A stretch of 63,735 bases of DNA, the filler included, from Reticulomyxa filosa (taxonomy: Eukaryota; Protista; Foraminifera), in NCBI GenBank assembly GCA_000512085.1. It is 15 parts of 15 records of this genome, joined end to end, with 100 filler letters (N's around TTAATTAATTAA, not from the genome) between each part and the next. Parts side by side here need not be neighbours in the genome. Positions count along the whole stretch, not along the records: positions 1 to 15,811 come from ASPP01020131.1; 14 more parts are not named here. One strand, given 5' to 3'. A program made the translations under genes and the position numbers. The notes under the pieces are model-generated. The model had not been told where the DNA came from. It saw nothing but the letters and a program-made list of their open reading frames with translations, and made no database searches. Shown here piece by piece: positions 1 to 63,735 of this stretch. Each line of letters starts with the position of its first letter. Position 1 is the first letter of the stretch.

Positions 1-1
1 A

Positions 2-26
2 AATGAGAATGATGATGGTAATAGTA

Positions 27-80
<54 letters not shown>

Positions 81-190
81 GTAATGATAATGATACTGAT
101 ATTGTTGATAGTGGTAATAATCATAATCATGATCATAATGCTAATGCTAATGCTAATCATAATGATAATAATAATAATAATTATAACTAC
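2..190 (+). repeat. (AAT)n-rich microsatellite, encoding a poly-Asn tract in the importin-alpha frame
   Basis: AAT/GAT/AGT/CAT triplets, open and in frame with the ATG at 206. Confidence 0.85.
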
Positions 191-1210
191 AATCCACATA
201 CCAAAATGACCACTTCTGACAGAATTGACCTGATCCAACAAAGTGGAGCCTTGCCCAGGCTCGTTGATCTGCTGGGACATCCCTCCGTACGTGTCCAACA
301 TCCAGCTCTGCGTTGCATTGGAAACATGGTCACAGGCAACGCCGAACAAACACAAGTTCTTTTCTTTTTCCTTTGCTTTTTTTTTTTTGTGAACACAAAA
401 ATAAATAAATAAAATAAATAATAAATAAAAGCAAGTCTTAAATTGTGGCATGCTGAAAAAACTGGGTCCATTACTGGAATCGCCACATGCGACCATTCGG
501 AAGGAGGCTTGCTGGGCAGTGTCGAATGTGACAGGGACGAATGAAGAGCAAGTGCAACAAGTGATCGATGCAAACTTACTGCCTTCGCTGATCCATTTGC
601 TCACGTCAAATGACTCCGCGGTGCGACAAGAAGCCGCCTGGGCGCTAGCCAACATCACCAGCAGGGGGACTCCAGAACAAATCCACTTGCTTGTTGACCG
701 AGGTGCTGTCAAAGGCCTGATCAACGTATTGAGGCAAGCCACCGACGCACGCAATACCATGGCCATGCTGGAAGCCATTCAAAACATTTGTGAATTGGGA
801 AAGGCAATCAAAGATATCCATGGCGGGGTTAATTTGTACTCTGAATTCGTCGAAGAAGCAAAAGGCCTTCGTCTCGTATGTTTTTTTTGTTTTATTTTTT
901 TCGATGACTCAGGACAAAACATGTTTGTATACATATATATATGTGTATATGCAAGTTGGAAGAAATGCAAGCACAAGAGTTGAATTCGAAAATTCATGAT
1001 AAAGTCGAAGAGTTGCTATACAGATATTTTGAAGATGACAAATTAGCTCAATTGCACAACGACAATGACAATGATGACAATAGTAACAATGCAAATGGTA
1101 ATGACAATGACAATGAAATGGATGAAGAGGTTGATCTCACTGGCGATTTGATCACTGTCCATGCTCGAACAAATCAAGGGGACACAACCAACGACACTTA
1201 CAAATTTTGA
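2..1210 (+). CDS. KPNA: Importin-alpha (karyopherin alpha), 5'-partial; exons about 2-355, 432-875, 956-1210
   Basis: ARM-repeat motifs ALPRLVDLL..PALRCIGNMVTGNAEQTQ, KEACWAVSNV, QEAAWALANIT, and a C-terminus EFVEEAKG..LEEMQ..IHDKVEELLYRYF. GT-AG introns at 356-431 and 876-955 keep the frame. Confidence 0.93.
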
Positions 1211-1745
1211 ATTTTTCGGGGACATTGACACAAAAACAAAAAAAGAATGGAAAAGAGATCAATTTGATTACTCATATCATTTGGCATTTTATTTATATAA
1301 TTTTTTGGGTTTTTTTATGTTGTTGTTATCGTCGTTCAATGTGACAAGAATAATGATAAATGTGAGACGTGCTTGCTGTGTGCTGATTTTTCTTTTTCAG
1401 TCCTAGCAGTTTCAAAATCCCAATACATTGAGAGAGAAAAAAAACACATAGGAAGGGAAAAAGAAAAACATTTGTTGAAATTTATAGTTTGTTTGTCTTT
1501 TTCCTCTGTTTTTAAGTTGTTTTATTCTTTCACCGCTTTGAGACAACTCTTGGAGCAAAAGTTGATATTGTGCTACTATCACTTTTTTCAATCAAATCAA
1601 ATAATTCTTTGTTATTTTTTTGTTGTCCATAAGTGAAATTGAATTAAAATTTAAATAATGTAGGAAATTGCTACTCGAGAAAAAGTGCTTATTTTTTAAA
1701 TCGTATTGAATAGTTTGCTGTTCTCTATTTTGATTATCCCAAAAA

Positions 1746-4540
1746 ATGACTTTCAAAGAGAAAATACCTCTCTCTTATCAAACTAAACATTTGCTGGATT
1801 ACTGTTCTCTACTATAGTTTTTGAAAAGGGTTGTGCTGAAGGATAAAAAAAAAATTATTATTTGAGAAAATTAGGTGGCTTTGTGGACGATACTTGTGAC
1901 TATGGAAAAAACTCAAAGTTTGACCTTTAATGAAAAGCTAGCACTTGTATTATGCGAGCATTTTACACCAACAAGCTGGCATCGGATTCGGCTGTCTTGT
2001 TTCAAAGAAGCGTGGCAAAGTGTTTTTTGGGGCCAAACCTATTGTATCGACACACTGAAGGAGGTTCCATTTTTGTCATATGATGTTAGTAGCAGCCACG
2101 CACAACTTTTGCTTAAAAGCCTAAAAAAAAAGACAATATAAAAGTTTTGAATTCAGGATCGAAGCAAAAACATTAAACATAACAATAGGACAGCAACGAT
2201 ATTCTGTGCGCGGCATTAGACGTTAAGCAGAGGGTGGGATTGAGGATACATAAGAGCGAGTGTGTTGTTTTTTTTTTTTAAGCAAACTGACAAACACAAA
2301 TGACTTATTCACAGAAGAGGGATTTCTGTATTACCTCAAATTGTAAGAACTGTCAAGGATTGCACTTGTCTTGGGAAAAATATGCAGTTTTGGAGCATAT
2401 GCCATATATGCATATACATAGTTTTTTTATTTGTGTACTCTTGGCACATGAGCGTCCATTATTGCTTCCATTGATCAAAAAGTTAACATACACATAAACA
2501 CATTACAATATACTAACAGCATTTATTTCCAATGTGGGTATGTTTTATTCACTTCTCCCTTTTTTTTTTTTTTTAACCCCTTTTTTTTTTTGTTTGTTTA
2601 TAAGGAAAAATTTTTAAAAAATAAAAAACGAAATGGGATCGTAGGATATAACAGATCGCGTTTTAAATGTATTGGTTCGCGACTGGCTGGAAAATGGCAA
2701 GCAAAGTCGTGCTCTTTGCTATGCCGCCATTTGTGACAAAATGCATCACATGTTCCACCAAGACAACAAATGGGGTCGCCCTCTTCCTGAGTACAGAATC
2801 GCGCATATCCCCCATGTCCAAGTTGTCCGTGACAATGCCACACAGAAACGCTGCTATCTTTTGAAACCGGCCTTTTTGCAAAACTTATCAGTTTCTTTCC
2901 TTCTTTTTTTTTTTTAAAAGGGTTGTAACTAAATATTTTTTGCACCCAAAAAAAAAAAAAGAATTATGTATGCTGGTTCGAAGTCACCAGTCACACATGC
3001 CAGAAGTTTCATTGCTATTTGGGCAGTTGGATGGATTATCTACACTTCAAGCAAGCAGTTGACTCTTGTTTGTGTGTTTGTTTGTTTTGCTTACGCATGA
3101 TATTTGAATATGTTTTTGTTTTTATCTTTTTTTTTAAATAAATATCATTTACAAACAATAACATGCACAACATTCCAATGTAAAATTGGCACAATGTACA
3201 AAAGAACGAAACGGACTTAAATGGACTAACGCCTTACGTTCTCAATGTCACCAATGCAATCGTTCCTAGTGACGAATGCTGGAAGTTTTGGAAGAGTATA
3301 AAGCGGAAACACAGTTTAAACAAGTTTTTTTAAAAAAAAAGAAAAAAAGGAGAATATAAAATTTTTTTTTTCTGGACAGCCCCTTGTTACATGCATCAAT
3401 GCTATACTATATATATATGTACATACATATAGGAAGGCTTGGTTTGTTTTGTATGAATCTGTTGGATGGGGTGGGGAAACAGATATTCCCGTGGTGGACA
3501 TATTTTCGATGAATGTGTTTAAAGTTGGCCGGGTGTCGCTCCCGAACGTGCCATCACATTCGATTGGCACTTGGCACAATATTTTTAATCTGTGCAATTA
3601 CTCGTATTGTGGCAATCGCATTGTCACGTGTAGACTGATTACGTGTTCAGAGGGAGTTTTGTTTGTTTTTTTTTGTTTTTTTTTTTTGCAAATTTTGTTT
3701 TGTTTTTTTTTTTTTGTGTGTGGGTATGTATGTCTGTGTGTATGTTTGTGGTGGACCACACATGGTTGTGTAGGAAAGATAGGAGGTTAGAAATGGAACG
3801 ATGTGGGTGATAAACTACAGATGAAAATATCAATAAAGTCGCTTCCCTACAATATGAGCGAAAAAAAGCTGAAGCAGTGGATAGTGCAACAGGGGAACAT
3901 AACGGAAAAGAAAATTGTCGATGCGCTACATGTCGAAATACAAACGTTTGTTCGCAATCAATCCAAAACCAATTCTTATGAACACGATCGGTATGACATT
4001 AGCTTGCAGCTCTTTTTTCTCTCCAAAAAAGATCTGAAATGCGCTATCCGAAAACTGCAAGAGTTACAGACCAACAAAAATCTCCCGCTCCCCTTTCTTC
4101 ACATGCAGCTTAGTCTTGCTATGCTTCCATCCAAAACTCATGTTAATTTTCACTTGCTTTTACTGTTGCCTTTTCTTCGTTCCTTTCTTTTGCGTGACAT
4201 ATATTACTCTTTTAATAGCTCTTCAAGCCATTCAACCAAGTCAAGTTTTTTAACTTGTACAGCAAACTACGTCATGAGTTTCATTGCTCGGAGAAACCGG
4301 GTCACAAAGATATCCTATCTCAGTTAACAAAAATGGAGGAAAATGAAGGATAGAGTGCAAGATACAAGATCCAATATTTTTGTTTTTTTCTTTTCTTTTC
4401 CTTCTTTCCTCTCTTCCTCTTCTCACAGGAAGGATTCATCGCAGCGCCACAAAAAAAAAGATTGAGCAGTGGAGATAAGAAAAAATCAAAAAAAGATGAA
4501 CCAGAAAGCAAAGAAAATGAAGACAATCCCAATCACTTAA
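1746..4540 (+). CDS. Hypothetical multi-exon protein with a possible C-terminal RRM-like domain
   Basis: Coding-like blocks (1875-2110, 2640-2890, 2960-3060, 3433-3655, 3791-4100) separated by poly-T/A introns. KISIKSLPYNMSEKKLKQWI resembles RRM RNP2 plus helix A. Boundaries are uncertain. Confidence 0.4.
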
Positions 4541-5601
4541 ATGAGTTTTGATTTTATTTTTTCTTCTCTCTCTACCTCTCTGCTTCTCTCAATGTTGGAA
4601 GATATCATATCCAATGGTATTAAACATACAAAAAGCAAAACACGGGAACTTTCAAAACTTCGAGCCAACCATGATGTCCATGACAAATTACCATTTCAAT
4701 TATTCTGCAAACAAAGTGGTCTCCCACTTTCCTTGGAGCTTCACAATTCCAAACGGCCATGCCTCTCGGACCAATCTTTAACAGATATTTATGATTAGCC
4801 AAAGAGACTCACATTCATTGAGAGTTGATTTCTTCCTAATTTTTTATTTTTTAAATGGTGTAACAAAATCAAGACAAACCAGAGAACTAACTATGCTCTT
4901 CTAATATAGAAAATGTATCAAGGCACTTGTTTATAAAATCAGTAGAGAACCGAATCATCAAGCGAAAAAACATTATTGTTGACGTTACATCTTATTTTAT
5001 TGTCCTTCTGTTTCAAAGAATTTAGTTTATTATGGACATGAACGATAGCATGTTGGATAGATTGATATGTGTGTTTGGGCTTCTGTTTTTAAGGCATCTT
5101 AACGCTTTTTTTTTTTCTAGGTGCATAAAAAAATTCCATTGAACAACCTGTGAAAAAATTCTCTTCTTCTGCACAACTGGCCGAATATTTGGTAGTTTAC
5201 CTCCACTCCTCCGTGTTAACCGAATGACTGCGCATTTTTTCCTAGGCCACACATTTCATTTTATTAAGTTTTTTAAGGTTGTACGGGTGGGTGGAGAACT
5301 CTACAAATTGGAAATCAATTCTAACAAAAAAATTTCAAAAACTTTGTACAATCAACAAGCAAAAAGAAAAAGCAGGAAAATTGAGATTGCCTTTTATTCT
5401 CTCACCAGTGTTGTGTTTTGGCTTCCAAACAATCGTAAGTCAAAAAGAGTGATTAAATTACGGCAAAAAATATGTCAACCTATTTCAATCATATCCAGAG
5501 GAGGAAAGAAAAGAAACGAAAACAAAAAGGATTATCACTCCAGACTAAGCAAGTGTATCAAAAATGAATATGAAATGAAATGGATTTGTTTCTGAAGTTC
5601 A

Positions 5602-8186
5602 CTAATCAAAGGAACATATCAAAGTTGCTTTATCTAGACCAAGTTCTTTTAATGTCTTTTTTTTCTGATCATTGAGTTGCAAGCGTGGCATTGCTTGTGC
5701 CAAACTTATATGCTCTTTGCTACAGGTCAGTTCAACAAATCGATAAATTTGCTGTGAAAAGAGAAATGAAAAAAAAAAGCAAATAATGCCAAATAAACAA
5801 TAAGCAAAGAAGCAAAAAGTAGAACATATAAGATATTTCACTAACCTCGACTAACGCCGATTTTTTAAATCTGCGTTGGAGAACTCCACCATCGGGCAAG
5901 CGAACACGCAACACTGTAGAATCTGGGTCCGATTCTATATAAAAATTGTTATGAAAAGTCCATTTACGTATAGTCGCGTCATCATGGCCACCCTTTGACT
6001 TTTAAACAATCTCAATAAATTACAATCAATTTGACAAAAATGAAGCATTAACGTGAAGGCTCTGGATCTAAACGAACAGGTGTATCCTGTTGAACAAAAA
6101 AATACAACCAACTCAATTACTCTTTGTTCAAACGAATTGCACAAAGGAGTGTTAGAAAGAGATGTGAGGAAATGTCTTTTCGTTTCTGCTTTGTAGCAGT
6201 ATTTTGTCTTTTCTTTCAATTCATTGATTCATTTTTTTGTGTGTTTTTTTTGATAATAATGAAACTTTGTCTTTGATCTCGACATCAGTGGATTTTCGAT
6301 CATCATTGTTTGTTTTGCTGTTCTTATTGTCGTTAGAAGGTGCATTATCTGTCAATGATTCCAGCAATGCTTTGTTTAGTTCTTCATCTTCACCACCCAG
6401 CTGTATCAACAATGCACGACAAAAATATCAGGGTGTAATGTGTGGTCAATAGTTTCGAAAAGTTGAACACATACAACTTTAAAAAAACAAAAAACAAAAC
6501 AGCAGGCATTTGTGGGGAAGGAGTGGCTTTAATGCGCGGCTGATATCCAGATTTCTTTTTTGCAGAAGGATTTGGAGCATTTTCAATCCACTCAATTAAT
6601 TTGTCGCGGATCGCAGAAGCTTGAGCAGGGAATTTGTCAGCTGATGGTACAGGCAAAATGTTTTCCTGTCGTCCAGTGTGCGGATCGATGACACTGACAT
6701 GAGGAAATTCGGTGATTTTATAATATGAGCACATTTGTCGCCCAGCGTCGGTTGACCTTTCATGCTGTCATTTTTAAAAAACAGTTACAGCGTTGAGTTC
6801 GAGCAAGTTTACTTATATATACACATGCATATATTCTTATATATATATATATATATTATATACATTCACAACTCACAAACTCACAATTCACACTGGTCAT
6901 ATATATGCACCACCATAGGTACCCCGACACAAACCTGATAAAACAAAAAAGAAGATTTTATAAAATCAGAGGTTGTGGAATCTTTCCAAACGTCTCTGTT
7001 CAATGTATGCGATGCAAACTCGTCTTTGGATTGGACATTTAGCAAGATCCATTTGTTTTGTTTTTGTCCTTCCGCTTTCGCCTTTATACGTCATTTACAG
7101 TTTGATCAACAAACAAAGACAAAGAGATTCCTCCTTTTTTTTAAAAAAAGGTTAATTTTTTTTTTTAATTCTTTCACTAACTTGATCCCATGAACCTTCA
7201 TACTTGTACTCAGGGTCCCCAAACAAATCGGCCAAATGGTCAGACTTTTTTGTTTTCGGGCCTTTGTTCCATTCTTTGCCGATATTTCTTTTGTTTTGAT
7301 TTTTATTTGTTTGTATTGTTTTTGTTGACATCGTTTTGTCAAAATTTAAAAGTTAGTTGCACAACTCAAAAACAAGCAATTGTTATGTGGCTGCATTTCC
7401 AACGTCATAACAAAACCCAACAAATTGACCTCAACTTTGATGATGCTGGGGCATATCCAGGCCCAGTGAAAGCACTGTAATTGGCTGTATTAATTTTTTA
7501 AAATATTTTTTATTTACTTGATTTTTTTTATTATTAATGTGATCATTTTTTTTTTTTTTGGAATGAACTTTTTTTATGTTGAGCGCATCTCAAAAAAAAA
7601 AAAAAAAAAGGGGTTGTTTGTATATATTCTACATAACAAGGCAACAGTTGCTCCGTATAGGCACGATCAGCGGAACGGATTTCACCATCACCAAAGGAAT
7701 CCAACGCACTTCCATCGTCGATGTATTCTCTCTGTCCTGCACCGCTGGTTCCTCCAATTGCTCCCAACAAGGCAGGAATACCACTAACTCCCTCGCTTTT
7801 CCAATATTTGCATTCATTACATAACACACGCACAACAACAGTCCCCCGCCCTCCTTTCCAAGTGAAGAAGCAATTTTTTAAATCCCTCTCTTCTCATCTT
7901 TCTAAAATGCAAGTAGTCGGTTTTTTTTTTGTAACCTAAATGCCCGTGCGGAATTGGAAGGTAGAGTAGGGGCGTCATAACTGGAAACCCGGTTGATAGA
8001 CTGCAATTGAGAGATATCACCACCGGAAGACAGCCATCTGTCTACTGCAGTGTCTAAGTTCCACTCACACAGTTTTAAATATTCCTTGGCTGTATCAACG
8101 TCATCCGTGCCGGCAAGAGTTAAGAAGTTCATCAGTTTTTCCATTTGAGATTCACTCAAATCTGTCGAAGTATTTGTCGAAGTCAT
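5602..8186 (-). CDS. UBXN7: UBX domain protein 7 / Ubx5-like p97 adaptor (UBA-UAS-UIM-UBX), multi-exon
   Basis: UBA-like N-terminus (NFLTLAG..AKEYLKLCEWNLDTAVDRW), UAS domain (FASHTLNRDVW; YYKITEFPHVSVIDPHTG), UIM (EDEELNKALLESL) and UBX (LRVRLPDGGVLQRRF..LKELGL). Confidence 0.92.
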
Positions 8187-8809
8187 ATTTGCACTTGTTC
8201 GACTTATTCCGCCACAAAAAAATGCAACCGTTTTTTCCCTTCCCCCTTCTTCAAAGAACAGCCTCTGTACGGTTGTTCAAGTCCAGTGTGTAAGCGAACT
8301 GATTAGCTACTTCGCCATATAGTTGTAAATTTAATAAGTTATTTGTCTTTCACATGTTGAGTAAATTTAGAGATATCGGAGAAAAGAAGTATTTCAACAA
8401 GCAAAATAATTATATGCGGGGAAATTATAAATTGAATCAATTTTGCAATAATTACACTTTAATACAACAATCCATACGGAGGTTTTGCGTAATTCAATTA
8501 CCACAATCCTATTTATTTATATTATGGTAAATTGAAGATACGTATATCAATTTGCTATAAATACGAAATAACGAGGTCTTGTATGATTCAATTTTTTTCT
8601 ATCAACATATTTGAGTGATGGCACTGTCTATCAATTGAGTCATGATGTGATATTTATTGCCTAAGAAAAAATTATTCATAAACAAAAGTTTGACATTGGC
8701 AATGAAACAAAATAATTCGAAATATTAATGAGTTGACTAATTATACAACTCTTGCAGTATATATTTCACACAAAAGGATTAAACAATATTAAAAGGTTAT
8801 CTTTTCTTT

Positions 8810-11800
8810 TTAGAAAGGCAGCCTTGCCCAAAATTTAATAACCTGTTTTGGTTTTACTAGTTTTTTATCATGTTTTTTCGATTCTTCATATGCACATTTA
8901 TATGCAGTAGCACAATGTTTCCATGTGAACAAATAGTGTGGAAACTGTTTTAATTGTATATCAGGAAGATATTTTTTCAATAAATGACTAAATTGTAAGC
9001 CTTCGTTTCCTGATGTGTTTCGTTTAGTTTGTCCTTGTTCATAAGCTATTTTACGCCACACGTTTAATATGCTCTTTGTGGTACCCAATGATGTCCTATT
9101 AACAAATTCTTTGACCTCTGTTTCAATTTCATTGGTCAAAGGTTGTTGATATATGTCAAGAACAAATGAAGCAATTGAATTTTCATCCAACTGCTCCGAT
9201 TGAACTGAAGTTTTTAATTGTTTCCACAATGCTCCAATATGTTTGACAAAGAGTTTACTGGTTTTATGGTTGGCATCATTTAATTTATCAAATATAATCC
9301 AATCTTTTTTTTCAAATTTCAAGTCTTTAAACAACTCTGTCAATTCTTTATCTATATTAACTTCGTCGATATTTCGAAATAAGTGAACAATAGCATCATT
9401 TACCATTTCCAATGCTCTCTGCTTTTGCAAAGGATACAAAGTGGAAAAACGTAAGCTGTTCCAAAATGATTGAAATTGAGCATCTTTGAGAGCTTCATAT
9501 TTGTTTTCAATGGCTGTAATGCAATTGGGAATGTCAAATTCATTGCGATATTCAAATAAAGGGATAATAAAAGTGATTTGTTGACGACCATGAACAAAAG
9601 TGTGATAGATATCACTTTCAATAGCAGCTAAGTTGAAATATTTGGATATATCAGATTGACCATAATCCAATACTGGAGTACTTCGTCGTTGAATGATTGC
9701 ATTTAACGTTTCTGGATTAAAACATAAAATATCGCGATCTGTGATATCAAACACGCTTTTCCAATTGCGTTGCTCATTATTATTTGAATTTTGTTCTTCT
9801 TTCTTTTCTTCAATAATCTGAATATGTGGATGTTTAGATTGCGCAAACTCTTTCAAAAATTCATTTTGTTGATGTTCCAAATGTCGAATTATTTGATAAA
9901 TACTGAATTGTGAATCATTTACATTGGAATTGGTGATGCATACTTGATCAATAGGTAGATCTTTAAAATCGCGTTGAAATTGTGGACAATTCGATCCAAA
10001 ATAATTCCAATATTTCACAAAATAATTCTTTGAACATTCATACAAATGTTTGAGCATTTGATCTTCTTGAATTTTATGCAATTCATCTGGCATCAATTGT
10101 CGAGAGTATTTGTTGTGAACATATTGGATCAAGCGTACAATATTTGGTAGATATTGCAGATACCAGATACACTCATCCCAATTCGATAGTTGAGCAGTGA
10201 GTGAATAACTATTAGCCAGAGATGGATTTGCAGTAAACACATGGAATAAATCTCTCCATGACAAAGGCTCAACTTTTAAAAATAATTGTGGGAGATGCTC
10301 TATCTTATAACACTTATCTAATTCTTTGATTTCCTCAATTTCACTCATCAATTCTAACCACTTTTTCTTCTTGTCATCATCTGATATAATTTCACTCTTG
10401 TTCCGGAGTTTAATGAACTCGGCTTTGCAATTAAAAAATGTTGAATACTCTTTGTCCAACTTTTCTTCAAATTCACAAATTACTTGCAAATCATTGTTTG
10501 GCAATCCTTTAGGATACCATTCTTTAAATTTTTCAAAAAAGTTTTTAATCCATAGATGAATGGCAATGCATAGCAGCTCTTCACTCAATTTTGTCAGTAC
10601 TTTTAATTTTTCAAAAAGAATCTTAATCTTTCTCCATAAATACTTAGATGAATTCTCTTGATTAGTTTGTCCTATCAATTGCTGAATTTTCTTAGTATCT
10701 TGTGGGATACTTTCATTTCGTAAAAATAATAACAAATGGTGCAACAATTGCAACAATGTGGGTATTAAAGGTTTCAATTTACTCGATTTGCATTGAAGAG
10801 ATGTCATATATCTCTTAAAATAACAGAGCCAGCTCTCTTTCATATCTATTTCTGTTGTATCATTTTGTTGGATTGGCTGTTTGAGAATTGTCTTGACAAT
10901 GGAAGCTCCACGACCATTCATTTGACATTTCACTTGTTTCAGAAGGTCGTCTGACTCGTCGATTGAAAGTGCATTATTGTTCAAACAACCATGCACTATT
11001 AAAGGCTCATTCGAGGTAGTTGATGTAGGCAAACATGATTCGGAGTCGGCCAATAGCAATTGAAATGGATTGCTTTTCATAAATGGAAGAATGGACAGAA
11101 AATGGAAACCTAATGTTGCCACAATTATATCAACTGTATCTCTGATAGGTAATTCACTTTTGAAATCGCTCCAATAAGTGAAGACTTGCCAAAAGATTTT
11201 TTGTTTTGTGATTCCCAATAAGTCATGACGTAGAATATATTTATGCAATCCTGTCATTTTTTTTTAACTAGCAAAATTGCAAAGAAAAATACATAAATTT
11301 AAGAGAGAAAAAAGACTCAAAAGCTAAAACACAAAGAAATTGACTTTGTATTTGATCGGTGGCGTTGTAGTTATCATGGAAACGGATTAATATTAGTGAT
11401 TCTGCAAGCATTTGGGGAGAAAAGAGCGTATCCAATGAGTGATTGTCTAACATATCTGCAAACTTATCATTCATAATTTCCAGTATATATTCCATAAAAG
11501 CACTATCTCCATACACTCCGATGAAAGGATTGAACGAAATATTACGCAATGTCCTTTTACACAATGAATTAAATATAGTACTTGTCTTTAATTCCTTCAA
11601 AAAAGGAAATTGTGTTCCAGCACTTGGGTGAGCGAATATGATTTCAATCCAATGCATTCCTTTCCTTGCGTACAGTTGTTTCAAAAACCATACATATAAA
11701 GCATGTTCATACTGTTTATAGAAACTACTGAAATTTGACAATGATTCACTTATATTTTCCAATAATCTGAATATACTTTGATTTTCTTTGAGTTGTGAGA

Positions 11801-14800
11801 GATCAAAATTCTCATTAACCATCACGGAAATAAGGTTGGTAACATCCACTTTCACTTTTGAAATTTTCGCAACTGAGCCAAGACTGGTGGTATTTTTTTC
11901 ATTACATAACTGACTCCAAGTGTTGTTATCCTTCTTTATCTCTTCGTTCAAGGTTATCAACTCGAAACAACGATTCAACAGCACTGCTTCCTCAGAATGC
12001 AAGGTAAGGCTGTTGTTTAACTTTGTATGCAACACTATTTCTTTATATATTTGCATTTTGAAAATGGGTCCATTGTCGATCTGTGAATACAATTTCCGCA
12101 AAATGGACGTATATACTTTATTCTTCTCTACATTCTCCACACGTTTGATTGCGGCAAGTAAGTCTAGAATGAAATCAGCATATTTTTCCTGGGATGTATT
12201 TCGGTTTTCGCGATAGTCTTTGAGGACAGAATCGACTAGTTCTTCATGTTCCAAAAAGCCATGCTTAATTATTTTTTGTTCTTCAATTGCAAATCCGTCT
12301 ATTCTCAAATATATGATACCAAGGCGACGAATTTCAATTTTTCGTGCACTTTGTAGTAGCTCATTCATAAGACTTTCACTCTTTACTAGCATGCATTGGG
12401 ATAAGAAATTTAAAAAATTGTGATAAAGCATTGCGCTCTCGTTTATGTCAAAGTTTGCTCTTATTGGGATCTCCTTCCAAAGAATCTGGACCGTTTCCAT
12501 AAGCCATGATTCGGGATCTGGAACATGTTTCACACGTATTTTATCCGAAGAGACAGAGATTAGATATGCGTAATGGAAAATTATTTGACGAAAATAATGT
12601 ATGGTCACTTCAATGGTGGCAATCGACAATTTGCCACATAATAGTAATGCCATAGACACAATGATATTTTGTAGAATAATTTGTTGATTTTGCGTATGCA
12701 AATGCGATGAAAATTTATATCGAACCAAGTCCATCACATATTTATGGATTACCTTCAGAGAATAGTCCATATCCCATTGTGTTAAATCATCATTTCCCAT
12801 TGACATTTCTTCCAACTTTGTCGCAACTGAACCAAGATGATCGTTTGGCGACTTGGGACATTCCAAGAGTTTTTGTTGACACCAATTATGAATAGAACGA
12901 CTGAATGGAAAAGAATGCTGCACATATGTTTGAATTGAATACAATTGAGGGTCAATTACAGCTGAAAGCAGGTAATTGGAGTCAATACTCACTGGCTTCA
13001 TTTCAACTAATTCTTCATTTCTCAATGCCTTTTCAAAAAATTGGACATACCATGGCAACTCATCATTTTTTTTGCTTTCGACGTATTTCTTTGAATTATT
13101 TGTAATATGTGCTATTAAGTGTAAATGGTGACAGTAAATAAAACAAATAAAACACAAATAGCAAAACTGCAAAACCACCATTTTGATAAATGGCAGATAA
13201 CACATTGACAAAAGCCAAAGTTACCAAAGTATCAACGGTATTGTGATACTCTACGAAATAAGAACCTTTTCTTTTTTTCATTCCATTTTCCTCTAGATCA
13301 CGCAAAATAGTCATAACGGATTTATGCTTTGTGGCGTTGAACAAGAGTCCTTTTAGTCGATACTTGAGGATTTCTTCACCATCCTTGAAATCAAACACTA
13401 ATGGCAATAGCTTTTTTTCTTCCAACGGATTAATGGAACGTGGAAAATGTAGCCTTCCAAAAGCTTTCTGTGCACACTCGAGTAAATGCTACAAAAAAAA
13501 AAAGTGTAAATATCTATCATTTATTTAAAGAAAATACGAAAAAGCAATACTTCACCTGTTTGGATTGTTTTTCAGCAACATCATTCACTGAGAGTTTCAA
13601 ATCATTTTTTAATGATATTGTGTTTGTTGACAGTAAGTAATCGACATAGACAATCTTCCACTTCCTATTTTTTTTTTAAAGAAAAAGAGACTGCCTTTTA
13701 TTTTTTAGTAAAAAAAAAAGGGGTTTGTTTTTCTAAACTGTCGGAATATTAAAGGAAATGATAATTCTTTGTTGGATTTTCCATTTAATTCTTTGATAGA
13801 TTTTTTGCTGGATTCTCTGCTGGAATGAATAAGTAAAATAACTAATTTTTGTTTTTGACTGTTATTTGAATCATTATAAAACTGATAATGTTCAAGTTGG
13901 AGAATATGAATGATTTGCTCCAATTGATTTTTACTTTTGGGTGTATAACGACATTGCAAGATCAATACATCATTCCGTAGTTCATTTTGAAAAACGCTTT
14001 GATCGTCTTTTCAAATTGCTCTACTTTTTTGAATGATCGAATTTTTTGAGTGCAGTGAACCCGTTCCATTGGAATATTATATTCCATGTCGTTTGTGAGT
14101 ATCATCACCATTTGATCTTTAGATTTCTTTTGCTGGATCTTTATGATATCTTCCTTTTTTATTTTAATTTTATTTGTATTCACAAGAGATAAGTTATATC
14201 TCAAATTAAAAAAAAAAATTATCTCTGTTTACCAAGCAATAAAATTTTATATCTTTATCGGTCTGTATATTCGTCATTATTTCTGGTCGATACAATGGTT
14301 TGAATAGATTGAGTAATTTCGTTTCCAATTCTTTTTCGTCAAATCGGACAGTGTCTAAATTTGTTGTTTGTGGTGACTCTTTTTTTCATCATTTTGATAT
14401 TCATTTGCTTCCTTTGCTTTTCGAACAGCCAAATAAAGTAATGCTGAATAAAGGGTATCCTGACAATATCCACAAAACACGTCAGATAGATTGCTCGATT
14501 TGGATTTATTTAACAACATTTTTTCCATGGATTCAATACACGATTCCATGTTACTTGGCAATGAATTGCGATATGAAATGAGCTGTTTCTCAAAACGACT
14601 GAGAAATGCAAGCTATGTGTTATTTCACATGTGTACATTTATATCCCATACATGTCATACTTATCTAAAAAAAAAGTTAACTGGCATATTTGGACTGTGG
14701 GCATCCTCTTTCTGAACAACGACAACACATTTGAAATTTTCATGAACATAACAATCTCTACTTTCAGTTCCCAATGCCACTCGACAATACACATTCCCTA

Positions 14801-15811
14801 TTTATTTTGAAATAATTTTATAATGCGTATATATTTACATTAAAAAAATAAAATAAAAATACCTGAAGGTCTTCTTTGATATCTTTGATTCAACATATCA
14901 TACAAACTTTCATAAATACTTTCCAAATTGTGCAAAATGACAGTTTTACCAATATTCATACAATCAATAATTTTGTTCAATTGATTATAACTGGTAATAT
15001 TCGAATACATATCTTGAGGAAAATAACTTCCAAATAAAAATACTTGATTGTAATTCAAAATATCGTATTCCAAAAGTAATTGCCAAGAATAATATTTTTC
15101 ACTGATTACCATACAATGTCGACTCACCATCAAACCATTTGATGACTGATCACATTCCATTAAATTTCTTTCCACACACATGACAGGAGTCCATTTCTTT
15201 AATTCTAGCAAAATTTCCTCTTTTGTTTTACCTAACACTTCCACTAAAATCTTCTGCAGCTGTTCATTGTAATTGGTACTGTCAACTCCACCAAAGTTAC
15301 GAAGGTACCCTTCTAATGGTTGCTTGTCAAAAAATTCAGAAAGAGTGGCTTGATATTTGATCAATGCATAAAAATCACGTGCTCCAAAGAAATCACTATT
15401 TCCATTGGGTTTAAATGCATTCGTTTGATCTTTTATTATTTTTTCATATGCCATTATTATTTTTGTAATTGCCTGTTCTGAAAATGTGGGTTCGAGAATT
15501 ACTTTTGCTGTTTCCATCAGGTCATTGTGGTCCATTAAAGGAATGAAATGCATAATCATTCGATTCATTTTGGCAGCATCCAAAGACCAATTCGAAATGC
15601 CAACAAATGCAATTTTGGGATGTTCCAATAATTGATGCAATATTTTCAAAGGATTGTGTGGTGATTGTTCTGCCAAACCAATCTCATCAAATAAAAATAA
15701 TGTGGTAGTGGTTTTGTCATTGGAATATCTTTCAGTCTGATCCCATAATTCTTTGATAGCACTTGGCTTGCAACTTCTTGTACCTTGGAATGAAATGCAT
15801 TGCAATGGTTT
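8810..15811 (-). CDS. RNF213: RNF213/mysterin-like giant AAA+ ATPase / E3-module protein, 5'-partial, multi-exon
   Basis: RNF213 AAA motifs FLFDEIGLAEQSPHNPLKILHQLLE, AFVGISNWSLDAAKMNR, FFGARDFYALIK, LFGSYFPQD, LHNLESIYESLYDMLNQRY, YCRVALGT..CYVHENFKCVVV and FLSRFEKQ. Also an E3-core-like WFLKQLYARKG and a CTD-like YFNLAAIE..FVHGRQQI. Confidence 0.9.
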
Positions 15812-15911
15812 NNNNNNNNNNNNNNNNNNNNNNNNNNNNNNNNNNNNNNNNNNNNTTAATTAATTAANNNNNNNNNNNNNNNNNNNNNNNNNNNNNNNNN
15901 NNNNNNNNNNN
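15812..15911. other. Artificial contig linker N44-TTAATTAATTAA-N44. The same linker starts at 20641, 28964, 32469, 34337, 35718, 43861, 47428, 49534, 51386, 53070, 55373, 58816 and 61437
   Basis: Identical 100-bp spacers carrying stop codons in all six frames. Confidence 0.99.
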
Positions 15912-15948
15912 ATTTTTTTTTTTTTTTTTTTTTTTTGACTTTATATAC

Positions 15949-16279
15949 CTTGTCAACCAATTCTTGTGATTTTTTAAGTAATAATAAAATTCCACTTAAA
16001 CAGTTTCGACGAATACTTGCTTTGCCTTCCTGATACTCTTGCTCGTCAAATGTGTCTTTTCCTGCTTTCTTAATACAACGCAGCTGTTTGAATAAGGTCG
16101 ATTTGCCACTCCCTCCGCTACCTAACAATAACAACCGTTTTACATTTATATCATGCGTCTGCTCGGTCGTCAATCCCCGTCAATGACTTTGTTTACTTCT
16201 CTTCCTTTTTTTTTTCTTCTGCATCATCAGCATCTGTTATTATTATTGTTTCACTACTTGTGGGAACACATGAACCCAT
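15949..16279 (-). CDS. Heterotrimeric G-protein alpha subunit, first exon (3'-partial, homopolymer frameshifts)
   Basis: MGSC lipidation-type N-terminus at 16279 and the P-loop region VKRLLLLGSGGSGKSTLFKQLR. GT donor at 15948. Confidence 0.88.
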
Positions 16280-16716
16280 TATTTGTCCAAAATCTTCTTT
16301 GTTGTATATTTCAGGGGCTTTCCGTTTTCATTTTTTCCCCAATCCATCCCTGGAAATATCAAAACTGGCACATACAATTTACTATGTACTAGATTAGCAT
16401 TCGTCTGCTTATTTAAATAATAAAAAAAGATTTTGTTTTGTCTTGACTGTCTTTTTGTTGTTCTAAGTTACACAAGGTCTTTCCTTTGTTAAATTCCTTT
16501 AGGCTTAGCAAAAAATTATAAATGTTTTTAGAAGAAAAAAATTGGTTTTTTTTTTGTTTAACAGCCGGAAGGGCTAGGAATAACTTGGCCTTGAACGTTT
16601 GTATTATTGAATCATCCACAGCAGGATTGTGTGATTATTTTCTCCAAATAAGAACATCAAAATAATTTCCTTTGGAAAGATAAACCTCTGTCGATCAATT
16701 TAATCAAAACATAAGA

Positions 16717-17219
16717 ATGAGCTTTGACGAAGGACACAAAATGCGGTTAGAAAGTATGAACCAAGAACGTGTTTCTTCTCCCAACGCAAAAGTGAAGCGT
16801 TATCACTTTCGAGCTATGCTAACACCAATGATGATGAGATGGTGGATACCCTTGGCCATACCGGCTGTCGCCATGCTCACCATGGTAAATCAACTGTCAG
16901 TGGATAGTGTCGAAAAAAAAACCAAAGCATTAGTTAAGACGGATTGCTCTTTATTTTAATTGCACGCAAACTAATTAAGTAAACTTGATGTATGTTGCAA
17001 CAACAAATAATGAAAATGGAGGAAGCAAAAGGGTATGGAACAGCTAATAAAAAAAAAGCTGCTGGTAACAGTTGGCAAGACCAAGACGAACTGTTAGTGG
17101 AACATTTCAACCGTGTTATGAAAGGAGAAGATCCATGGAAAGTGGGCGCGGAATTACAACAAAGATATGAAAATCCGCCACAAGTGAAAAGAAGCTCTGT
17201 AATCAAAAGAGACCCATAA
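16717..17219 (+). CDS. Small hypothetical protein with one hydrophobic segment, probably 2 exons
   Basis: Two coding-like ORFs (WWIPLAIPAVAMLTM.. and MKMEEAKGYG..KRDP*) separated by an AT-rich putative intron. Confidence 0.45.
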
Positions 17220-17839
17220 AATTCGTATTTTTTATTTTTGAAGAGAAGTGACATTTGGAGGATGAGGAAAAAAAAAAGTTCGTCAAAATATGCTTCGGTT
17301 CTTCATTGCCTTAGTGATCACTTTCCAAAATTTATTTTCAACCATTTGCATAAAATACTGCCAAGACTGTGGGAACATTCATTTGTTATCAAACATCATT
17401 TTTAAAACTCTTTGAACTATTGTTGGCACATCGAAACTAATGTTATTGCTTTCTTTGCCTACTGTGAAAAAATTTCTTCACTTTTGCATAAAATCTGATC
17501 CCCAAAATATTGGTAACGTTAAGAGGGGGGGGGGAAAAAAAAAGAAACATTTACTAACGTTCCAAATGGAGTAATTTTTTACTTACTTACTTATAATAGT
17601 GAATTTTTCAATATTTAGAAGAATGCAGAGAAAAACAAAACCACATTTATTTTTTTTTAAATGCATTCAGTGAAAAATTAAAGCAGAGAAAAGTCAACCA
17701 AAATAAAAAATTTAAAAAATAAAAGAACGAAAAATAGGCACTACCTTTTTTTTTTTTTTGAGTGTGTTTGTCCAACAGTATATTACACACCCATAAAAAA
17801 AAAAAAAATTCTCTGCAATATGGTGGCATTCAAAAATAT

Positions 17840-19683
17840 TTATTGACGATTTTGTTCAGAGTGGCTGTCGCAGCTTTCGCATTTAACGCCTTTAATGCTT
17901 GTGAAAGCTTGAATCCATTCATCTCGATCATTGATGGTAGCACATTTGAATTCCCATCTTCTGTCTGGCATGTCAACAGTCATTTCAAAATTTCCAACTT
18001 TTTTGACAATTTTTGCTTGGTTCAAATCGATTTTATTTTTGGTGAGATTTTTGCCTTCTCCTTTTACATAAAAAAGGGACCCGTCACTCCACAAAATGAA
18101 CTTTCGACGTTGGTTCTGGCTGAAAAAGTGTTCTCCAGCTTTTTCCAGCCACCCTTCTTTCAGAATGTGCACCGTATTATTGGCACAATGGTCAATGACT
18201 TCGAATTCGTCGTCCTTTTCTTTGGATAGTTGCGCTTCGAGTGCCTTTGCTTTTTCTCTTTCTTTTTCCAGTTGCTGTTTCAAGCGCTCTTGAAACGCGG
18301 CCGTGCTTTTTCCAAGGATCAATAAGACAAACAGATCGTTGACAATTTCCTCCAAATCACGAATAGTGGCGACACGTGCATTATTAAATTTAGTGGCGAG
18401 CACTGGCTCCATGATACCAATTGCCAACACAACAAATGCCCTTTCGCAAGCATGTTCCACCCATAAATGCCATTGTCTCTGATGTTGCTTTTCTGCTCCC
18501 ACGCGTTGCTTTTCATCCGTCTCTTCCAGATCAGGATTGTCGGCAAAGATTTCCAAAGAGAACACCTTCAACGAAAACACTTTTGCAAATGTCATTCGAT
18601 TTTGCGACAGTTTGCTTTCAAACGACGCGACGTTGTGAAATAGTTGTCTTAATTCCACTTCTTTGCAAATGTTTGCAAAGTAGTCGTTCAATTTTGTCAA
18701 CGCCTTTGTTTTTGGAAAGTCGTGCAAAAACGTGGAGTTTGGTTGTGCCAATTCAGTGATGGCAGCTTCGACGGAATGTTTCAACTCCTCGTTCATATCC
18801 GCATACGAGGACACGGTCTGGCAATCATTGAAAAAGCAGTCCACCTTGGTTATTATCAATTGGAACAACGTTCGATACGTTGCATTCTTTTTGATCTGTT
18901 GCGCAATCCTCCAATGCAAATCGCATTCGTCAATGTCGAATTGGCTCATCACTTCCTCGACACTCAGCGTCTTTGTCACCACGATATTGTCGTCGCTTTC
19001 TTTCCTTTCCGTCGTTTGCTCCTTTTGACTTTCCGCCGTTTGCTCCTTTTGATTTTCTTGTCGAATCTTTTCGAGTGCGTTTTCTAATTCTTGAATTTTC
19101 TCTTGAAACTCTTGTTTTTCTTTGTTCTATATACACATATGTATATACATATGTATACGTAAATATGATATATTAATACATCATATGCATCCCATTTAAG
19201 TATATACTCTCTCACTCTCTCTCTAAATCGACTCAAATAAATAAATAAATAAAAATACTCTCAACTGTTTCAGCTTCAATTTTTTGCAATTGGAATGTCA
19301 GTGTTTCAATTTGCAAATTTTTCTCTCCCACAAGGGTCGTACTGGAGGATGCATGCTGTTGTATCTTAGCGTCGCAATCAACAACAGTCTGTTCAAGTTG
19401 TGAATATGTTTAGATACACCGAGTTCGCGCAGGAATTTGCACGTGCACAATGTATATGTTGTGTGTGTGTGTGTGTGTGTATGTGTATGAATTAAACTTT
19501 TTTCTCTGTCTCCAGAGATACTTGCAGCAATGCAATCGCTGCATCTCGCTCCAATATGTTTTGATTGAGTCCTTTCACTTTCTCGTCCAACGTTTGAATG
19601 CGTTCACTAAGAGATCGATTTTGGCGTTCCTTATTTTTGTCATTAAACATGTGAGAAATTTTGTATGCTATAAGAAATTATTT

Positions 19684-19717
<34 letters not shown>

Positions 19718-20496
19718 CTCAGCTCTAAGAAAAAAAAAAAAAGTGAGAAAGTGCAGACGAAACAAGTTTATCGTTGACTTCATTGAGCTCTTTAAATTCA
19801 TCCGTGTTTTCAATGTCAATGTGTTTCGAATCCGCCAATTGTTTTTTCAAATCTTCGACTTGTTGTTTCTGTTCAAACAACCAAACTTTTTGTTTCAGTA
19901 GCGAATGGAACAAGAAAGGATATGTAAACAAAAAAGACACAGCAAAATAAAACAAACCAATTGTTGATTGAATTGTTCCAATGCTTTCACATCTACAGAC
20001 TGGTTTGGGTCAGCCTTAACCGCCTGTTCCTATTTGGGTTATGCATTTTGTTTCATGCATTGCATGCATACATTCGTCCAAAGTGTGTTCGTGTAACAAA
20101 CGGCACTTTATAAGGAAATACATTAATAAATACATGCATAAAAAAAAAAAACAAACCAAATAAGCCTGATGGGTTAGTTGAGCACATTTACTTCGCAATC
20201 CTTTGATAAGTTCATCTTTGGTTTTGATGGTTTGATCCTGTTCACGTTCAATGCAATTTCACAACTCGACGTGGACACACCTCAAAGCAAAATGCAACAA
20301 ATGAATTTAAAAAAGAACAAGTTAACCATCTGTTTATTTGCGTCTTTGCATTGCTCTATTTCGACTTTCATCTTTTCAAATTCATTTTTAATAACAGTTT
20401 TTTCTGCCAACTGTTTTGCCTGATTTTGTTGTTCACATGTCGTTTGTGAGTTTGTGAATGTAACGTATTGACTCCTCTACAAACTTTAATGCAATG

Positions 20497-20527
<31 letters not shown>

Positions 20528-20640
20528 GGAGTTGAATTTTGAACGTAACCCTTTCTTTGTATTCTTGGAGTTCATTTCGCAAAGAGTTCACCAATTTTTG
20601 TTGCAATGCTAATTCCTCACCTGTCACTTTTTTCTTTAAT
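17840..20640 (-). CDS. Coiled-coil protein with a C-terminal PH domain, 5'-partial, multi-exon
   Basis: PH motifs ILKEGWLEKAG..RRKFILW..RRWEFKCATINDRDEWIQAF. Upstream exons are E/K/Q-rich heptads. Confidence 0.8.
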
Positions 20641-21989
20641 NNNNNNNNNNNNNNNNNNNNNNNNNNNNNNNNNNNNNNNNNNNNTTAATTAATTAANNNN
20701 NNNNNNNNNNNNNNNNNNNNNNNNNNNNNNNNNNNNNNNNACATTATTTCTAAACTAAATTTTATAATCTTTTTTTAAGACATTATTTTGTAATAAAAAT
20801 GTTGTTGAACAATTTACAAGGCGAAGTTTCAGTAGTACTAAAAAAATTTTTAAAAACTAAGGTCATGATACTGTTTATTTCAAGAACAAATTGATGTCAG
20901 CGCTGTCGTTTTGAGAACATTGTCAAACATGAACATGAACTCTTCTTGCGCAAATGGATACACTGACAATGAAAACACTGAATACACTTTTCTTCCCAAA
21001 TAATTGAGATTGTCAATAAGCAAGCTCAGGCATTGATCTGAAAGAGTTTGAGCGAATGGGGCAATTTGGTATTATCACTGAAATGAATGTCAGTGACCCT
21101 ATGGTATGCATACACATATTTTGTTATTAAAGAGTTTATATCAATACTATCCTTGGAACAATTCCATTTCAATGGTCACTTCACAATAACTCGAGGTATG
21201 CACAAATGTTTTTTTTTAACATACAGGGCGGACTGAGACTTGAGTGGCGAGTGAATCAACTCATTTGGCAAACAGTCCCTCATTTTCTTGATATGTGCAT
21301 ATCGCTTCAACAACATTACACTTACTCGGCGATTGGATATATATACCCTTCACAAAAAAACGACCTTAAATGGTAGTCCTGCTGGAACGTGTAAGGAGAT
21401 AACAAATGCATTTGCAAGTGCTTAGAGTTGTACAGGTATCTTTTTTAAAAAGGTTCCACATCTTGTTTACTTGTCAAAAATTAAATAGCACCCAATCAAT
21501 TTTTTGTGATGATCTCTTTTCTCACCCAATCAAAAAAAACAAAACATAGTGTAAAACAATTGTAATGTGCACAATACACAAATACATAAACAGATATTGA
21601 AATGGCGGCACAGGTATTTGCAATTTCTCCAAATATCCAAACAAAAATAAAGATGAGTATTTTTGCATGCCCAGCGGCCACAATACACTTGTGCTTGCTT
21701 TTGTTAAGAAGCATTGAATCATTCACTGATCCTGCTTTTTTCATTTTTGTTTTTTTTGATTGAGAATTCTTCTCTTTTTTTATCAGTAGCCTTAAGAGAA
21801 GGAGTGATTAACTTGAAAAGAATTGAAAGGAGAAAAACACCAACTTTTTGTCTGAGCAATGGTGAATGTCACTAAAACAAAGTACAACAAATTATATTTT
21901 CCCAATCAACTCGGCATTTCTACCACAAACCTTTTTGTTTTTATCTTAAGGTGGCTTTATTGCTCATTTGATGTCCTTCTTTTTCATTG

Positions 21990-23330
21990 TGTCCAGTAGG
22001 AGTGGAGGGGGGCAAACGGAGGAGAAGATATTGAGTGAAGAACTTTGGTTATTCGACAGCAGCATGAAATCCTCGTTTGTGTTGGTGACACTACACGTAT
22101 TGAATGCATTCTTGGTGGTACCAAGTGCAAATAATGTTAATACAAGCAGTCCAAGTGGGAGCGTGACGAACGGACAAATATATTTGAATTATTACTACAA
22201 CATGAGCACATCGATAATATTATGTAATAAGTTGGTCAGCTGCATGTGGAAATTGACAATATCAAAATGTTAGCAATATCTCCAATTTAACGACTTGGTA
22301 ATGGTATCGGTGGTGCAAATTTTCGACAATGAGCACGTGTCATTAGAAAGCGATAGTATACGTATGCTCCAAAGCACGCCGATAATCGCCACCAACCAGT
22401 CCAAAAAAAGTTTATATGACAAAACGCTGGCCATAAATATGCATCCATCCATCTCAAGTATATCATCAACATCGCCCACATTAACATTCAAAGTATCAAC
22501 ATACAGGTAAATAACATAGATAGAAGATTAAATGAAAAAAAAAAAATATGTTCATGAAAAAAGTAGATTTACTTATAGCAAGAGATAGTAAGTGAGATTG
22601 TGTGATTGTATATATGAATGATCTGATATAAAAAAGACTTAACTACGTGATGTCGTGACAAATCTGTTTTTCCAACGTATCGCTGTCCAATCCAAGCGAA
22701 CTCCAATATCAAAAACGCACAAAGTCCAACATCACATCCAAACGCTTGTTGTGCAGTGTTGTCCAAGGCTGCAATGTTAAGTTTTTTACTTCCTTTTTTT
22801 TTTTTTAAAAAAAAACAACAAACAAACAAAAATTTGAATAGATCATACGATAAAGCAGGTACAAAAGTACGTGCGATTATGCGATGCTGTTGCTAAGTGG
22901 AACGTTGGCAGACGACGATGGACACTTTGATGCATGGCCCGACAAGCTGAAATTGCTTGCACAAAGGGTGGCAAAAAGTATGTCGTTATCGCCAACTTGC
23001 ACAAGCTATGCCTTTCATATGATTGAGGCGCTATCGGCGCAAATAAGATAAATAGTGCATAACGCATCTGCAAGTCAGTCGTGATGCCTATAATCTTTTT
23101 TGCAAAGAAGCGCTCATTTCGCAAAGGCTTAGCCTCCAATTACACTTGCGCAGTCAACGAAATATCCATCCATGGACACAACTCGCATTACAAAGCCATT
23201 ATTTCCACACAGTGACAATACTAATATCCAAACATTGCCATCTATACCGCGCAAATATCTCATGATAACATTATCGTAAACGCTCCATAGTAACAAACAA
23301 AGTTCAAAATGGATATCCAATCAAAAACTT
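21990..23330 (+). pseudogene. Decayed coding-like sequence of unknown family
   Basis: Coding-like composition with residual intron-like poly-A/T tracts and in-frame stops (for example at 22271). Confidence 0.35.
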
Positions 23331-25099
23331 CTGCTATATCATGTGATATCACCAAGTTATATTCGTCATTTTTTTTATTGTTGTTGCAATATTATCATTT
23401 TCTTTGTTGTGGCTTATGTACAGCGAGCGCAGATATGGAACAGTGAGGTGCAATGGTTGTTGTAATTGACAAAGAACGAATTACAATCACTTAATGTCGT
23501 GGCACGTAATGTGAGCGGCGCATTGCAAGACTGGGCGCCAGATAGGTAACATCTTTTTTTTTGTCTATGTTCAACTTATGACTATATATGTGTACTTGTT
23601 TCAATAGAACCACCTATTGTATGAAAAAAAAAAAGAATATGGGGTAGAAACCACCCCGTCTCCAAAAGGAGAATAACAGGTTTGTTTTAGTATACTTTTT
23701 TTTTTGATATGTTCAAATGTTGTGTGCTTTATAATATAGGTTCCCCCGTCAAGCAAAGATTGTTCCACTAGTTTCCACCCTCAACACAAAAAAAGAAATA
23801 AAAAAAAAAAAGCAGGGTTGAAATCCACTCTGTCTCCGAAAGGAGTAATATAGGTTTGTGTATGTTTATGTTTACATATATGTATATAATCTTTTATTAT
23901 TAATGTGGTTGTATTTGGTGAAGCAATAGGAATTCCCCTCAAAGAAAAAATACCTATATGTACATATATTTATTTGTTCCCCAATCAAAAAAAAAAAAAC
24001 AAAAAAATTTTGAAGTGTTTATCATAGGAAAAAGGAGAAAATTGAAACTGTATTTGGATCCATTTATCACAGTTATAAATATATGTTTTTTTATTTGTTC
24101 TTTAAAAAACTATAAAATGTAACTTTGTTTTATGTTTGTATATGACCAGTTCACCAAAAGACGTTCGAGTGTATGTTTATTCTCTTAAAAGGGATTTGGG
24201 GGAAATAATGAAAAAAAATTAAGTGGAGGGATGATAGTGAAAAAAATATAGTAATAAAAAAATAGAATAATAAATAAGAAAAAAAAGGGGAAATGATGAA
24301 AAGGGGAAAAAAAAGAAAAAAATGAAGAAAAAATAAAAAAAAGAAAAGAAAAAAAAAGAAAAGAAAAATGAATATCATGTTTGATATAACAACAAAAGTT
24401 AAGTGTTATATCATTTTTTTATTTGTGTTTATTTAAAAAAAAATCTTAAACATACTTATAACATTATAGAAATTAAAATTGGACCTGATTATTCCAACAT
24501 CAAAGAAAAGGATAAAGTGCATAATCTTGAATGTGTTAATCATCGTTGGCGAAGAACTTGATCAAAAGATATACTATTTTAATTCAATCTTTATTTATAT
24601 TGTTCGATGTGGTGATATGTCAAGTGGATTATTATCAAGAAGAAGCAATTCACTGTATTCAATGGACAGTACAGCCAACACTGTTACCATTTTCATTGTG
24701 TATTCAATTCAGTTGATGTTTCATTCTCCACCACTTTATCGCCGACCACAACATCTGGAATATATCAGTGAATAGAAATATCATGTATTCATCGTTTGAG
24801 TCCAGTTTTTATGGATATACATGCAATTCCATTTGCTTATTTTTAAAATACCAACAATACGCATCCAATAGCCTCTAGAACTCGATTGTCAACACACAAG
24901 TATTACTGAAAGCAAATCAACTCAAAAAAAGTCACAAATGATAACGGCAGTGCCATCCAACTCAATTGATCAAAAATTCTTTCGCGAACAAAAGTGGTAC
25001 TGTGAACTCGAATAAGTGTTCAGTATAACATACAATTACATGCTTACGAGTTGTTGCCTCCAAGATAGCATCAAAACAACGCAAGACCAAATCATACGT

Positions 25100-27050
25100 C
25101 TTGAATATTATCAAGGAAATACTGGAGTAATGGAAAGACCAGCAGTTGAAGTAAATTAGTAACAAGTAGTTACTTTTCTATTTTTTTAATTATCTCCAAT
25201 TGATGTGCTATTTCTGTGTATACATAGATTTAAACGACAAAAAATGTTGCTCAAGTGAAACCGTTAGAAACTATTAATAATTTGTCTATAGCATAGTTGG
25301 CATGTAATACGTATTCCGTTGGTGACAATGTCTTGGCTGAATCGGAAGTATTCAACGTCTTATCCTTGGCAGAAGACGATATTGGCACTGTTTATGAGCC
25401 ATATGGCCCCATCAGATATAGTGCTGCTCAAATTGTATGGTCTTCAAATTGTGCTGACACTAACAATCAAATATCGAATATAGCCAATCACTTATTGATA
25501 CAATTTACAATTTATTCATGCTGTCGTCGTCAAGTAAATGAATCATTCCGCTGGAAAAAGATATTAATATAATTGCGTTCTGTACGTCCGGAAAACAAAT
25601 GATTCGAGGCCACGTTCAACAATCTTGGGATCAGCTCCATAAATTTATCAATTGGCATGCGAGAAGCAATCCACAATTACATCGCCTGTCCTAAAGTGTA
25701 GTCAGTATCACAAATCACCACTGAGGATCACAGAAGCGATGCGCCCTATTTGATTGTATACGTTGTTTTTATCTTATTTTCAGCTGTTGTATATGTCTTA
25801 CTCAAAAAAAATGTGAACATGGACCTTTTCATTGTGCAGTAATTTAGTTTATACTTGGAATAAAACAAAGAAGAATAGTAGATTAAGGAAGTGGGGAAAG
25901 AAAAAAAAGAAGCAAAAATGTCAATCAATAGTACCTTTGATATATATGGGCCATGTCAAGAAAATAACAAGTGGCAATGAATCGTTCAAGAAGTGTAAAT
26001 TTGTCGATAGAAGAAAGTAGATATGTGAGTGAAGAGGATCAACACAATACATTCCCTAAAAGGTGTTGATATTTGTTTCATCAAAACTATGGACAAAATG
26101 AAACACAAATGGCAATGAAATGTTATGTACTTGCAATCACAACAACAATACTCAGATTGGCACGCAATACTTTCATTCAATTCACTTCAACTCAAAAGTC
26201 TTCGCCCTTTGCATATATTTGTGATTATGTTATTTGTGATCCCTCAGATGTCCACACGCCAAAGATGCATGAAAGTATTTCCAAGATACAATTGGTATGG
26301 CCTTCGTGTTGATTTGGTGGAAAAGATTAAAAACGTAGTATACTATATGTCAAGTAAGATTGGAAGGAAATACTTGGTTTCATTGATTCGAATGCCTTTT
26401 GAAAAAAGATTGAAGGTAAAAAAAAAACATTAATTATTTTTGTCTTTCTAAGCAATTTGAATTAGTTTGTTGTTTGTTATTTTTATTGTTACAACAACTA
26501 GAATATGCTAAGTCCACAGGAGGTGTAGGTGATGAACCGCAAATGAAAAAGAAGAGAATATGCAAAAATACTGAAGCAAATCTGCTGTCTCGATGAGGAC
26601 GGAAGCAAAGAAAATTTGGCATGCAAACGGTACCCAGGAAATAATAGTAGTATAGCGACTCTTCCGTGATAAGCGGCATCAGCAACAGCGAATAGTATCA
26701 ATGCAAAGACATATGAAAAGATTGGAACTGGAAACAATATCGGTTCGTCCACAATATCTGGAGTGCCATTTACATTCAATCAAACACAAATTGGTGGATA
26801 TTACTACAAGGACGAGATGTGATATCGAGAATTTGTACAAATTGTAAGAAAGACGATCATTACTTTATTGAATCATGGTCGCCTCAGAAAAGATCTGCAT
26901 TCTCAAGGGTCACTCAGTCTCGCCAATATACGAACAGCCCTGATATTGTAAACATGAACACGATCCCATTATGCTGCGTCGAAGCAATGCTGTTCCACTT
27001 GCCTTCATTCACGTCCAGAGACAAAGCGATGGCTTAACACATTAAACAAT
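25100..27050 (+). repeat. Dispersed repeat / pseudogene family, copy A
   Basis: Clear nucleotide similarity to 53310-54000 (+) and 55600-57900 (-), for example TTCCAAGATACAATTGGTATGGCC..GATTTGGTGGAAA and GAAGCAAAT. Confidence 0.8.
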
Positions 27051-28079
27051 GATCAAAGCATTGTATTAAATGTGAATATATGCCCTCCAATCGGTTGCTA
27101 TTTACATTATCATTGCTATTGGCTCCGTTTTGTCGCTATTTCGTCATTGGCTCTTGAGATGACGTTGATATCATGATTTAATCTTGGGACCACAGTTGTA
27201 TCAACGTATCTCCTCTTTTTTTCTTGCATTGACTGTTGCAAAGACTCTTTCGGTTAAGTCTCAATGATGACGATGATGATACAATCTGTATTGCAAAGCG
27301 TATTATTGCTGTACCAGCCGAGGCAAATCAAATAAAGTGATCATGGCATCGGAATGCGCACAAACAACGCGGAAATGAAAAACAGCATTGTCACAATATA
27401 CAAAATTTTGCAATGTTGTCCGTCCAATTCATTCGATGATATGAAACACTCAACGACAAGGACACATATTTGTTTTTTTTCTTCTTTTTAGTCTCATTGT
27501 ATGATTTGTCATTGTGGTCAAATATGTTATACGTTTCAATATAGTTATATTTTTTATATCTTCTTTCATTATCCTTTGTTGTCATCAATGTCTGAACCAG
27601 TTGATTCAAATAAGCAACGCAAATAAGGTTGAATAAATTCTTTCTTTTCTGCATCATTTTTTTTTTTGTTAGCTGTTCAATAGTTGTCCGTACTTTAAAA
27701 GATCATTGAATACAACAAAAAAAACCTTTTTTTCATTCTCACGACACGTTCCACTGCGTTTGCTTAACTCACTGGCACCATTATCAAACCCAAAAAAAAC
27801 TAACTTTCCAATTTTTATGTCCAGAAACTACAAGACTTTTGATTTATTTATTTATTTTATTGTTTTAACTTCAAATATTACTACGTTTGTTGTTTTGAAC
27901 TTTTTTCCCCCTTCATGTTTGTTGCGTGATCATCTTTCTTTTATAGTACACATATATTAAAAATGCTGAGATATTTGTGCAATGTGCTGGCGTTTTGCTT
28001 CAATTTCATGCTCGCGCTGCTGTTCATCCTGCTGACGTGGCTTGACAGCCTCTCGTATTACGCGCCCGTGGTGCCCAAT

Positions 28080-28441
28080 CCGGCACGTTTTCTGAAGACG
28101 CTGCTGTTGGTGCACGGATATCAGATCTTCAAAAATAAGGCGTTCAATGGGGACCCTCACCCTAGCAACATCTTGCTCATGCCCGATGAAAGTCTCGGAC
28201 TTGTCGGCTATGGCCAGTTCAAGTATCTTTCCAAGGAGGAATTCACTTAGCCGAATTGATCATCGCACCGATCGATCGCAACTTGAAAAGCATTGTCGAA
28301 AAGGCCAAGAAAATGAGGGTTTCGATCCCCAAACGCATGAACCCTTACTTTATCGAAGTCATTACCACCATTGAATTTGGTCTCTTGGATAATGATATTT
28401 TCGGAAAGGCATTTCGAGCGTCGAGTTTTTCACTCTTTTGA
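28080..28441 (+). pseudogene. ABC1/UbiB (ADCK) atypical kinase fragment
   Basis: [35 protein letters not shown] matches the ABC1 consensus GHQIF..GFFxxDPHPGN..LLDFG. The DFG Asp is lost and there is a stop/frameshift at 28248. Confidence 0.75.
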
Positions 28442-30831
28442 GAAATCTTAACGAATCTGTCAATGAAAGTAAAACAACAATCCCATCAGAAATAAGGATA
28501 TGGTTTGCACACAATGAGACAAGACAATGCTCATATGTTTGGAATTGACACAGTGGTGACATTTCCTGGAGAAAAAAACAATTTGACGATAATTATTCGA
28601 GCTCATAAGACACAATTTGACAGATACAAAATATAATTTATCAATGAACAAACAAGTATCCATGGTGTACTAACAATATTTTCAACTCCAAATTATTGCA
28701 ATGTTTATAAAAATAGAGCTTGTTTGAAATTTGATGATAAATTGTTAAATAGTCGCTGCTAGTATATTACAAGGTGGACAAGCTGCTATTGAAAAAGCTT
28801 TATCAAGTTTTAATGAAGCCAACGAACAGATAAAGCAAATAATGCAATGCCTTTACAAGAAAAAGATACAAAATCCCATAGAAAATAAGGGCAAGTCTTT
28901 TATAGATGCTCAAAAATACCAAAGCACCAGAAAATAAATAATAGTTTACAATTTTTTGTTTTGNNNNNNNNNNNNNNNNNNNNNNNNNNNNNNNNNNNNN
29001 NNNNNNNTTAATTAATTAANNNNNNNNNNNNNNNNNNNNNNNNNNNNNNNNNNNNNNNNNNNNAAAAAAGATGAAAAGAGAAAAAAAAAGAAAAAAAGAG
29101 AAAAAAAGAGAAAAAATATTATGAAAAATGAAAAAAAAATGTGGATATGCGCATGAGCGCACTGTACAAAGAAGATGTCGTTCTCGACAATTAGACGACA
29201 TTGTGAGTGTTTTATTTGTTAAGTGGTCAGTTTGACGACCGTGAAATATTTAGTGTTTGGATCCAGCTAGCCAATAACCAACCCAGCGAGTTCTTGTGGT
29301 CCAACAAACATGCACAATGGCACCTGAGTGGAGAAAAGTACTGTATGCACATGAAGGATATTGCTGTTTGTCACTGTCGACAGTCAAGGAAACGATGCCA
29401 GATTAGTCAGAAGTCGAAAATGAAAAGATTGAATCAAACTCCAAAAAAAATCACATCAAGTCGAAGTCGAAGTCGAAGTCTGGAAGCGTGTTCAACTCAA
29501 ATGATTGATTTGCTGATTGGTTTTTATGGCAAAGACTTCTCGGATACAAGTTGATCAGATGCAGTTGGACAATTGTTGTTCGCATTGCAGTCTTGTTCAT
29601 CGTAATACCAAGATATATTTTACCGCTGGCAAAGGTCGCTAGTTCTTTGTTGGGCCAGGAAGAATCTCTGTGGTGACTCGCCAAGACGAAAAAAGATTCC
29701 ATAATCGTTGTTGATATGACTGAAATTGGTGCTCGAGTGCGAACATCATGTCGAAAGGCGAGTTATTTATTTCATTGGACATGCGGAATTTTTAAGACGT
29801 GTTGATTGCAGCCAAGCTGGACCGATGGAGTCTCATGCAACTGATGGCTTGTCAATGGAGTTCCTTATTTTAATTTTATGTGGACGTAGTTTTTATCTTG
29901 ACTATCCAACATCGTCGAAAAATTGGTGTATGCGCTGCAATCGTCAACATAAGAAACCGCATAGCCAGATGACGAATCTGACTTTCGATACTATTCTCTT
30001 CATTTCAAAGTCGATATAAAATTTCGTTTCACGCCGCAAAATTCGCTTCCTTCGTTTCATTGGAATCATTGATGCAGCTGGCACTAATGAAATCATTGGC
30101 ATTTGCTTTGTGTTATATCTGTTTGTAATAATAAACAACAAATAAATAAATACATATGTATACTTGTTATTATTATTTATGATTTGTCTTTGTTGGATGT
30201 AAATACAAAATATCAATGAATAGGCGAAACAGTGTTATTTGAGGTATCATATTCTATGGGTATTTTGCATATAGAAAGACAAGCTCCAATGCAGTGTTCC
30301 ATATAAAAAAGACGAACTTCAATGACCTAGTGATGATTGAGTACGTACAAGAAAAAAAATGATGAAGGTAAAATGTATAACAATAATAAAAAGAAATAGA
30401 AGAAGTTATTTTGAGTAAATGAAAAAAACTTGGCTCCATTGTTTGACTGAAAATCCATGGATCCTGTCCACTAGCGATTGACTCGAATGCATTTGATCAT
30501 ACACCATATTCGAACAAGACGTCAGGATTGTAACCGTTTGTTTCTTAGGAAAAGCTGCCATTATAATTGAGCTGGACGATTGGTAGACCTATTCGAGTAA
30601 TTGAATTTAAAGAATTCCTGGACATTCACATTGCCAATGCTGATCCGAATGCATTGAGTGGGTTTTGCTGCTTGTACTTGGGTCAGTACGACTGAAGCCA
30701 GCACTGCTTCCAGTTCGTCCAAGCTTGCAAAGTCGAGGGCAAAGTAAAACTGATCCATGGCAAAATGAAATGAGATCAAATTCATTAGATTTAGCAAATG
30801 CGAAGAAATGATCATGTTGGAATTGATCAAT

Positions 30832-30888
30832 GGATAAAGGTGGCACATGACGGATAAAGGGGCCATGACTGATAAAGGGGCACATGAC
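30832..30888 (+). repeat. Short imperfect tandem repeat, 3 x 18-20 bp (GATAAAGGGGCACATGAC)
   Basis: Three consecutive copies are visible in the sequence. Confidence 0.8.
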
Positions 30889-32569
30889 AGAAAATTCCAT
30901 GTTGTGGGAGTTAACAACTGTGGCCGTGATAGGGTGGACACAAGAAGCAAAAACGTCAAAGTTGGCGGGTAGTGTCCGCAAAAGTGTTGTAAAATGGGTT
31001 GGCAGACTGACTTTAGTCGCGGCGAGAAACGGGACTCGAACTCGGAAATATCTTTGGACGGTATCAAAAAAGCGAGGAAGAAGCAGAAGTGAATGAAAAC
31101 GAAAACGAAGACAAAGACGACAAGCCGAAAATGGACGCACAAAAAGTATGTTGGTGAATTTCGTTGTAGAGAAACTAGGGCCAGTGGTATACAATGTATT
31201 TATTTGCTTTTGGAAAAAAAAGTCCTTGGTTATTGTTGGATTTTGTTTTTGATGATAGAAAGCAAACTGCTTGCAACAACGATAACTTCGATGACGAAGA
31301 TGATACACAACACCTCCGCAAGAATCATAACAGAAAATTCAAATCAAGATTGGAGACTACGTGAAGTTATCTCGAGGAAAAGAAGAAGTAGTGAAGTAAA
31401 TTGGAGATGAAAGAAGACATCACTGATTTGGAGTTGGGCACATTGAACACTTATGGCACAATGGGACAGCGTGAGTAAAGAATCATTTTGAGGACAATGT
31501 ATGTCGTGGCCATTTCACGCGAGAGGCTCAAGTAGTGAAGCTATTGGGCTTGGAAACCTTAAATGCGACCTTCCAATTGAAATTATTAAAATCCGGCAGT
31601 CGCATAGTTTTCGTCAGTGGAGAGGCGACAAGTATCATCAAGTAAATTGTTTATCCTCATTTTGCCGAGAGTGAAGTTATTTGCATTGAATTAAATTTAT
31701 TCTTTTATAAATAATTTTTTTTTTTAATATGTAATGCTATGTTGTTTTTTCTTTATAGACGAATGGATTCCTGGTGCTCATGACGGTATGTACAACAAAA
31801 CAAATACCACTACTTTCATGTGTTCTTTTTTTGTTTTTGTTGTGCATTATGTGTTTGAAGTCAAAAGACTTATATCAATTAAGAGTGGCTTTGGTTCGAA
31901 TGTAAAAATGTAGTGTCCCAGTCGAATAGGTACGTTTGCCAAACGAAGATCAATTGTCGCGACTCGATCAATTTTGGAAGTGGAAGCTAGATGACAGCGA
32001 CAACGAAAGGGAAGAAAATACAACATTGAACAACAGATGCAAATTGAAACGGGGAAAAAAAAGAGTTAATCTGACTATTTTTTTTTTTTAAAACAATTTG
32101 CAATGATGAATTTTGAAATTTGGAAAAATAGACAACGCAATACATTGGAAAAAATATGAAAGGATATTACACATATTGCATTAAGTTAAATGGAAAAATA
32201 CCTGAATGACCGACGAACAGTATATACTTTACGTGCAAGGTTTGTTATTGTTAATAAATTGCTATTGAGATAGAAGGGATATGAGCAAAGCAAAATTCAA
32301 TATTTTTGCTTTTTTTTTTTTTTTTTTAAAAAAAAAAAGACATGGATGGTGGTATATTTGTGTGGAATGTTTAATCAAATGGCAATCGACAAAGACGGCG
32401 TTCAAAATACAGTGAAATTGAGCCTTGGACGTCATGGACACATAAAATGCGTTGAAGATATAAGCGAANNNNNNNNNNNNNNNNNNNNNNNNNNNNNNNN
32501 NNNNNNNNNNNNTTAATTAATTAANNNNNNNNNNNNNNNNNNNNNNNNNNNNNNNNNNNNNNNNNNNNT

Positions 32570-32611
<42 letters not shown>

Positions 32612-32619
32612 TATTGCTT

Positions 32620-33576
32620 CTGAAAATACCTTGGTACGAAACAGTTAAGACAATCCCTACACCGAAGTGCGCATATGATACAGCAGCAAATAAAAACTAG
32701 CACACCAACAATAGTTCCGGCTACAGAACCACTAGAACTACTCGAGGAGCTTGATCCACTGGAAGTGTTGTAGTAATAGTTATTGTAACCGAATTTCTTT
32801 CTGACCGTCTCGCCACAATGTGAAGTATAAATGCAGTTGACATCTCTGGAATAAGTATGGGACTGGTTATTACAATGGCGATCGGAGTACAGAGAAAGAT
32901 TGGCGACGCCGTCTTTACAATCAAATTGGCCATACCTTTAGTTTGTTGTAATTTTTCTTACACTTTATCAAAAAATTTTTTTTTTCTCCCGCAAACAGTC
33001 AACAAAGACATACACATTGGTATTGAATTCTATGCATACGCCGGTTACATAGGATAACACCTTTCGCATTTTTTGTTTTGTTTTGTTTTTTTGCAATTAT
33101 ATACGTCATCGACCAGTAAAACAATATATGTATGTATATGTACAACACTTTTTTTTCCATCTTTTTGTATATTCAATCCTTACCGCGTGTTCCTTGGGAG
33201 CTTCGGAACAACCATCCGAATTAGAGTAAAGATCCACTGCAAATATGTTGTCGTCAGTTGAAGGAGAACAATAAAATGAAAAGGTGTCGTTGTTGTTTTC
33301 AAAAAAAAAGTCTTCGTACTTTGATTCATTGTGACCATAATAACAACTACTTGTTCCTGACGAAAACCAGGTTCGCTTGCGTAACCAGGTTGAATTTAGA
33401 CACGAGTAAGCAAACGCCATGTCGGTGGCTCCATAATCGCTTTGCGTAGACATACAAACACCGACAGCGAACGGCTGCTTCCACTCGTAAACGTAACTTG
33501 AGGAACGTGGATTATGAACATACAATCCAAGTGTCACCACAAAACCACAAATAAACCAGAAAATAGATAAAAGCAT
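32620..33576 (-). CDS. Hypothetical secreted or membrane protein (signal peptide, Cys/Tyr-rich ectodomain), 3'-partial
   Basis: Signal-like start MLLSIFWFICGFVVTLG, a 156-aa ORF and further downstream exons. Confidence 0.55.
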
Positions 33577-33851
33577 TGCTTTAATTTTCAGTCTTTTTTC
33601 TTAAAAGCTTCTTTGTCAACCACCAAAAGGTGCATTCCTACCGTAAAGTCCTAGCCGGTTGGTCTTGGGATTATTCTAGGGCATTGGCAAAACCGTTTTT
33701 GTGAAAATCTGCAAAGATCAAAAGTCTGTGTGAAGGAATATTTGTCATTTAAATGCTTTGTTTTTTAAAATGATAAATTTTCCAGAGTTGTTTGTCTTGT
33801 CAAAGGGCTTTAGAAAGGAGGAAAAAACTTGGATAAACACTCATTGAAGAC

Positions 33852-34316
33852 ATGTTGAAACGGGGTTATAAGTCAGAGCAATATCTCTTTCAAAAAGAAG
33901 AAGAAGAAGAAGAAGATCCCAAAAAAGGGAATGAAGATGCTGATGCTGACTTGCCTGTTTCTACCCTGCCAACTAGTGACGAGAGTAGCAAGACCGGTAA
34001 CCAAGCTTCTTTGTCAGTGCGTTTTGTAACGAAGATTGAAGACCCGTCATTGCATGTCGACGATTTACTGTACACATTGCCATCATCGCTTCGCCCGCAA
34101 AGTTTGGGTGAGGTCGTGAATCACCTATTGTTTGAAAAGACGAATGAAAAGAAGTTTGTGGCATTTGATTTTTTAATTACTGACATTATGTTGCGAGACT
34201 CGATATCTAATCATTTAACGAAGCATAACATTTCATCCGAAAAGACTGTCCTTATCGAATATATGGAGAAGATACCCGAGCCTAGTAAAGAATCTGCACA
34301 TCAACACCCGGATTGG
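33852..34316 (+). CDS. WDR12: Ribosome biogenesis protein WDR12/YTM1, N-terminal NLE/UBL domain (3'-partial)
   Basis: SVRFVTK..YTLPSSLR..LGEVVNHLL..FDFLITDIMLRDSI..ISSEKTVLIEY..HPDWV matches the YTM1 NLE domain and the start of WD1. Confidence 0.9.
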
Positions 34317-34436
34317 GTATTTTTTTTTTTTTTTTANNNNNNNNNNNNNNNNNNNNNNNNNNNNNNNNNNNNNNNNNNNNTTAATTAATTAANNNNNNNN
34401 NNNNNNNNNNNNNNNNNNNNNNNNNNNNNNNNNNNN

Positions 34437-35344
34437 TTGGAGAAGTGCAGCGCAAACAGGCTACGGCTTGGCAGCGTCAGCCGCAGGCGGTGCGCGACCT
34501 CGTCCACCATCAGACTGGTGTGGTTCAGCAGCACGCGCTGGATCGCCATGCGGCTGTACGCCAGTGTGGCCAATAGCCATAACACGCCCAGCATGCCGCT
34601 AAGGAAGCCATCGATGACCCGCATGCTGCCCGGGCCGAAGTGCCCGTTGACCCAAGCAGGCAAATCGATGGCGTTGCCGGCGTACCAGATCAGCCCGCCC
34701 AGCCCGCCAAAGCCGACACCGTACAGCACGGCCACAAACAGGCTGCCGAAACCGGCCAGGTACAGTTTGCGCACGCACGGTTCGATAGCAAGCCGCGCTT
34801 GCCCAAGCCGGCTGTGCGGCAGCAAGTAGCGTTGCTTTTGCAGCGTGGCCAGCGGCCACAGCAGGCCCAGCGACAGCAGCAGCGTGAGCCAGGATTTGAA
34901 AAAAGTGCGGTAGGCGGCACCTGTCTGGCCGTCAAAATGCAGCCGCATGCCACTCCAGCTGGTATTGGCCAGCCGGAAGCGCATGGCTTGCACTGCCAGC
35001 CATGGGGCCAGCGCGGCCGCCCCCGCGCCGAGCAGACCTTGCAGCACGGGGGAGAACTCGGCAGAGAGCTGCCACAGCACAAACAAGCCCACCATCAGTG
35101 CCCGGCCTTTCAGGATGGCGATCGGGCTGGCGTGGTAATCAAAGCGGCCGCCGGCGACTTTGGTGTGGCCGTACAGGTATTTGAGGGTACGTACTTTGGC
35201 CCACGCCGAATAAATGCCCAGCGTCAGCACGCTGAGCACCAGGTTGCTCAGCCACAGCCGGGCGTAGCCGCCGGTGGTGGCGCTGAACGCAAACGGCAGA
35301 CGGTGTGGAATCAGGATGTTGCTGTTGGCCTCAGGCTGGCTCAT
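34437..35344 (-). CDS. yjgN: Bacterial YjgN/DUF898 inner-membrane protein (3'-partial)
   Basis: YARLWLSNLVLSVLTLGIYSAWAKVRTLKYLYGHT..FDYHASP..ILKGR..RFRLANTSWSGMRLHFDG. GC-rich and intronless. Confidence 0.93.
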
Positions 35345-35420
35345 GGCGGTTACCGGGCAGAAACTCAAGCGTGCAAGTATGCCACGGTAATTTGACGCGA
35401 TAAAACTTGCTGTTGTACGC

Positions 35421-35534
35421 GGCTGGCGTCACACTTCGCGCTGCGTGCCGCGGGGTGCGCCAGCCTCAAACCGTCGGCTGTACAGATGGACGGTAATCGC
35501 CGTGGCGTCACCACGGCGTGCTCTTTTCGGGAGC
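35421..35534 (+). promoter_or_regulatory. Structured 5' leader of the agmatinase gene: four hairpins, the last covering the Shine-Dalgarno site
   Basis: Inverted repeats at 35421-35465, 35470-35494, 35498-35518 and 35520-35534. GGGAG at 35529-35533 lies 5 nt before the ATG at 35539. Confidence 0.4.
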
Positions 35535-35538
35535 GAAC

Positions 35539-35717
35539 ATGTCTGACGATCAAATCCGCGGTGACGGTGCCATCCGTCGTCAAAGCCTGTACGGCTCTTC
35601 CATCGAAAACCCTACGCCGGCGTGCTGTCGTTCATGCGCCGCAACTACACGCGCAATCTGGAAGGCGTGGACGTGGTGGTATCCGGCATTCCGCTGGACC
35701 TGTCCGTGACTTTCCGC
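35539..35717 (+). CDS. speB: Bacterial agmatinase / ureohydrolase N-terminus (1-nt frameshift near 35610, 3'-partial)
   Basis: MSDDQIRGDGAIRRQSLYGSSIEN / YAGVLSFMRRNYTRNLEGVDVVVSGIPLDLSVTFR is typical of proteobacterial agmatinases. Confidence 0.85.
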
Positions 35718-35848
35718 NNNNNNNNNNNNNNNNNNNNNNNNNNNNNNNNNNNNNNNNNNNNTTAATTAATTAANNNNNNNNNNNNNNNNNNNNNNNNNNN
35801 NNNNNNNNNNNNNNNNNGGAAAAAAAAACAAAAATGAAAACACCAAGA

Positions 35849-37231
35849 TCACATTTGAAGCAAGTGGGTTTTTTTGTCATCGTCTCTCGTTCCACGGAAG
35901 CTGATGCTACTTTTTCGCTGTGAAGACGACTCTGTGTCATCCCAATTGGGGTCATCATACGCTTCTTGCAAATGTTTATATCCAGAATGACTGAGATTAG
36001 CAGATACAGAGATAATAGTCCCATTTTCAAAGCTAATTTGAGCACTACGACAATCGGAACAATCCCAAAAGCGTCGATAAAAAAACGAAACCAAGGCACA
36101 GCACAATAATGTAACTATGCAACCCCACGCTTCTCTCATTACATTATCGTCATATCGATCATTGCTTTGTGCGGTCGATATGTTAAAATACATTATGATA
36201 TCAGTTGGTAGTATTGTCGCAAAAAATAAGGACTGGATCGAAAAAAATTTGCCATGAGGATTATAGGGATTCAATACATTTATCGTTGCACGCATCAACA
36301 CAAATAAGCCATAAATGCAAACAGTCGCACTTATCGTATTACACCTTTTTCATTTAATATGTATACATGTACATATATACGTTATATTATTGTTGAGATT
36401 TGCTAACCGATGTTCCCAAAAAAGAGAAAAAAAAACGGATTCTCGCAACAACATAGCTCACCCCCCCTTTTTTTTTTCCTCTCCTCCCATCCTTCTTTAC
36501 CTCTCAAATACAAACATACCAATTGGCCCAATGATAATCTTCATTGTCTCCTCTCGTATCTCTCAAAAGAATAATAAAAGACCACAAGGGGGCTGTGACG
36601 CAATATTGTACAATCAGTGTGTACATCACCAAAAAAGCGGTTTCATCCATGTATTTTGCTTCCTCCAACCTGCGACAACAACAAGCCAGTGGAAATGATG
36701 TCCAATACTTGGTCTGGCCTACCTTTTTTTTTTTTTTTTTGTTTTGTTTGTTTTGAAGTGTCCCCTTTCTCAAAATAGATAAAATGTAATTATGTATTTA
36801 TTTACTCATTTACCCTTCTTCAAGGATTCCAAAAAAGCTCCTTTCCTGTGTCCGCCCATTAACATGGTCAAAAATTGAGTAAACAAGTAAATGGTGTACA
36901 CCTCGTAACATGCCGAAATAAAGTTGAATGAAAACATAAATGATGGCCACAACAATGTCGCCATTTTGCATGTTGATAATACCACCGGGTAAGCACAGAT
37001 TTGAAAACCTGTGTGAAAAGCTCTTGCTATAAACATATCCTTGCTACGGTCTCGAAACACGAGTCCGTCGTTTCGCAACTGGCGCATTTGTGGCAGCACT
37101 AACGCTAGTACTGTCACCCAACATAGCCCGCCTATGCCCCAAAACCAGTAGTATATTGTTGGAGCGTTTCCTTCGATAACGTGATACTTGAAGTCTGGGG
37201 GCAGGCTTGGACAAGCTTTCGTATGGGTCAT
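35849..37231 (-). CDS. Organic solute transporter alpha / TMEM184-like membrane protein, about 3 exons
   Basis: ICAYPVVLSTC..LWP..FNFISACYEVYTIYLF..LMGG, FPLACCCR..IVQYCVTAPL and HGKFFSIQ, with multiple transmembrane segments. Confidence 0.75.
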
Positions 37232-37826
37232 ATTTAGTTAGTGTCTCACTTCTAGCATGGACTTTGGCCACAATATCAAATTGCCCTCAAGAGTGGTCGT
37301 GATCAAAAAAACTTCCTTAGCTCCTTGCTTTTTAAAAGCTCTACTAGTGGAACGTCTTTGTTTTGTTACGACGACAGCTTTTGGCATGCAGTTTAATATG
37401 CGATTGTGGGTATTTTCGTGCGACGAATTTTATGTGCGCCTTATAACTTCCTTACTTTGTTAACAGTAATTGGTAAAGAACGTTTTAGCTGTTAAGATGC
37501 ACTCTTTTATAAACTGTTACAAGGAGCACTTTTGAAAGAGTAGAGTTTGTATCTGTATATACAACAGAATAGCATTACTGTTGTCGTTTTTCTTCGGTTT
37601 AAGTAACTGTTAAACAGTAGCTAGCCAAATTTGACTTTCTGTGCAAAATAAAACTATCATTTTTTTTCTCCAATTGATAATACTACTAAAAAAAAAATTA
37701 AAAATTGAATGAAATAAATTGTATGATTTGTTCCTCCTGTGAAGTAGGAAATCAAATCGAATAACTCAACGTAACTCGATTGAAATTGTTTCAAAAGCAA
37801 ACAAGACAAGAAGCCAAGATTGGCAC

Positions 37827-52229: not shown

Positions 52230-52587
52230 TCCAGCACTGTCGTTGTCAACACCAGGACTCACCTTGAAATACTATTCAACTTATGACAGAGAAAAAAAAA
52301 GCTAAGTGTTTTACGTTTTTTTTAAGTTAGTTATGCTGAAATGTTTTGTAAGAAAAAATTCTTTGTTAAATAAAATAAATTTTAATCAATTCACCTATTA
52401 CAAAAAATTCAAAATACAGAATTCTTAATGTCAGAAATACTTGATCATTAAGACTGTACGTTAACATATAATATACAAAACGTTCGCTAGTGCTCACATC
52501 AAAAAGGGCCAAGACTATGAGCGCCAACACACCAAAAAAAAGGGGTGTATCTATCGTTCTTTTTTTAATTATCGCTTTTGTAGGCAT
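52230..52587 (-). CDS. Small hypothetical membrane-anchored protein
   Basis: ATG-initiated ORF with the hydrophobic stretch PLFFGVLALIVLALF, a GT donor near 52440 and a possible second exon. Confidence 0.3.
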
Positions 52588-53309
52588 TGCTTGAACTAAC
52601 TAAGAATAATTGAGAGTACGCCAGAGTATTAGTCATTCCTTTTTGCAATGATTACAAAAGGGATGTTATTGTCTTCAATTTAACTTTAGAAGCTCTTGTA
52701 CGGTGTTTTCGTTGTAACAACGTCGTAAAAAAAACTTTAAAAAACTTAGAAAGTTAAGATGCCAAGGAACAATAACTCGATACTAGTTTTCATTTGAAAG
52801 GTCTTGTTCAAATGTTGATAGATTTAGATCTTCAAAAAAAACTTTTTTTAATCTAGAACTTTTTTTTCCTGTTGACATGAAAAGTATTGCAAAGTTTTCT
52901 TGATCAAATATTTTAATCAACAGTATTTTATTTTGATAAAATATGTTAATTAAAATAGAAAATTACAATTTTCTTTTTTCATAAAAGTTGTGCAGTTGAG
53001 TAATCGTAAAAACTCTTTTCTTTTTCTTGGTCAGTCGGAGTTCTGTGCTGGCGTTGAAGGATGACCACGNNNNNNNNNNNNNNNNNNNNNNNNNNNNNNN
53101 NNNNNNNNNNNNNTTAATTAATTAANNNNNNNNNNNNNNNNNNNNNNNNNNNNNNNNNNNNNNNNNNNNAAAAAGAAAATAATAAAGAAAGAAAAAGAAA
53201 AAAGAGTGTAAAGGAAAAAAAAGTTGTATTTGCAATTTTAATTTTTTATTTTGATTTGAATGATGATCCCGAGCGGGATGGCAGCATTGTTAAGTAATTT
53301 TTTTCTTTG

Positions 53310-54000
53310 TGTGTGTAAGTGAGTGTGGAATAAGTATGTACTGGAGTGAATACAATCTTCTTTCTTGAATAGCCTCCGATTGACGCGCTAGTCCTGTGGA
53401 TATCGATCGAAAAAAAAAAGTTGTTCAAGTGAACCGTGGGGATATTTACAATTTGTCCAGAACAGAATCGGCAAGATCACAAGCCATTAAAAATGACCAA
53501 TATTATTAGTGATTATTATCAAGGGATTTGACAGCTGGCAATGAATTCATTACAATTTATCAACGCAAATAACTTGGTTTAAATATTTATCGCCGCCTTT
53601 CACATGTATTTATGACTATGCTATATGTGATTCCAAATGTTAATATCAGAGGTGTATGGTATGGAAACACTTCCAAGATACAATTGGTATGGCCGTCGTA
53701 TTGATTTGGTGGAAACATTAAAATTGTAGCATATTGCAATTTGATTGACGATTGGATTATTTGTCAAGCAAGATTGGCAGGAAATGATTTGAATGCCTTT
53801 GAAAGGAGATTTCAGTTAAAAGACATTGATTATTTTTGTCTTTTTTTTTAAACAATTTGAATTAATTTGTTTTTAGTTTTTTTTTACAGCCACTGGAACG
53901 CTATAAGTCCACAGGTGATGTAAGTAATGGAATCGCAATTGAAGAAAAAGAAGAAGACACATGCAAAAATATCGAAGCAAATACTGCCATGCCTGGATGA
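53310..54000 (+). repeat. Dispersed repeat / pseudogene family, copy B (internally deleted)
   Basis: 53310-53480 matches about 25150-25310, and 53660-54000 matches about 26270-26600. Confidence 0.8.
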
Positions 54001-55599
54001 GCAAATCCAACATCAAATGGGCTCAATCGAACTGATTTCTGTGGAAACAGATATCTTGTGAGGACAGTCCCATCCAACAATATGGAATGAATTAGCAAGC
54101 AAAAAGATGAATATCAAAAGACTTTGAAAATGTATATTTTAAAACATTAACTCTTGTCCATCCAGCAATAAACCTTTTCGTCCGTGGATCTCTATTCCTT
54201 TGCCGACAATACTGCTGCTCGATTTCGATATCGAAGATCTAACTCAACAGCTCAAGTCTGAAGTGCTGGAAGAAGAAATCGCAAAAACAATTCGCACGCT
54301 TTTGTTGTCCTTGAATAAGGCACAGTGCAAGACCTTATCTGTCGTTTCATTCACTGACGATTCCTTGTCTTTTCCAATGTTTGTGTGCATTTCTTATTGT
54401 CGCAAATATCTTATCTTATATTACACATATATAAATATATATGTATATGTACAATGGTGACTACTAAAAGCAAGGAAAAAAAACCAAAAAAAAACAAAGC
54501 AAACGAACGATATGGTTGTGAGAACAGAATTATTGCCAACAAAGACATTCTAACGGCGCTAAATTTCTTGCAAACATTGAAAGATTTGAAAGTACGATCA
54601 CAAGGAGCACATGAAAACTTGCAAGTACGTGAAATATGGGAATTCGTCAAGTCAATGCTCCCTTCGATGCGAGAGTAGTTGCACGAATTGCCAATGACCA
54701 ACTTCGTACTATTCACGACACTTCACGTCAAGTATCTGATTGGAAAAAAAATCGATTTGTTATTTAGTCAATCTATAAATGGTGTGAGTTTTCATTCTAG
54801 ACTCCAAACATAAAAACTATATTGCACACTTGTATAATTTTTTTTAAAAAAAAAAAAAAATTTATGTATATCTGTTTTATTTGGGAAAAAAAAAATATAA
54901 AAATAAAATAATTAGTATACGTAAGTGCCAAAGTACAATGATCATCCACAGGAATTACAAAAGTCGATTTCAAGCAAAATTTGGTGGAGCAACATCTGAT
55001 TTTGGAGATAAGCTCATCTCCAATATTTTGGTCAATTCTGTCCTCCAAGATATTAATAACATGTTTGTCATTGTTTTTTTTTTTTATTCCTTTGTTTGAA
55101 GCGTTTCGATTGCTTGTTAACACAACTTGTATTGGACAGATTTTGGAAACATTGCCCGGTGGAAGATTCCAAATTCCAACAACAATTGTCTGCCAAATTT
55201 TCTTCATTCAAGGAATTTTATGACGCATTTTGGAAGAAAAAAAAAAGTCTGTGGAATTGGGCACGGCCATGGTAATCAGTCAATTTAAAAAATCAATGGA
55301 GCATTTACTCTATTTGACGTTGAAAAATACATTTCGAATTGTTGTGAAATGTTAGTTGCCGCTATTCATGATNNNNNNNNNNNNNNNNNNNNNNNNNNNN
55401 NNNNNNNNNNNNNNNNTTAATTAATTAANNNNNNNNNNNNNNNNNNNNNNNNNNNNNNNNNNNNNNNNNNNNCCAGACTAGGCCATGGCATCGACGTCAT
55501 CTCAAATGCTCAATGGCGGCAATGGCAACGAAACGTACTCAATAGCAATGGTAATTGATTGGAGGCAGTATTCGTGGCAATGTTTTTTTTTTTTTACAT

Positions 55600-57900
55600 T
55601 TAATAACTTTGTCATTGTTTATGTTGGGCCGTCGCTTTGTCTCGAGTATGGATGGAGGCAAGCGACCAGCATTGCTTCAACAAAAAATGATTAGTTGTAT
55701 TCGTGTTTGTGGTGGCGAGACTGTTAATGTATCTTGTGATATGGAGTAATCCTTGGAGATACAAGCCATCATTCATTAGTTATTACTGCAATGATGAGAC
55801 GTGTATTGATAGTTTGCACGAATTGCGAGAGGGATTGACATCATTTTCTTGACTCAGATGTCGCCTTGGAAAATAGTCACAATTTGTTTTTGATTGAGTG
55901 GAAGCTGCACTCCCAATATCGTAGACGGATTGATATTATTTTCCGATCCAGCCTCTTCATGCGTCTTTCCATTGACACTACTCGCTATTGTCCATGTTGT
56001 TTTCATGGAAGGGTCGCTATATTATTTTCTAAATATCGTTTGCTCGCAAATTTTCTTTGTAGTCTTTGTAATGCCTCCGTTTCCACCAAGATAGCACTAT
56101 TTGCTTCAACATTTCTGCACATCCTCTTTTTCTTCTTCATATACAGTTCCACCATTTGCACCGCCTATGGATTTAACGTATTCTAGTTGTTATAAAAACA
56201 AAACAAAAACAACAAATTAATTCGAATTGTTTAGAAAGAAAGAAAAAATAATCAATGTATTTTTAACTTTAACCTTCTTTCAAATGCATTCAAATTAAGC
56301 AGGCCAACCATTTTCTGTCAATCTTACTTGACGATAACCACAATTTTTTTACATCGAAAAACAATTCAATCATCAATCAAATTGCAGTACTATTTTCCAC
56401 CAAGTCAACCGAAAGTCATATCAATTGCATCTTGGAATATTTTCCTGCATCTTTGGTATGTCAATATTGGGAGTCACACACACACACACACACAGCATAA
56501 TTATCAAAGCACGTAAAATGAAGCAACAAATATTTGACCGAATCATGCGCATTGACTAGTTGAATTGAATCGAGTAAAAATAGTAGGCGCTAATTTGAGT
56601 GTTGTCGTATGATTATAAACACATAACAATTCATTGTCAATTGTGTTTCTTTTCTGTACATATTATCCCATAACCACTCAAAGTATTGGTGAAACGGATT
56701 TATTGTGTCATCCTTTTCATTCACATTATCTTCTTGCCTCTATCTAAATAGCTCACACTTCTTGCACGATTCATTGTCAGATGTCATAATCCATTTGTCT
56801 CAACACTACTTGTCCGCATGTTTGCTTCATATTTTTTCTTTTTCTTCGTCCTCTTCCTCTTTCTTTCATTACAAACCTACAATTAGATAATCAATGTTCA
56901 CATTGTTTTAGTTAAGATATTTCACAACAACTGAAAATATGATAAAAATAGCATACACCTTCAGATAAAGCTGCTGCCCTTCGTGCTTGATTGAGGTTTG
57001 TCCTTTTGTGTACCCTTCTTTTGATTGTCCTGGAGTTGATGGATGCATTTTCTATCTTGAATTCGGGTAATGACAGGATTGCGTACCATGAGTGGATTCT
57101 CCACAGAATATGCATTTACTTGAACACTTTCTCTTTTCTTTGTCGCTTGCACTTACATTCGTCACAGCTCTGATGAAACTATCTTTCCTGGACTGTATGC
57201 ATTATATTCATTGATTTGTGCACTTACACAAACAGTCCACTTTTGAGCTGTGATGGCGATAGACCAAGAAAACATCAAGTTGAACAACGGTAAAATTGCG
57301 CTGCATCTGTTCATAGATTTGATTCATATTATTTTTGTAATTTTTGAAGATGACTTATGATATGCATAATATTTTGAGATTGGAAATGTAATTTTGAGTT
57401 GTTCCTTGGGCGCCAAATGATCAATTCGTGCAGTCTATTCCAAGATTGATGAATATGATCCCAATTCACTCGTTTGCTGGCCCTTGTTAATATGTTGACT
57501 GGACATGTTCAATATTGACTATGTGCATCAATACAATCTGAAGAGGAGGAGAATGCAATCAGCGTATTGTCGAAGGAGATCGGATGGCTCACAAATAGTG
57601 CCAATACTATTCGCATCCGAAGATAAGATATTCAATGCTTCAATTCAAACCTTGGCTATTCATCCAAGATAGAGTCGGCAATGTATACGTGTTATATGCC
57701 GACTCTGCTCTGGACAACTTGTTAATAATCTCACGCTTTCACTTGAGCGATATTTTTTGTTGCTTCAAATCTATTTTCACAGGAATAGCGCACCAACTGG
57801 ATATTATTCAAGAAAGAAAAAAGCATTCAATCAAGTACATACTTACTCCAAACTCACTTCGACCATTGATCTTTTTTCTCCATTTGACATGCGGAGCTTG
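55600..57900 (-). repeat. Dispersed repeat / pseudogene family, copy C (inverted)
   Basis: The reverse complement is colinear with 25100-27050, for example GCTCAAGTGAAA, CAATGAATCGT.CAAGAAGTG and GAGACAAAGCGA.GGC. Confidence 0.8.
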
Positions 57901-58982
57901 ATCTTGTGTTGTTTCGATATTGCATCTTGGAGGCAACGTCAAATTCTTAAGCACGAAATATCAATGACCTGGGACACTTGTTCGACTTGAAGATAAAAGT
58001 ATTAAAACGTTAATACTTGTTTCATCTTGTACGAACCTGCCAATGGTAAGTAAACAACAACTTGATATTTCGGGTCATTCTCGATGCAATTAAAGTTCTA
58101 TTACGTCCATAACTTTATTGATAGAGTGTGGACGGACATACATCTGGAATAATCTTTGAAATTGCTGTTAATTATACCACATTTGTCCAAGGAGTTAGTT
58201 ATATATATTCCCGTACAACTTTGTTTGATATGCGCACAGATCAATTTTTGGATCGATGTTGTCGTCACTGGTGGTCCGTGATTTTTTTTTTAATCCATGT
58301 TGGTCACAAAGAAAATCTTGTATGTTCATATCGTTCGTGTGGGAGGTATCATATGAAAAATGGTTATATATGGCGAATGTATTGCAGTGGATGTTCAAGA
58401 AGTTAATAATGCAATTGATCAATGGGCAAAACATAACCAACGATGTCATCATTTTATATCTGCGTCAATCCAGCCGATGTTTCATTTTCTTCCACTTTAT
58501 CACAAACATCGACACCTGTAATGTGTTAGTGCAGAAATACACATGCGCTGCAATTCATTATGCAGTAGTTTCAAAATACAAATAATTTGCTTTCAATGTC
58601 TTCTCATTGCCAAACTTCGATTTCTATAATATTCAACCACACCATATTCACACATACATTTTTTTAAACAAACACACACAAAGAGAAAAACTTACTCAAT
58701 CAATGTTGTTATCCCGCGCAGGATACAATCACTTTTCAAATTTAAAAAAAATAATAAAAAATTAACATTTATAATATAATTTTTTTCATTTATTAATTTT
58801 TTTCTTTTTCTTTCTNNNNNNNNNNNNNNNNNNNNNNNNNNNNNNNNNNNNNNNNNNNNTTAATTAATTAANNNNNNNNNNNNNNNNNNNNNNNNNNNNN
58901 NNNNNNNNNNNNNNNACACAAACATGTGTATACGTATACGTATACGTATATATTTATTTCTTTTTTTTTTTAAAAAAAAAAG

Positions 58983-61419
58983 GTAATGTCGAATTTTGGA
59001 GCGAGGCGACAACGACATTGCGTGTGAGTGATGGTGTGTTGATCGTAGTGGATTGTGTGCAAGGTATACGCATGCAAACAGAGACCTTGTTGCGACAAGC
59101 AATTTCCGAAAGAGTTCGTCCCGTTTTGTTTTTGAATAAGTTGGACTGCGTATTTTCTGAGTTGCATTCATCTTTGGAAGACTGCTATCAAATCTGTGCC
59201 AATATCATTGAGGCTGTAAATGTGATTTGTCAAACGTATGAAGATCAAAATTTGGGAAACATTGAAGTTTGATATACATGTACATACATAGATATATACG
59301 TATATCTATGTGTATATATATAAAGGTCCAAAAAAAAAATGGACATGGTAAGGTCTTGCCACACACTGAGCGCGTTGCATTTGGAAGTGGACTTCAGGGA
59401 TGGGGATTCACATTGCGTGATTTTTCTCGATTATATGCATCAAAGTTTGGTTTGCCCACTAAAAAGATGTTGAACATGTTGTGGGGTGATCACTATTGGG
59501 ACCCACTTGCAAAAAAGTGGGTCACTCAAAATTCTGGTATGTATACATCATATTTTCGTTTAATGAACAAAAAAAAAAAAATGTAATTATTAATAAATTT
59601 TTTTTTTTTAAAAAAAAAAAAAAGAGGGCAAATTGATGAGAGGATTTTGTCAGTTTGTGTTGCATCCAATTCGAACGTTGTATGACTCGATAATGGCTGG
59701 GAAGAAAGACCAATTTATGCCGATAGTGAATGCGTTGCGATTGCCATTGAAGCAGAAGGAAATGGATATTGAAAAAAACTGGCTCCAAGATCCAAAGAAA
59801 TTAATGAAAAAGATAATGTGTGTATGGATACCAGCCAATGGTACCTTGTTAGATATGATGGTAAGGCAGCTGCCATCTCCATTGGAGGCACAGCATTACC
59901 GTGTGACCAACTTGTACAGTGGCCCTTTGGACACTCTCGAAGCAGCTGCCGTGGCAAAGTGCGATGCGAGTGGACCCATGTCAGTATACGTTGCCAAAAT
60001 GGTACCTTTTGGACAAAGGCGTTATGCATTTGGTCGAGTGTTTAGTGGGACAATCAAAGAAAGTGAAAACGTTCGAATTTTGGGACCAGATTACGAACAC
60101 AATACAAAACGAGATTTATATGTGAAGAAAGTTGGGAGCATCGGTTGGATCGGAGCGAGAGGATATACGTACAAACCAGAGTCAATCCATGACTGCCCAG
60201 CTGGGAATTTATGTACAATTTTAGACTTGGATAATTTTATGTTGCATTCAGGGACGTTGACTGATAGTGATGAATTTTATCCATTCCGAAATACTTCCTA
60301 TTCAACCGCAAGAGCTGCCGTCGTGCAAGTGGCCATTGACTCCAAATCCCCGGCGGATTTGCCTCGTCTCGTGCAAGGATTGAAACGATTGAGCCAGTTG
60401 GAACCCTCTGCAAGGGTATACGTAGATACATCCGGACAGCATGTACTTTCCAGTGCAGGGGAGTTGCATTTGGATTGCTGCCTGAAGATATTGCGTGAGG
60501 ATTACACGATGAAATTAGTGGATATACACGTAACGGAGCCTCTTGTGCTATCTGTAGAGACCATTACAACGCGCACTGGAACTGACTCCATTTTTCCCAA
60601 GACATGCTTGGCAAAGGCTCCAAACAAGTGCAATCGCTTGTTCATGTGGGCGACTCCTTTGACGAGGTGTTTGTGAAAGGCATTGAAACAGAGGATATCC
60701 GAACTGAAGAAATTACGAATATGAAAGTATTTGCTCGTGATTTGGAAGATAAATATTTGTGGAATGTTGGAGAGGCTCGGAAAGTTTGGACATTTGGATG
60801 CCCTCCGGATGGAATTGCCAACGTACTTGTTGATCTTACCAAAGGGGTACAATACGTACACGAAATCAGAGATAGTGTCACTGCAGGTTTCATGCATGCT
60901 ACCAGGTCTGGTGTTTTGTGTGACAATCCTCTTCGTGGTGTTCGCTTCAATTTGGAAAGTGTCACGCTTCATTCCGATGCGATCCATCGCGGTGCAGGGC
61001 AAATTATACCTTGCGCTAAACGTGTATGCTATGCTTGCCAATTGGCCAGTGGACCGAGACTTATGGAGCCAGTGTATTTGGTGGAGATCGTTGCTCCTCC
61101 AGATGTGCAAGGAGGAGTGATCAATACCTTGCACAGCAGACGTGCAGAAATCGAACAGATCCAAGAACGTCCAGGGACAAAATTACTTGTTGTGCAAGCA
61201 CAGTTGCCCGTTATGGAGTCATTTGGATTCACTACTTTGTTGAGCCAAAGCACTGGCGGAAAAGCAGTCTTTCAAATGAAATTCAGTCAATGGAAACTAA
61301 TGCCTGGAAATCCAATGGAGGAAGGAACATATGCTTATCGTGTTTTACTGCAAACAAGAAAATGGAAAGGGCTGAAAGAAGAGTTGCCAGTATTTTCTGA
61401 TTACTGTGACAAACTATGA
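58983..61419 (+). CDS. EEF2: Divergent eukaryotic elongation factor 2 paralogue, 5'-partial, with introns and a 1-nt frameshift near 60660
   Basis: LRVSDGVLIVVDCV..QTETLLRQA..PVLFLNKLD, VAFGSGLQGWGFTL, LPSPLEAQHYRV, AFGRVFSG, AGELHL, VTLHSDAIHRG, PRLMEPVYLVEI and LPVMESFGFT. Confidence 0.93.
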
Positions 61420-61536
61420 ATTTGCATGTTTTTTTTNNNNNNNNNNNNNNNNNNNNNNNNNNNNNNNNNNNNNNNNNNNNTTAATTAATTAANNNNNNNN
61501 NNNNNNNNNNNNNNNNNNNNNNNNNNNNNNNNNNNN

Positions 61537-63733
61537 TTAATAATGCAACAAATAACAATTCCGTGTAGTGTTGGTGATCCAATTTGTTCAATCTCTCTGG
61601 TTCTTTTTCAAACACTTCTTGCAAAGTAGGTCCATGAATGGCTTCTGAACAAAGTACTGGAATTGTGCTACCATCAACACATTTCAAACATACCAATTCA
61701 CTATGATATGTTCCATGACCTATAATTCGATGATGAAATTGTTCTATCAAATAACTCATTCCTGGCATTTCAGGCCATGCTTTAGCATAAATTGTTGGTA
61801 AATTATCAGATTGTAATTTTATTGGAATCACATTCCTTTGCCCACTACTTATTTTATTATCTTTGAATTTTCCATTTTCGTTCAATAATTGAGCAGCTAC
61901 TCTATTTTTTAATGGTTTGCATCCACCAATCAACGGACTGTTAAATGTTGGCTCATTTCCTTTTGGCGCTCGATCTTCCACCAATTTTTCAAGTATTGTC
62001 TTCCATCTCTTTTTTTCTTCTTTCCAGAGAGTTGTTTCCCCACATCTGTCCGGAATACGATGTAATGTAGTCAAGACATCACTTAAAAACTTTTGAACAT
62101 CTTCTTCTTTATTTTTTTGATAAAACATTAAAATTTGACGGAATGCAACTCGGACATTCATTCCATCCAATGATTGATAAATACTTTGATATACTTTTAA
62201 TTCTCGATGTTTCATCACTAGTAAATCAATGAGCCGTGATAGACTTGATTTTTTATTTGTGACATCAATACCAAGTTCTCTTTCAGCTTTTTTTAGTAGA
62301 TCCATCCGTTGATTACGTACTCGCTCAAATGCAGGTCGTAATAATACAAATAATTGACATCGACGAATTGAACATTCGGCTGCAAATGCACCTCGACTTT
62401 GTTCTCCTCGATACCATTCAACAACTGACTCATCTGCATATTTATTTTGTTGCTTTTTTTCATCTTTCCATTGTTGTATCCTTTTGTTCCATTCAAAATG
62501 GTAAGCTTCCATCTCTTGTTGACATTTTATTAACCATGCTTCACGCAATTGAGAACGGTCAATAATATTACTCAAATTTGTTTTGCCATATGCCTCAAGT
62601 TCTGCTAGAAATGTGGTCTTTTCTTCAGGGACAACAAGTAAATCTCTACATATTTCTAATACTTCCAAACTCAAATCTGCTCGAATACAATTGACGGCCC
62701 AATTACGAACTAACGACTGATTCCAAATCTTCCACTGATTCATTTTACCCATTGTAAGAATGTATCGTTGATTTTGAGCATGAACTTCAAAATCTAAACC
62801 TTCTATGTCATGAGGATCCAGGCAATAACGAGTTCTATAACACCTAATTGCTTCATCCATTTCATTAAATCTGGCATGAACTAGCACTTGTCCAAATAAT
62901 TCGTTTCGATTAATCGTTGTGCTCTTTAAAAATAATGGATTTCCTTCCTGTTCACTCCATTGTTTTGCACTTTGATACAACGACCATACAGTTGAATACA
63001 TTTGTTTCAATTGTTGTTGTTCATTGGAATTAAGACGATAAGGTTGTATTTCTGAAGAAGGAACATGTGTATTTGGTTGATATAGCCATTCGTGTGACGA
63101 TTTATAATGCATTTGGGTCTGTATACGCCATTGCAATACTTGATGAATCAATTCACGCAAGAATGACACTGTATTGTCACAAACTGCTCTCATTCTCTTC
63201 AATTCATTCAGTTGGTCGATAATATGACCAATCTTAATTCCATGATATAAACTTAATGCTAATATAATTTGCTGAGGCAATCGATACAATTGGTCCTTCA
63301 CAGAAATTCCAATACGCTCTTTTTCAAATGTATCTGCTGCTTGTGACATTGGATTTAAAGACTCTGAAATTTGTTTGACAATTCCCAATGAAATATCTTC
63401 TCGTAATTGATGAGTTTTTAACCAACTTCCTAAATTTGTGTTTAAATATTGATTCAAAGACTCTTGATAAATGCGAAATAGTTCATCTGATCCAACTATC
63501 TTTCGATAACTCAATAAAATCTGACGATCAAATAATTCCCAAGTATTACTCCTTTGAATATTAACCAAGTTAATTGGTGTGTGAAGCAAAAGATCTGAAG
63601 TACGATGTGGTATACAAAAATGATCTGCACGTAATCCACTGCAAATAATTTGTGGTGATTCATTGCAATTGTCAAATAAATGCAATAACTCTTCAGGAGT
63701 CTCTCCTAATCCAATTAATGCGATTTCAAACAT
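61537..63733 (-). CDS. Intronless multidomain protein fragment: DUF294-type nucleotidyltransferase / helical substrate-binding region, TPR-like segment, and the start of an atypical (HipA/PI3K-like) kinase
   Basis: More than 730 aa open, partial at both ends. N-terminal FEIALIGLGET..LLLHTP..SVKDQLYRLPQQII..WRIQTQMHY. C-terminal GQRNV..IYAKAWPEMPGMSY..IGHGT..ELV..PVLCSEAIHGPTL. Confidence 0.6.
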
Positions 63734-63735
63734 TG

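What the first reader, a model, noticed from the sequence alone, without database searches (positions are those of the whole stretch)
10915..11036. Catalytically degenerate 'pseudo-RZ finger' in the RNF213-like protein
Seen in sequence: CLPT...HG-CLNNNALSIDESDDLLKQVKCQMN. From memory, human RNF213 reads FLPT...YT-CPNGHPCSVGECGRPMEQSICIDC. The two align without gaps and keep C, N, S, E, Q and C. However, the Zn-ligand His becomes Asn, the active-site Cys (EC) becomes Ser (ES) and the last Cys becomes Asn. With the RING also missing, both known ubiquitin-transfer elements appear lost while the surrounding 815-aa ORF remains intact. Inference: this is a pseudo-ligase, sensor or scaffold paralogue that may partner active RZ-bearing copies. 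A Ser-based transfer mechanism is less likely.
Basis: partly seen in the sequence, partly recalled or inferred. Interest (0 to 1): 0.85.

Follow-up and report, generated by a model that had tools for sequence, protein, structure and literature searches.

The report
Enzyme-dead RNF213 copies in a foraminiferan
In the amoeba-like protist Reticulomyxa filosa, most sampled copies of the immune ubiquitin ligase RNF213 have lost their catalytic site but kept its zinc finger; this copy has lost the zinc finger too, which points to a large family of non-catalytic helper or decoy copies beside a few active ones.

Summary
The contig is R. filosa ASPP01020131.1 (gene RFI_23105). The '815-aa ORF' is the last exon of a spliced RNF213-like gene. 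A paralogue profile places 10987-10910 on the RZ finger of human RNF213 (E 3e-18).

Loss of the catalytic Cys is not special to this copy. It is missing in 22 of 27 sampled R. filosa RZ segments and was lost at least twice. In this copy's clade the His base and ubiquitin-binding helix are also gone, and the CTD E2-contact acid appears changed. All 26 paralogues keep the four zinc ligands. No RING was found in any paralogue, including Cys-bearing ones, so there is no RING loss to explain.

The two long exons have no stops and only in-frame indels; dN/dS is mildly relaxed (0.6-0.7 vs 0.4-0.45). Two upstream -1 frameshifts in homopolymer runs are probably assembly errors. No reads were available to check them or expression.

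Best reading: a maintained pseudo-ligase clade, with this member released from zinc-finger constraint. A partnership with active copies is inferred, not shown.

The parts
10910..10987 (-). Degenerate RZ finger: C91 and C111 kept; H>N95 (CAT>AAT), catalytic Cys>S102 (TCA), fourth ligand C>R116 (TGT>CGT); no general-base His downstream
10995..11040 (-). Place of the RZ N-terminal ubiquitin-binding MP[ED] helix; deleted or replaced here and in the whole Cys-less clade
   Evidence: function from bioRxiv 10.1101/2025.10.14.682297
8810..11250 (-).
8960..9000 (-). CTD E2-docking patch; His (8986-8984) stands at the column that aligns with mouse D5101; W5097 and E5108 equivalents not recognisable
   Evidence: residues from bioRxiv 10.1101/2021.05.10.443411
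11251..11344 (-). Last intron (GT-AG, 94 nt, position shared with paralogues); contains the ATG of the 815-aa ORF
11345..13111 (-). Long exon of the N-terminal part of the E3 module, open, no CxxC or RING
13175..14797 (-). Five short exons (late AAA region) with GT-AG introns shared with paralogues
14380..14390 (-). -1 frameshift in an A7-G run relative to three paralogues (assembly error or recent lesion)
13984..13994 (-). -1 frameshift in a T5-C-A4 run relative to three paralogues (assembly error or recent lesion)
14863..15811 (-). AAA+ exon (RNF213 AAA4-AAA5 region), Walker B FDEIG intact; the gene's 5' part is cut off by the contig edge

Best explanation
This is a member of a large R. filosa clade of RNF213 pseudo-ligases. 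SHOWN: the clade's ancestor lost the RZ nucleophile (Cys>Ser), the general-base His and the ubiquitin-binding helix. The four zinc ligands and the surrounding E3 scaffold stayed under purifying selection. This copy then lost two zinc ligands by single-base changes, while its reading frame stayed open and its constraint loosened modestly. SUGGESTIVE ONLY (few copies, loose alignment): the CTD E2-contact acid changed in the same clade. INFERRED from human mutants: it cannot accept ubiquitin from an E2, and its RZ loop no longer binds zinc. INFERRED mechanism: the AAA motor and the (off-contig) N-terminal arm still find and coat targets such as engulfed microbes or membranes. The dead E3 module acts as a scaffold or decoy. 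Ubiquitin output, or its damping, comes in trans from the few RZ-active paralogues, as in active:inactive TRIM pairs.
For: 22 of 27 RZ segments lack the catalytic Cys, and 26 of 26 paralogues keep all four zinc ligands. The Cys label changes 3 times on a tree built without the RZ columns, at least 2 forced. MP[ED] helix: present in all 5 Cys+ copies and in the 2 isolated Cys-less copies, absent in both large Cys-less clades. The D5101 column is D, N or D in the three Cys+ copies with a CTD, and H, F or K in Cys-less ones. Clade dN/dS is about 0.4-0.45. The query branch is 0.60 (<1, p=0.03) and 0.72 after masking. 0 stops are seen against 13-17 per exon expected if the excess were neutral time. 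About 8-10 query-specific indels are all in frame. Human C4516S and H4509A are inactive, yet still coat Toxoplasma vacuoles. TRIM49/TRIM51 is a precedent for an active:inactive pair.
Against: Two upstream frameshifts could be real. Expression was not shown (no runs listed). The N-terminal half and Walker A are off the contig. dN/dS on this branch is above that of most siblings. There are no interaction data. The CTD mapping rests on few copies and a loose profile alignment. In human cells RZ-dead RNF213 fails to coat bacteria, so a dead copy may not reach targets by itself.
Confidence: 0.6

Rival explanations
1. This particular copy is a recently killed pseudogene. The two frameshifts are real, and the zinc-ligand losses are early decay. 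The clade-wide Cys loss still stands.
For: Two -1 frameshifts. Highest well-estimated terminal dN/dS in both long exons; 0.72 is not distinguishable from 1 in the 13111-11345 exon. It is the only one of 27 to lose residues invariant in all others.
Against: No stop and no frameshifting indel in about 1,400 codons of the two long exons. All seven introns are GT-AG. Single-base frameshifts, mostly in homopolymer runs and with no in-frame stops, also occur in paralogue contigs L001, L002, L006 and in Cys-bearing L008, which looks like assembly error.
Confidence: 0.2
2. The Cys-less copies have left the ubiquitin pathway altogether. They act alone as AAA-driven binders or remodellers, or as decoys for microbial anti-RNF213 effectors, and the retained zinc finger is a structural or new interaction module.
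For: Coordinated loss of the recognisable ubiquitin and E2 contacts. Cys-less copies outnumber active ones about 4:1. High family dN/dS. A second clade has Arg at the nucleophile position. RNF213 is targeted by bacterial effectors in mammals (titles).
Against: No robust positive-selection signal: branch-site hits trace to a locally frameshifted, misaligned stretch and appear on another branch too. No new domain was found.
Confidence: 0.13
3. The protein is still a ligase, using Ser102 as an oxyester nucleophile or a cryptic second E3 site.
For: Ser is kept in 12 of 15 clade members. ZNFX1 proved to have a hidden second E3 domain.
Against: The His base, the ubiquitin-binding helix and (in this copy) the zinc site are gone. 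Cys>Ser is the standard dead mutant in RNF213 and ZNFX1. Three clade members lack the Ser. No RING, U-box or Miz-like motif was found in the sequenced part.
Confidence: 0.05

Closest known systems
RNF213 (mysterin), RZ-type transthiolating E3 ligase
   Same: AAA+ module, E3 scaffold, RZ position and CTD are all homologous (E 1e-32, 3e-18 and 3e-19).
   Different: No RING; nucleophile, general base, ubiquitin-binding helix and two zinc ligands missing; one of dozens of paralogues rather than a single gene.
ZNFX1 RZ finger (Pfam PF20173)
   Same: Same finger ancestry; R. filosa paralogues hit PF20173 at this position.
   Different: No helicase or Miz domain; this copy no longer hits PF20173.
TRIM RING pseudoligases, e.g. 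the TRIM49/TRIM51 active:inactive pair (PMC11992055)
   Same: A paralogue in an expanded E3 family that lost its E2~Ub-engaging features and may regulate an active relative.
   Different: RING scaffold chemistry rather than an RZ catalytic Cys; there the pairing was shown, here it is only inferred; here dead copies are the majority.

Membership tests
RNF213 family | Dynein-like AAA+ module | tested here: met
   (E 2e-32, AAA4-5 part); Walker B intact; the rest lies off the contig
RNF213 family | E3 shell/core with RZ position, and CTD | tested here: met
   profile hits to RNF213; Foldseek top hits
RNF213 family | N-terminal arm / CBM20 | not testable with these tools
   the gene is cut by the contig edge at 15811
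RNF213 family | RING domain (mammalian RNF213) | tested here: not met
   no RING motif or Pfam hit in this gene or in any sampled paralogue, including Cys+ L008 and P0030; not a copy-specific loss
Active RZ-type E3 (PF20173) | Four Zn ligands C4505/H4509/C4525/C4528 | tested here: not met
   C, N, C, R
Active RZ-type E3 (PF20173) | Nucleophile C4516 | tested here: not met
   Ser, codon TCA
Active RZ-type E3 (PF20173) | General base H4537 | tested here: not met
   no His within 14 residues after the finger
Active RZ-type E3 (PF20173) | N-terminal ubiquitin-binding helix | tested here: not met
   MP[ED] helix absent
Active RZ-type E3 (PF20173) | CTD E2-docking residues | tested here: inconclusive
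   D5101 column is His, a Tyr lies near Y5106; the alignment is loose
Pseudo-ligase (pseudoenzyme) | Catalytic residues lost, fold homology kept | tested here: met
Pseudo-ligase (pseudoenzyme) | Gene maintained by selection | tested here: inconclusive
   clade yes (omega about 0.4); this copy has open long exons and omega 0.6-0.7, but two unverified frameshifts
Pseudo-ligase (pseudoenzyme) | Expressed and biochemically inactive | not testable with these tools
   no runs listed; needs an assay

The most novel reading that the evidence does not exclude
R. filosa runs an RNF213-based cell-autonomous immune repertoire with division of labour: many repeatedly evolved, selection-maintained RZ pseudo-ligases act as diversified sensors or decoys and feed a few catalytically active RNF213 executors, like sensor/helper NLR networks. 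This copy is the most advanced step, in which even the zinc finger is dispensable.
Probability: 0.3. Interest if true: 0.8.

Novelty: new variant of a known kind. Interest (0 to 1): 0.52.

Why it matters
RZ fingers are a recently found class of E3 active site. My searches of the held literature found no description of natural RZ pseudo-ligases and no paper mentioning RNF213 in Reticulomyxa; subscription papers were not searchable. The family gives a natural series: active copies, Cys-less copies with the helix kept, Cys-less and helix-less copies with zinc kept, and this zinc-less copy. That series separates the catalytic from the structural role of the finger. It also makes testable whether RNF213 has ligase-independent or in-trans functions, an open question for mammalian RNF213 too. 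This single copy matters less than the clade, and could be a recently dying gene.

Tried and rejected
Direct Pfam and PDB searches of the last exon and the preceding exon gave nothing. A profile of the N-terminal E3 exon found no PDB match, so I could not show by alignment that the human RING is an insertion. The AlphaFold model has pLDDT under 50 over the RZ and says nothing about its fold. The ESM Atlas returned only dynein/WASH-like helical look-alikes with a low recognition score. Positive selection on this branch was rejected as unreliable: the top sites cluster in a locally frameshifted stretch just after the RZ, and L002 gives the same signal. The raw omega of about 1.1 in exon 13111-11345 fell to 0.72 after masking indel-adjacent columns. 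The 2014 genome paper was not held. No RZ-covering homologue from other foraminifera was found.

Full report
IDENTITY. All close homologues of the last exon are Reticulomyxa filosa proteins. The piece is the reverse complement of contig ASPP01020131.1 of assembly GCA_000512085.1, and the gene is annotated as RFI_23105, 1,760 aa. The minus-strand exon at 15811-14863 matches the AAA4-5 region of mouse and human RNF213 (E 2e-32) with an intact Walker B. Seven GT-AG introns lie at positions shared with paralogues. The 5' half of the gene is beyond the contig edge.

POSITION. Alone, the exon hits neither Pfam's RZ model nor any PDB chain. Its paralogues bridge the gap. P0013, P0020, P0022, P0030 and P0049 hit PF20173 at this place. 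A 24-sequence profile of the region aligns with human RNF213 across the RZ (E 3e-18), and a C-terminal profile aligns through the CTD (E 3e-19). An HMM of the paralogue fingers scores the query at residues 88-121, E 5e-9. Foldseek's best hits for both models are RNF213, weakly for the RZ-containing half; the RZ itself is modelled at pLDDT under 50. The segment is a true RZ remnant.

RESIDUES. Human RZ uses C4505, H4509, C4525 and C4528 for zinc, C4516 as nucleophile and H4537 as base (bioRxiv 10.1101/2024.09.24.614677; 10.1101/2021.05.10.443411). It also uses an N-terminal helix that binds ubiquitin (10.1101/2025.10.14.682297). This copy has C91, N95, C111 and R116 at the ligand positions, Ser102 at the nucleophile, no His after the finger and no MP[ED] helix. 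Most of the family spaces the last ligands C-x4-C, so the fourth ligand became Arg, not Asn. Both ligand losses are single-base changes, CAT>AAT and TGT>CGT, and neither is a homopolymer slip. I could not check them against reads.

FAMILY CONTEXT, THE MAIN RESULT. Of 27 R. filosa RZ segments, some of them near-duplicates or alleles, only 5 keep the catalytic Cys. All 26 paralogues keep all four zinc ligands. On a tree built without the RZ columns the Cys label changes three times, at least twice by well-supported branches (P0005, P0008 and P0059 left out as near-copies). The query sits in a 100/100 clade (15 sampled members by motif and tree) with mostly Ser at the nucleophile. A second clade has Arg or Ser. 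P0044 (Gly) and P0037 (Arg) are isolated losses that still have the helix. Both large clades lost the helix. The column aligning with mouse D5101, an E2 contact, is Asp, Asn or Asp in the three Cys+ copies with a CTD, His or Phe in the query's clade and Lys in P0044; this is suggestive only. So catalysis was dismantled in a coordinated way, while the zinc site was conserved over long branches. No RING motif or Pfam hit was found in any copy, including Cys+ L008, which covers AAA to RZ, and P0030. The missing RING is therefore the family's normal state, not a second loss.

IS THIS COPY ALIVE? I fitted codon models exon by exon with my own GY94-type script on 6-8 loci. The background omega is about 0.4-0.47. 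The query branch gave 1.07 and 0.57 unmasked, and 0.72 and 0.60 after masking indel-adjacent columns. These are p=0.06 and 0.09 against background, and the last exon is below 1 at p=0.03. The RZ stretch has no excess of amino-acid changes (6.9 in 30 codons against about 7.4 expected). Long death is excluded: 13-17 nonsense changes per exon would be expected if the excess reflected neutral time, and none is seen. About 8-10 query-specific indels are all in frame. Against this, two -1 frameshifts lie upstream near 14385 and 13987, both in homopolymer runs. Similar single-base shifts, with no in-frame stops, occur in L001, L002, L006 and in Cys+ L008. That pattern favours assembly error; from my own knowledge, unverified here, this assembly used 454 reads. 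A very recent inactivation cannot be excluded, because no run was listed. Branch-site signals of positive selection were traced to a locally frameshifted stretch and rejected.

MECHANISM. Shown: homology, residue losses, their clade-wide and repeated origin, conservation of the zinc ligands in all other copies, and maintenance of the long reading frames. Following from known biochemistry: Cys>Ser and loss of zinc ligands each abolish RZ activity, so this protein should not transfer ubiquitin, and Ser-based catalysis is unlikely (0.05). Inferred: it serves as a non-catalytic AAA sensor, scaffold or decoy working with or against the few active paralogues (0.6). RZ-dead human RNF213 still coats Toxoplasma vacuoles but not bacteria, and TRIM51 represses its active paralogue TRIM49 (PMC11992055). 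Rivals are recent pseudogenisation (0.2) and a ubiquitin-independent role (0.13).

NOVELTY. No held paper mentions RNF213 with Reticulomyxa, and I found none describing natural RZ pseudo-ligases; the library lacks most subscription papers. Pseudo-ligases in expanded E3 families are known, so this is a new variant of a known kind. The interest lies in the clade more than in this outlier.

LIMITS.

Noticed in passing
L010:7-17254 (ASPP01010825.1): What looks like a near full-length RNF213-like gene split over four annotated genes. Its RZ (P0044) has Gly for the catalytic Cys and a poly-Asn run after the finger, an independent loss next to the canonical P0049. It is the best locus for a whole-gene view.
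   Followed up: partly
L008:11-8943 (ASPP01001449.1): Cys-bearing copy split into two annotated genes, with a single-base frameshift in a C run at about 5844; no RING between AAA and RZ.
   Followed up: partly
P0019, P0033, P0039, P0059, P0060, P0037: A second Cys-less clade, plus P0037, has mostly Arg at the nucleophile position and a basic loop, with the zinc ligands intact.
   Followed up: partly
P0020 residues 28-66: Keeps the catalytic Cys and the helix but shows no His base after the finger.
   Followed up: no
window 10780-10830 (-): Short compensated frameshift-like changes (+1 codon, -1 codon) just after the RZ; the net frame is kept.
   Followed up: yes
window 13778-13825 (-): 48-nt in-frame, duplication-like insertion absent from three paralogues.
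   Followed up: no
window 6221-8186 (-): Neighbouring gene with an N-terminal UBA-like domain (7902-8186, missed by the annotation) and a Thioredoxin_7 domain, resembling UBXN7-type p97 adaptors; probably a chance neighbour.
   Followed up: partly
window 450-1637 (+): Armadillo-repeat gene; looks like the C-terminal part of importin-alpha.
   Followed up: no
window 1875-5595 (+): Unannotated exon-like ORFs, one with a weak RRM hit (3803-4327, E 0.003).
   Followed up: no
P0045 cluster (P0050-P0056): RNF213-like C-termini from the acantharian Phyllostaurus siculus and marine metagenomes; their RZ regions were not covered.
   Followed up: no

What the first reader, a model, noticed from the sequence alone, without database searches (positions are those of the whole stretch)
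8810..15811. RNF213/mysterin-type antibacterial AAA+/E3 machine in a protist, lacking the RING domain
Seen in sequence: colinear RNF213 motifs run from the Walker B of a catalytic AAA unit (FLFDEIG) through the later AAA units, the E3-shell/core (ADFILDLL, WFLKQLYARKG) and the CTD. No Cys/His RING cluster appears in the 647-aa ORF where RNF213 carries it, just before the FFxDL motif. Established: animal RNF213 is a cell-autonomous immune sensor that ubiquitylates bacterial LPS independently of its RING. Inference: this bacterivorous protist encodes a mysterin-type surveillance protein with a remodelled E3 module.
Basis: partly seen in the sequence, partly recalled or inferred. Interest (0 to 1): 0.8.

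Follow-up and report, generated by a model that had tools for sequence, protein, structure and literature searches.

The report
RNF213-like gene copy, ligase centres lost
This is the back two-thirds of a real RNF213-type giant ATPase gene in the foraminifer Reticulomyxa filosa, but it lacks both known ubiquitin-ligase centres (no RING, a broken RZ finger), so calling it an antibacterial E3 ligase is not justified.

Summary
The piece is a whole 15,811-bp Reticulomyxa filosa contig (ASPP01020131.1). Its minus strand carries eight exons (2158 codons) of an RNF213-like gene that runs off the contig end. GenBank splits it into two hypothetical proteins.

Homology to RNF213 holds along the whole visible length:
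- AAA4 Walker B to AAA5: phmmer E 2e-32 to human and mouse RNF213.
- E3 module: hhalign probability 97%; VIA Z 12.1 against human residues 3701-4322.
- RZ region plus C-terminal domain: Foldseek E 2e-11, and only RNF213 entries match.

No RING is present. That is usual in this family: only 6 of 44 long relatives have one, and those with names are all animals.

All 14 R. filosa paralogues that cover it have Ser or Pro in place of the Cys nucleophile and lack the catalytic His. This copy alone has also lost two of the four zinc ligands (His to Asn, Cys to Arg). It also has two 1-nt frame breaks in homopolymer runs.

At least 17 paralogues form a foraminiferal clade separate from animal RNF213. 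The verdict is a genuine family member and a ligase-dead variant, possibly a decaying copy. An antibacterial role is untested.

The parts
14863..15811 (-). Exon 1 (cut by the contig end): AAA4 from just before Walker B, the AAA4 lid and the start of AAA5
   Evidence: phmmer against PDB matches RNF213 only, E 1.8e-32, human 2844-3161 in tagged numbering. The big search found 1495 relatives.
15677..15697 (-). Walker B motif FLFDEIG of the AAA4 unit
   Evidence: Translation. It aligns to VVLDEVGLAE of RNF213. The downstream FVGISNWSLDAAKMNR aligns to FVGISNWALDPAKMNR.
14682..14797 (-). Exon 2 (AAA5): NVYCRVALGTESRDC...NMP. Flanked by GT-AG introns at 14862-14798 and 14681-14613.
   Evidence: Sequence and frames. 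Colinear phmmer hits to Diplonema, Naegleria and mollusc relatives at +306 to +333 residues.
14233..14612 (-). Exon 3 (AAA5, begins LAFLSRFEKQ). Has a 1-nt frame break in the A7 run at 14386-14380.
   Evidence: The reading frame changes with no intron while paralogue proteins align straight through. Colinear hit to Naegleria.
13739..14153 (-). Exon 4. Has a 1-nt frame break in the T5/A4 run at 13994-13985. Preceded by intron 14232-14154.
   Evidence: Paralogue P0017 aligns across the break.
13556..13664 (-). Exon 5. Preceded by intron 13738-13665.
   Evidence: Joining the splice sites gives FRQKWKIVYVD, which matches paralogue FRQKWKIFYVD.
13168..13488 (-). Exon 6 (end of the AAA ring and hinge). 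Flanked by introns 13555-13489 and 13167-13089.
   Evidence: The A1 profile gives colinear hits to long relatives.
11345..13088 (-). Exon 7 (581 aa): the counterpart of the RNF213 E3 module (E3-back, shell and core), without a RING
   Evidence: hhalign against the relatives' mid region: probability 97.2%, E 3e-11, 513 columns. AF2 model pLDDT 77. VIA Z 12.1 to human RNF213 3701-4322, next best 6.6.
12339..12401 (-). Place where animal relatives carry the RING insert. Here it is a short helical stretch (SQCMLVKSESLMNELLQSARK).
   Evidence: Mapping of the RING insert onto the alignment and translation.
8813..11250 (-). Exon 8 (812 aa): RZ-like finger plus C-terminal domain. Stop codon at 8812-8810. 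Preceded by intron 11344-11251.
   Evidence: Local profile hits E 7e-9 to 1e-6, colinear. jackhmmer reaches shark and bird RNF213. AF2 pLDDT 79. Foldseek's top 9 hits are all RNF213, E 1.8e-11 to 1.2e-7. VIA Z 14.3 to human 4404-4979.
10883..10996 (-). Degenerate RZ-type finger, VHGCLNNNALSIDESDDLLKQVKCQMNGRGASIVKTIL. At human RNF213 positions 4505, 4509, 4516, 4525, 4528 and 4537 it has Cys, Asn (for His), Ser (for Cys), Cys, Arg (for Cys) and Leu (for His).
   Evidence: Translation and DNA. Column table. Paralogue fingers. Residue roles from PMC11549300.

Best explanation
This is the 3' 6.5 kb (eight exons, about 2158 codons) of one member of a lineage-specific expansion of RNF213-like giant AAA+ proteins in the foraminifer Reticulomyxa filosa. 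The visible part is colinear with human RNF213 from the AAA4 Walker B (about residue 2845) to the end of the C-terminal domain: AAA4, AAA5-6, hinge, E3 scaffold, RZ region, CTD.

Shown here:
- The AAA4 catalytic motifs that can be seen are intact.
- The E3 scaffold and CTD folds are kept.
- There is no RING, as in other non-animal relatives.
- The RZ finger is non-catalytic in all R. filosa copies seen (Ser or Pro for the Cys nucleophile, no His base).
- In this copy the finger cannot even bind zinc normally (His to Asn, Cys to Arg).

Inferred: the protein family works as an ATP-driven scaffold or sensor, not as a transthiolating ubiquitin ligase. This would be comparable to the ligase-independent but ATPase-dependent coat formation of RNF213 on Toxoplasma vacuoles. 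This particular copy, with two frame breaks and a uniquely damaged finger, is a degenerate and possibly decaying paralogue.
For: Identity of the contig and annotation.

AAA4-5 homology: E 1.8e-32, RNF213 only; 1495 relatives.

Colinearity: the RZ finger sits 1300-1750 residues after the AAA4 match and 640-800 residues before the C-terminus in 44 relatives. In the window the figures are about 1431 and about 700.

E3 module.

RZ plus CTD.

RZ residues. All 14 paralogues keep the four zinc ligands (Cys, His, Cys, Cys) and none has the nucleophile Cys. The window alone has Asn and Arg at two ligand positions. The Arg column is Cys in 72 of 72 non-foram relatives.

No RING.

Expansion and clade: (foraminiferal clade with SH-aLRT 99, separate from the animal RNF213 clade at 98).

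Frame breaks.
Against: - The N-terminal half (N-arm, AAA1-3, AAA4 Walker A) lies beyond the contig end and could hold another catalytic domain.
- The two frame breaks are in homopolymer runs, so they could be assembly errors. No reads could be found to check them.
- The 581- and 812-codon exons are free of stops in 33% GC DNA, which argues against long-standing decay.
- The structure models were built from alignments that include true RNF213s. The fold matches are therefore not fully independent of the sequence alignment.
- No expression or functional data exist for R. filosa. The only hint of expression is a Bolivina argentea sequence from the EukProt set, which I take to be transcript-derived and which covers only the AAA region.
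Confidence: 0.75

Rival explanations
1. The protein is still a ubiquitin (or other) ligase. It would use a remodelled centre: another cysteine, the Ser in the finger, or a domain in the unseen N-terminal half. It would mark bacteria in the cytosol or phagosome.
For: The E3 scaffold and CTD folds are kept. Paralogues keep a zinc-binding finger. The family is expanded like an immune gene family. The N-terminus is unseen.
Against: The nucleophile Cys and the His base, which are required in human RNF213 (PMC11549300), are absent in 14 of 14 paralogues. This copy also lacks two zinc ligands. There is no RING or other Cys/His cluster anywhere in 8810-15811. I know of no precedent for a Ser nucleophile in E2-to-E3 transfer.
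Confidence: 0.12
2. This locus is a dead pseudogene copy of the family. The frame breaks are real and the finger mutations reflect relaxed selection. This reading is compatible with the family-level reading above.
For: There are two 1-nt frame breaks where paralogue proteins read straight through. This is the only copy of 15 with Asn and Arg at zinc-ligand positions.
Against: Both breaks sit in homopolymer runs, the typical place for assembly errors. There is no stop codon in 1393 codons of exons 7-8 despite AT-rich DNA. All seven introns keep GT-AG ends.
Confidence: 0.35
3. The similarity is only that of a generic dynein/midasin-type AAA protein and does not extend past the AAA ring.
For: Pfam gives only a faint AAA_9 (dynein) hit on exon 1. 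Plain phmmer and a foram-only profile of the two large ORFs find nothing in PDB.
Against: All PDB hits of exon 1 are RNF213. Profile, profile-profile and fold comparisons link exons 7 and 8 colinearly and specifically to the RNF213 E3 module and CTD. Those folds have no other counterpart in PDB (PMC7311170).
Confidence: 0.01
4. The gene is animal contamination or a recent transfer from an animal.
For: RNF213 is best known from vertebrates.
Against: At least 17 diverged paralogues sit on separate R. filosa contigs, and there is a Bolivina homologue. The foraminiferal clade is separate from the animal clade. The gene has short AT-rich GT-AG introns and 30-36% GC like the rest of the contig.
Confidence: 0.02

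Closest known systems
Vertebrate RNF213 (mysterin), e.g. PDB 8S24, 9JW1, 6TAX
   Same: The order AAA4, AAA5-6, E3 scaffold, RZ region, CTD is colinear. The AAA4 Walker B and following motifs are nearly identical. The E3-module and CTD folds match specifically. The spacing from AAA4 to the RZ finger to the C-terminus is the same.
   Different: There is no RING. The RZ finger has C-x4-C instead of C-x2-C and lacks the Cys4516 and His4537 equivalents. In this copy it also lacks the His4509 and Cys4528 equivalents. The stretch between AAA4 and the C-terminus is about 250 residues shorter. The gene belongs to a separate foraminiferal clade and is multi-copy. The N-arm and CBM20 are unseen.
RING-less 'RZ-type domain-containing' giants of other protists and fungi (Naegleria gruberi D2VJ31, Diplonema papillatum DIPPA_29980, Racocetra/Cetraspora proteins)
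   Same: Same architecture without a RING. They are the nearest non-foraminiferal relatives in the tree (Diplonema group). They are uncharacterised.
   Different: Those proteins keep a Pfam-recognisable RZ finger (PF20173, E 1e-9 to 1e-21), mostly with the nucleophile Cys. The R. filosa fingers are not recognised by Pfam and lack that Cys.
ZNFX1 (the other RZ-finger protein)
   Same: It shares only the RZ-type finger idea.
   Different: ZNFX1 is an SF1 helicase, with no six-unit AAA ring, E3 scaffold or CTD. It is not a relative of this gene outside the finger.
Dynein and midasin AAA rings
   Same: A concatenated ring of six AAA units in one polypeptide.
   Different: There is no significant match here beyond a faint Pfam AAA_9 hit, and the downstream domains are RNF213-specific.

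Membership tests
RNF213 family (broad sense: AAA ring + E3 scaffold + RZ + CTD) | Dynein-like AAA core with a catalytic AAA4 (Walker B DE, sensor and Arg motifs) | tested here: met
   FLFDEIG and FVGISNWSLDAAKMNR align to RNF213 AAA4, E 1.8e-32. The AAA5 exons are colinear.
RNF213 family (broad sense: AAA ring + E3 scaffold + RZ + CTD) | AAA1-AAA3 (including catalytic AAA3), linker and N-arm | not testable with these tools
   The gene runs off the end of a 15,811-bp contig and no whole genome is held.
RNF213 family (broad sense: AAA ring + E3 scaffold + RZ + CTD) | E3 module scaffold fold (E3-back, shell and core), unique to RNF213 in PDB | tested here: met
   hhalign probability 97.2%, E 3e-11. 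VIA Z 12.1, 426 residues, human 3701-4322, next best Z 6.6.
RNF213 family (broad sense: AAA ring + E3 scaffold + RZ + CTD) | C-terminal domain after the RZ finger | tested here: met
   Foldseek's top 9 hits are all RNF213, E 1.8e-11 to 1.2e-7, with the next hit at E 0.5. VIA Z 14.3 to human 4404-4979. jackhmmer link.
RNF213 family (broad sense: AAA ring + E3 scaffold + RZ + CTD) | RZ-type zinc finger with four zinc ligands (human C4505, H4509, C4525, C4528) | tested here: not met
   The window has Cys, Asn, Cys, Arg at these positions. Pfam PF20173 does not score it. Paralogues keep all four ligands but with C-x4-C spacing.
RNF213 as an active RZ-type E3 ligase | Nucleophile Cys (human C4516) and general-base His (human H4537) in the RZ finger | tested here: not met
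   The window has Ser and Leu. None of the 14 paralogues has the nucleophile Cys. Residue roles come from PMC11549300.
Animal RNF213 proper | C3HC4 RING inserted in the E3-back domain | tested here: not met
   There is no RING pattern or Cys/His cluster in any frame of 8810-15811. The insert site holds a short helix.
Animal RNF213 proper | Placement within the animal RNF213 clade | tested here: not met
   In the AAA-region tree of 125 rows, the foraminiferal clade (99) groups with Diplonema and unnamed sequences. The animal clade (98) is separate. The tree is unrooted.
Animal RNF213 proper | Ubiquitylation of LPS and antibacterial coat formation | not testable with these tools
   This needs biochemistry and infection or feeding assays.

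The most novel reading that the evidence does not exclude
Foraminifera maintain a large, diversified family of RNF213-type AAA+ machines that have dispensed with both ligase centres. This would show that the ancestral, conserved job of the RNF213 scaffold is ATP-driven assembly or sensing on target surfaces, such as ingested or invading microbes, with ubiquitin ligation as a later or dispensable add-on.
Probability: 0.2. Interest if true: 0.65.

Novelty: new variant of a known kind. Interest (0 to 1): 0.42.

Why it matters
RNF213 is studied almost only in vertebrates, as the Moyamoya disease gene and as a ligase that ubiquitylates bacterial LPS.

This locus, and the relatives found through it, show three things:
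- The whole architecture (AAA ring, E3 scaffold, RZ finger, CTD) is old and widespread in eukaryotes.
- In this sample the RING is found only in animal members, where names are available.
- At least one protist lineage has expanded the family while losing the catalytic residues of the RZ finger.

That gives natural 'ligase-dead' variants with which to ask what the ATPase and scaffold do on their own.

For this single locus the practical message is more modest. It is a mis-split, partial and possibly decaying copy, and it should not be annotated as an antibacterial E3 ligase.

Tried and rejected
- Pfam on all large ORFs and on eight paralogues gave nothing useful.
- phmmer of the 647- and 815-aa ORFs against PDB gave no RNF213 hit. 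Foram-only profiles A1 and A2 also gave none. The link needed intermediate relatives.
- Local jackhmmer from exon 7 did not converge on the long relatives. hhalign was needed.
- No sequencing run was listed. Read laying was therefore not used, and the frame breaks and finger substitutions could not be checked against reads.
- Literature searches for protist RNF213 homologues found nothing relevant.
- I considered an alternative intron that would bypass frame break 1. I rejected it because the phases do not match and the paralogue proteins align through the site.
- I checked whether unnamed intron-less metagenome relatives might be prokaryotic. The one contig readable has BRCT/RTT107 and FHA neighbours, so it is eukaryotic.
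- dN/dS against paralogues was not attempted. The nearest copy is 66% identical in protein, so synonymous sites would be saturated.
- The spliced protein was never joined. Every exon was searched, aligned and folded separately by reference.
Full report
**What the piece is**

The AAA exon is 99% identical to ETO14264.1 (RFI_23106, partial) of Reticulomyxa filosa, which sits on a contig of exactly 15,811 bp. The record is ASPP01020131.1 of GCA_000512085.1. The piece is therefore a whole contig of this freshwater foraminifer, and the gene is cut by the contig end.

GenBank calls two separate genes over the gene studied here (361 aa and 1760 aa, neither with Pfam hits), plus a thioredoxin-like gene further along the contig. 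No whole genome is held for the window. No sequencing run was listed.

**Gene model**

I derived the model by hand from the sequence and from alignment to paralogue proteins. It is on the minus strand.

| Feature | Coordinates |
|---|---|
| E1 | 15811-14863 |
| E2 | 14797-14682 |
| E3 | 14612-14233 |
| E4 | 14153-13739 |
| E5 | 13664-13556 |
| E6 | 13488-13168 |
| E7 | 13088-11345 |
| E8 | 11250-8813 |
| Stop codon | 8812-8810 |

The seven introns are 65-94 nt long and all have GT-AG ends.

The exons sum to 6472 nt, which is two short of 2158 codons. The reading frame slips by one base twice without an intron: in the A7 run at 14386-14380 and in the TTTTTCAAAA stretch at 13994-13985. Paralogue proteins align straight across both sites. 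These are either homopolymer assembly errors or real frameshifts, and I could not decide which.

The spliced protein was never joined. Every search, alignment and fold used single exons by reference.

**Is it RNF213?**

- *AAA part.* Exon 1 matches only RNF213 chains in PDB (E 1.8e-32). The alignment runs from the AAA4 Walker B (FLFDEIGLAE against VVLDEVGLAE) through FVGISNWSLDAAKMNR into AAA5. A full HMMER scan of 1.84 billion representatives gave 1495 relatives, 862 of them at E 1e-10 or better and many 3300-6000 aa long. Named relatives include shark and bird RNF213, RNF213-like proteins of Haliotis, Lottia, Lineus and bivalves, Naegleria gruberi D2VJ31 ('RZ-type domain-containing protein'), Diplonema papillatum, and Glomeromycota.
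- *Direct searches of the large ORFs.* Plain searches with the two large ORFs found only R. filosa fragments and nothing in PDB or Pfam.
- *Colinear profile hits.* Foram profiles searched against the long relatives gave weak but strictly colinear hits, E 7e-9 to 1e-6 for the C-terminal part. All ten relatives tested carry a Pfam RZ finger (PF20173, E 6e-9 to 2e-21) exactly where the foram profile aligns.
- *Spacing.* Across 44 relatives the RZ finger lies 1300-1750 residues after the AAA4 match and 640-800 residues before the C-terminus. The window values are about 1431 and about 700.
- *C-terminal exon.* jackhmmer from exon 8 converges on nearly all long relatives, including vertebrate RNF213.
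- *E3-module exon.* For exon 7, profile-profile comparison with the relatives' mid region gives probability 97.2%, E 3e-11, over 513 columns. Shared anchors include FPFS and the WFLKQLY...G motif.
- *Structure.* AlphaFold models built from these alignments have pLDDT 79 (exon 8) and 77 (exon 7). For exon 8 the nine best Foldseek PDB hits are all RNF213 (E 1.8e-11 to 1.2e-7), and the next hit is at E 0.5. VIA-align gives Z 14.3 to human 4404-4979. For exon 7, RNF213 entries stand out by TM-score (0.38-0.42 against 0.22 or less), and VIA-align gives Z 12.1 over 426 residues to human 3701-4322, with the next best at 6.6. According to PMC7311170 these E3 and CTD folds have no other counterpart in PDB.

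One caveat is that the models rest on alignments that include true RNF213s.

**RING**

No RING pattern or open Cys/His-rich stretch exists in any frame of 8810-15811. In the alignment, animal relatives carry the RING as an insert. At that place the window, Naegleria, Diplonema, Racocetra and others have only a short stretch.

Only 6 of 44 long RZ-bearing relatives have a RING pattern. The four of these that have names are animals. RING absence is therefore the common state outside animals, not a peculiarity of this gene.

In human RNF213 the RING-independent ubiquitylation of bacteria depends on the RZ finger. Its zinc ligands are C4505, H4509, C4525 and C4528, the nucleophile is C4516 and the general base is H4537. 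H4509A or C4516S abolishes the activity (PMC11549300).

The window's counterpart lies at 10996-10883 and reads VHGCLNNNALSIDESDDLLKQVKCQMNGRGASIVKTIL. At the six positions it has Cys, Asn, Ser, Cys, Arg and Leu.

Fourteen other R. filosa paralogues that cover the finger all keep the four ligands, as C-x3-H...C-x4-C. None has a Cys at the nucleophile position; they have Ser or Pro. The seven of them in alignment A4 also lack a His at the base position.

The window is the only copy with Asn and Arg at ligand positions. The Arg column is Cys in 72 of 72 non-foram relatives. Each change is a single base away from His or Cys: AAT against CAT, and CGT against TGT.

Pfam does not recognise any R. filosa finger. 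By the known mechanism the whole R. filosa family looks ligase-dead, and this copy is the most degenerate.

**Family and phylogeny**

At least 16 other R. filosa protein fragments overlap the same position of exon 7, at 36-61% identity. A further search added nine more fragments. Bolivina argentea, another foraminifer, has a homologue of the AAA region in the EukProt set.

In a tree of the AAA region (125 rows, quick IQ-TREE, unrooted) the foraminiferal sequences form one clade (SH-aLRT 99). They group with Diplonema and unnamed environmental sequences (97) and are separate from the animal RNF213 clade (98). This argues for a lineage-specific expansion. It argues against contamination or recent transfer from animals.

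**How it most likely works**

Shown:
- an RNF213-type AAA4 with intact Walker B and following motifs;
- a conserved E3 scaffold and CTD;
- no RING;
- a non-catalytic RZ-like finger.

Inferred: the family acts as ATP-driven scaffolds or sensors rather than transthiolating ligases. A known parallel is that RNF213 coats on Toxoplasma vacuoles need the ATPase but not the RZ finger (PMC11549300). A role in handling bacteria is an analogy only.

This copy may be decaying, given its two frame breaks and uniquely broken finger. However, its two large exons hold 1393 stop-free codons in AT-rich DNA, and the breaks lie in homopolymers. An intact gene with assembly errors therefore remains plausible.

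**Verdict**

This is a genuine RNF213-family member in a protist, and a variant that lacks both ligase centres. The family's presence in protists and fungi is already visible in public databases, but I found no paper discussing it. Interest is moderate. The claim of an antibacterial E3 machine is not supported.

Noticed in passing
window 14549-8810 and 15811-14661: GenBank annotates this single RNF213-like gene as two separate hypothetical proteins (361 aa RFI_23106 and a 1760-aa product). Presumably the gene caller had to work around the frame breaks.
   Followed up: partly
window 6221-7331 (minus strand): An annotated 244-aa gene with a Thioredoxin_7 (PF13899) hit lies next to the RNF213-like gene.
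   Followed up: no
window 450-983 (plus strand): An ORF with three Armadillo repeats (PF00514, E 1.8e-25). It is probably an exon of an importin-alpha or beta-catenin-like gene.
   Followed up: no
L002 1-2365 and 10001-20533 (metagenome scaffold ERZ23488602 BOEU19-1 scaffold_14): An intron-poor environmental eukaryote contig carries two RNF213-like giants (4843 and 3510 aa) about 7.6 kb apart, near FHA and BRCT/RTT107 genes. The 3510-aa one (P0049) also lacks the RZ nucleophile Cys (Asn instead), so loss of this residue is not confined to Reticulomyxa.
   Followed up: partly
alignment A4, RZ columns (relatives P0053, P0055, P0078, P0146): Many fungal, protist and some animal relatives have C-x-C-G-[FY/E] instead of C-x3-H at the start of the RZ finger. 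The second zinc ligand there may be a Cys two residues after the first rather than the His.
   Followed up: no
P0173 (Haliotis RNF213-like) around residues 3130-3815: At the RING site this mollusc protein has a RING-like insert that fails the strict C3HC4 pattern (CSHCESEFEAPPVELPCKDKICLRCF...). This suggests RING decay within animals too.
   Followed up: no
R. filosa contig of 14,736 bp holding RFI_28755 (P0022) and RFI_28756 (P0008): A second paralogue is likewise split into neighbouring annotated genes (an AAA part and an E3-module part). The mis-annotation may therefore be systematic for this family.
   Followed up: no

Follow-up and report, generated by a model that had tools for sequence, protein, structure and literature searches.

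A divergent eEF2 duplicate of Reticulomyxa filosa with asparagine at the switch-II histidine position: a candidate GTPase-uncoupled elongation factor

Across all translational GTPases the histidine of switch II is described as conserved, and its loss as abolishing ribosome-stimulated GTP hydrolysis (PMC5084732). In yeast eEF2 this residue is His108, the equivalent of EF-Tu His84 (PMC4861600). For His91 of EF-G, the reported effects of replacement differ: no hydrolysis was reported for H91A in one study (PMC4718068), whereas in another the same mutant was only 7-fold slower and H91Q hydrolysed GTP at a near wild-type rate with a >20-fold defect in Pi release, all His91 mutants studied there being slow in Pi release (PMC4532990). 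EF-G(H91A)-GTP is reported to translocate slowly and then to remain stable on the ribosome, with the next cycle blocked (PMC4718068). A preliminary description of the locus presented here took the histidine of the PGH motif to be required for ribosome-stimulated hydrolysis. The loss of hydrolysis reported for H91A agrees with this, but the 7-fold slower H91A and the near wild-type H91Q make the wording slightly too strong.

In the bacterial EF-G II subfamily, domains I-III diverge and domain IV is conserved, and members without ribosome-dependent GTPase activity have been reported (PMC3150367). EF-G II has also been described as relaxing G2/switch I, and PMC12775393 and PMC12172202 both refer to an EF-G paralogue whose translocation proceeds without hydrolysis. 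The archaeal paralogue aEF-2p is described as keeping G1-G5 and having lost the domain IV loops and the diphthamide histidine (PMC6143161, which is also the source of the diphthamide-loop motif definition used here). Among eukaryotes, EFL1/Ria1 and Snu114 are reported to stem from ancient, pre-LECA duplications (PMC4342817). The part that GTP hydrolysis plays during translocation remains under debate, and the literature examined reports GTPase-less translocases from bacteria only. A eukaryotic eEF2 paralogue lacking the histidine was not found in the titles and abstract beginnings searched, among which subscription journals were few; the supplements of PMC4342817 and PMC6143161 may list such copies.

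This work describes an eEF2-like gene of Reticulomyxa filosa in which asparagine occupies the position of this histidine (the His-less copy). The window, i.e. the whole stretch of 63,735 nt that was analysed, is a chain of short contigs with N spacers between them, and neighbouring contigs give no context. The gene lies on contig ASPP01019862.1 (2,521 bp, window positions 58916-61436), pieces of which are annotated as RFI_22685 and ETO14682. Its three exons on the contig (Table 1) encode 754 residues that run from switch II to the C-terminus and comprise all eEF2 domains, with Pfam matches in the order GTP_EFTU, D2, EFG_III, EFG_IV and EFG_C. Missing from the contig are the 5' ~99 codons, among them those for the P-loop and switch I, and no upstream exon was found in the window with the N-terminal 110 residues of three eEF2s as query. 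Both the diphthamide loop HxDxxHRG and the stabilising Glu are retained. The predicted structure of exon C, taken as far as the frameshift and dependent on an alignment of canonical homologues, retains the barrel of domain II and the fold of domain III (mean pLDDT 78.9); confidence is low only at the fragment ends and at the two insertions.

Table 1. Features of the His-less eEF2 copy on contig ASPP01019862.1, in window positions
Feature	Position	Strand	Evidence or remark
Intron 3' end at contig start	58916..58982	+	T-run/A-run/AG acceptor; exons for P-loop and switch I off contig
Exon A: end of Gly codon, switch II (PG-N), G4 motif	58983..59266	+	PF00009, E 1.7e-15
AAT (Asn) at catalytic switch-II His (yeast His108)	58985..58987	+	Alignment to yeast eEF2
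G4 motif NKLD, intact	59135..59146	+	
Intron, 86 nt, GT-AG	59267..59352	+	Placed by alignment; annotation of canonical gene has extra residues here
Exon B: G5 region (GSGLQ; canonical GSGLH) and start of G-domain insertion	59353..59536	+	
Intron, 88 nt, GT-AG	59537..59624	+	Placed by alignment; extra residues at same position in canonical annotation
Exon C: remaining domain I, domains II-V	59625..61419	+	Stop TGA 61417-61419
Remodelled domain II loop, 4-residue insertion	60134..60172	+	Common to sister copy ETO32189
Domain IV loop (canonical KSPNKHNRL)	60614..60640	+	Ser to Ala and His to Cys in His-less copy only; Lys kept
One-base frameshift in TTT run	60659-60660	+	Real or assembly error, both possible
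Diphthamide loop HxDxxHRG, intact	60970..60993	+	Diphthamide His codon 60985-60987

Elsewhere in the window, the contig carrying 34437-35717 has a GC content of 0.50 (34001-36000) versus about 0.35 and holds an intronless gene for a bacterial DUF898 protein (Pfam E 7.5e-67); it is probably bacterial contamination in the assembly. The minus strand of 8810-15811 holds long ORFs of 817, 650 and 339 aa without a Pfam match, and the 339-aa piece contains an AAA+ Walker-B-like stretch that, as we presume, recalls RNF213/mysterin-like proteins. An intronless ORF of >730 codons, open at both contig ends, occupies the minus strand of 61537-63733 and has a weak DUF294_C match below the cut-off. Ordinary eukaryotic gene fragments are found at 429-983, 17843-19126, 33837-34334, 44247-46265, 47598-48008 and 50571-50963; their domains are ARM repeats, two PH domains, an NLE domain, ion-transport domains and a short-chain dehydrogenase. 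The ARM-repeat fragment is presumably importin-alpha-like.

The replacement of the switch-II histidine by asparagine, claimed in the preliminary description together with its codon and frame, was confirmed from the bases themselves. The acceptor AG occupies 58981-58982, followed by GT at 58983-58984 and AAT at 58985-58987, and exon A reads N-V-E-F-W-S-E-A-T-T-T-L-R-V-S-D. Since exon residue 2 aligns to residue 109 of yeast eEF2 (1n0u), the asparagine stands at the position of His108. The residue before it is presumably Gly, the first base of its codon lying in an exon off the contig. An acceptor that would restore PGH had been considered, and none was found: 58981-58982 is the only AG in 58916-58999, none is positioned for a split His codon, and use of the next AGs (59000, 59004) would remove switch II. 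The succession of T-run, A-run and AG at this acceptor has the same form as the end of the third intron of the contig. Four other gene-caller proteins begin with unrelated residues directly before G-H-V-D-F, as would fit an intron conserved within the Gly codon.

The site was further compared in 349 proteins picked by similarity to the query, a set that is not a census, of which 226 aligned to the segment and 26 of those did not cover the site. Histidine is present in 190 of the 200 covering proteins. Among the ten others, one is the R. filosa gene, five have the appearance of intron read-through and four seem genuine. The histidine is replaced in P0254, P0325, P0331 and P0346, by Asn in P0254 (a Papaver protein) and by Ala once and Arg twice in the rest. 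The change to Asn is known from one of the divergent R. filosa copies; searches with exon A did not find the G domain of its sister, ETO32189.

The proposal that the gene is an eEF2 paralogue held. R. filosa also possesses a canonical eEF2 that reads DSPGHVDF, with the histidine intact; it lies on one 11-kb contig and is split as RFI_15703 and RFI_15702. This gene (P0002/P0173) is annotated as two owing to a frameshift and two mis-spliced or read-through introns; gene counts from the R. filosa assembly are therefore inflated. At 8 of 12 residues, the annotated tail of RFI_15703 agrees with the shifted frame of L001, the mRNA of a close relative. As the canonical eEF2, an essential gene, is thus also shifted in frame in this assembly, breaks of this kind can be errors of assembly.

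A second divergent copy, ETO32189 (P0053), has 485 aa covering domains II-V. It is 77% identical to the His-less copy, with which it has 98 derived residues in common over 472 columns. Identity to the canonical R. filosa eEF2 is 63-65% for both divergent copies, and that canonical protein is itself 90-96% identical to close relatives. The second domain IV loop, SPxKHN, reads APNKCN in the His-less copy and is intact in the sister. ETO32189 is annotated simply as 'ef2' and shows His697 replaced by Tyr beside the diphthamide site and several radical changes in domain V; its 3.8-kb contig may carry an unannotated G domain.

Descent from eEF2 is indicated by match scores and by phylogeny. Exon A scored 92 bits against eEF2, 62 against EFL1 and 50 against Snu114, and the best PDB matches of exon A and of the later exons are eEF2, the later exons likewise scoring higher against eEF2 than against Snu114. 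In a quick maximum-likelihood tree of 38 rows, built without EFL1/Snu114 rows, the two divergent copies form a clade (SH-aLRT 100) inside a Reticulomyxa-like eEF2 clade (100); a phylogeny had been called for in the preliminary description. The stem has a length of 0.5 and the tips 0.2 and 0.14, compared to 0.02-0.09 for canonical rows. An identity as EFL1/Ria1 or Snu114 is rejected by the far higher scores to eEF2 and by the nesting inside foraminiferan eEF2. As to the timing of the duplication, shared derived states with the three closest canonical sequences number 2/15, 2/12 and 4/23. No orthologue outside R. filosa was found in protein similarity searches or in a metagenome pattern search, where 0 metagenome contigs matched a degenerate pattern of the domain II signature that the two copies share; as the pattern has to match exactly, it would miss variants. 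Judged by its sequence, the lineage is an eEF2 duplicate in Reticulomyxa, yet no bona fide eEF2. Ten further divergent proteins (P0207, P0038, P0217, P0024, P0013, P0058, P0003, P0006, P0009 and P0017) fall near foraminiferan eEF2 and have PGH wherever it is covered, and some of them alter the diphthamide loop. This suggests repeated eEF2 duplication in this protist group.

Losses of otherwise near-invariant residues are concentrated in particular parts of the protein. Within the G domain of the His-less copy, 13 of the 31 near-invariants from switch II onward (101-135, P0176 numbering) have changed, the histidine being one of them, versus 2 of 38 in the rest of the domain, which includes G4 and G5 (p 3e-4). 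On the stem shared by both divergent copies, 19/74 invariants changed in domains II and III and 0/41 in domain IV (p 1e-4). The invariant sites of domains II and III thereby changed at the same rate as the variable ones (32/103). In domain IV the untouched invariants contrast with changes at 21/125 other sites (p 0.002), which argues against plain gene conversion; as a cause of domain IV conservation it is disfavoured. The alterations lie in the QRxxLMMG loop of domain II, in the MKFSV linker and in the GAGELHLEI region, stretches that we take to face the ribosome and the switch regions. After the second duplication, the His-less copy lost Ser579, His583, Pro797, His803 and Arg828 of domains IV/V, and ETO32189 lost His697, Gly745, Arg754, Pro776 and Gly782 (P0176 numbering). 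The idea that the new residues of domains II/III became fixed and were maintained afterwards was discarded: for the remodelled domain II/III residues, tip changes after the split amount to 9/74 versus 16/74, and p rises from 0.006 to 0.19 once sites that changed differently in the two copies are counted.

The reading frame has been preserved over this divergence. The His-less copy has 0 stops in 754 codons and ETO32189 has 0 in 485, and several indels are in frame, while 262 of the 726 positions scored against P0176, a canonical relative, are different. L013 and L033 were dropped from the 32-sequence reference set because they contained stops. Neutral simulations gave a mean of 13-17 stops at 33% divergence and of 5-6 at 12%, the divergence of one tip; zero-stop runs were 0/600 in both cases. 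The 262 changes have a mean BLOSUM62 score of +0.23 compared to about -0.5 (sd 0.1) under neutrality, with +0.40 for the stem and +0.15 (se 0.27) for the tip of the His-less copy. They are graded by site conservation (23%/35%/47%), where the neutral expectation is flat. Against the canonical relative L001, dN is 0.27 and dS 1.6, giving a dN/dS of about 0.17 with dS near saturation and the canonical branch included; the figure rests on L001 (L002 and L027 left out) and is not branch-specific.

Because of the absence of stops, the conservative changes and this ratio, most of the divergence accrued under selection on the protein. An old neutral pseudogene is rejected by the 0 stops versus 13-17 expected, the dN/dS of 0.17 and the graded site loss. 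Canonical eEF2 is under far stronger constraint: of the near-invariant sites, 53/227 have changed in the His-less copy, versus 0/271 and 5/227 in canonical relatives. A pseudogene had been named beforehand as one outcome that would overturn the finding, with dN/dS as a check; neutral decay is not what was found, although the single frameshift is compatible with a recent death, and the His-less copy may have died recently. A present-day function of this copy is not supported, as the frameshift and the eroding domain IV/V residues at both tips would speak against it.

The reading that we prefer, with a probability of roughly 40%, is that this lineage-specific eEF2 duplicate represents a GTPase-uncoupled, ribosome-binding elongation factor. 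The sequence shows a duplication from eEF2 with a canonical copy alongside, the change of His to Asn in switch II, a G4/G5 core and a diphthamide loop that were kept, a selective loss of constraint in switch II and domains II-III, and a reading frame preserved over the long term. The protein is still predicted to bind GTP. It would bind the ribosome and reach the decoding centre via its intact domain IV, the conservation of which suggests that decoding-centre engagement persisted, and contact with the sarcin-ricin loop would lead to inefficient GTP hydrolysis. Since EF-G without the histidine otherwise jams the ribosome, an expressed His-less eEF2 would need weaker or altered ribosome contacts, and the domain II/III changes may loosen binding enough for release without hydrolysis. 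Its most likely use would be as a slow, condition-specific translocase or ribosome occupant, as for bacterial EF-G II/EF-G2, and the His-less copy itself may have begun decaying.

GTPase coupling is probably impaired in the His-less copy, because the whole surface of switch II, domain II and domain III has lost constraint. Two points temper this prediction: the almost normal hydrolysis by H91Q EF-G indicates that an amide may not abolish hydrolysis, and the loss of domain II/III contacts could equally mean zero ribosome binding. The earlier inference of a GTPase-impaired eEF2-like factor is thus retained as far as the coupling is concerned, and the particular roles suggested with it (hibernation, regulation or decoy) are not supported. 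We consider it unlikely that Reticulomyxa expresses a small family of cytosolic eEF2 paralogues which, naturally His-less but with the diphthamide tip intact and the surface of switch II, domain II and domain III re-tuned, moves or holds eukaryotic ribosomes without hydrolysis, as a eukaryotic counterpart of bacterial EF-G2.

A close rival to the preferred reading, though one we hold tentatively, is that the duplicate was redundant, evolved under relaxed selection and is now decaying or dead, with the frameshift being real and the loss of the histidine one of many tolerated changes. The one-base frameshift at 60659-60660 fits such a decay, as do the 53 changed near-invariant sites and the fact that each divergent copy has lost different invariants of domains IV/V. 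Papaver P0254, which has the same change of His to Asn, is degenerate and lacks 23/40 domain IV invariants; such a change therefore also arises in degenerate copies. Divergent eEF2 duplicates are moreover reported to be common in protists (PMC4342817). Decay accounts less well for the stop-free 754 and 485 codons, the in-frame indels, the conservative substitution spectrum and the non-random domain pattern, and the frame of the canonical gene is shifted in the same assembly as well, so that an assembly error is possible. An artefact at the codon itself, by which the protein would really have PGH and AAT would be a sequencing or splice-prediction error, is hardly credible. The codon does lie 70 bases from the contig end and beside a long A run, but six near-invariant neighbours within 15 codons have changed too, an error in the A run would shift the frame and not swap one base, there is no alternative AG, and the four proteins with unrelated residues before G-H-V-D-F fit the conserved Gly-codon intron.

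The two more specialised roles differ in what they demand of the ribosome-facing domains. A dedicated hibernation factor, locked in the GTP state on idle ribosomes and shielding the sarcin-ricin loop and the decoding centre in resting stages, would be in line with the retained domain IV, with the very stable binding reported for His-less EF-G (PMC4718068) and with the presence of eEF2-GDP on >95% of hibernating mammalian 80S ribosomes (PMC13541302). We nevertheless regard it as improbable, because canonical eEF2 already performs the hibernation role, eEF2-GDP being the principal such factor in mammals (PMC13541302), and a locking factor should retain the domain II/III invariants, 19/74 of which were lost on the stem. 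A decoy or off-ribosome binder would have dropped the ribosome-coupled GTPase and would present domain IV and the diphthamide His as bait; bacterial ADP-ribosylating enzymes are an example of proteins that recognise this surface. The untouched domain IV invariants of the stem (0/41), the relaxation of the regions for ribosome and GTPase coupling, the fast evolution and the re-duplication agree with a bait, yet a pure bait would have no need of the G4/G5 core, which was kept (2/38 lost), there is no sign of positive selection, and the sister changes His697 beside the diphthamide site. We therefore find a decoy quite improbable.

If the preferred reading of a GTPase-uncoupled factor is true, R. 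filosa would provide a natural eukaryotic eEF2 without the catalytic His and with domain IV intact, a probe of the role of hydrolysis on the 80S ribosome, and contacts that control release would be marked by the 19 invariant domain II/III sites substituted on the stem. If the gene is merely a duplicate in decay, it represents what gene duplication in protists ordinarily produces.

Compared with its parent, the canonical eEF2 (R. filosa; yeast Eft1/2, 1n0u), the His-less copy has the same five-domain order, apparently shared intron positions, the G4 motif and the diphthamide loop. It differs in the change of His to Asn, in its 53/227 altered near-invariants, most of which lie in switch II and domains II-III, and in a branch that is roughly tenfold or longer. 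EFL1/Ria1 and Snu114 resemble it as eukaryotic paralogues of the eEF2 family with new roles. The divergent proteins P0207, P0038, P0217, P0024 and P0036 have long branches and many lost invariants, as in the His-less copy; unlike it, they have PGH, and their losses in domain IV amount to 7-11 of about 41 residues. The plant protein P0254 has the same change of His to Asn, but is degenerate throughout. The archaeal aEF-2p (Asgard, Korarchaeota, Bathyarchaeota) is likewise an EF-2 paralogue beside a canonical copy and is the mirror image in its pattern, as the His-less copy keeps the diphthamide loop and has lost constraint in switch II. Bacterial EF-G II, including EF-G2 of M. smegmatis and EF-G2 of B. 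thetaiotaomicron, is again a second copy beside the canonical factor. The region seen changed here is switch II, the contig starting past switch I, whereas EF-G II has been described as relaxed at switch I, and the R. filosa case is independent, recent, eukaryotic and so far confined to one species. With domains I-III divergent and domain IV conserved, the His-less copy shows an EF-G II-like pattern, known here from sequence alone, and would be a factor that works like EF-G II and not a member of that subfamily.

What the first reader, a model, noticed from the sequence alone, without database searches (positions are those of the whole stretch)
61537..63733. Intronless nucleotidyltransferase + TPR-like + atypical kinase fusion, resembling effectors of amoeba-associated bacteria
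Seen in sequence: more than 2.1 kb is open with no introns or microsatellites, unlike most other eukaryotic genes here. The N-terminal part (IGLGET, LLHTP, VKDQLYRLP, WRIQTQMHY) resembles the DUF294/GlnD-like nucleotidyltransferase-plus-helical-bundle proteins I recall from environmental chlamydiae and some invertebrates. It is followed by a TPR-like helix pair (EMDEAIRCY), coiled segments, and an N-lobe like HipA/PI3K-type kinases (YAKAWPEMPGMSY..ELV..PVLCSEAIHG). Inference: an undescribed dual-enzyme signalling or conflict protein, either horizontally acquired or belonging to an endosymbiont.
Basis: inference. Interest (0 to 1): 0.78.

Follow-up and report, generated by a model that had tools for sequence, protein, structure and literature searches.

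The report
Captured bacterial dual-enzyme effector in foraminiferan
This is the middle third of a very large gene, present as six related copies in what is likely a foraminiferan's genome assembly, that joins a predicted AMP-transferring enzyme to a predicted PI4-kinase-like enzyme; it was likely captured from a bacterium living inside protists, which would use such a protein to remodel the host vacuole membrane.

The parts
61537..63735 (.). Whole 2,199-bp contig, 33.8% GC, entirely coding, no flanking DNA
61538..63733 (-). Open frame of 732 codons (P0001), cut at both ends; equals residues about 542-1246 of the 2,551-aa paralogue P0007
63434..63733 (-). C-terminal half of the DUF294/GlnE/SidM-like nucleotidyltransferase (aa 1-100), with the conserved G-x-x-x-D acid at Asp37 (63620-63637); the GS-x10-DxE motif lies off the contig
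   Evidence: fold of paralogue
62924..63433 (-). DUF294_C-like helical bundle (aa about 101-270; Pfam match aa 155-257, E 4.5e-4, 20.5 bits, below the 22.5 cut-off); KxxYR and WRxxxQMHY motifs
62798..62902 (-). Single degenerate TPR (aa about 278-312), aligning with the first TPR of the family; homologues P0017 and P0015 give weak Pfam TPR matches at this position
61949..62797 (-). Linker, helical by inference (aa about 313-595); its last 100 residues are shared with the bacterial fused homologues
61538..61948 (-). Kinase N-lobe and start of C-lobe (aa 596-732): Gly-loop SGQRNV, beta3 Lys in YAKAWPE, alphaC region; the catalytic loop begins just past the contig end
   Evidence: fold of paralogue

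Best explanation
The contig is the middle third of one of six related genes for an ankyrin - nucleotidyltransferase - TPR - kinase - LRR - HEAT protein of about 2,500 aa, likely in the nuclear genome of Reticulomyxa filosa, likely acquired once and whole from a Dot/Icm-type intracellular bacterium, and predicted to AMPylate a protein target (likely a small GTPase) and to phosphorylate phosphatidylinositol on an endomembrane. SHOWN: the domain order; the folds of two paralogue domains; single origin of the six copies; the same fusion in a gammaproteobacterial genome with DotH. INFERRED: in the donor it was a secreted effector whose repeats dock it on the vacuole, where the kinase changes phosphoinositide identity and the NTase locks a trafficking GTPase, two jobs that Legionella gives to separate effectors (LepB/MavQ/AnkK and SidM). 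In the foraminiferan it was duplicated, some copies kept only one activity, and it would now act on the host's own phagosomes or symbiont vacuoles. Rough odds by step: anatomy 0.95, bacterial effector ancestry 0.85, host-nuclear 0.7, lipid rather than protein kinase 0.55, GTPase target 0.4.
Confidence: 0.5

Rival explanations
1. The contig and its paralogues belong to the Midichloriaceae symbiont or another bacterium left in the assembly, so this is an ordinary multi-copy secreted effector of an intracellular bacterium and no transfer took place.
For: No introns and no flank; GC1/2/3s 0.47/0.33/0.19 suit an AT-rich bacterium; a bacterial contig sits in the same window; L003-L006 show that several paralogues can occur together in bacterial data; the symbiont is known.
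Against: Paralogues differ threefold in composition and one has homopolymer runs; paralogue contigs are 5-21 kb in a host assembly of N50 3.6 kb; the nearest identified relatives are gammaproteobacterial, not Rickettsiales, and the GTDB pattern scan found one locus only; the symbiont's type IV system is incomplete. None of this is decisive.
Confidence: 0.25
2. Same origin, but the kinase is a protein kinase of the actin-fragmin kinase/CotH/CtkA type and the NTase modifies a non-GTPase protein or the protein itself, making it a cytotoxic or signalling conflict protein and not a membrane remodeller.
For: These protein kinases are the next structural neighbours; outgroup members have a DxKxxN loop like protein kinases; GlnE matches nearly as well as SidM; no lipid-binding domain was detected.
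Against: PI4K II stands about 4 Z units above them; the known Legionella effectors of this broad type are PI kinases (PMC9758233); Ras-domain fusions in two homologues point to GTPases.
Confidence: 0.3
3. The copies are decaying captured DNA with no host function.
For: Four of five paralogous loci are split, three have a damaged NTase motif in the model and one a lost kinase motif.
Against: This copy is open over 732 codons; copies only 51-80% identical in the kinase keep the family motifs; the splits fall at different places, and the neighbouring eEF2-like gene also changes frame, which suggests assembly errors.
Confidence: 0.12
4. A GlnD/DUF294-type nitrogen-signalling uridylyltransferase.
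For: DUF294 and weak GlnD matches; the database label 'Protein-PII uridylyltransferase N-terminal domain'.
Against: GlnD models score 15-17 bits against cut-offs of 519-1010 and cover under 100 positions; no HD, ACT, CBS or cNMP domain in P0007.
Confidence: 0.03

Closest known systems
SidM/DrrA AMPylase domain (Legionella pneumophila; PDB 6yx5, 3nku)
   Same: Top structural match of the NTase plus bundle; G-x11-D-x-D type motif (here GS-x10-DxE); carried by Dot/Icm bacteria.
   Different: About 15% identity; no GEF or PI4P-binding domain; below the SidM_N cut-off in R. filosa copies; fused to a kinase and repeat arrays.
Phosphatidylinositol 4-kinase type II, and the bacterial effector PI kinases LepB, MavQ, AnkK
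   Different: 9-13% identity, no Pfam PI3_PI4_kinase hit in P0013, substrate untested; LepB and AnkK were not among the 50 rows listed.
Neochlamydia NEX2 family (PMC4209131)
   Same: Expanded family of large repeat proteins with a central DUF294 domain in amoeba symbionts.
   Different: NEX2 has an N-terminal F-box, sometimes OTU, and many C-terminal TPRs; no kinase is mentioned in that paper's main text.
GlnE adenylyltransferase / GlnD / DUF294-DUF294_C
   Same: Pol-beta NTase followed by a HEPN-fold helical bundle.
   Different: None of the regulatory domains; effector-like architecture.

Membership tests
Pol-beta NTase, GlnE/GlnD/DUF294 clade | GS-x10-D-x-[DE] motif | tested here: inconclusive
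   Off the contig for this copy; intact in P0004, P0006, P0007, damaged in the P0005 model, lost in P0009
Pol-beta NTase, GlnE/GlnD/DUF294 clade | Third conserved acid after the motif | tested here: met
   Asp37 fills a column that is D in 123 of 127 filled rows; its catalytic role is inferred
Pol-beta NTase, GlnE/GlnD/DUF294 clade | NTase fold followed by a helical bundle | tested here: met
   Paralogue P0004 (61% identical over 272 aa) matches 6yx5, 3k7d, 1v4a; DUF294_C E 4.5e-4 in the window protein, under cut-off
SidM/DrrA | SidM_N score over the curated cut-off | tested here: not met
   P0004 19.2 bits against 27; only the distant homologue P0097 passes, 38.2
SidM/DrrA | GEF and PI4P-binding domains | tested here: not met
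   No such Pfam match in full-length P0007 at E 0.01
SidM/DrrA | AMPylation of a Rab switch-II tyrosine | not testable with these tools
   Needs an assay
PI4K type II-like kinases | Fold | tested here: met
PI4K type II-like kinases | beta3 Lys, catalytic D-x4-N, metal-binding Asp | tested here: inconclusive
   Lys present here; the other two are off the contig, intact in P0003, P0007, P0010, P0013, lost in P0008
PI4K type II-like kinases | Pfam PI3_PI4_kinase over cut-off | tested here: not met
   No match for P0013; P0024 16.6 bits against 27.1
PI4K type II-like kinases | Phosphorylates phosphatidylinositol | not testable with these tools
   Needs an assay
HipA toxins | HipA family match | tested here: not met
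Neochlamydia NEX2 | N-terminal F-box and multiple C-terminal TPRs | tested here: not met
   P0007 has ankyrins in front and LRR plus HEAT behind
Dot/Icm (T4BSS) effectors | Encoded in a genome with the system | tested here: met
   For bacterial homologues only: DotH/IcmK over cut-off in G001, G047, G048, G072; one component tested
Dot/Icm (T4BSS) effectors | Translocation into host cells | not testable with these tools
   Needs an assay
HEPN RNases | Conserved R-x4-6-H | tested here: inconclusive
   R203-x5-H209 is present, but the family's commonest His is at R+4, where R. filosa has Gln; DUF294_C is listed as lacking the motif (PMC3710099)

The most novel reading that the evidence does not exclude
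A foraminiferan has domesticated a whole Dot/Icm-type effector that unites a SidM-like AMPylase and a PI4K II-like lipid kinase, expanded it to six copies, and split the two activities between paralogues (one NTase-only, one kinase-only, one with both). This would give a eukaryote a GlnE-fold protein AMPylase acting on its own trafficking GTPases, and would expose an undescribed widespread family of two-enzyme vacuole-remodelling effectors in protist symbionts.
Probability: 0.3. Interest if true: 0.8.

Novelty: new variant of a known kind. Interest (0 to 1): 0.58.

Why it matters
Both modules are of known kinds, but I found no description of their fusion, and it recurs in at least 26 environmental sequences. 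It links GTPase-type AMPylation and phosphoinositide signalling in one chain, which makes a coupled mechanism testable in a single non-pathogen protein. The AMPylation review I read names only FICD and SelO as eukaryotic AMPylases; a working GlnE/SidM-fold enzyme in a protist would be a third kind. Natural single-activity paralogues offer built-in controls. If the contig is bacterial, it is still a new effector architecture and a sign that the R. filosa gene set holds symbiont genes.

Full report
OBSERVATION. The window is 15 small contigs joined by linkers; the finding is the last one, 61537-63735, 33.8% GC. Its minus strand reads 732 codons without a stop and is cut at both ends. Shuffles never exceeded 199 aa (1000 trials), and the contig has no microsatellite. 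Long stop-free frames are not unique here: contig 1 has 817 and 650 codons. The deposited model P0002 splices out aa 488-505 and 661-672; both are in frame and conserved in relatives, so they are coding.

IDENTITY. Pfam sees only DUF294_C below its cut-off. A search of 1.84 billion representatives gave 222 hits at E 0.001 or better, 150 listed. The best hits after self, 50-75% identical, are labelled Reticulomyxa filosa, so the window is very likely from that species (inference). Consecutive accessions on contigs of equal length pair the fragments into five further loci: P0007; P0005+P0003; P0006+P0008; P0004+P0010; P0009+P0013. P0007 (2,551 aa) gives the full order: ankyrins, DUF294 NTase, helical bundle, TPR, linker, kinase, LRR, HEAT repeats and a 170-aa tail. 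The window covers its residues about 542-1246, starting about 22 residues after the NTase DxE and ending 5 codons before the kinase Asp.

CATALYTIC STATE. In the deposited models: P0007 has both sites intact. P0006+P0008 has an intact NTase and a kinase that lost Lys, Asp and the DHD motif. P0009+P0013 has lost the NTase motif and keeps the kinase. P0004+P0010 has Asn at the third NTase acid and an intact kinase loop. P0005+P0003 has a disturbed GS loop and an intact kinase. The window copy keeps the third NTase acid (Asp37) and the beta3 Lys. The reciprocal loss rests on two loci and on unverified gene models. The whole clade has Ser/Thr where outgroups have an alphaC Glu; whether the Glu of the WPE motif replaces it is untested.

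ORIGIN. 26 of 57 non-R. filosa kinase-bearing rows carry the NTase on the same chain; some are near-copies, and P0002, P0012, P0154, P0157, P0158 (and P0156 in the NTase set) were dropped first as duplicates. The R. filosa copies are one clade in both trees (kinase 100/99; NTase 100) and group with the same set of fused homologues (94/100 and 84). One of these, P0016, is on L001, a gammaproteobacterial MAG contig beside bacterial genes. L002-L006 are gene-dense metagenome contigs, L002 beside what reads as a cell-wall gene cluster, by eye. The kinase was found in 3 of 101 genomes around G001 and 2 of 401 across its phylum, G001 included in both. All four such genomes carry DotH/IcmK, against 11 of 401; they are relatives, so this is about one independent case. 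Named, more distant kinase relatives are from Neochlamydia and Paracaedibacteraceae. The weakly supported sister rows P0015 and P0024 are unnamed.

HOST OR SYMBIONT. Against host: no flank; GC3s 0.19, below 15 of 15 host frames; a 63% GC contig with bacterial DUF898 in the same window; a Midichloriaceae symbiont of 1.31 Mb and 37.5% GC is known. For host: the paralogues differ threefold in GC-linked amino-acid make-up and P0008 has homopolymer runs, while L003-L006 (assumed, not shown, to be one organism) are uniform; overall codon fit to host frames is the best of all rows, though driven by low GC; the GC-independent test favours host but is unreliable; the symbiont has an incomplete type IV system and is not from the lineage of the nearest identified relatives. 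Young transfers in Rhizaria often lack introns, so the lack of introns decides nothing. I put host residence at 0.7.

MECHANISM (inferred). SidM AMPylates Rab1 and binds PI4P on the vacuole (PMC12409994); LepB, MavQ and AnkK are effector PI kinases (PMC9758233). A chain with both kinds of domain and four kinds of repeat would set vacuole lipid identity and modify a trafficking GTPase together. Two fused homologues end in 2-3 Ras-family domains, and one of them passes the SidM_N cut-off, which fits a GTPase link but does not show it. In the foraminiferan the likeliest use is on its own phagosomes or symbiont vacuoles. The protein-kinase reading stays open at 0.3.

LITERATURE. Ten full-text searches turned up no description of this fusion or of the R. 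filosa family; subscription journals are mostly not covered and the genome paper was not held. Seen: PMC4209131 one passage (NEX2); PMC3710099, PMC3482391, PMC3417536, PMC12409994, PMC13746701 and bioRxiv 2023.01.27.525846 as passages; PMC9758233 part 1 of 7 and passages; PMC10847448 passages, one section and supplement rows. Its main supplementary PDF, with the effector-repeat counts of the symbiont, and the bioRxiv transfer tables could not be read and may bear on host residence and on novelty. Two newer Pfam accessions on distant homologues (PF27087, PF28598) were not resolvable and may name part of this family.

VERDICT. It works like a SidM-type AMPylase joined to a PI4K II-like kinase, but is not a member of SidM, PI4K II, HipA or NEX2 by their defining tests. 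New variant of a known kind; interest 0.58, or 0.8 if host residence and both activities are confirmed.

Noticed in passing
window 34437-35717: Contig of 63% GC with a bacterial DUF898 protein: a bacterial contaminant in the assembly.
   Followed up: partly
window 58916-61436: Divergent intron-bearing eEF2-like gene with a frame change near 60,670 and no evident intron there; assembly error or pseudogene.
   Followed up: partly
window 8813-15811, minus strand: Stop-free frames of 817, 650 and about 320 codons; the first two have no Pfam match. The last has a DEIGLAE-SP motif that I recall from RNF213-like AAA+ proteins; untested.
   Followed up: no
P0097, P0139 (C-terminal 450-700 aa): NTase-kinase-LRR homologues ending in 2-3 degenerate Ras-family GTPase domains.
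   Followed up: partly
P0011, P0015 C-termini: Different C-terminal domains with a Cys...His pattern that looks OTU-like by eye; no Pfam match. The family's tail appears polymorphic.
   Followed up: no
P0007 2391-2551, P0010 1558-1724: A 170-aa tail found only in R. filosa copies among the proteins held; no Pfam or Atlas match.
   Followed up: partly
P0014 (L005 1597-9240), P0071, P0159-P0162: Several homologues hold two kinase domains; P0014 is a recent internal duplication.
   Followed up: no
L001 5703-11244: Operon beside the homologue that reads, by eye, as decarboxylase, tRNA-synthetase-like protein, lysine/ornithine hydroxylase, cupin and FAD oxidoreductase.
   Followed up: no
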